This document shows positions 1 to 48,682 of a stretch of DNA of 48,682 nucleotides, one piece after another. The notes under the pieces are model-generated. The model was given only the letters and a program-made list of their open reading frames with translations. It was not told the DNA's origin and did not search any database. The stretch is taken from positions 1-48,682 of the IMG/VR virus record IMGVR_UViG_2511231131_000006. The stretch is one strand, 5' to 3'. Positions within the stretch are counted from its first letter, which is position 1, and each line of letters opens with the position of its first letter. The DNA comes from a virus. Lineage: Duplodnaviria > Heunggongvirae > Uroviricota > Caudoviricetes. Both the position numbers and the translations under genes were made by a program.

Positions 1-1284
1 TCAGTGTGGTACATGGATATCGATACCACGGCTAAGTATAAATCTGGTGTTACTACCGTGAAAGACTCGGTACGACTGGATCCGTGGGTGTTTATGTTCT
101 CCGCAGGATATCGTTTTTAATTTTCTCTGCAAAACCTCTGCAAAACTGGTCATCAAATGACCAGTTTTTTTCCATTCCTTACCGCGTGCGTCGTTGTAAA
201 TATCGGTCATTTTTTGATTCGAATGGCCTAGCAAAATTTTGGTATCAACCCCCTGCTCTCTGAACAATCGCTCTGATAAAGATCTCTGCTCATGGAAAGA
301 GGGTGGGGTGCCATTAGCACGCCAGTTGTAATCCACAGAATCCCGGGCTTTTTTAAATGCAACGGTTAATGTTGCTGGCTTAACCATCCCGCCGCGCTTA
401 GCTGTCCCTTTCGCGTGATGGTGGTGCAATAGCCACGGACTAAGAACGCAATCGCGGCAGGATGACACCACATCATCTAGGGTGAGATTTAATTTATCGC
501 AACGCAGAGCCAGAGGGATGGCAATCCGGGTTCCTGTTTTTTGCTGTTCGACATGACGATAACCATCCCGGATATCCGAAAATTGCATTTTGCAAATATC
601 TGAAAGGCGCTGGCCTGTCATCAGTGCCAGCAGCATACCGCGCTGTAAAAAGTAACCATCCTTTTCCGCTGCGTTATAAATCATCATCCACTCATCAAAA
701 GTCAGTCGCTGTCTTGATATCCGCACCTGCGGTTTTTTTGCAGATTCTGCAGGGTTAAAGCCTGGCGGGACATCGCCCGTTTGCTGAGCTTCCCGGAAAA
801 CATCGATCAGTACTTTCCTGAAAATTTGTCCCATTCTGTTATGTCCTCTGGCCTTGTACTCTTCCAGTACTGATACCACATCTTTTACGGTTATGGCATC
901 TAACGGTCTGGTGCCAAAACGTTCATCAAATACCCTGAGAGGGGCCGCTTTCTGTTTCAGCGTGTTGAGTTTGATCTCGCCGTTTTCATATCTTTCCTGT
1001 TGAATTTTTCTGTAATTATTCAGAAAAATGGTAACGGTTGATGAACCGCCGGTATCACTAATAATTTTCTCCTGCAGACTGAGCATTTGTTCCATTTGCT
1101 GCCGGGCAAGACGGCTGTTCGCTTCTGCTGCAATAGTTTCTGCCAGTTTCTGGTCAATACTGCCGAGACCGTGATTTTTGCCTGTTATGGGATGCCTGTA
1201 ACGCCAGTAAACTTTGTTATTTCTTTTGTCAAAATACGGAGATAATCCCGGAACATCGGTTTTATATTTTCGCGGGCGCGCCAT
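1..1284 (-). CDS. int: Tyrosine recombinase / phage integrase (lambda Int family)
   Basis: 427-aa ORF at the prophage left end on the minus strand. It carries lambda-Int-like motifs TGQRLSDICKMQFSDI, FHEQRSLSERLF and LLGHSNQKMTDIYND (candidate catalytic Tyr). The stop codon is at window positions 1-3. Confidence 0.85.
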   Translation of the reverse strand: MARPRKYKTDVPGLSPYFDKRNNKVYWRYRHPITGKNHGLGSIDQKLAETIAAEANSRLARQQMEQMLSLQEKIISDTGGSSTVTIFLNNYRKIQQERYENGEIKLNTLKQKAAPLRVFDERFGTRPLDAITVKDVVSVLEEYKARGHNRMGQIFRKVLIDVFREAQQTGDVPPGFNPAESAKKPQVRISRQRLTFDEWMMIYNAAEKDGYFLQRGMLLALMTGQRLSDICKMQFSDIRDGYRHVEQQKTGTRIAIPLALRCDKLNLTLDDVVSSCRDCVLSPWLLHHHHAKGTAKRGGMVKPATLTVAFKKARDSVDYNWRANGTPPSFHEQRSLSERLFREQGVDTKILLGHSNQKMTDIYNDARGKEWKKTGHLMTSFAEVLQRKLKTISCGEHKHPRIQSYRVFHGSNTRFILSRGIDIHVPH

Positions 1285-1510
1285 CTTCCAGTATCCTCTT
1301 CAAAGCAGGGTGATCTGTGGCGATCACCTCCGGCTTGTTTACCATTCCGACAAAGCGAGCTTGCGGATCCACTCGCCAGCGTCTTCCAACTTTTTTGGGG
1401 AGAGGAAATATCATTCCGGCTTTAGCGTATTTACTTAACGTACTCGGAGTAGGGACCGGTTCACTGAATTCCTCTTTTGCCCACTCAGTGAGCAGAATAA
1501 GTCTTGCCAT
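1262..1510 (-). CDS. xis: Excisionase-like small DNA-binding protein
   Basis: 82-aa basic ORF immediately upstream of int, overlapping its start by 23 nt, which is the usual xis-int arrangement. Confidence 0.55.
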   Translation of the reverse strand: MARLILLTEWAKEEFSEPVPTPSTLSKYAKAGMIFPLPKKVGRRWRVDPQARFVGMVNKPEVIATDHPALKRILEDGAPAKI

Positions 1511-1574
1511 GAGCGTCGTTCGCTAATCATGGTCGCCGCCACTATAGCTGGTGGGCAACGACCGGGGTTGAACA

Positions 1575-4025
1575 TTAAAAATCAGCCTGATTCGGGAGCA
1601 GTTTTTGCCAGATAGTTGAAACGTATTTTGCCTGGTAACGGGCATCATCCAGCGCATTGTGGCGCTCACCTTCGAATGGGATAGCAGTTCTGGCATCGAA
1701 GTCTACGGCTTTCCCCAGCTCAACGATTGTGCGTACATCGCGATCGTTGCAGTAGCGCCACGGGCAGGGGATACCCTGTCGTTCGTATGAACGGCGCAAA
1801 ATAGTGTTGTCGAAGTTGGCCCCATTACCCCAGACCTGAACAAAAAACTCACCGGAGTTTTCGTCGATAAATTCCCGCAATTGCAGTAGTGCATCATCTA
1901 ACGGGATTTCATCGGTCATAATGGCAGACTGCGCTTCACGTGATTGCTTCAGCCACCATTTAATGACGTCACGATCAATGACTCCGCCAGCAGTATCCAG
2001 ATCGATGGTCTTGCTAAATTCTGGTCCCATATCTCCGGTTTGCGGATCGAAAAATATTGCGCCTATTGAGATAATCGGGGCATCGGGATTTTTTCCCATG
2101 GTTTCAAGGTCGATCATCAGATGAATCCCCGCTCTGCTGGTGGATGTGAGATTATGATGACTGTTCGCCTTAATTAAGGGATCTGACGCCTCGCCAGTTT
2201 CACTATCGCTGGCATGATGCTGATTGCCGCCAGTGTTCTCCTTGTGCTGATGTGCAGTACCTTCCATTTCCTCCGGATCATTTTCCTGAACTTCAGGCTG
2301 ATTCTCTTCATCGAATATTTCCTGGTATGTTGCGTCGCCCATCACCGCGCCACAATCAGGGCAGTTGCCGCCGCCGGTCTGACCGCAGGCGGTGCAGACT
2401 TTTTCCACTTCCTGTTGCGCCACTGGTTCAGGCTGTTTCGTTTCTGGCTCGTTTTGTAACGCATTTGGGCTGTTCTGTTCCGTTTCTTGCTGGTTCTGGT
2501 TCACAGAATCGCGGGTTTCAATCCCCTTCACCCATTTCGGATCATTCGGGTCGCTAATCCCTGCAACAAATTCACCACGTGATGCGGCGAGCAACTGATT
2601 GGCGTCAGGCTGGCTGATATTGGCTGCCTGCATAATTTTCTTTACTTCGTCAGCGGTAACTTTTACCGGTTCTGGTTGTTCAGAATTTTGTGCGGTATTT
2701 GCATTTTGCGGTAAGCCTGTGTATGTGCCATTTTTTCGGGCAAAATATTCTTCTTTTGTGATTTCAGTAGCCCCGGCAGCCAGCGCCTTATCCAGACCAG
2801 AAAGTTTGTTTGCGCGACCGTATTTTTCGCAATCCTTGTCGGTGAAGAGGAAGTAGAACGGCCCCTCACGCTCTACAGATGGTTCGACTTCCACTTTGCA
2901 TTCGGTTTTTTCGTTGTCCGGAATTGCCGTTTCCACTGCATCAGTTTCTGGTACTGGCGACGAGAGAGTGTCAGTTGCGCTCTGATTTGTTCCTTCATCT
3001 TCAAACACGCCCTTTGTAGTCAGGTATTCAGTAATGTATTTGTTCAGTGCCACAGGGTCTTTGTGAATGTCGATCGGACGTTCACGGACAAGGCCAAAAA
3101 TAGTCTGGCGGTCGTAGCGAAGGGCATCAGGCTGTTTGCGCATTGATGCCGAGATACGCTTCCAGTCTTCGCGGTCGTTGTCGATAACTTCATTTTTTGC
3201 CCAGCGATGGATGCTGCCGTCAATGTTTCCGGCATCCACATCACCAGGCCAGAGAGCGTAGGCCAGTTCGTCATCCAGTGTTTTCCATGTCTGCTTATAT
3301 TCGCGACGAATGACTGCAGTGACAGGGGGGATTTTTTCTGCTGAGTTTTCAGTGTGCTGTCGGTGGACTCTGGCGCGGGCGAGATCAACAACAGACGTGT
3401 ATTTTCCGGTTTCCTTGCGTTCACCTTCGCGACGTTTTTTCCAGATGCGCATTTCTGCCTGAATTTCGGGCCATTTGGCACCAGGCTTACATTTATGCTT
3501 AACCCACCCGATGGCATGCAGCTTAAGCTCCGGATACATGGCGTTAACTTCTGGCATTTTCATCAACGCTTCAACGATATGTCCGTCGAATGTTGCCATG
3601 TCTTCCTGCAACAATTCCTGCGCGCTAATCACCATATCAACGGTGATGTTTTCACATGTGTCGAACTTAACCATGACAGCGTTCTGTACTTCAGGGGCCA
3701 GCTTGTCAAAAGCGACGTTCATCGGATCTGATTCAGTCTCAACCGGGACAAAGGAAGCAGCCCCCTCATCCCAGCGGTTTTCCTGCATATATTCAGCATC
3801 CCAGGAATCGAGGGCAGGGCGGGGTATACCGGGTTTATCCTCGCAAACAAGAAATTTATAAGCGCAGTCCTGAGCAGCCGGATAATGCTCCAGGAATTGC
3901 CAGTGAAATTTTGCGCGGGCGCGACGTTCATCACCGGCTTCAATGGCAGTGGCTACAGCGACTGCACCTTCTTCCTTTATTGCCTGTTCGTCCGGAATGG
4001 CGGCGCAAATAAAGACTTTACTCAT
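1575..4025 (-). CDS. Large early-region exonuclease with C-terminal DnaQ-like (DEDDh) 3'-5' exonuclease domain
   Basis: 816-aa ORF. The C-terminal ~190 aa has exo motifs IDLETMG (Exo I), VWGNGANFD (Exo II) and HNALDDARYQA (Exo III). The middle is acidic and Gln-rich low complexity with a CTACGQTGGGNCPDCG zinc-ribbon-like motif. Confidence 0.6.
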   Translation of the reverse strand: MSKVFICAAIPDEQAIKEEGAVAVATAIEAGDERRARAKFHWQFLEHYPAAQDCAYKFLVCEDKPGIPRPALDSWDAEYMQENRWDEGAASFVPVETESDPMNVAFDKLAPEVQNAVMVKFDTCENITVDMVISAQELLQEDMATFDGHIVEALMKMPEVNAMYPELKLHAIGWVKHKCKPGAKWPEIQAEMRIWKKRREGERKETGKYTSVVDLARARVHRQHTENSAEKIPPVTAVIRREYKQTWKTLDDELAYALWPGDVDAGNIDGSIHRWAKNEVIDNDREDWKRISASMRKQPDALRYDRQTIFGLVRERPIDIHKDPVALNKYITEYLTTKGVFEDEGTNQSATDTLSSPVPETDAVETAIPDNEKTECKVEVEPSVEREGPFYFLFTDKDCEKYGRANKLSGLDKALAAGATEITKEEYFARKNGTYTGLPQNANTAQNSEQPEPVKVTADEVKKIMQAANISQPDANQLLAASRGEFVAGISDPNDPKWVKGIETRDSVNQNQQETEQNSPNALQNEPETKQPEPVAQQEVEKVCTACGQTGGGNCPDCGAVMGDATYQEIFDEENQPEVQENDPEEMEGTAHQHKENTGGNQHHASDSETGEASDPLIKANSHHNLTSTSRAGIHLMIDLETMGKNPDAPIISIGAIFFDPQTGDMGPEFSKTIDLDTAGGVIDRDVIKWWLKQSREAQSAIMTDEIPLDDALLQLREFIDENSGEFFVQVWGNGANFDNTILRRSYERQGIPCPWRYCNDRDVRTIVELGKAVDFDARTAIPFEGERHNALDDARYQAKYVSTIWQKLLPNQADF

Positions 4026-4117
4026 TTTGTTTTACCTCATTACAGATTTAAGGGTGAACAAATCCCTGCCATTGCTGGCATATAAGAATGAAATCGGATG
4101 TTTATTACGGAACTGTT

Positions 4118-4309
4118 TTAAAGACCTGCCGGGATTTCGTTATTATCCTGGTGAATAACTTTATCGACCGGGTAACAGTTACCGGGAATTTTCTGTTCGG
4201 TTGCTGCAGTCACACACTCCTGCATTGTCCTGTGAACACTGACTGCAATATCAACTGGCTCTCCGGAAACAAGAAAAACTGTCAGAACAAGTGCAAATGC
4301 TGTATTCAT
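4118..4309 (-). CDS. Hypothetical small protein with hydrophobic N-terminus (signal or TM like)
   Basis: 63-aa ORF from an internal ATG, MNTAFALVLTVFLVSG... Its start overlaps the stop of the upstream ORF (ATGA on the minus strand). Confidence 0.3.
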   Translation of the reverse strand: MNTAFALVLTVFLVSGEPVDIAVSVHRTMQECVTAATEQKIPGNCYPVDKVIHQDNNEIPAGL

Positions 4310-4599
4310 TGCCAGCATCCTTTTTGTATCGGACGTAAACGGGCCAGCATTGAAAGAATGCATATTTTATTTAATAACTCCCGTTCGTGTTTTCTCTTGT
4401 TAATGGCATCTTCAGTAAATACAGGGTTACTGATAGTGACACCAATTTCAAAACAACCTTCAGACGTATTAACGTTTGGTAATAACGTTTCCATTATCGC
4501 GTCCTCAACAATGAATTTTGTGATGCGGTGCCTGGTGCCTCCAGGTGACGTTAACCAGTTAACAATTAACGCCGGATACAGTGAATCCCCCCATAACAC
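4306..4599 (-). CDS. Hypothetical small protein (start uncertain)
   Basis: 97-aa ORF. An internal start METLLPNV... at 4494 has a GAGGA Shine-Dalgarno. Translationally coupled to the downstream small ORF. Confidence 0.3.
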   Translation of the reverse strand: MLWGDSLYPALIVNWLTSPGGTRHRITKFIVEDAIMETLLPNVNTSEGCFEIGVTISNPVFTEDAINKRKHERELLNKICILSMLARLRPIQKGCWQ

Positions 4600-5052
4600 T
4601 GTTTTTAGCTTTAACTGTTCCGCGTGCGCTTAGCCGCATTCACTGCATCACAAAATTCACTTTAAAAAGGGCGGACATCAGTTCATGGGCAAACAGATGC
4701 CGCCAAACGTCACCAGAAAATTGATAACAGAGGGCGTTGCAGCGGGGTTGTCACTTAAGCGTATGGTCAACCTGACAACCCGGTGTCCTCAACGGGGAAG
4801 GAATAACCCCGCCATACTTACCGCTGCGCCATTTCGCGGAGTGCCACAACCGGAAGCGCACGGTCGACGAAAATTTAACGACAGGCTATCTATGAACCAG
4901 CAACCTCGCCGTGCGCTTTCGCGTTATGCTCTGACTTTTCAGAGAAATATCCTTTCAGTAAACTGTCAGTGCCGGATGTTCACCCGTGTCCGGCGCACGC
5001 ACTCCACTTCACCCGTGGAGAACTCCTTAATTACCAACCCTCAGGAGGGTGA

Positions 5053-5286
5053 ATGTTAAAATCAACTCTTATTGCTAAATGCCTTTATCAAAATCGCATG
5101 GTAAGCAGCATTTCAATAGGCGAGTCTGCAGTTAAAAGTATTTTCGAAGAGTACTTTCCCGGGCATGATTTTAATAAATGGAATACCAAATTACCGCCAG
5201 CAGTTTCAACGCGTATTCTGAAAGCAACCGAAAGAGCAAGTACAATTCGCGTTAACTATTTCATTAAAGATTTGTGGGATCTTTGA
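5053..5286 (+). CDS. Hypothetical protein
   Basis: 77-aa ORF preceded by a strong AGGAGG Shine-Dalgarno sequence a few nt upstream of the ATG. No recognisable motifs. Confidence 0.3.
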   Translation: MLKSTLIAKCLYQNRMVSSISIGESAVKSIFEEYFPGHDFNKWNTKLPPAVSTRILKATERASTIRVNYFIKDLWDL

Positions 5287-5671
5287 TATCCACAGAGCCT
5301 AAAGTATGTGCATATGGATGTGCTATTATGCGCCCTCGCAGATTTGCATCATTTTCTAAATTCACTGAACGAAACAGGGCATCAACAAGGCTCTGTACAA
5401 TGCAAAGGCAATCGAAGACTGTCGCCGTTTCTGTTTTGATTGATGAAAGAACATGGCCATTCACGCAAACAGAAATTACCCGTTTATTAACATCGCTTTC
5501 CTGCTTTTGATTATCAGAACCATATAGCCCAGAAAAAGCATTGCGCACATTACGAACCATATTATCGATGGTTTCTTTTTCTGCGGTACTAAGGTCAAGA
5601 GTAGCCAGTTGTGAACGAACTATATTCGATGCCATTTCCTGTAATGGCGTTGGTAAATCTTTAAATTCCAT
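5264..5671 (-). CDS. Hypothetical early-region protein
   Basis: 135-aa ORF in the leftward early operon. No recognisable motifs. Confidence 0.4.
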   Translation of the reverse strand: MEFKDLPTPLQEMASNIVRSQLATLDLSTAEKETIDNMVRNVRNAFSGLYGSDNQKQESDVNKRVISVCVNGHVLSSIKTETATVFDCLCIVQSLVDALFRSVNLENDANLRGRIIAHPYAHTLGSVDIKDPTNL

Positions 5672-5693
5672 TATTAGCCTCGTTGGTTAGCTA

Positions 5694-5912
5694 TTAACGT
5701 GGGTATGTAATCATTCTGGCAATGCTTAATGCCGCTGCTTTTTCCAGATTGGTGATATCCTGCTCCAGAGCGGACAGATTTTCAGCCTGCTTAGCCCTGG
5801 CTTCATTGGCCCATTTCAGGTCCTGCACCGCCTTAATTTTCTGGTGCATCCACTCATAAAGTTCATCATCGGTATAGTCTGGCGCGATGATGACGGGGTC
5901 TCGTTTCTGCAT
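5694..5912 (-). CDS. Hypothetical early-region protein
   Basis: 72-aa ORF co-oriented with the neighbouring early genes. Confidence 0.4.
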   Translation of the reverse strand: MQKRDPVIIAPDYTDDELYEWMHQKIKAVQDLKWANEARAKQAENLSALEQDITNLEKAAALSIARMITYPR

Positions 5913-5984
5913 GTCGGCTCCTTGTGGTTAGCGTTGCCTGCTTTTTAACCACGTCAGGCGAGGTGGTATCCTCTGAGGGGTCTG

Positions 5985-6341
5985 TTACTCGAGAGGAAAT
6001 TGGTTATGAATACAATCAAGTTTTCTTGCCCAGAATGTGGTGGCTAAGTCTTTGACACATCCTTTAAGCCGCAGGGCTCTGACAGTTTCGCGGGAGCCAT
6101 CTGCAAAAATTGTGGTCACCTTGTAACTGAAGATGAGTCCTCGCAGTTCGATGACGAAATCGTTGACAATATCTTCGGTGCACTCACCAGAGACTTTCTG
6201 AAGTAAAGGCGCATACCGCTTAGTTACCGCTCTGATAACTCTTACCTGTCCGGCAATGGCGCTGATATCAATATAAAGCGCCATCGCTGTTTCTTTGCTG
6301 ATCCCTGGACGCCTTCCATTCTGATGTTTGACTTCGCCCAC
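5985..6341 (-). CDS. Hypothetical protein at the position of an early antiterminator or Kil-like gene
   Basis: 118-aa ORF with a GTG start, AGAGGA ribosome-binding site and Arg-rich N-terminus (NGRRPG). It is the first gene leftward of the repressor gene. It does not resemble lambda N by eye. Confidence 0.3.
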   Translation of the reverse strand: MGEVKHQNGRRPGISKETAMALYIDISAIAGQVRVIRAVTKRYAPLLQKVSGECTEDIVNDFVIELRGLIFSYKVTTIFADGSRETVRALRLKGCVKDLATTFWARKLDCIHNQFPLE

Positions 6342-6548
6342 TGAGAAATCCTCTGCTTCCCCTTAACGCCGGGTAGCGGAACTGTTTGCTGAGAACACCG
6401 TGCGGTGTCTTGATGAGTAGAATTTAGAATAGCCTAAGAGTTATGGTCAAGCTTTTTGTGTAGAAAAACCTAAGCTTCTTGATGTAAAAAACACAAGTAT
6501 TTGAAAGTTTGTGCTTTTTATTACAGAGAGTTGCGAAAAAAAGGGGGG

Positions 6549-6956
6549 TTATTTATTTGCGCTTCTTTTGCGAGCTTTGAGTAGTTCTTCAAAAAGTTTG
6601 TTGAAATTCTCAACTCGAGCACGCATCTCTGACAACAGAGCCTTTTGCTCTGACTCAGGCAGTGCGTCGAACAGTTGAAGCAACTCTTTTTGATCTTCTG
6701 TCAGATTGACTGGCTGATTATCTGGGATCGGTTCGCCTGGTTGCTTATCTTCATCTCCAAAAAGAAGCCAAGTCGGCGAGCACTGAAGCGCCTGGCTCAG
6801 TGCGAATAATCTCTTCCCCGCTGGCTGTGTTTCATCTCTTTCCCATTGAGAAATTGTTACGTGAGCCACTTTGACCAGCTTACCTAATGCGGCCTGAGAC
6901 AGTTTTAATTTTTTTCGCCTGTATAAGAGGCGAGCACCGAAGGTTTCGTTTTTCAT
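6549..6956 (-). CDS. Phage repressor, XRE-family HTH (cI / RacR / DicA-like)
   Basis: 135-aa ORF with a helix-turn-helix motif LSQAALGKLVKVAHVTISQWERDE, divergent from a Cro-like gene across a 76-bp region. Confidence 0.7.
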   Translation of the reverse strand: MKNETFGARLLYRRKKLKLSQAALGKLVKVAHVTISQWERDETQPAGKRLFALSQALQCSPTWLLFGDEDKQPGEPIPDNQPVNLTEDQKELLQLFDALPESEQKALLSEMRARVENFNKLFEELLKARKRSANK

Positions 6957-7032
6957 ATTAGGTAATTCTAATTTTTCTTGACTTAGGTTTCTCTACGATC
7001 TAGTTTCCTTAGGAAAATCTAAGGGGTTCGAT
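6957..7032. promoter_or_regulatory. Divergent promoter / operator region (OR-like) between repressor and Cro-like gene
   Basis: 76-bp AT-rich gap containing TTGACT and a palindrome CCTTAG-GAAAAT-CTAAGG. Further CTAAG half-sites lie in the presumptive OL region at 6420-6480. Confidence 0.4.
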
Positions 7033-7260
7033 ATGTTGAAAATTGATGCTATAGCGTTTTTTGGCAGCAAAACAAAGCTTGCCAATGTCGCAGGAGTTAG
7101 GCTGGCAAGCGTTGCTGCATGGGGGGAACTGGTTCCTGAAGGTCGCGCGATGCGCCTGCAAGAGGCATCCGGCGGGGAACTTCAGTACGACCCCAAAGTT
7201 TATGACGAATATCGTAAGGCAAAGCGGGCGGGGCGGTTGAACAATGAAAATCACCACTGA
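7033..7260 (+). CDS. Cro-like regulator (YdaS-type)
   Basis: 75-aa ORF divergent from the repressor, with AAGGGG ribosome-binding site, at the first position of the rightward operon. Confidence 0.55.
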   Translation: MLKIDAIAFFGSKTKLANVAGVRLASVAAWGELVPEGRAMRLQEASGGELQYDPKVYDEYRKAKRAGRLNNENHH

Positions 7261-7795
7261 ACAGGTTTGTGAGGCTCTGGATACCTGGGTATGCCGACCA
7301 GGAATGACACAGGAGCAGGCGACGATATTAATCACGGAAGCATTCTGGGCTCTGAAAGAACGCCCGAACATCGATGTTCAACGCGTCACGTTTAATGATG
7401 GCGAGGTTGATCAACGGGCGCTGGGCGTTAACCGGGTGAAGATATTCGAACGCTGGAAAGCTATCGACACCAGAGATAAGCGTGACAAATTCACGGCGCT
7501 GATTCCGGCAATTATGGAGGCTATCCGGATCAGCGATTTCAGATTGTATTGTGAAATTACTGACGGAAAAAGCATTACGTACATGATCGCCGGGTTAAAC
7601 AAAGAATATGGCGATGTGGTGGAGTCCGGGCTGCTTTTTGCGGATCCAGTTGTTGTGGAACGTGAGACTGACGAGCTTATAGAAAAAGCTATTGCTTTCA
7701 AGCACGCGTATCGTCAGCAATACCAATATTACTTTGCAGATAAACAAATGTCTGCCAGGGGTTCGTATGAGTATCGATGCACTACGATGGGCTAA
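7244..7795 (+). CDS. YdaT-like protein (cII-position gene of Rac-type prophages)
   Basis: 183-aa ORF. Position and an N-terminal MKIxxEQ...W pattern recall YdaT, from memory only. Confidence 0.4.
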   Translation: MKITTEQVCEALDTWVCRPGMTQEQATILITEAFWALKERPNIDVQRVTFNDGEVDQRALGVNRVKIFERWKAIDTRDKRDKFTALIPAIMEAIRISDFRLYCEITDGKSITYMIAGLNKEYGDVVESGLLFADPVVVERETDELIEKAIAFKHAYRQQYQYYFADKQMSARGSYEYRCTTMG

Positions 7796-8807
7796 AAAGG
7801 TGAAAACCGGCAGTTCATCCAGTAAGTCAGTATTGACCTGGCTTGCTGATATGTGCGGTGCCGATTTGTGTGCATACCCGTCTGTATCTGCACTGGCAGA
7901 AGTAACGGAACTGAACAAAAAGACTGTGCAGGACAGCTTACGACACCTGATGGAGATTGGGTTAATTGTTGATACCGGTGAGAGAAAAGGCAGAACAAAG
8001 CAAATTGTGGTGTACCGACTTATCGGTGTAGAAGAAAGTGTTGCCGAGCCTGAATACACCCAAAAACGGGAGTCTTTAAAGGTGGGTAAAATTGGTGCTG
8101 TTAATAAAAACAGTACCGAAAATGGTTATGTTTCAGCACAAAACAGACCCAAAAACAGAACTCTTAGCTGCATGGAAAATAACCAAAGACACCCAAATTT
8201 TCCATCAAAGACACCCAAAAACGGATCACGGAACCCAAAGGAACCCAAAGATCTAAACCCCACACATAACGCACGCGAGAGTGCTCCGACCAGTGAGCAG
8301 GAAGTTTTGTCGTTACAGGCAGCCCCCCCTGTATTCCTGTATGGCCTGAGCGAACCCATCGGAAAATTCCCGATGAGCGATAGCTGGTATCCGTCACGGG
8401 ATTTTCGACGACGGGCTGCGTTGTGGGGGATGGCTTTGCCGGAGACAGAATTTACACCTGCTGAACTTGCCGCCTTCCGGGACTACTGGGCAGCGGAGGG
8501 GAAAGTGTTTACGCAGATTCAGTGGGAGCAGAAATTCGCCCGTCACGTAAATCACGTCAGGGCGCAGGTTAAACCAGTCAGCAAAGGGGTAAACCATGCA
8601 GCAGCACCAGGTGGCACCGCATCACGGGCAGTTCAGGAAATTCGGGCAGCACGTGAGCAGTGGGAACGTGAAAACGGATTTATCAGCGACGGAAACGGCC
8701 TGGAAGCTGTGGGAACTCATGGGGGTGGTTTATTCGAACCGCTGGATCCAGAAGAACGGGGCCGCACCTTCGAAGCTCTGGATTGCACAGATTGGCGCGA
8801 TGACTGA
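7767..8807 (+). CDS. Replication initiation protein (N-terminal HTH, C-terminal DnaT-like domain; O-like)
   Basis: From the internal ATG at 7767, MSIDALRWAKK... N-terminal winged-HTH-like segment and a C-terminal region FTPAELAAFRDYWAAEGKVFTQIQWEQKFARHV typical of DnaT-like replication proteins. Confidence 0.6.
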   Translation: MSIDALRWAKKVKTGSSSSKSVLTWLADMCGADLCAYPSVSALAEVTELNKKTVQDSLRHLMEIGLIVDTGERKGRTKQIVVYRLIGVEESVAEPEYTQKRESLKVGKIGAVNKNSTENGYVSAQNRPKNRTLSCMENNQRHPNFPSKTPKNGSRNPKEPKDLNPTHNARESAPTSEQEVLSLQAAPPVFLYGLSEPIGKFPMSDSWYPSRDFRRRAALWGMALPETEFTPAELAAFRDYWAAEGKVFTQIQWEQKFARHVNHVRAQVKPVSKGVNHAAAPGGTASRAVQEIRAAREQWERENGFISDGNGLEAVGTHGGGLFEPLDPEERGRTFEALDCTDWRDD

Positions 8808-9261
8808 GCAGCAAATCCGGCAGGTCTGCCGCCAGTGCATGGACCGCTGCCGGGCGGGTGAAACATGGCCTCCGGACCTGGCTGAGTTTGTGGCACTGAT
8901 TTCGAAAAGCGGAGCCAATCCATTCGGTCTGACGGTGGATGCTGTGATGGAGGAGTACCGCCGCTGGCGCAATGAGTCCTGGCGATACGACGGAAGTGAT
9001 AAGTACCCGTGGTCTCAGTCTGTGCTGTATCACATTTGCCTCGAGATGCGTTCAAAGGGGATTGAGCGCCAGATGACCGAAGGGGAATTAAAACGGCTTG
9101 CAGAACGGCAACTGACGAAATGGGCAAAGCATGTTAGTAACGGCCTGAGCGTTCCGCCAGTCCGGCGACAACTGGCGGCCCCCAAACGCCCGTCGGGGCC
9201 AACGCCAATTGAGTTGCTGAAACAGGAATATGAACGCCGGAAAGCGGCTGGTTTTGTTTGA
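8719..9261 (+). CDS. Replication protein P-like (helicase loader)
   Basis: C-terminal half aligns by eye with lambda P (DKYPWSQSVLYHICLEMR / TEGELKRLAERQL versus lambda ESYPWKSNAHYWLVTNL / TDAELRRKAADEL). Alternative upstream start at 8596; the 5' end overlaps the O-like gene. Confidence 0.6.
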   Translation: MGVVYSNRWIQKNGAAPSKLWIAQIGAMTEQQIRQVCRQCMDRCRAGETWPPDLAEFVALISKSGANPFGLTVDAVMEEYRRWRNESWRYDGSDKYPWSQSVLYHICLEMRSKGIERQMTEGELKRLAERQLTKWAKHVSNGLSVPPVRRQLAAPKRPSGPTPIELLKQEYERRKAAGFV

Positions 9262-9294
9262 GTTGAGAAGTGATTTTTTACCGGGAGGAAATTT

Positions 9295-16592: not shown

Positions 16593-18443
16593 ATGTCGAT
16601 TAAACATTACGATGTTATCAGGGCGGCGTCGCCGTCAGACCTTGCGGAAAAGCTGACACACAAACTGAAAGAGGGCTGGCAGCCATACGGCGGACCGGTT
16701 GCCATTACGCCGTACACACTGATGCAGGCGGTGGCTATTGAAGGAGAGCCACAGGTCGGCCCTTCATCTGAGCCGGATTGGTACTACGTCATCGTACTGG
16801 CCGGGCAGTCCAATGCAATGGCTTACGGTGAAGGGCTTCCGCTGCCGGATTCATACGATGCTCCGGATCCGCGCATTAAACAGCTGGCGCGCCGCAGTAC
16901 AGTGACGCCGGGTGGGGCTGCCTGCAGATATAACGATATTATTCCGGCTGACCACTGTCTGCATGATGTGCAGGATATGAGTACGCTGAATCATCCGAGG
17001 GCTGACCTGAGCAAAGGGCAGTACGGCTGTGTCGGTCAGGGTTTACATATTGCCAAAAAACTGCTCCCGTATATCCCGAATAACGCGGGGATCCTGCTGG
17101 TACCATGCTGTCGTGGTGGTTCGGCATTTACCCAGGGCGCGGAGGGGACATTCAGCGAGTCCACGGGGGCCAGTCAGGATTCGGCACGCTGGGGGGTGGG
17201 CAAGCCGTTATATCAGGATCTGATTTCCCGCACAAAAGCGGCATTGCAGAAAAATCCCAAAAACGTTCTGCTGGCCGTCTGCTGGATGCAGGGTGAGTTT
17301 GACATGAGCGCCGCCACCCACGCACAGCAACCTGCGCTGTTTACAGCCATGCTGACACAGTTTCGTGCTGACCTCTCCGTGTTTAACGCGCAGTGCCATG
17401 GTGGCAGTGCTGCAGATGTGCCGTGGGTTTGTGGTGACACGACGTATTACTGGAAAAATACATACGCTACCCAGTACGACACCGTGTACGGCGGGTATAA
17501 AAACAGGGAGAGTGAGGGCGTTTATTTTGTGCCCTTCATGACAGACGGTAACGGCGTCAATACCGCCACTAACGCGCCGGCAGAAGATCCGGATATTCCG
17601 GCATCAGGATATTACGGTGCGGCATCGAGAACGAATGGAAACCAGGTATCATCAAACCGCCCGACACATTTCAGTTCATGGGCGCGCAGGAGCATTATTC
17701 CGGATCGTCTGGCAACCGCTATTCTGAACGCAGCCGGGCGCACCTCAGCCTTCATCAGTGGTAAGGCACCGGAAATCAAACCCTCGCCCGGCGGCAACAC
17801 GCCATCGGGTCCGTCTGCAGATACGTCCGTTCGCACAATCTCCCTGCTGCCGGCAGCCGGAGAGGCTGCTGCGCAGGGCTGGAGCATTAAGGATGGCGGA
17901 ATTCAGTTGTCAGATGGTGTATTTAAGATCACCAAGCAGAGCAATAAAACCTGGTCCCTGACGCATCCGGTGGATGACGCAATTACCCTGCTGACACAGG
18001 GCGGCAGACTGACCTGTAAGTTCCGCCTGTCAGGCGCACTGACCAACAATCAGTTCGGGCTGGGGATTTATCTGTATACGGATGCTCCCGTTCCTGATGG
18101 TGTGGCGATGACGGGTACCGGTAATCCGTTCCTGATGTCGTACTTCACTCAGACCACTGACGGCAGAGTGAATCTGATGCATCACAGGAAAGCCGGAAAC
18201 ACGAAGCTGGGGGAGTTCGGCGATTACGGTAACGACTGGCAGACGCTGGAGCTGGTGTTCACCGCCGGCAGTGCCACGGTTACTCCGAAACTGAATGGAG
18301 TGGCTGGCCCGGCATTCCAGGTTATAAAAGACAGTCTGACACTGGGACTGAATGCGCTGACGCTGACGGATGTTACAAAAAATGCAGCGTATGGCGTTGA
18401 GATAGAAAGTCTGATGCTGGAGATAAATGCACCGGCAGCATAA
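16593..18443 (+). CDS. NanS-p-like sialate O-acetylesterase (DUF1737 N-terminus plus SASA-type esterase)
   Basis: 616-aa ORF in the slot between the tRNAs/stx position and the lysis genes, where Stx phages carry nanS-p. N-terminus MSIKHYDVIRAASPSDLAEKL and GQSN(A)M esterase motif. Confidence 0.7.
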   Translation: MSIKHYDVIRAASPSDLAEKLTHKLKEGWQPYGGPVAITPYTLMQAVAIEGEPQVGPSSEPDWYYVIVLAGQSNAMAYGEGLPLPDSYDAPDPRIKQLARRSTVTPGGAACRYNDIIPADHCLHDVQDMSTLNHPRADLSKGQYGCVGQGLHIAKKLLPYIPNNAGILLVPCCRGGSAFTQGAEGTFSESTGASQDSARWGVGKPLYQDLISRTKAALQKNPKNVLLAVCWMQGEFDMSAATHAQQPALFTAMLTQFRADLSVFNAQCHGGSAADVPWVCGDTTYYWKNTYATQYDTVYGGYKNRESEGVYFVPFMTDGNGVNTATNAPAEDPDIPASGYYGAASRTNGNQVSSNRPTHFSSWARRSIIPDRLATAILNAAGRTSAFISGKAPEIKPSPGGNTPSGPSADTSVRTISLLPAAGEAAAQGWSIKDGGIQLSDGVFKITKQSNKTWSLTHPVDDAITLLTQGGRLTCKFRLSGALTNNQFGLGIYLYTDAPVPDGVAMTGTGNPFLMSYFTQTTDGRVNLMHHRKAGNTKLGEFGDYGNDWQTLELVFTAGSATVTPKLNGVAGPAFQVIKDSLTLGLNALTLTDVTKNAAYGVEIESLMLEINAPAA

Positions 18444-18445
18444 TA

Positions 18446-18740
18446 AAAAAAGCCAGCGACTGACCTGAAAAAGAAGACGCTGGCTAAAAGGCCTTATATG
18501 TTTGTAGAGACTTATTTTTCACAGACAGCAATGATGCCTGTCAATATATTATCAATATGCGGATTGTTTCAGTTACAGATGCCTTATTAAGGAAAAAAAC
18601 AGCCAGCACTGACTTTCGGTGGAGAGGTGCTGGCTCAAAAGGATAGATGTACTTCACATGTTGCTTCTATATGGCAGTACATTTTCTGACAGACAGTGAC
18701 GGATGTTGTCAAGATATTGTGTCATTTATAACCTGAATCA
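18446..18740. repeat. Two diverged tandem ~150-bp units, each starting with a GCCAGC...GCTGGC hairpin
   Basis: Unit 1 about 18446-18590, unit 2 about 18594-18740. Shared blocks AAAAA-GCCAGC...GCTGGCT-AAAAGG ... ACAGACAG ... TGTCAA-ATATT. Confidence 0.5.
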
Positions 18741-18890
18741 GGGGAGGCCGGAATGTTATCTGGCATTTTTAGCAGAGCCTGAATGCCATAATCACGGCTC
18801 CCGGCGTTGGCCGTCAGTGGGTGACACTGGCGGCTTTTTTGTTTTTCTTTACTTTCATTTTCTGTCGGCGGTGACGGAGACATACATCAG

Positions 18891-19097
18891 ATGGAAAAAA
18901 TCACAACAGGTGTGTCATACACCACGTCAGCGGTGGGGACGGGATACTGGTTACTGCAGCTGCTGGACAAAGTCTCTCCGTCCCAGTGGGTGGCAATAGG
19001 TGTGCTGGGAAGTCTGCTGTTTGGCCTGCTGACGTATCTGACAAATCTTTATTTCAAGATTAAAGAAGATAAGCGTAAGGCTGCGAGAGGTGAATAA
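18891..19097 (+). CDS. Holin (phage 21 S / pinholin-like)
   Basis: 68 aa, two TM segments, C-terminal [13 protein letters not shown]. Closely resembles phage-21-type S. Confidence 0.85.
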
Positions 19098-19594
19098 TGT
19101 CGCCGTCATTACGCAAGGCTGTTGCAGCTGCTATTGGTGGTGGGGCTGTTGCCATAGCGTCTGTGCTCATCACTGGTCCAGGTGGTAACGATGGTCTGGA
19201 AGGTGTCAGCTACATACCATACAAAGATATCGTTGGCGTATGGACTGTATGTCACGGACACACCGGAAAAGACATCATGCCCGGTAAAACGTATACCGAA
19301 GCAGAATGCAAAGCCCTCCTGAATAAAGACCTTGCCACGGTCGCCAGACAAATTAACCCGTACATCAAAGTCGATATACCGGAAACAACGCGCGGCGCTC
19401 TTTACTCGTTCGTTTACAACGTGGGCGCTGGCAATTTCAGAACATCGACGCTTCTTCGCAAAATAAACCAGGGCGATATCAAAGGCGCATGTGATCAGCT
19501 ACGGCGCTGGACATACGCTGGCGGTAAGCAATGGAAAGGGCTGATGACTCGCCGCGAGATTGAGCGTGAAGTCTGTTTGTGGGGGCAACAATGA
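19097..19594 (+). CDS. SAR endolysin (lysozyme, R21-like)
   Basis: 165 aa with N-terminal signal-anchor [23 protein letters not shown] and glycoside-hydrolase-24-like core. Start overlaps the holin stop. Confidence 0.85.
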
Positions 19595-20058
19595 GCAGGG
19601 TAACCGTTATTATCTCCGCTCTGGTTATCTGCATTATCGCCTGCCTGTCATGGGCTGTTAATCATTACCGCGATAACGCCATTACCTACAAAGCGCAACG
19701 CGATAAAAAAGCCAGTGAGCTGAAGCTGGCGAACGTGACAATTACTGATATGCAGGTACGCCAGCGTGATGTCGCTGCACTTGATGCCAGATACTCGAGG
19801 GAATTAGCCGATGCGAGAGCTGAAAATGAAACTCTGCGTGCTGATGTTGCCGCTGGTCGTAAGCGCCTGCGCATCAACGCCAACTGTCCAGGCTCCTTGC
19901 GTAAAGCCCCCATCACCTCCGGCGTGGGTAATGCAACCGGTCCCCGACTGGCAGAAGCCGCTGAACGGGATTATTTCATCCTCAGAGAACGGCTGATGGC
20001 AATGCAGAAGCAACTGGAAGGAGCACAGGAATATATCCGTACCCAGTGTATACCGTGA
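19591..20058 (+). CDS. Spanin inner-membrane subunit Rz (i-spanin)
   Basis: ATG overlaps the endolysin stop (ATGA). N-terminal TM segment then coiled coil. The track ORF starts at an upstream GTG (19579). Confidence 0.75.
19826..19996 (+). CDS. Spanin outer-membrane lipoprotein subunit Rz1 (o-spanin), embedded in Rz
   Basis: +1-frame ORF inside Rz. [15 protein letters not shown] lipobox (LVVSAC) and Pro-rich mature part. Confidence 0.7.
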
Positions 20059-20523
20059 TGTTTTGTTATGAAGGTGTTACTGGTAACATTAAGGTAATTT
20101 AACAAAGAGTCAGTTCCGGACTTTATAGTGTGCTCAGTTCATGGCCAAAAACGATTTCTGTGATAAATATTTTGAATATTATTTACAGGTAAATGGAGTG
20201 GGGCGCATGGATAGAAATATTACAATAGAGTATGAAGTATATGCCCGTATTGTATGGGCAGAGAAGGCAAAAACACGGTAATTCCGTGTGTTGCCATGAT
20301 ACCTGATTGGCAGAATAGTTGTTTGGTTTTGAGTATATAGTCAGCGTTTTTTGTTCAGTAATTGCCCCCTCAAAAAATAATAAAATAAGGTGATTATTTT
20401 TGTTTATTATTTAGTTTTTTTTGTGTGTTATTTTATTGTTTTTGCGTGGTTTGTTTTTTATTGTTATTTCATTAAGGGAAGGTAAATTCAGGATGGCAGT
20501 CTGTAGATAATCGGAGGTCACTT

Positions 20524-20838
20524 ATGCTACATGATCACGTGGCAGAATGTCTGGAGAAAAAAGGACTGTACCGGAGAGCAGCTGAACGATGGGCAAAAGT
20601 GATGGTACAGCTAAGTGATGACCAGAAAAGAAAAGTGGCGGCACAGAAACGAGCAGAGTGTTTGCGTAAGGCGCGCCGGACTCCGGTTTCACCGGTGAAC
20701 CTGACCGAAATAAAACAAGCGGTCAACAGACTACATTCTGAGTTGGGAATGGGATTTGAAGAGCGGCGGGTATTCCGACGATATAAAGGGACAGGAGAAC
20801 AGAATACGTCCGGAAACGCGCGGTCAAAAAAATGCTAA
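20524..20838 (+). CDS. PerC/Pch-family-like small transcriptional regulator (alternatively ANR-like)
   Basis: 104-aa basic protein with LEKKGLYRRAAERWAKVM motif recalled from PerC-type activators. Preceded by a T-rich low-complexity region. Confidence 0.45.
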   Translation: MLHDHVAECLEKKGLYRRAAERWAKVMVQLSDDQKRKVAAQKRAECLRKARRTPVSPVNLTEIKQAVNRLHSELGMGFEERRVFRRYKGTGEQNTSGNARSKKC

Positions 20839-20919
20839 AAAATATCTGAGAGAGTTATTGCCTGTTACCATAAGAAAAAGCGACTTTAGTGGTCGCTTTT
20901 TGTGTCATATATAAGTCGT

Positions 20920-21144
20920 TTAAGTAAACCTGTCTGAACAGGTGCTCTGGTCGTGTTTGTCTTTGTTGGGTACAAATTGAGAATATTTTTCATTAATTAA
21001 TCTTCTTCTGCAGGCTTCAATAACCCACGCTGAAAAATTACCTGAACCTTTCTGGTCAAGAGCGATGTTAATTTGTTCAATCATCTGGTTTGGAAATCGG
21101 ATGTTGCGGGTTGTTGTTCTGCGGGTCCGGTTTTTCGGTGACAT
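20920..21144 (-). CDS. Hypothetical small DNA-binding protein
   Basis: 74-aa ORF with very basic N-terminus RTRRTTTRNIRFPNQMIEQINIALDQKG, suggesting a ribbon-helix-helix-like fold. Confidence 0.35.
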   Translation of the reverse strand: MSPKNRTRRTTTRNIRFPNQMIEQINIALDQKGSGNFSAWVIEACRRRLINEKYSQFVPNKDKHDQSTCSDRFT

Positions 21145-21185
21145 TTTCTTTCCTCTGGTGACAAGCTATATGGCGAGGATTTTAC

Positions 21186-21716
21186 ATGGCCGTGCTTCGT
21201 ACGTTACCGGGCAGAATCAAAACTCTGAATACCCGGCGGGTGAATGTCCTGAAGGGTGAACAGCGTCGGGTCAGTGGCAGTGCCCGGGTTTCCCTCAAGC
21301 GTCGTATCTGGCTGAGGGATGCCGGACAGTGCTGTCTCTGTGGGCGTGTGGTTGACCTTTGTGACAGTGAACTCGATCACCGCATTGCACTTCAGTTCGG
21401 TGGTGGTAATGAGGAGACGAATCTCTGGACGCTCTGTACCGAATGCCATCGCCAGAAGTCAGTCAGTGAAACGGCGAGTGGTATGCCGGACCCGACGCTG
21501 CCGGAGGTCATGGCAGGGCAGACGATATCATCGGACTGTGACCCGCCCCGGGGGGGGGATCATCCGGCGAAAAAAACGATCGCCCCGGACACCGCCCCCC
21601 GTCTCATGCAGAGAAAAAATTCCTGTTTCAGGCCAGTTAACATGTTAACTGGCTGCCCGGGCATTTTTTCGGTTTTTATCTTTATTATTCAGTTTGTTGT
21701 GCGAAAAAAATGTTAA
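21186..21716 (+). CDS. HNH endonuclease (packaging-associated); C-terminal extent uncertain
   Basis: HNH motif CCLCGRVVDLCDSELDHRIALQFGGGNEETNLWTLCTECHRQKS. The ORF runs through a G9 homopolymer (21550-21558) into the cos-like region, so the distal about 60 codons may not be real. Confidence 0.55.
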   Translation: MAVLRTLPGRIKTLNTRRVNVLKGEQRRVSGSARVSLKRRIWLRDAGQCCLCGRVVDLCDSELDHRIALQFGGGNEETNLWTLCTECHRQKSVSETASGMPDPTLPEVMAGQTISSDCDPPRGGDHPAKKTIAPDTAPRLMQRKNSCFRPVNMLTGCPGIFSVFIFIIQFVVRKKC

Positions 21717-21761
21717 CTGGCTTTTTCAGCAAATGTTAACCAGGCAGCAGTTAACATTTGC
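21633..21761. promoter_or_regulatory. Candidate cos / terminase recognition region (GTTAAC-centred palindromes)
   Basis: Perfect 20-bp palindrome CCAGTTAACATGTTAACTGG (21633-21652); AAATGTTAACTGGC (21707-21720); inverted repeat GCAAATGTTAAC-9nt-GTTAACATTTGC (21729-21761). Sits immediately upstream of terS. Confidence 0.35.
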
Positions 21762-21831
21762 GGCATGAGACGCCGGGAAAAATGGGCTGAACCATACCCG
21801 GCTGAGTGCGTTATGGACCCGGGAGGAGGCT

Positions 21832-22395
21832 GTGCTGACAACGCAAAAACGAAAATTTGCGCTGGCGCTCATGTCCGGGAAAAACAAAACAGCGTCAGCC
21901 CTTGCCGCCGGTTATTCGGCGAAGACCGCCAGGATTAAAGGCTCGCAGCTGGCAAAAGATCCGGAGGTGCTCGCGTTTATAGCCCGTAAACAGTGCGAAA
22001 CGGTGGAGGTGGATGAGGTTCCTGTTTACCGGCAGAAAAAATCAGAGCAGGAGGATAAACCCCGTCGCCGTGAGGTGGCTGCAATACCACAGCCGGACGA
22101 AACAAATCCGGAGATGCCTCCGCCCGCGGTGATATCTCATGGTATTGAATATATGGAGGATGGTCTTCCCGATCCGGTGAAAGCTATGGGGCAGATCCTG
22201 GTGGAAAACCTGATAATTGACCCGAAACTGGCACTGGATGCGGCCTGGCGACTGGCGCAGTTCACACACCATAAAAAAGGCGATGCCGGTAAAAAATCGG
22301 CAAAAGGTGATGCCGCGAAAAAAGCGGCTAACCGTTTTTCGGTGCCACCATCTCCCCGACTGGTGGTGAATAACCAGAATGAGGAAAGCGGATGA
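21832..22395 (+). CDS. Terminase small subunit
   Basis: 187 aa with GTG start after GGAGGAGG. N-terminal HTH-like segment, directly upstream of and overlapping terL. Confidence 0.65.
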   Translation: MLTTQKRKFALALMSGKNKTASALAAGYSAKTARIKGSQLAKDPEVLAFIARKQCETVEVDEVPVYRQKKSEQEDKPRRREVAAIPQPDETNPEMPPPAVISHGIEYMEDGLPDPVKAMGQILVENLIIDPKLALDAAWRLAQFTHHKKGDAGKKSAKGDAAKKAANRFSVPPSPRLVVNNQNEESG

Positions 22396-24053
22396 TACCT
22401 GTATGGAGCACGGCATGTCCGGACTGGGCAGAGCGCCTGAAAAAGGGACTGTCGATTATTCCGGCTCCGATTTATCCGGACCAGGCTGCACATGCACTGG
22501 CGATTTTTAAACAACTGCGGATTGTGGATGCACCGGGTAGCCCGACGTTCGGGGAGTCCTGCGCACAGTGGGTGTTTGACCTGGTGGCGGCCCTGTTTGG
22601 CTCCTATGATGCGCAGACCGGTGTACGCCATATCAAGGAAGTTTTTATCCTTATCCCCAAGAAAAACAGTAAGTCCACGCTGGCCGCGGGGATCATGATG
22701 ACGGCGCTGTTACTGAACTGGCGGCAGGCGGCGGGCTACACCATTCTGGCCCCGACCGTGGAGGTGGCGGCTAACGCCTTCAACCCTGCCAGGGATATGG
22801 TACGACGGGACGATGATCTGGATGACCTCTGTCAGGTGCAGACACATATCCGGACCATCACCCATCGGGTGACGGACACCACCCTGAAGGTGGTGGCAGC
22901 CGATCCGAATACGGTGTCCGGTATCAAGTCCGTGGGGACACTGATTGATGAACTGTGGCTGTTTGGCAAGCAGTACAAAGCGGAAGACATGCTACGTGAA
23001 GCCATCGGCGGGCTTGCCTCCCGTCCGGAAGGATTTGTGGTGTACACAACCACCCAGTCGAATGAACCGCCTGCCGGGGTGTTCAGACAGAAACTGCAGT
23101 ACGCCCGGGATGTCCGTGACGGCAAAATTCATGATCCGCACTTTCTGCCGGTGATTTTTGAGCATCCTCCTGAAATGGTGGAAAGCGGGGCTCACCTGCT
23201 GATGGAAAACCTCGCCATGGTTAACCCGAATCTCGGTTATTCGGTGGATGAGGCTTTTCTGTACCGGGAGTACCGTAAAGCCCGGGAGGCTGGTGAGGAA
23301 GCATTTCGTGGCTTCATGTCAAAACACGCCAATGTGGAAATCGGTCTTGCCCTGCGTTCTGACCGCTGGGCGGGCGCGGATTTCTGGGAGCAGCAGGGCA
23401 GGCGCGTCAGCCTGGACGATATCCTGCAGCGCGCTGATGTGGTGACGGTGGGGATTGACGGCGGGGGCCTGGATGATCTGCTGGGAATGTACGTGATTGG
23501 CCGTGACAGGGAAACCCGCGAATGGCTGGGCTGGGGCCATGCCTGGGTGCATGAAACCGCGGTGGTCAGACGGAAGAGTGAGGCATCCCGGTTTCAGGAT
23601 TTTGTGGCCTGTGGAGACATGACGATTGTCCGTCGGGTCGGGGATGACACGGCGGAAGTGGCGGAGTATGTGCGTCGTATTCATGAGGCTGAGTTACTGG
23701 ATCATATCGGTATTGACCCGTCAGGTGTGGGGCAGATTCTGGATTCACTGGCGGAAGCCGGGATCCCCGATGAGAGTGTGGTGGGGATAAGCCAGGGCTG
23801 GAAGCTGGGCGGGGCCATCAAAACCACCGAGCGCAAACTGGCTGAGGGAGTGCTGGTGCATGGTGGTCAGCCACTGATGGCCTGGTGCGTTGGCAATGCC
23901 CGGGTGGAGCCTAAAGGTAACGCCATTCTTATCACCAAACAGGCCAGCGGACGGGGAAAAATTGACCCGCTGATGGCGCTCTTCAATGCGGTGTCCCTGA
24001 TGTCCCTGAATCCGGAACCGAAAAAGAAAGCGTATGAGGTTTTTTTCATATAA
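22392..24053 (+). CDS. Terminase large subunit
   Basis: 553 aa with ATPase-like N-terminal region and nuclease-like C-terminal region (VGIDGGGLDD, IGIDPSGVG). Confidence 0.85.
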   Translation: MIPVWSTACPDWAERLKKGLSIIPAPIYPDQAAHALAIFKQLRIVDAPGSPTFGESCAQWVFDLVAALFGSYDAQTGVRHIKEVFILIPKKNSKSTLAAGIMMTALLLNWRQAAGYTILAPTVEVAANAFNPARDMVRRDDDLDDLCQVQTHIRTITHRVTDTTLKVVAADPNTVSGIKSVGTLIDELWLFGKQYKAEDMLREAIGGLASRPEGFVVYTTTQSNEPPAGVFRQKLQYARDVRDGKIHDPHFLPVIFEHPPEMVESGAHLLMENLAMVNPNLGYSVDEAFLYREYRKAREAGEEAFRGFMSKHANVEIGLALRSDRWAGADFWEQQGRRVSLDDILQRADVVTVGIDGGGLDDLLGMYVIGRDRETREWLGWGHAWVHETAVVRRKSEASRFQDFVACGDMTIVRRVGDDTAEVAEYVRRIHEAELLDHIGIDPSGVGQILDSLAEAGIPDESVVGISQGWKLGGAIKTTERKLAEGVLVHGGQPLMAWCVGNARVEPKGNAILITKQASGRGKIDPLMALFNAVSLMSLNPEPKKKAYEVFFI

Positions 24054-24116
24054 CCCTGCTCACCCTGTAACCATCATGAACCGCTGCGGCGGTTTTTTTA
24101 TTTTCAGGAGGCTGAT

Positions 24117-26054
24117 GTGACTCTTAAACGGGCCTGTTCCCTGCTGACGGTGAAATCCTTCAGTGAGGATGAACGGGTGATCACCGGGATTGCGTCAACG
24201 CCTTCTCCGGATCGGGATGGTGACATCCTGGAGCCGGAGGGGGCGGAGTTTGGCAGTGCGATCCCGTTTCTCTGGCAGCATGACTATTCCCGTCCGGTGG
24301 GCCAGTGTACGGTACGCCGGGTCAGTGAAGGTCTGGAAATCACGGCAACACTGGTGAAGCCCGTACCGGATATGCCGTCGCAGCTGGCTGCCCGGCTGGA
24401 TGAAGCCTGGGCTGCCATTAAGACCGGGCTGGTCAGGGGGCTTTCTGTGGGCTTCCGGCCCCATGAATACACTTATCTGGACGGAGGCGGACTGCATTTT
24501 CTGCGCTGGGAACTGATGGAGGTGTCTGCCGTCACCGTGCCCGCGAATGCGGAATGCACCATCCGGACCATTAAATCTTTCGGCAGCCCGTTTTCTGCCG
24601 CGTCCGGCAACCGGAGACCGGTGGTGAAAATCGCATCTTCTGCCGGCGCTTCGGCACAGTCAATAACCTCTTTTCATAAGGAAAAGTCAGCAATGAATAC
24701 TGGTGAACAGATTAAAAGTTTTGAAAACAAGCGTGCGGCGCTGGCAGCCTCCCTTGAGGAGATCATGAACAAAGCCGCAGAGGAAGGCCGCACACTGGAT
24801 GTGGAAGAGGAAGAGCACTACGACAACACCGCAGCGGAAATCCGTCAGGTGGATGCGCACCTGAAGCGTCTGCGTGAACTGGAAACCAGTAAGGCCGCCA
24901 CGGCACAGCCGGTGAAACAGGCCGGTAACGGGAATGTGGCCACGGTGGCTTCAGCGCCGGTGATCTGTGTTGAGCAGAAACTGGAGAAGGGGATTGGTTT
25001 CGCCCGCTTTGCCAAATCACTGGCCGCGGCTAAAGGTGTCCGCTCTGAAGCCCTGGAAGTGGCCCGTCGTCAGTATCCGGATGACAGTCGTCTGCATCAT
25101 GTCCTGAAATCGGCGGTGGGGGCAGGGACCACCACGGACCCACAGTGGGCAGGCAGCCTGTCTGAATATCAGGAATATGCGCAGGACTTTATTGATTACC
25201 TGCGTCCGCAGACCATTATCGGGCGATTTGGTCAGGGCGGGATCCCTGCACTTCGTCTGGTGCCGTTCAATATCCGCGTGCATGCCCAGGTGTCCGGCGG
25301 TGCTGCCGGCTGGGTGGGGGAGGGTAAGGCCAGACCCCTGACGAAGTTTGATTTTGAGTCCATCACCTTCAGTCATGCGAAGGTGTCGGCCATTGCGGTA
25401 CTGACGGAAGAGCTGATCCGCTTTTCCAGTCCGGCAGCTGATGCACTGGTCCGTAATGCGCTGGCAGAAGCGGTGGTGGCGCGTCTGGACACAGACTTTG
25501 TGGACCCGAAAAAAGCTGCAGTGGCAGATGTCTCCCCGGCGTCCATCACCCATGATGTGAAGGGCACGGCATCAACCGGTAACCCGGATGCGGATGCCGA
25601 GGCCGCGTTTGGCCAGTTTGTGACGGCAAATCTGCAGCCCACTGGTGCTGTCTGGCTGATGTCCAGCACGAATGCCCTGGCGCTGTCCATGCGTAAAAAT
25701 GCGCTGGGTCAGAAGGAATATCCGGACATGACCCTGCTGGGCGGGACCTTTCAGGGGCTTCCGGTGATTGTCTCCCAGTATGTGGGTGACCAGCTGGTAC
25801 TGGTGAATGCACCGGATATTTATCTGGCGGATGACGGCGGTGTGGCAGTGGATATGTCCCGTGAAGCGTCACTGGAAATGCAGTCTGAGCCGGGCGGCGA
25901 CAGCACCACACCGTCGCCGGTGGAGCTGGTTTCCATGTTCCAGACCGGCAGCGTGGCCATCCGTGCGGAGCGCTGGATCAACTGGCGTCGTCGCCGTACT
26001 GCGGCGGTGGCTGTGATCACCGGTGTGAACTACGGCAGTGCGTCCGGCGGCTGA
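24117..26054 (+). CDS. Fused prohead protease (HK97 family) - scaffold-like linker - major capsid protein
   Basis: 645 aa with GTG start after AGGAGG. N-terminal ~150 aa protease-like, a coiled-coil acidic linker, then an HK97-fold-like capsid region. Confidence 0.75.
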   Translation: MTLKRACSLLTVKSFSEDERVITGIASTPSPDRDGDILEPEGAEFGSAIPFLWQHDYSRPVGQCTVRRVSEGLEITATLVKPVPDMPSQLAARLDEAWAAIKTGLVRGLSVGFRPHEYTYLDGGGLHFLRWELMEVSAVTVPANAECTIRTIKSFGSPFSAASGNRRPVVKIASSAGASAQSITSFHKEKSAMNTGEQIKSFENKRAALAASLEEIMNKAAEEGRTLDVEEEEHYDNTAAEIRQVDAHLKRLRELETSKAATAQPVKQAGNGNVATVASAPVICVEQKLEKGIGFARFAKSLAAAKGVRSEALEVARRQYPDDSRLHHVLKSAVGAGTTTDPQWAGSLSEYQEYAQDFIDYLRPQTIIGRFGQGGIPALRLVPFNIRVHAQVSGGAAGWVGEGKARPLTKFDFESITFSHAKVSAIAVLTEELIRFSSPAADALVRNALAEAVVARLDTDFVDPKKAAVADVSPASITHDVKGTASTGNPDADAEAAFGQFVTANLQPTGAVWLMSSTNALALSMRKNALGQKEYPDMTLLGGTFQGLPVIVSQYVGDQLVLVNAPDIYLADDGGVAVDMSREASLEMQSEPGGDSTTPSPVELVSMFQTGSVAIRAERWINWRRRRTAAVAVITGVNYGSASGG

Positions 26055-26265
26055 GTCTGATGAGGAGGGCGGGAGGTGAGAGCGTCCCGCAGTAACTGAT
26101 GGCAAAAATCCGATATCTGCAGGGTACACATGATGCCCGGCCCGGGGATATCCGGGATGTCGCACAGCCGTGTGCGGAGGTGCTGGTTCGCCTGGGAAAG
26201 GCGGAGTACATCACAGCGCGACGTCCGGCGGGTCAGAAAAAGAAACATGATGCGGAGCATAGCGA

Positions 26266-48682: not shown

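Follow-up and report, generated by a model that had tools for sequence, protein, structure and literature searches.

The locus described here is, with a probability of roughly 0.9, a pchA-type moron carried by a lambdoid prophage of an O55:H7/O157:H7-like E. coli, in which an AT-rich regulatory region of approximately 465 bp is followed by the gene of a Pch regulator and a bidirectional terminator, while the small ORF that lies upstream of the regulator gene is a chance occurrence. The window, by which we mean the whole stretch of 48,682 nucleotides that was analyzed, is a complete lambdoid prophage with an overall GC content of 51.8%. The part of it considered here is laid out as follows:

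18891-19097: holin, a lysis gene
19097-19594: lysozyme, after the holin
19591-20058, + strand: Rz spanin gene (Pfam Phage_lysis, E = 2e-46; 'lysis protein' in RefSeq at the equivalent position)
19811-19996: Rz1, embedded within Rz
Rz end at 20058 to pch start at 20524: intergenic gap of 465 bp
20524-20838, + strand: pch gene, encoding 104 aa (Pfam PerC; RefSeq WP_001303878.1)
20875-20901: bidirectional intrinsic terminator, A5-GCGAC-loop-GTCGC-T5, as read from the sequence
20920-21144, - strand: YlcI/YnfO (DUF3950) gene (Pfam DUF3950, E = 1e-19; NCBIfam YlcI_YnfO_N)

Beyond the DUF3950 gene lie genes for an HNH endonuclease and for the small and large subunits of an HK97-type terminase. Over the 1.3 kb from 19900 to 21200, identity is 100% with E. 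coli O55:H7 DEC5D and TB182A and 99.8% with many O157:H7 genomes.

The regulator gene is of the pchA type and is a group 1 PerC homologue, the group that comprises pchA, pchB and pchC (PMC6265319), and its product is identical to PchA. The 104-aa product matched the Pfam PerC profile (PF06069) with 149.3 bits (E = 3.8e-44), the cut-off being 22.6, its residues 1-89 aligning with positions 1-89 of the 90 in the profile. It was also matched by phrog_994 and by phrogs annotated as 'transcriptional activator', and the identical RefSeq protein bears the name 'PerC family transcriptional regulator'. When compared with the proteins of the Sakai strain, it was identical to PchA (ECs_1091) at 104 of 104 residues and differed from PchB at one residue and from PchC at two; at the DNA level, positions 19900-21001 aligned with the Sakai pchA locus without gaps at 98.6% identity. 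The initial annotation had called the product a basic PerC/Pch-like regulator of 104 aa and had proposed similarity to these families as the check on that assignment; an isoelectric point of 10.3 (25 lysines and arginines vs 12 aspartates and glutamates), the full-length profile match and the complete identity with PchA bear it out. A sequence search of the PDB returned no relative of the protein. Assignment to group 1 is given both by the length of the product and its identity or near-identity to the experimentally characterised PchA, PchB and PchC, and by the location of the gene directly after the lysis genes of a lambdoid prophage (holin, lysozyme, Rz, pch), as at the three Sakai loci. Those loci, pchA in Sp4 (ECs_1091), pchB in Sp11 (ECs_2182) and pchC in Sp14 (ECs_2737), share the same arrangement of Rz, a spacer of 463-465 bp and pch. 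They are not collinear with the window throughout: in Sp4 the segment from the lysis genes to pchA is inverted beside IS629, whereas in the window it has the normal orientation, and the succession of DUF3950, HNH and HK97-type terminase genes after pch in the window is unlike what follows at the Sakai pchA locus.

Activation of the LEE1/ler promoter has been published for the identical protein, PchA; for ler and the LEE to be expressed in full, pchA, pchB and pchC are reported to be needed, and Pch is reported to displace silencing of the H-NS type at LEE1. Pch is the known activator of the LEE1/ler promoter, on which it acts as an anti-silencer of H-NS. The Pch proteins are master activators of LEE type III secretion in EHEC, so the way in which each pch copy is turned on decides colonisation. 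PerC of the EPEC plasmid pEAF likewise belongs to PF06069 and likewise targets the LEE1/ler promoter according to the literature, in which it is described as the third gene product of the perABC operon; the window pch differs in having a promoter region of its own. The perABC operon is carried on a plasmid and is under the control of PerA. It would therefore have no counterpart of the pch promoter region.

The segment that carries pch is a classic prophage moron, located between Rz and the DUF3950, HNH and terminase genes. Two collinear relatives without pch, BP-4795 and Stx2_EH2201, carry the genes for Rz, DUF3950, HNH and terminase and align with the window up to about position 20050, and again from 21010, with sharp borders. 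Rz is therefore the last conserved lysis gene ahead of an inserted segment that extends from approximately 20051 to 21009 and takes in about 30 codons at the 3′ end of the DUF3950 gene. The GC content of the segment is 39%, compared with 52-55% in its flanks. Because it has its own promoter activity, published for a fragment that we describe below, and its own terminator at 20875-20901, between pch and the convergent DUF3950 gene, we regard it as a moron. The term reportedly goes back to Juhala et al. in 2000. The bor and lom morons of lambda are likewise extra genes that bring a promoter and a terminator with them, deviate in GC content, and are located between conserved late genes and absent from close relatives; they differ in their cargo, which is a surface protein for bor and lom and a transcription regulator for a distant pathogenicity island in the case of pch.

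The distribution of the segment was assessed among phages, plasmids and bacterial genomes. It was essentially absent from sequenced phage genomes, where the sole matches were two unverified contigs with an O157:H7 host, and a few plasmids carry it. Of 5426 complete E. coli genomes, 672 contained the DNA of the 465-bp gap; the median was 3 copies per genome, pch always accompanied it, and it was without annotation in every genome among the matches listed. In species-representative genomes only two further pch loci, designated L007 and L008, were found. They are more distant homologues, one in the type strain of E. albertii (91% protein identity) and one in an Escherichia sp. (77%).

The gap between Rz and pch is the native pchA regulatory region and has already been published. 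Positions 20024-20523 correspond to the 'PpchA' promoter fragment that was amplified from O157:H7 for the construction of butyrate biosensors in 2023 (PMC10101121), and the primers used for this, cacaggaatatatccgtaccc and aagtgacctccgattatctac, match 20024-20044 and 20503-20523, respectively, with 0 mismatches. In E. coli BL21, which is not an EHEC strain, PpchA drives sfGFP with high basal activity and is inducible by butyrate; its authors state that the operator within it is undefined (PMC10101121). A second group using PpchA attributes the butyrate response to Lrp, and reviews report that LrhA activates pchA and pchB. A scan of the region with an Lrp consensus gave only matches with 3 mismatches, at 20311 and 20378. 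We aligned nine copies of the region, namely those of the window, of Sakai pchA, pchB and pchC, of strain A25, of a plasmid (pOkiPb) and of three E. albertii loci; the upstream DNA of the window is 95-99% identical to that of the three Sakai genes. The following features were distinguished in and next to the gap:

20089-20188: invariant block of 100 nt, the longest invariant run of the alignment; candidate operator or RNA hairpin
20141-20281, + strand: 46-codon ORF with an ATG start
20291-20319, + strand: alternative promoter-like site, TTGCCA-17-AATAGT
20346-20480, + strand: T-rich tract (54% T, 23% A, 23% GC), hypervariable among copies
20461-20488, + strand: candidate sigma-70 promoter, with a -35 element TTGTTA (20461-20466), a 16-nt spacer and a -10 element TAAATT (20483-20488), as read from the sequence
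20513-20517, + strand: Shine-Dalgarno sequence GGAGG of pch, as read from the sequence
20605-20629, + strand: predicted DicF pairing site within the coding sequence, containing the seed ACCAGAAA (20621-20628) and overlapping with the predicted anti-SD (20612-20623)

In a lysogen, pch would most likely be transcribed from its own promoter within the AT-rich region. The core of this promoter is probably the TTGTTA/TAAATT pair, approximately 30-60 nt 5′ of the ATG. The pair agrees with the consensus at 8 of 12 positions, which is under the threshold of the promoter scanner that we used. The motifs TATTGTT and GGTAAA are nevertheless invariant in 9 of 9 aligned copies even though they flank a hypervariable tract, and conservation returns over roughly the final 60 nt ahead of the ATG. 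The loci L007 and L008 share with the window only the last 25-65 nt before the ATG, their DNA further upstream being AT-rich too, and the GGAGG sequence is conserved in all copies, these two included. Transcription could alternatively begin near 20326, directed by TTGCCA-17-AATAGT, or further upstream, in which case the T-rich tract would itself be transcribed and the pch mRNA would have a U-rich 5′ leader of approximately 200 nt that could be a target of, for example, Hfq, Rho or RNases. We consider this unlikely. TTGCCA/AATAGT is the sole consensus match on the + strand (9 of 12 positions) and alone reaches the scanner threshold there, but shuffled sequences give as many promoter-like matches as the region does, and the -10 element of this site is altered in pchB and its -35 element in E. 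albertii. The strand asymmetry of the tract, with 54% T and 23% A, is kept in all copies and would suit a role at the RNA level, and reviews mention a structure in the 'leader region' of pchA; on the other hand, the tract tolerates 19-bp indels and has 45% variable columns, and the restriction of the similarity with L007 and L008 to the last 25-65 nt also speaks against such a leader. For the TTGTTA/TAAATT promoter, the T-rich repeat would be situated just 5′ of the -35 element, where it may be a UP-like element or a region bound by a nucleoid protein or a regulator, and the invariant block would be a distal regulatory site further upstream. The inputs into pchA would include the published activation by LrhA and the published induction that depends on butyrate and Lrp. 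Upon prophage induction, read-through from the late promoter into pch may be expected from the position of the gene, which lies downstream of both Q and the lysis cassette.

The composition of the gap is extreme for this prophage. The initial annotation had noted about 460 bp of AT-rich DNA with many T-tracts after Rz, and this is accurate: the 465 bp have a GC content of 33.3%, and the most T-rich 150 bp of the 48.7-kb window are found here, at 20319-20468, with 55% T compared with a 99.9th percentile of 50%. Windows of 100 bp over 20350-20499 drop to 24-26% GC, and runs of 4-8 T lie at 20347, 20397, 20415, 20431, 20439 and 20454. In the nine-copy alignment, 45% of the columns are variable in the tract vs 6.7% in the pch coding sequence. 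All copies are nevertheless T-rich, with 46-57% T and a GC content of 22-30%. TRF identified a degenerate tandem repeat with a period of 21 bp (2.5 copies, 20393-20444) in the tract of the window, and a repeat search also reported direct repeats, D1 and D2. The homologous unit in E. albertii is 19 bp long, and the three loci are set apart by indels of one or two entire units, with locus L015 having 4.2 copies of the 19-bp unit at 95% match. The tract of the window differs most from that of pchB. A hydrophobic 31-aa ORF within the tract (20390-20485) was considered and rejected; it had no family match, and because the tract carries 19-bp indels it is not conserved in frame.

The same annotation had held that this DNA looks strongly bent or silenced. 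The AT-richness on which this was founded is real, but helical phasing at 10.5 bp is not found. AA/TT power was not above that of shuffled sequences at 10 and 10.5 bp, the periods relevant to curvature, and the periodicity peaks instead at 11.5-12 bp, where 0.05% of shuffles reach the value observed at 11.5 bp (uncorrected over the 16 periods examined). Because of this periodicity at 11.5-12 bp and the lack of one at 10.5 bp, a simple planar-bend model is unsupported. Silencing is plausible, as a very AT-rich tract is the kind of DNA that H-NS prefers. Virulence genes on prophages are generally bound by H-NS according to the Sakai ChIP-chip paper; the pch promoters are not listed in its text or in the supplements consulted. 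It is possible, if doubtful, that the T-rich repeat, with a sequence and a copy number that vary among paralogues and strains, sets how readily each pch copy is silenced or activated, jointly with an operator in the invariant block.

The invariant block stands next to this variable DNA. No change was found in it among the six E. coli copies, and the E. albertii copies differ from them at three positions. The invariance is notable because strain A25, which differs at 17 of 105 pch codons, retains the block unchanged. An inverted repeat with arms of 14 nt each (20158-20171 and 20175-20188), separated by a gap of 3 nt, is located at its end. A region responsive to LrhA is said to have been placed by Honda et al. 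approximately 400 bp upstream of pchA. That region would presumably fall inside the invariant block. We tentatively propose that the block with its inverted repeat (20158-20188) may be the operator through which LrhA, Lrp or butyrate acts and that the T-rich repeat may be a tuning knob.

The conserved DNA could also encode something of its own, as the segment 20089-20290 might give rise to a separate small RNA or structured RNA on either strand instead of providing a protein-binding site for the control of pch. This is quite improbable. The + strand of 20085-20300 does fold with a z score of -3.2, and 0 of 200 shuffled sequences were as stable, but most of the stem coincides with the inverted repeat in the DNA, which a dimeric DNA-binding protein would explain equally well, and no Rfam family matched anywhere in 19900-21200, even at E ≤ 1. 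The - strand was considered as a source of an sRNA running from a promoter-like site (20406-20377) to a terminator-like hairpin (20289-20273), and this candidate was rejected: the hairpin is weak, the mutations within it are uncompensated, and the fold of this strand is weak as well (z score of -2.2). Finally, the segment 20089-20290 was found in the same 672 genomes as the whole gap, at 1872 places, and therefore never occurs apart from pch, which a cis-acting element fits better than an independent RNA gene.

In addition to the regulator, the initial annotation had pointed to a leader-like ORF of 24 codons with a good ribosome-binding site. The ORF does exist at 20207-20281, with GGAG 7 nt 5′ of its ATG, and it corresponds to the last 24 codons of the 46-codon ORF, whose own start at 20141 has no SD. 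Its proposed role as a leader fails every test that we applied. The length of the 46-codon ORF is not beyond chance, because first-order-Markov random 465-mers with this composition contain an ORF of at least 46 codons in 57% of cases, or in 34% when only ATG starts are allowed. Among 5.8 billion proteins its homologues comprise only 11 entries, all from E. coli and E. albertii with at least 87% identity, and they include variants with a C-terminal frameshift and truncations of 25-31 aa; the match to phrog_2157 shows only that gene callers had called the ORF before. The variable sites are distributed 5/4/3 over codon positions 1/2/3, with no excess at the third position, and of the codon changes relative to the window, 12 are non-synonymous and 2 synonymous. 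GGAG has been lost in 5 of the 9 aligned copies (pchC, the pOkiPb plasmid copy and the three E. albertii loci). In the E. albertii copies, a TAA interrupts the frame at codon 32 and 1 nt has been deleted, although their DNA is still approximately 90% identical. Since the invariant block begins 52 nt before the ATG at 20141 and ends at codon 16, conservation ignores the boundaries of the ORF.

Expression data and the organization of the interval agree with this. The ORF is absent from the Sakai RNAseq/RIBOseq list of translated unannotated intergenic ORFs of at least 30 aa, which covers three growth conditions, the locus being multi-copy; that list has no entry between those at 1183603-1183695 and 1184893-1184994, whereas the ORF would sit at approximately 1183922-1184062. 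The reading frame of pchA is listed as translated in the Sakai RIBOseq screen. From the stop codon of the ORF to pch there are 243 nt, and no terminator-like site was found on the + strand in the interval 20282-20523, which holds the hypervariable T-rich repeat. We thus saw neither purifying selection on the ORF and its RBS nor a terminator/antiterminator arrangement before pch. Attenuator-like control, in which translation of the 24- or 46-codon ORF would govern termination or translation of pch, can point to an ATG with a GGAG, to well-conserved surrounding DNA and to an earlier gene call, and is highly improbable given the chance length, the narrow range of homologues, the preponderance of non-synonymous changes, the loss of the SD, the premature stop and frameshift in E. 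albertii, the disregard of conservation for ORF boundaries, the 243 nt to pch without a terminator and the absence from the translated-ORF list. The small upstream ORF is most likely a chance ORF in conserved non-coding DNA and not a leader peptide.

The gene, its location in the prophage, the promoter fragment, which is a part for butyrate biosensors, and the control by a small RNA have all been published, and no new biology is added to them here. The invariant block, its inverted repeat, the variability of the tract and the 19-21-bp repeat are details that are not described in those parts of the literature that were consulted. The T-rich repeat, which is hypervariable, and the adjoining invariant block with its inverted repeat are modest leads and not a new kind of system; lying side by side, they could guide the mapping of the operator.

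The control by a small RNA acts on the translation of pch. In published descriptions, an anti-SD located in the coding sequence occludes the SD of pchA, and pairing of DicF at this site activates translation (PMC7769764, PMC7873438). The window copy is consistent with this description. In the full-length MFE fold of the mRNA, 20513-20524, comprising the SD and the start codon, pairs with 20612-20623; this pairing was seen in full-length folds and not in every shorter construct. The terminal hairpin of the fold, of 11 bp, is the bidirectional terminator at 20875-20901. This terminator was missed by the terminator scanner, probably because A-U pairs lengthen its stem into the T-run. Nucleotides 1-22 of DicF, with the 5′ end taken from the MG1655 annotation, are predicted to form a duplex with 20605-20629 (dG of -20 kcal/mol), in which the DicF seed UUUCUGGU pairs with ACCAGAAA over a perfect 8 bp. 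The predicted seed complementarity thus overlaps the anti-SD that pairs with the SD, as expected of a DicF-regulated mRNA. Translation of pch would then be gated by the SD:anti-SD pairing, which DicF would relieve. To the extent that the DicF-activated pchA mRNA (Melson and Kendall, 2019) is described in reviews, the window copy matches it without any difference. Among the other copies, strain A25 has an altered DicF seed (ACCAGCAA), and that of E. albertii includes a wobble pair (AUCAGAAA).

In E. albertii, variation in the length of the region between Rz and the PerC-family regulator gene pch could be traced to a short tandem repeat. In the E. albertii pch loci L013, L015 and L016, the T-rich tract 5′ of pch contains the 19-bp unit TATTTTTGTTTGTTATTTA (locus approximately 2755-2834), in a region that is homologous to window 20393-20444. 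Between the three strains the array is longer or shorter by one or two complete 19-bp units, and because of these differences the Rz-pch gap in E. albertii measures 465, 484 or 503 bp. The unit array is a variable-number tandem repeat (VNTR) lying immediately 5′ of the candidate promoter of a virulence regulator. We also found that 100 nt within the Rz-pch gap of the window (20089-20188) are without any variation across six E. coli copies, whereas the remainder of the pch locus diverges by up to 8%. This invariant block contains the inverted repeat CTGTGATAAATATT-TTG-AATATTATTTACAG and covers the start of a 46-codon chance ORF (20141-20281), the last 24 codons of which had been described as leader-like in the initial annotation.

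Sakai pchA (NC_002695 1183367-1183678) is the counterpart of window 20524-20838. Its reading frame was listed as XECs104 among the "novel intergenic genes" of the Sakai RIBOseq paper, in which two frames overlapping it, XECs103 and XECs105, received the same designation. The annotation behind that paper apparently did not include pchA.

When compared with pch-less phages, the inserted segment carrying pch (the moron) has its right homology breakpoint at 21010, within the DUF3950/YlcI gene (20920-21144, minus strand), and the moron therefore supplies its own version of the C-terminal ~30 codons of that gene. The HNH endonuclease ORF (21186-21716) encodes 176 aa in the window as opposed to 121 aa in BP-4795, and the identical DEC5D sequence is flagged in RefSeq as a pseudogene with an incomplete C-terminus.

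Further features of the prophage:
10889-11647, 252-aa ORF, early region, matching SBP_bac_11 (E 5.5e-34), a domain of periplasmic solute-binding proteins
11836-11985, sok of a hok/sok module (Rfam)
15270-15510, tRNA genes Met(CAT), Lys(TTT) and Arg(TCT), 5′ of the late genes (ARAGORN)
16283-16455, STnc100 (Rfam), directly 5′ of a NanS-p-like esterase gene (16593-18443)
42323-42445, minus strand, Hfq-binding sRNA isrC (Rfam), 3′ of the host-specificity gene
46605-47345, minus strand, second, shorter integrase-family ORF, ahead of the kinase ORF
47762-48682, ORF with an OspG/NleH-type kinase domain, right end

Only tRNA 1 and tRNA 3 reached the Rfam gathering score. At the equivalent position the Sakai prophages have annotated ileZ-argN(tcg)-argO, and the middle tRNA seems to differ between these and the window. 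No stx genes were found in the interval from the tRNAs to the NanS-p-like esterase gene. The SBP_bac_11 ORF is unusual cargo for a prophage early region. The kinase ORF, which may be cut off since it reaches the final base of the window, fits with literature reports that pch prophages carry T3SS effectors as well.

Follow-up and report, generated by a model that had tools for sequence, protein, structure and literature searches.

The interval between the HNH gene and terS in a lambdoid Escherichia coli prophage as a predicted cos packaging site of the HK97-type, HNH-assisted class

The region between the HNH endonuclease gene and the small terminase gene (terS) in the window, which here denotes the whole 48,682-nucleotide stretch of viral DNA that was analyzed, is predicted from its sequence to be the cos packaging site of an ordinary, widespread Escherichia coli prophage. 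Very probably the interval is the cos site of an HK97-type, HNH-assisted packaging module in a lambdoid E. coli prophage, including the full mechanism proposed below, and as such it is an ordinary member of an already known kind. Kala et al. 2014 is reportedly the source of this packaging class. Its characteristic arrangement, an HNH gene directly upstream of terS and terL, is found in the window and in 18 of 18 distant relatives, and the gene order of the module is HNH, terS, terL, an S78 protease-capsid fusion and an HK97-type portal. The HK97-type head genes (TerL, portal, prohead protease and capsid) are all present, with a Peptidase_S78 + Phage_capsid fusion in the Pfam assignment and a portal that matches Phage_portal (PF04860) with 270 bits. 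The terS gene (21832..22395, + strand) has a GTG start and encodes a Pfam Terminase_2 protein of PHROG 641, a small terminase of the N-terminal helix-turn-helix type (PF03592, score 31.8 bits, cutoff 26.1, residues 2–57). A search of solved structures for this TerS gave no significant match, the weak PDB match being 4zc3, a 68-aa small terminase chain (E=0.5). The large terminase gene, terL (22392..24053, + strand), belongs to the Pfam families of HK97 gp2 (PF03354 and PF20441) and matches HK97 gp2 (E=1e-11) and the TerL of SfV (E=4e-23) in BLASTP.

The cut is probably made at the C-run 10-mer at 21593..21602 (+ strand), CGCCCCCCGT, a predicted cohesive end (cosN) with a 10-nt 3' overhang that contains the C6 run at 21595-21600. 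This assignment is anchored by homology to the Stx1 phage Lys8385Vzw (MT225100), which has 3' cohesive ends of sequence CGCCCCCCCT, mapped by PhageTerm (PMC7946995) to a C-run homologous to that of the window. Lys8385Vzw is ~95% identical to the window across the cos region; its record ends in ...GGACACCGCCCCCCCT and starts with CTCACGCAGAGAAAAAATTCC...GTTAACATGTTAACTGG, both collinear with window positions 21587-21652. The two 10-mers differ by one base, and this one PhageTerm result serves as the homology anchor. The exact 10-mer of the window is also found in phages 1717 and phi330, the record of the latter being named as a virion isolate, and in 32 of the 108 loci of our census. The first-pass annotation had proposed a cos region in this segment and named the GTTAAC palindromes as its candidate elements. 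The location is borne out, as the termini of a relative fall inside the interval, but the palindromes are not the cohesive end, which is predicted at the C-run.

From the HNH gene to terS, the window is 90–97% identical to Lys8385Vzw, Stx2 phage 1717, BP-4795, 2851 and phi330, with a shared gene order, and the same five ATGTTAAC copies are present in Lys8385Vzw and Pankowvirus-type phages. The window departs from the Lys8385Vzw type in having CGCCCCCCGT rather than CGCCCCCCCT, a G9 rather than a G7 run, and a loss of 10 bp, which puts the HNH C-terminus out of frame. While the packaging region matches the Pankowvirus phages 1717 and BP-4795, the backbone matches ompW-integrated EHEC prophages, to which the remainder of the window genome is closest, unlike the Lys8385Vzw type.

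Throughout the interval from the G-run to terS, conservation is 95–100% among approximately 94 closely related E. coli copies, all of them chosen for carrying the exact palindrome. Because the interval is uniformly conserved and the loci were selected on the palindrome, their conservation profile could not separate individual elements, and distant relatives were therefore needed. These comprise 18 prophage sequences from a dozen enterobacterial genera, with TerS proteins 37–47% identical to that of the window. A 16-sequence alignment from the G-run to the palindrome contains three gap characters in total across 100 columns (21550-21649). The GGACAC box (21587..21592, + strand), which abuts the cohesive end on its left, has an identity of 0.88, and GA(C/A)ACC is invariant in the relatives. 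The right flank of the cut (21603..21623, + strand), composed of CTCATGC and AGAGAAAAAATTCC with an A6 tract at 21614-21619, has identities of 0.92 and 0.89, respectively, over 16 lineages. It is a possible shape-recognition element for terminase or TerS; in HK97, an A-tract is part of the minimal TerS site, which extends from +15 to +29 (PMC11331095). An inverted repeat, CCCCCCGTCTCATGC / GCATGAGACGCCGGG, flanking the GTTAAC cluster was judged to be due to chance because its left arm is lost in relatives (CTCACGC).

The G9 run (21550..21558, + strand) is the sole run of at least eight G or C residues in the 48.7-kb window, and its 3' edge lies 44 nt before the predicted cut. A G-run is present in every copy examined, ranging from G6 to G13 among E. 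coli copies and from G6 to G9 in 17 distant relatives, where it stands 43–45 nt from the cut. The distance from its 3' edge to the cut is 45 nt in 15 of the 18 distant relatives (range 43–45), whereas the distance from the HNH stop codon to the G-run varies from 12 to 105 nt in the same set. The 28-nt spacer that separates the G-run from the cut-site box (21559..21586, + strand) includes the A7 run at 21570-21576 and is conserved in length and not in sequence: its mean pairwise identity is 0.53, and the A-run is absent from the distant relatives. Some of the differences in G-run length may be homopolymer assembly errors, and the constant spacing could derive in part from shared descent rather than from selection.

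On the terS side, the palindromes begin 31 bp from the cut. The largest is a perfect 22-bp palindrome, GCCAGTTAACATGTTAACTGGC (21632..21653, unstranded; identity 0.94), in which two inverted ATGTTAAC half-sites occupy +34 to +47 from the cut. It extends the 20-bp palindrome CCAGTTAACATGTTAACTGG (21633-21652) recognized in the first-pass annotation; the further ATGTTAACTGG copy (21710-21720) and the 12-bp inverted repeat GCAAATGTTAAC / GTTAACATTTGC (21729-21740 / 21750-21761) reported there were likewise found. Within 21708..21761, three further ATGTTAAC sites, at 21710-21720 (+), 21733-21743 (+) and 21747-21757 (-), are candidate accessory TerS sites. The clustering is pronounced, with five GTTAAC sites in 120 bp versus 13 across the 48.7-kb window (Poisson P ~2.5e-11), and five of the eight matches to the 11-mer ATGTTAACYRG (at most one mismatch; 2.2 expected) fall in the cos region. 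The distance from cos to terS is 229 nt in the window versus 38–39 nt in the relatives, the E. coli lineage having ~190 bp extra with three more GTTAAC-type copies. A T-rich spacer (21654..21707, + strand) forms part of this insertion and contains a weak hairpin and T-run at 21657-21672.

The center of the 22-bp palindrome contains an ATG (21642-21644), and in 18 relatives this central ATG is the start codon of terS. The pattern GT(T/A)AAC-ATG-TTAAC is invariant at +34 to +47 in the relatives, overlapping the terS start. Codons 2–3 of terS (TTA ACA) are free of synonymous substitutions in all 18 sequences, in contrast to codons 4, 5, 7, 8, 9, 10 and 16, which vary; since codons 12, 13 and 15 are likewise invariant, codon invariance alone is no proof of a cis element. 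Three lineages in which terS begins with ATGCTA, ATGCTG or GTGCTG (Proteus, a Pantoea and the window) retain GTTAAC upstream, in non-coding DNA and at a similar distance from the cut. The 22-bp palindrome can thus be read as a putative vestige of the ancestral terS start and the candidate primary TerS site. The proposal that the GTTAAC repeats are terminase-binding elements holds up well, as they are good candidates, and likely ones, for TerS binding. Because the ancestral palindrome overlaps the start codon, TerS binding there could also control TerS synthesis.

The HNH open reading frame of the window (21186..21716, + strand; 176 aa) is a frameshifted allele. Its HNH (beta-beta-alpha metal) motif (PF01844, score 27.2 bits, cutoff 21.4) spans residues 49–92, or nt 21330-21461, in agreement with an end placed earlier near 21470, and lies upstream of the frameshift. 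Residues 1 to ~106 are canonical, and the last ~70 are an out-of-frame read-through across cos. At the junction (21501..21508, + strand) relatives have CCGGAGGTGTCCGGAGGTCA and the window a single CCGGAGGTCA; the 10 bp lost are one copy of a CCGGAGGT direct repeat, and the duplicated form is present in 84 of the 108 census loci. Loss of 10 bp between the CCGGAGGT repeats shifts the frame, so that it runs through all three homopolymers. The canonical stop codon (21539..21541, + strand), TGA in the window and TAA in many relatives, is thereby put out of frame, and the conserved canonical C-terminus, which ends in DDIIGL, is lost. On this comparison the 176-aa frame is a by-product of the deletion, and the HNH protein of this prophage may or may not still work. 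In PPompW prophages cos, terS and terL are kept and the HNH gene is lost; these prophages may rely on HNH proteins from co-resident prophages.

Among phages with mapped ends, HK97 has 10-nt 3' overhangs, and its HNH protein gp74 stimulates cos cleavage by terminase, an activity shown only for gp74 (cited in PMC11331095, PMC9410871). As in the window, cos in HK97 is directly preceded by the HNH gene, which occupies the right end of the genome; the 3' overhang is a C-rich 10-mer, and the cut is closely followed by an A/T tract. HK97 also has a G9 run (39,674-39,682 of NC_002167), with ATCA after it, 42 nt from its mapped end, compared with 44 nt in the window, and its TerL, portal, protease and capsid are assigned to the same Pfam families as those of the window. 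The two systems differ in their TerS proteins (PHROG 5601 in HK97 versus 641; gp1 BLASTP E=1.1), and the analogy for TerS is weak because these proteins are unrelated in sequence. The HNH proteins are also undetectably similar by BLASTP (gp74, E=0.22), so that of gp74, gp1 and TerL only TerL is detectably homologous to the window. Moreover, HK97 lacks the GTTAAC repeats, has 49 nt between cos and terS instead of 229 nt, and carries an additional ORF plus AT-rich repeats in the stretch that separates the HNH gene from the G-run.

The Shigella phages SfV and SfI have a C-rich 10-nt end, TGCCCGCCCC, determined by direct sequencing (PMC3636060). Their HNH gene likewise lies directly upstream of cos, and a G-rich run plus TCAAATC (in SfV, GGGGAGGGGCGGG+TCAAATC) stands 41 nt from the 10-mer. 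In SfV, CCGGAC immediately precedes the 10-mer, where the window has GGACAC, and a T7 tract immediately follows it. Both phages differ from the window in having a TerS of the Terminase_4 / P27 family, an interrupted G-run and no GTTAAC repeats.

The cos site of phage lambda is tripartite, with cosQ, which termination requires, ~30 bp upstream of the nicking site, the nicking site itself, and the R sites of cosB. The R sites are repeated small-terminase sites in both orientations, located between the nicking site and the small terminase gene. Lambda has 12-nt 5' overhangs, needs no HNH protein, and uses gpNu1 and an IHF site. The tripartite cosQ-cosN-cosB logic is common to lambda and the window, but the sequences are unrelated. 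A lambda-type cos in the window was rejected: cosN GGGCGGCGACCT, with up to two mismatches, has three matches versus 4.6 expected by chance, none of them near terS. The IHF consensus WATCARNNNNTTR, sought as a site in the T-rich spacer, has no match in 21000-22000.

Other explanations of these elements were weighed against the cos reading. In the first-pass annotation the GTTAAC palindromes were taken as the cos cut or recognition site and the G9, A7 and C6 runs as slippage sites for alternative HNH C-termini, whether programmed or phase-variable. The coordinates of the three runs and the open frame that crosses them in the window are correct, the G-run is polymorphic in length, and in the few deletion alleles the tail (176, 153 or 151 aa) follows G-run length. 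In 89 of 98 E. coli relatives and in all 18 distant relatives, however, the canonical HNH protein (121 aa) ends before the G-run is reached. The context of its stop is CTGTGA or CTGTAA in all copies, so that termination is maintained despite TGA/TAA substitution. Slippage could not restore the conserved C-terminus, whose codons precede the tract. The tails found in deletion alleles are unconserved and unrelated to each other, and in the NCBI PGAP annotation the identical allele is an HNH pseudogene with a missing C-terminus. The mapped termini of Lys8385Vzw lie at the C-run, and the C6 run is accordingly part of a predicted cohesive end instead of a slippage site. This explanation is already largely refuted, and we give it hardly any weight. 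The comparison instead points to the G-run as a conserved part of cos that is normally non-coding, read through in the window owing to the 10-bp deletion. It is also rather improbable that the 22-bp palindrome and the T-runs downstream act at the level of RNA or transcription, whether as an attenuator or intrinsic terminator that separates the lysis/HNH genes from the terminase genes or as an operator for a regulator other than TerS. The palindrome does fold as a 10-bp RNA hairpin (-16.8 kcal/mol, z = -2.8), a weak terminator-like hairpin with a T-run lies at 21657-21672, and, with the palindrome on the terS start codon in relatives, a bound protein or hairpin could control terS translation. 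Yet the T-run starts 11 nt past the main stem (hairpin 21631-21654), with 11 non-U nucleotides between, which excludes a canonical intrinsic terminator. Only the weak 5-bp stem at 21657-21672 fits the terminator scan, which gave four hits in the region, no excess over shuffles (2.5), and a search of the region against Rfam found no RNA family at E<=1. Late lambdoid transcription, moreover, must read through to the head genes, and the distance from the motif to the cut is fixed across genera even where the motif is non-coding, which argues for a role in packaging.

The G-run might also be a neutral, hypermutable homopolymer beside cos, functionless and conserved by inheritance and mutational persistence. 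Its length varies widely (G6–G13), it is an endpoint for deletions and an IS insertion, and the HK97 packaging literature examined makes no mention of an upstream G-tract requirement; a literature search for G-tracts in cos sites likewise found nothing relevant. We nevertheless consider this explanation unlikely, as at least G6 is kept in every lineage examined while the 10 nt upstream are 31% and the spacer 53% identical. Indels are common just upstream, whereas the 3' edge stays at a fixed distance from the cut, and HK97 and SfV have an equivalent G-run equally far from the cut despite their different TerS families and undetectably similar HNH proteins. Somewhat short of an even chance, in our estimation, is a more specific proposal: that the G-run is a cosQ-like element of fixed position, present in enterobacterial HNH-assisted 3'-cos sites regardless of TerS family (HK97, SfV and Pankowvirus types) and read by a shared TerL/HNH pair. 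The GTTAAC palindrome would then be the TerS-specific half, which ancestrally overlapped the terS start and was uncoupled and multiplied in the E. coli lineage.

For the HNH-assisted cos site, we infer the following assignment of binding proteins to elements. TerS would bind rightward of the cut through its Terminase_2-type N-terminal DNA-binding region. Its targets there (+8 to +50) would be the conserved A-tract and the ATGTTAAC palindrome, joined in the E. coli lineage by the three extra ATGTTAAC copies further on. TerL would be recruited by TerS and, assisted by HNH, would nick twice, 10 nt apart, at CGCCCCCCGT to leave the 3' overhangs, so that the left genome end would begin at 21603 and the right one would finish at 21602. 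Packaging would proceed rightwards from terS and terminate at the next cos. The G-run would most likely position TerL or HNH, as a part comparable to lambda cosQ; being fixed 44–45 bp to the left of the cut, it would lie at the extreme terminus of the packaged chromosome. Since it is a homopolymer and forms the outer margin of the site, it could drift in length from G6 to G13 with the critical spacing unchanged.

These results place the predicted genome ends of a very common E. coli prophage family, which is present in 23% of complete E. coli genomes and includes many Stx1 and Stx2 phages. The long HNH ORF of O55:H7-type copies represents a frameshifted allele, and its annotation as an intact protein should be avoided. 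The site also provides a testable map of HNH-assisted cos, with a length-tolerant G-run at a fixed distance, a 10-nt cut, an A-tract and a palindromic candidate TerS site, and the conserved G-run of HK97 itself is open to direct testing with the in vitro packaging system already available for that phage.

A reading of positions 20900–22400 recovered every feature listed in the first-pass annotation. The ORF at 21186–21716 (176 aa), in which the Pfam HNH match is limited to residues 49–92, crosses three homopolymers: a G9 run (21550–21558), the only G or C run of at least eight nucleotides in the window, an A7 run (21570–21576) and a C6 run (21595–21600). Further on lie the palindrome CCAGTTAACATGTTAACTGG (21633–21652; a perfect 22 bp once the flanking G and C are counted), a further copy of ATGTTAACTGG (21710–21720) and a 12-bp inverted repeat with arms at 21729–21740 and 21750–21761. 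A 120-bp stretch holds five of the 13 GTTAAC sites in the window (Poisson P ~2.5e-11), a clustering that is not due to chance. A second close GTTAAC pair, at 4548–4565 (ACGTTAACCAGTTAACAA), is similar to the repeat of the cos region, each copy having one mismatch.

The HNH gene is preceded by lysis genes, a PerC homologue and a minus-strand DUF3950/YlcI-YnfO gene, and is followed by terS (Pfam Terminase_2), terL, an S78 protease-capsid fusion, an HK97-type portal, head-completion genes and the tail tube. At 24117–27630, the fusion (645 aa) stands between terL and the portal, whereas the HK97 portal gene comes before those for protease and capsid. A search with 801 bp around the cos interval retrieved 93 phage records at 90–97% identity; the records belong to Stx1 and Stx2 phages of Pankowvirus type (1717, BP-4795, 2851, phi330 and the like). 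Over its first 25 kb, the window is nearest to ompW-integrated EHEC prophages. Of 5,426 complete E. coli genomes, 1,243 contain the interval 21540–21830; it occurs at 2,947 places in total, with as many as seven in a single genome, and the prophage module is very common in this species.

The placement of a cos region here was correct, and the cohesive end of a close relative had already been published. Lys8385Vzw is related to phage 1717; PhageTerm analysis of the induced phage gave 3' cohesive ends of sequence CGCCCCCCCT (PMC7946995). The deposited genome ends in ...GATCGCTCCGGACACCGCCCCCCCT and starts with CTCACGCAGAGAAAAAATTCCCGTTTCAGGGCAGTTAACATGTTAACTGG, and its ends are collinear with window positions 21578–21652. 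The homologous 10-mer of the window is CGCCCCCCGT (21593–21602), which includes the C6 run. Of 108 related loci, 32 share this variant, as do phages 1717 and phi330, and CGCGCCCCCT is the commonest variant. Because of this homology to mapped ends, the predicted cut separates 21602 from 21603, and the second nick would lie 10 nt leftward. The GTTAAC palindrome, which had been proposed as a candidate cos element, begins about 30 bp from this point on the terS side and is not the predicted cut.

The homopolymers had also been regarded as candidate slippage sites that could alter the HNH C-terminus. Phages 1717, phi330 and Lys8385Vzw carry 10 extra bp (CCGGAGGTGTCCGGAGGTCA, as against a single CCGGAGGTCA at 21501–21510 in the window), with which the HNH gene encodes 121 aa and ends at a TGA corresponding to 21539–21541, 8 nt before the G-run. 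IMG/VR supplied about 100 related copies; the 121-aa form occurs in 89 of 98, with the stop kept as TGA or TAA and a conserved C-terminus ...(R/G)(A/E)DDI(I/T)GL. The 176-aa form is confined to the window, phage JLK-2012 and one more locus, and the remaining deletion alleles encode 151–154 aa, a length set by that of the G-run. An identical allele in the O55:H7 strain CB9615 is labelled by NCBI as an HNH pseudogene "missing C-terminus", and an O26 strain with identical intergenic sequence has a normal HNH gene of 366 nt. By these comparisons, a frameshifted allele accounts for the long HNH ORF, and the open frame across the homopolymers is a by-product. Since the conserved tail is encoded upstream of the G-run, slippage there cannot restore it, and slippage control of HNH was rejected.

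The architecture of the region was examined in more distant phages. Salmonella phage FSL SP-016, with HNH and TerS proteins 69% and 47% identical to those of the window, retains the non-coding CCCCGGGGGGGGTATCATCC...GGACACCGCCCCCCCTCTCAT...CAGAAAAAAT nearly intact. A TerS alignment search returned 20 loci, of which 18 were full-length and were analyzed (Serratia, Enterobacter, Atlantibacter, Rouxiella, Kosakonia, Kluyvera, Phytobacter, Erwinia, Citrobacter, Pantoea, Proteus and Buttiauxella; TerS 37–47% identical); an HNH gene lies upstream in every one of them. Sixteen of these sequences align with essentially no gaps and share a common layout, consisting of a G6–G9 run, a 27–28-nt spacer, GA(C/A)ACC, a C-rich 10-mer, CTCA(C/T)(G/T)C, CAGAAAAAAT, a Shine-Dalgarno sequence and T(A/T)AAC-ATG-TTAAC, whose ATG is the terS start. 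Mean pairwise identity is 0.31 just upstream of the G-run, 0.82 in the run, 0.53 in the spacer, 0.88 in GGACAC, 0.78 in the 10-mer, 0.92 in the right flank of the cut, 0.89 in the A-tract and 0.94 in the palindrome. The A7 run is part of the spacer, which varies, and the distant relatives lack it.

Measured from its 3' edge, the G-run lies 45 nt from the cut in 15 of the 18 relatives (range 43–45), whereas the HNH stop precedes the run by anything from 12 to 105 nt; the run itself ranges from G6 to G13 among E. coli copies. A purely neutral G-run would poorly explain the spacing to the cut. The alignments argue that the G-run is a conserved non-coding cos element, length-tolerant and at a fixed distance from the cut, and HK97 and SfV share such a run. 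In HK97, a G9 run followed by ATCA ends 42 nt before the right genome end, which reads ...GGCAGGGGGGGGGATCAAATCTTCAAAACCTTTGCCCCAAATGACCGCCGCCAAA with a C-rich terminal 10-mer. In SfV, GGGGAGGGGCGGG followed by TCAAATC lies 41 nt before the end of TGCCCGCCCC, the 10-mer of SfI/SfV established by direct sequencing (PMC3636060); CCGGAC directly precedes it and a T7 tract directly follows. The G-run is not discussed in the HK97 packaging literature examined. On overhangs, the discussion of PMC9410871 gives 10-nt 5' for lambda and 12-nt 3' for HK97, whereas its figure legend and PMC11331095 give 10-nt 3' for HK97; the numbers appear to be swapped in that discussion.

The TerS families of the three phage groups differ (Terminase_2/PHROG 641 in the window, PHROG 5601 in HK97, Terminase_4/PHROG 83 in SfV), and their HNH proteins have no BLASTP similarity to one another. 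TerL of the window is homologous to those of HK97 (E=1e-11) and SfV (E=4e-23). We infer that the two halves of cos follow different partners: the left, between G-run and cut, follows the shared TerL/HNH nuclease, and the right follows the particular TerS.

Between the HNH stop and the G-run, HK97 (39,620–39,680) and several distant relatives (L134, L138, L143, L144, L145, L147 and L151) are AT-rich with repeated AATGAT/ATCATT-type motifs, such as ATTTGAAATCATTT and AAATGAGAAT; the window is devoid of such a stretch and has only ATCATCC, directly after the G-run. In the ompW-integrated EHEC prophages PPompW (L003, LC567826), the 5.95 kb between a G7 run (window 15593–15599) and the cos G-run, with the lysis genes, PerC, DUF3950 and HNH, are deleted and ISEc20 (IS110 family) occupies the junction. 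The deletion recurs, with no IS, in the IMG/VR locus L068 (junction CTTTC-GGGGG-ATCATCC). Its two endpoints fall in G homopolymers. As the HNH gene is absent and cos, terS and terL are retained, these prophages may need HNH supplied in trans.

The origin of the GTTAAC sites lies in an ancestral terS start region. Codons 1–3 of terS (ATG TTA ACA) show no synonymous variation in the 18 relatives, in which codons 4, 5, 7, 8, 9, 10 and 16 vary. This argument is only supportive, because codons 12, 13 and 15 (GCG CTG .. TCC; window 21865–21879) are also nucleotide-invariant in these lineages (L134–L151) among synonymously varying neighbours; codons 12–16 may represent a further conserved element, of DNA or RNA, within terS. 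More telling is that GTTAAC persists upstream, in a non-coding position +34 to +41 relative to the cut, in three lineages (Proteus, a Pantoea and the window) whose terS starts with ATGCTA, ATGCTG or GTGCTG. In the window, the ancestral site survives as the 22-bp palindrome (+34 to +47), and its Shine-Dalgarno sequence is lost. About 190 extra bp follow, with T-rich sequence and another three copies of ATGTTAAC, which occur in both orientations; terS starts at a GTG (21832), 229 nt from the cut as against 38–39 nt in relatives. Short direct repeats (such as AACATGTTAACTGGCT/AAAATGTTAACTGGCT, GCGAAAAAAA twice, CTGTTTCAG/CTTTTTCAG) suggest local duplication as the source of the extra copies. The vestigial ATG at the palindrome centre opens a 24-codon hydrophobic ORF (MLTGCPGIFSVFIFIIQFVVRKKC; 21642–21716) that lacks a Shine-Dalgarno sequence, shares the frame of the HNH read-through tail and is conserved among E. 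coli copies, as is the whole interval.

The position of GTTAAC, its palindromic form, its association with one TerS family and its multiplication are consistent with a candidate site of small-terminase recognition, whose role would resemble that of the lambda cosB R sites. The invariant A-tract (21610–21621) may also belong to the recognition surface, because the minimal HK97 TerS site, at +15 to +29, includes an A-tract (PMC11331095). The palindrome RNA could form a 10-bp hairpin (−16.8 kcal/mol); a terminator was rejected, as the T-run begins 11 nt later and terminator-like matches are no commoner than in shuffles. Searches of the cos region found no Rfam family, IHF consensus or lambda-type cosN. 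The four IHF consensus matches of the window (WATCARNNNNTTR) all cluster at 45986–46569, two as an overlapping inverted pair, in what is probably the attachment-site region.

The site is thus an ordinary HK97-type HNH-assisted cos site of a known kind. To the end already published for Lys8385Vzw, the analysis adds a predicted cut at the C-run, a conserved, length-tolerant G-run element at a fixed position, shared with HK97 and SfV, the origin of GTTAAC in the ancestral terS start and the frameshift behind the long HNH ORF. It is possible, and in our judgement slightly short of probable, that HNH-assisted cos sites generally combine a cosQ-like G-tract with a TerS site that overlaps the start codon of terS.

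Follow-up and report, generated by a model that had tools for sequence, protein, structure and literature searches.

The locus and its domains

The window, by which we mean the whole 48,682-nt stretch of DNA that was analyzed, carries at positions 24117..26054 of the plus strand a 645-aa ORF (~69 kDa) in which a prohead protease, a linker, a delta/scaffold domain, and an HK97-fold major capsid protein follow one another. The 645 codons run without interruption from a GTG start codon, which is located 5 nt 3' of the Shine-Dalgarno (SD) sequence AGGAGG (24106..24111, +; pairing with the 16S 3' end of -10.3 kcal/mol). A putative terminator-like hairpin followed by a T-run (24078..24095, +), found by a pattern scan and folding, lies between terL and the capsid gene, and the T-rich stretch upstream of the full-length SD is kept in relatives. 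The source genome, E. coli O55:H7 TB182A, contains a 100% identical ORF, with coordinates and start in agreement with the RefSeq annotation. The 645-aa protein has the RefSeq entry WP_000173049.1 and is named there 'phage major capsid protein'; elsewhere the database labels for the gene are inconsistent and include 'prohead protease', 'major capsid protein', and 'capsid and scaffold'. The family profile phrog_617 covers the protein over its full length, with residues 1-639 matching profile positions 7-626 of 626 (E=3.6e-258).

The fusion gene is preceded by terS (21832..22395) and, immediately 5' of it, by the terminase large subunit gene terL (22392..24053, +), which is identified by Pfam TerL_ATPase and TerL_nuclease matches and occupies a conserved place in the order. 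On the 3' side of the capsid gene lie a conserved 73-aa ORF (26099..26320, +; phrog_829, E=7e-38), which has tblastn matches at the equivalent place in most enterobacterial-type loci, and the HK97-type portal gene (26266..27630, +; PF04860, E=3e-80; TIGR01537, E=1e-105). The flanking-gene coordinates and domain matches thus bear out the order terS-terL-fusion-portal proposed in an earlier note on this DNA, and this order is conserved among relatives down to 45% identity. A programmed -1 frameshift from the portal gene into the downstream ORF at CGAAAATGA was considered and dropped; ATGA-type stop/start overlaps with variable preceding sequence are the norm in relatives.

Within the ORF, the peptidase S78 (HK97 gp4-like) prohead protease domain, assigned by PF04586 and hhalign, occupies residues 1-155 (24117..24581, +). 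It is joined to the rest of the protein by a linker of residues 156-192 (24582..24692, +) that is hypervariable, basic, and disordered, as judged from model confidence, alignments, and pI: pLDDT in the AF2 model is <50 over residues 143-190, the pI of the segment is 11.1, and it is indel-rich and poorly conserved both in alignment A1 and in the representative set. The delta/scaffold domain follows at residues 193-~331 (24693..25109, +), where the C-terminal boundary is a predicted one. The AF2 model shows an acidic helical hairpin at residues 195-261 (pLDDT 85-90) and further helices at 293-331, the acidic coiled-coil part (193-290) has a pI of 5.0, and the match to TIGR01554 major_cap_HK97 (residues 204-584; 79.4 against a cut-off of 27.5) begins within the delta domain. 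The earlier note had placed a coiled-coil acidic linker between protease and capsid. An acidic coiled coil does exist, but the segment next to the protease is the basic, disordered one, and the acidic part belongs to the capsid protein as its N-terminal delta/scaffold domain and is no mere linker.

The HK97-fold shell domain covers residues ~332-645 (25110..26051, +), and its parts occur in the expected secondary-structure order of N-arm, E-loop (387-417), spine helix (439-462), and A and P domains. Pfam Phage_capsid (PF05065) matches residues 386-635 with 55.4 bits against a threshold of 24.2. Because a direct PDB sequence search returned weak capsid matches alone (E=0.004) and hhalign of the family profile against HK97 gp5 was not significant (probability 0.2%), fold comparison was used for this domain. 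Foldseek with the AF2 model retrieves the Bxb1 structure 9d9w (E=1e-14) and the HK97 structures 2fs3 and 8cfa, the latter two with a target-normalized TM of up to 0.74. The capsid-like domain that had been proposed for this ORF is therefore confirmed by PF05065, TIGR01554, and the HK97 fold found by Foldseek, and the profiles, the AF2/Foldseek results, and the intact reading frame together uphold the placement of protease and capsid in one ORF upstream of the portal gene.

A conserved internal start at the protease/scaffold junction

At the junction between linker and delta domain, a Shine-Dalgarno-like AAGGAA (24678..24683, +) lies 9 nt 5' of an in-frame ATG (24693..24695, +), which encodes Met193 and is the proposed start of a nested 453-aa (~48 kDa) delta-capsid product. 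The pairing calculated for AAGGAA is -6.2 kcal/mol, a moderate value that is in the top 15% of the in-frame positions of its own ORF. Met193 is invariant in alignment A1, where it borders the hypervariable linker, and in 151 representatives the junction column holds M in 120, V in 9, and L in 4 (M/V/L in 133 of 143 occupied rows). A serious, if doubtful, alternative to nested translation is that the 645-aa fusion is the sole product, with protease and shell present 1:1, and that the SD and ATG at the junction are the relic of a two-gene arrangement or are kept for a peptide constraint or translational pausing.

At the DNA level, a start codon is located within 3 codons of the junction in 59/59 distinct related loci (58 ATG, 1 GTG), and an SD core is present at 58 of these 59 junctions against a background of 11-15%; the loci share phylogeny, so these counts overstate the number of independent observations. 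The median SD pairing at the 59 junctions is -5.6 kcal/mol, as compared with -2.4 for background. The diversity of the set comes from a scan of viral contigs, since the peptide patterns used to scan genome contigs were too specific and gave 8 loci. A relic should decay within a hypervariable, indel-rich linker, yet ATG and SD core persist down to 45% identity. Indeed, in relatives at 45-50% identity the internal SD is a full AGGAGG (-10.8 to -12.3 kcal/mol), and in this distant set information content stands out at -12..-9 and over the ATG but nowhere else. PAJU2 gp03 has the same internal AGGAGG-ATG signal at its junction.

The constraint, moreover, acts at the nucleotide level, which argues against a peptide constraint. 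Gly codons within the internal SD window of enterobacterial relatives are GGA in 28 of 28 cases, while GGA makes up 8% of Gly codons elsewhere, and the differing junction peptides KKGN, HKEK, and PQEG all encode AGGA or GGAGG. The position of the proposed start also coincides with that of stand-alone capsid genes: the capsid gene of four capsid-only relatives (P0256, P0195, P0235, and P0259) starts at the Met193 position, and in the two-gene loci L086, L010, and Burkholderia phage vB_FUBS1 the capsid gene begins exactly there. A second candidate, Met217, which is located 3 nt after GAGGAG, was rejected; the spacing is too short, the codon is inside the delta helix, and capsid-only relatives begin at Met193. 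Likewise, the out-of-frame TAA in cATAAGGAA, considered as an ancestral protease stop by comparison with Burkholderia vB_FUBS1, was set aside since the pattern is inconsistent among relatives. When the mRNA near each start was folded, neither region was significantly structured relative to shuffled sequence (z=+0.6 for the internal start and -1.2 for the full-length one); part of the internal SD might be masked by a weak hairpin.

Relative SD strength points in both directions. In the window and in all enterobacterial-type relatives, the full-length SD is the stronger (-9.3 to -10.3 versus -5.6 kcal/mol for the internal one), as would be expected if the fusion were the only product, whereas in distant relatives the internal site exceeds the full-length SD in strength by a wide margin. 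The full-length start of the E. coli clade uses GTG, the weaker codon. Further points on the side of a sole 645-aa product are the actinophage fusions, which are annotated as single products, and our own packing estimate, by which ~415 N-terminal parts of ~36 kDa, all located inside a T=7 procapsid, would take up ~40% of its interior, so that a procapsid made of fusion subunits alone is not obviously impossible. The same side is favored by our literature search, which found no experimental evidence of a second product: it returned no protein-level or ribosome-profiling data for the phrog_617-type fusion family and no usable virion proteomics or N-terminal sequencing for 2851, BP-4795, YYZ-2008, FSL SP-016, or PAJU2.

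Taken with the junction data, nested translation of a 453-aa scaffold-capsid product from Met193 is what the sequences suggest. The description of the gene as encoding one polypeptide holds in that there is a single ORF, but the conserved internal SD and ATG suggest that the outcome is not simply one product. The literature searched contained no description of a nested internal start in protease-capsid fusions.

The protease domain and the integrity of the gene

The proposal that the fusion brings its own maturation protease depends on the state of the N-terminal domain. We consider it very unlikely that this domain is an inactive protease remnant serving as extra scaffold, with maturation carried out by a host or other phage protease or not at all. 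This reading could draw on the stricter equivalog model TIGR01543 proheadase_HK97, where the score of 44.6 is under the curated cut-off of 59, and on Foldseek, where the top PDB matches of the AF2 protease-domain model (pLDDT 81.7) are herpesvirus proteases (KSHV and HCMV), in the direction of the assemblin-like fold looked for in S78, but the similarity is weak (E=0.02-0.25, TM ~0.3). Against it stand a Pfam Peptidase_S78 (PF04586) match over residues 48-153 at 34.7 bits, above the 21-bit gathering threshold, and an hhalign alignment to residues 12-163 of HK97 gp4 with 96.8% probability, which together confirm the assignment of the N-terminal ~150 aa to the HK97-family prohead proteases made in the earlier note. 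In this alignment, His65 and Ser114 of gp4, which we take to be the catalytic residues of MEROPS S78, fall on His55 and Ser110 of the window protein.

The codons of these putative catalytic residues, placed by the hhalign register, are located at 24279..24281 (+) for His55 and 24444..24446 (+) for Ser110. Among 151 representatives (38-54% identity), the His55 column holds His in 145 of 145 occupied rows, the other 6 being gaps, and the Ser110 column holds Ser in 145 of 151, with the rest almost all gaps. His55, Ser110, Glu135, and Ser137 are near-invariant in this set, the last two forming an E135-x-S137 motif. In addition, the region from terS to the tail genes shows no second gene for a prohead protease. 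Self-processing is plausible given how little the catalytic His and Ser vary, and the protease domain is predicted from its sequence to be active.

As for the gene itself, its status as a genuine fusion of protease, scaffold, and capsid is in our view nearly certain. Of 5426 complete E. coli genomes, 1250 carry it, at up to 7 copies per genome, with a copy spanning at least 80% of the gene in 1247 of them, and 95 phage records match at >=90% DNA identity. The inducible, isolated phages 2851, BP-4795, 1717, YYZ-2008, FSL SP-016, and PAJU2 carry the fusion, the first four of these being Stx1a/Stx2c/Stx2a-converting phages. Nearly all of the 120 closest protein clusters are ~645 aa in length and contain both domains, the same fusion is found in 142 of the best 150 50%-identity cluster representatives (38-54% identity), and both the protease and the capsid domain are under strong purifying selection. 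The converse arrangement is rare: among distant relatives, separate ORFs occur in L010 and Burkholderia phage vB_FUBS1, and in L086 the ATG directly follows an in-frame TAA.

Such two-gene relatives, and the fact that PGAP flags other genes of the host prophage as pseudogenes, are what could be cited for an artefact or pseudogene in which two genes of a decaying prophage were joined by a lost stop or frameshift, a reading with practically no probability given the identical ORF in a finished genome, the isolated phages, and the systematic error common to all assemblies that it would need, hardly credible given the range of sequencing platforms and two decades of data. The comparison with homologues for a missed frameshift or stop, which the earlier note had proposed, thus excludes an artefact, because thousands of independent assemblies, and the representatives above, share the fusion. 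The same note had treated homologues with two separate genes as a sign of artefact; this does not hold, as a few distant relatives are two-gene and the fusion here is genuine.

Relation to known systems and a proposed assembly route

As such, the fusion is nothing unusual: RefSeq annotates it, and the protease-capsid arrangement is already recognized in PAJU2 gp03, in phrog_617, in Stx phages, and in actinophage 'capsid and protease fusion' genes. PAJU2 gp03, which is annotated 'major head protein; prohead protease fused capsid protein', is 48% identical to the window protein at a tblastn coverage of 100%, and the Stx-phage homologues (2851 gp17 and those of BP-4795, 1717, and YYZ-2008) show 95-96% identity and the same full-length architecture. 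In PAJU2 and the Stx phages the module order is terS-terL-fusion-small ORF(s)-portal, as in the window. Nothing essential differs between the window gene and the PAJU2/phrog_617 family, of which it is a member. Fusions of protease, scaffold, and capsid in one ORF also occur in NCBIfam NF045541 (prohead protease/major capsid protein fusion protein) and in actinophages. NF045541, however, is a different sequence family, to which the window protein scores 52.7 bits against a cut-off of 525 and over residues 48-264 only. What appears to be new here is the conserved internal start, which probably gives a capsid protein without the protease as well. Roughly one complete E. coli genome in four contains the head module concerned, frequently as multiple copies, and long-tailed Stx1a/Stx2c-converting phages have it too.

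Comparison with HK97 shows which parts are shared. HK97 gp4 is a homologous protease in which the catalytic His and Ser align with those of the window protein, and HK97 gp5 has the same capsid fold with an N-terminal helical scaffold (delta) domain fused to the shell, as in the window. HK97, however, uses two genes in the order portal-protease-capsid, whereas the window has one ORF before the portal gene; the C-terminal segment of gp4 (residues 164-225) has no counterpart in the window protein; and the delta domain comprises ~139 aa as opposed to 102 aa in HK97. Protease targeting by covalent tethering, as proposed for the fusion, can be set against targeting by this gp4 segment.

Precedents for a nested start come from other capsid systems. 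In lambda C/Nu3, HSV-1 UL26/UL26.5, and HFTV1 gp17/gp17.5, the protease lies at the N-terminus of the long product, the short product arises from an in-frame internal start, which is preceded by an SD in lambda, and the protease:scaffold ratio is thereby set. The window resembles all three in having an in-frame internal start, with its own SD, between protease and scaffold. It differs in what the short product would be: free scaffold in lambda C/Nu3, HSV-1 UL26/UL26.5, and HFTV1 gp17/gp17.5, but scaffold plus shell in the window. The two products have been demonstrated experimentally in the lambda, HSV-1, and HFTV1 systems, whereas those of the window are deduced from its sequence, and the lambda protease belongs to a peptidase family other than the S78 of the window. 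Nested protease/scaffold genes with a protease-bearing long product and a co-terminal short one have been described (bioRxiv 10.64898/2026.09.13.751334). A preprint on CBASS escape was rejected as a precedent since it concerns scaffold-protease rather than protease-capsid fusions.

On balance, we favor the view that the protease-capsid fusions of this large lineage of proteobacterial phages are nested genes that would yield mixed procapsids in which the protease dose is set translationally. Two co-terminal products would most likely be made, the 645-aa fusion from the GTG at 24117 and the 453-aa delta-capsid protein from the SD at 24678-24683 and the ATG at 24693. In the procapsid formed by these subunits, the N-terminal parts would face inward, and the protease would be brought into the shell by covalent attachment rather than by a C-terminal segment as in free HK97 gp4. 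The frequency of one initiation event relative to the other would in this way set how many proteases each procapsid receives. Once confined, the protease would cut off itself, the linker, and the delta domain to leave the mature capsid protein, which is probably ~33 kDa with a predicted N-terminus near residue 332. The cleavage positions, initiation at Met193, and the proportion of the two products are predictions in this scheme. This scheme would apply the logic of lambda C/Nu3, HSV-1 UL26/UL26.5, and HFTV1 gp17/gp17.5 to a scaffold and capsid protein that share one chain.

Taken as a whole, the statement that this is an ancient, widespread three-in-one head gene that includes nested translation of a delta-capsid product seems to us reasonably probable. 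If it is true, the principle of lambda C/Nu3 and herpesvirus UL26/UL26.5 extends to HK97-type capsid proteins with built-in scaffolds, and if the internal start is used, the locus offers a compact and easily mutated system for the number of proteases per procapsid and for protease targeting.

The shell of the E. coli clade may depart from HK97 in one further respect. The chain-mail triad of HK97 consists of K169, N356, and the catalytic Glu E363. The equivalents of K169 and N356 in the window protein appear to be R406 in the E-loop (25332..25334, +) and G611 (25947..25949, +), in a register that comes from a low-probability hhalign alignment, co-variation, and position in the E-loop/P-domain secondary structure rather than from structural superposition. 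Position 406 is K in 130 of the 151 representatives and R in the window and the E. coli clade, and position 611 is N in 125 of the 151 and G in the window. The complete K/N/E triad is present in 123 of the 151 relatives and is otherwise lost together, with R406, G611, and E618 in the window. Relative to the phrog_617 family consensus, in which the crosslink Lys and Asn are mostly kept, the E. coli clade thus combines a GTG full-length start with the apparent absence of both residues. With Arg406 and Gly611 in the places of the crosslinking Lys and Asn, the mature shell of this clade probably lacks chain-mail crosslinks. For work on stability, the correlated loss of both residues in this clade would provide a natural pair of closely related capsids, one with chain-mail and one without it.

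Proposed internal start within the fusion gene

The fusion gene occupies 24117..26054 (+), where analysis of the window's ORFs gives 645 codons with no interruption, opening with a GTG located 5 nt 3' of AGGAGG. The earlier note described one polypeptide; a single ORF is indeed present, but that description missed a conserved internal SD and ATG at the protease/delta junction. At Met193 (ATG 24693) the linker, hypervariable and rich in indels, gives way to the conserved delta domain. Close homologues show no variation at this residue, and its column across 151 representatives holds M (120), V (9) or L (4). Capsid-only relatives (protein representatives P0256, P0195, P0235 and P0259) begin exactly at its equivalent, as do the capsid genes of two-gene loci. 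A start codon lies ≤3 codons from Met193 in all 59 distinct DNA junctions (ATG in 58, GTG in 1), and an SD core 4-mer is found at -18..-5 in 58 of the 59, versus 11–15% of other in-frame positions.

The SD is AAGGAA or AAAGGAA in enterobacterial-type junctions and AGGAGG in relatives of 45–50% identity, where its pairing energy reaches -10.8 to -12.3 kcal/mol and it ranks in the top 0–0.5% of in-frame positions in their own ORFs; PAJU2 gp03 reads AGGAGG, 7 nt, ATG. The distant relatives have an internal SD that far exceeds their full-length SD in strength. The full-length start codon is GTG in the E. coli clade versus ATG in other clades. In the distant set, information content is near zero except at -12..-9 and at the ATG. 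The constraint at the junction acts on nucleotides, not on the peptide: the differing peptides HKEK, KKGN and PQEG all encode the purine motif, and Gly codons in the SD window are GGA in 28 of 28 cases in the enterobacterial group, versus 8% of the Gly codons outside it in these ORFs.

We consider it fairly probable that nested translation yields two products from the fusion gene. A more doubtful reading is that the 645-aa product alone is made; in its favor, the internal SD of the window (AAGGAA, 24678-24683) is moderate, its -6.2 kcal/mol placing it among the top 15% of positions in the ORF, and the SD of the full-length start is strong. Our literature search on nested start use in the fusion family found no experimental data.

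Domain organization and proposed assembly

In Pfam, Peptidase_S78 (residues 48-153) and Phage_capsid (386-635) both exceed their gathering thresholds. Residues 204-584 match TIGR01554 (HK97 major capsid), and the full length matches the 626-position profile of phrog_617 ('major head protein') with E=3.6e-258. A profile built from 36 diverse family members aligns with residues 12-163 of HK97 gp4 at 96.8% probability, placing His55 and Ser110 opposite gp4 His65 and Ser114, which we take to be the catalytic residues (MEROPS S78). His55, Ser110 and an E135-x-S137 motif are essentially invariant across the 151 sequences (38–54% identity), and we regard an inactive protease domain as effectively excluded. 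The C-terminal 60 residues of gp4 have no counterpart in the window protein.

The AlphaFold2 model of the 645-aa protein (mean pLDDT 75.7) contains a beta-rich domain (4-142), a disordered stretch (143-190), a confident helical hairpin (195-261), further helices (293-331), and an alpha/beta domain in HK97 order, with N-arm helix, E-loop hairpin (387-417), spine helix (439-462), and A and P domains. In Foldseek, the model matches solved capsids of the HK97 fold (Bxb1, E=1e-14; HK97 chains, target-normalised TM up to 0.74), and the protease domain modelled alone (pLDDT 81.7) gives herpesvirus proteases as its top, weak PDB matches. The earlier note had proposed an acidic coiled-coil linker; an acidic part exists as the delta/scaffold domain of the capsid protein (193-290, pI 5.0), but the segment directly after the protease (156-192) is basic and disordered, with a pI of 11.1.

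Under nested translation, the most likely products would be two co-terminal proteins, a 69-kDa protease-linker-delta-capsid fusion and a 48-kDa delta-capsid protein, which would co-assemble. The covalent tether on fusion subunits would bring the protease into the shell, replacing the absent gp4 C-terminal segment. After assembly, the protease would cut away the delta domain, the linker and itself, so that a ~33-kDa shell protein remains that starts near residue 332, a boundary we infer from the model and the family alignment. The same nested protease/scaffold logic is seen in lambda C/Nu3, HSV-1 UL26/UL26.5 and the recently described HFTV1 gp17/gp17.5 (bioRxiv 10.64898/2026.09.13.751334); unlike in those systems, the short product here would include the shell protein.

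Distribution and gene order

A prophage of E. coli O55:H7 strain TB182A is 100% identical in DNA to the window, and RefSeq annotates the identical CDS there as WP_000173049.1, 'phage major capsid protein'. Of 5426 complete E. coli genomes, 1250 contain the fusion gene, in up to seven copies each; it is also present, at ≥90% DNA identity, in 95 phage records, mostly Stx1a-, Stx2c- and Stx2a-converting phages. Isolated phages with the fusion include 2851, 1717, YYZ-2008, BP-4795, Salmonella FSL SP-016, Pseudomonas PAJU2 and a Rhizobium phage. Nearly all of the 120 closest 90%-identity clusters, from many Enterobacterales genera, are ~645 aa long and have both Pfam domains. When 1.84 billion representatives were searched exhaustively, the best 150 (38–54% identity) comprised 142 full fusions, 5 capsid-only and 3 truncated proteins. 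The fusion is thereby confirmed, the earlier interpretation was essentially right, and an artefact is effectively excluded. Two-gene homologues, which had been proposed as the mark of an artefact, do exist but fail in that role; they are rare and distant, such as locus L086, where one in-frame TAA immediately precedes the capsid ATG, and locus L010, with protease and capsid in separate frames. A copy in an Arsenophonus endosymbiont of an insect (L008, 5001..6928) is broken by several frameshifts and stops, a decaying prophage in contrast with the intact copies elsewhere.

The flanking genes are as previously described, with terS (21832..22395) and terL (22392..24053) upstream and an HK97-type portal (26266..27630) downstream. 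Between the capsid and the portal is a conserved 73-aa ORF (26099..26320, phrog_829), whose overlap with the annotated portal start is 55 nt; small ORFs at this gap also occur in PAJU2 and Burkholderia phage vB_FUBS1. A 407-aa ORF (27627..28850) follows the portal, and then head-tail connector, head-closure, gp10-like and tail genes. Across 59 distinct loci, with identity as low as 45% and alphaproteobacterial hosts among them, the order HNH-terS-terL-fusion-(small ORF)-portal-ORF-adaptor is kept; therefore, the order that had been called unusual is a lineage trait. vB_FUBS1 has the same order with separate protease and capsid genes, and the order predates the fusion. The HNH endonuclease ORF directly upstream of terS (21186..21716), kept in most relatives, is 176 aa in the window, and its source-genome copy (locus L001, 3070..3420) is marked an incomplete pseudogene by RefSeq. 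HNH-terminase association is usual in cos phages. Between terL and the capsid gene is a terminator-like hairpin, GAACCGC-TGCG-GCGGTTT followed by a T-run (24078..24095), and relatives conserve a T-rich stretch just 5' of the capsid SD. In the MFE fold, the full-length SD is also paired with sequence 3' of it, though not significantly (z=-1.2).

The fusion gene is of a type already known, and it is very common among E. coli prophages. The PAJU2 gp03 record reads 'prohead protease fused capsid protein', and Stx-phage labels vary among 'prohead protease', 'major head protein/prohead protease' and 'capsid and scaffold'. The NCBIfam fusion model describes a different fusion family, the window protein scoring 52.7 bits, below its 525-bit cut-off. 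What our analysis adds is a testable, well-supported hypothesis of nested translation and the loss of crosslink residues.

Crosslink residues and the portal region

The equivalents of HK97 Lys169, Asn356 and Glu363, in a register taken from a weak alignment, are residues 406 (E-loop; 25332..25334), 611 and 618 (P-domain strand; 25947..25949 and 25968..25970). Of 151 representatives, 123 have the K/N/E triad, and in most of the rest the residues are lost together. The triad is kept in Salmonella- and Enterobacter-type relatives at ~76% identity; the window protein and its E. coli clade have R/G/E. These patterns suggest chain-mail in most of the family and its loss from the Stx-phage-type E. 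coli clade, a loss that we infer, given the register, with support from co-variation.

PGAP merges the portal and the next ORF (26266..28850, junction 27627..27630) into one 'frameshifted' portal pseudogene, and phrog_2271, an 859-position 'portal' profile, spans both. Of 46 related loci, 44 have the two as separate ORFs and 2 have them fused; the separate cases comprise 29 ATGA overlaps, 14 other short stop/start overlaps and 1 separate pair in the same frame. The normal arrangement therefore seems to be two genes coupled in translation, and the pseudogene label seems to be an artefact of annotation. Relatives with identity as low as 45% have a homologue of the 407-aa ORF after the portal. 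The C-terminus of the 407-aa ORF has a weak, sub-threshold CBM_5_12 match. Finally, a 162-nt (54-aa) tandem repeat is present in this ORF in 3.3 copies with 90% identity (27852..28384), and the number of copies seems to vary among Stx phages, since megablast alignments fragment at the array.
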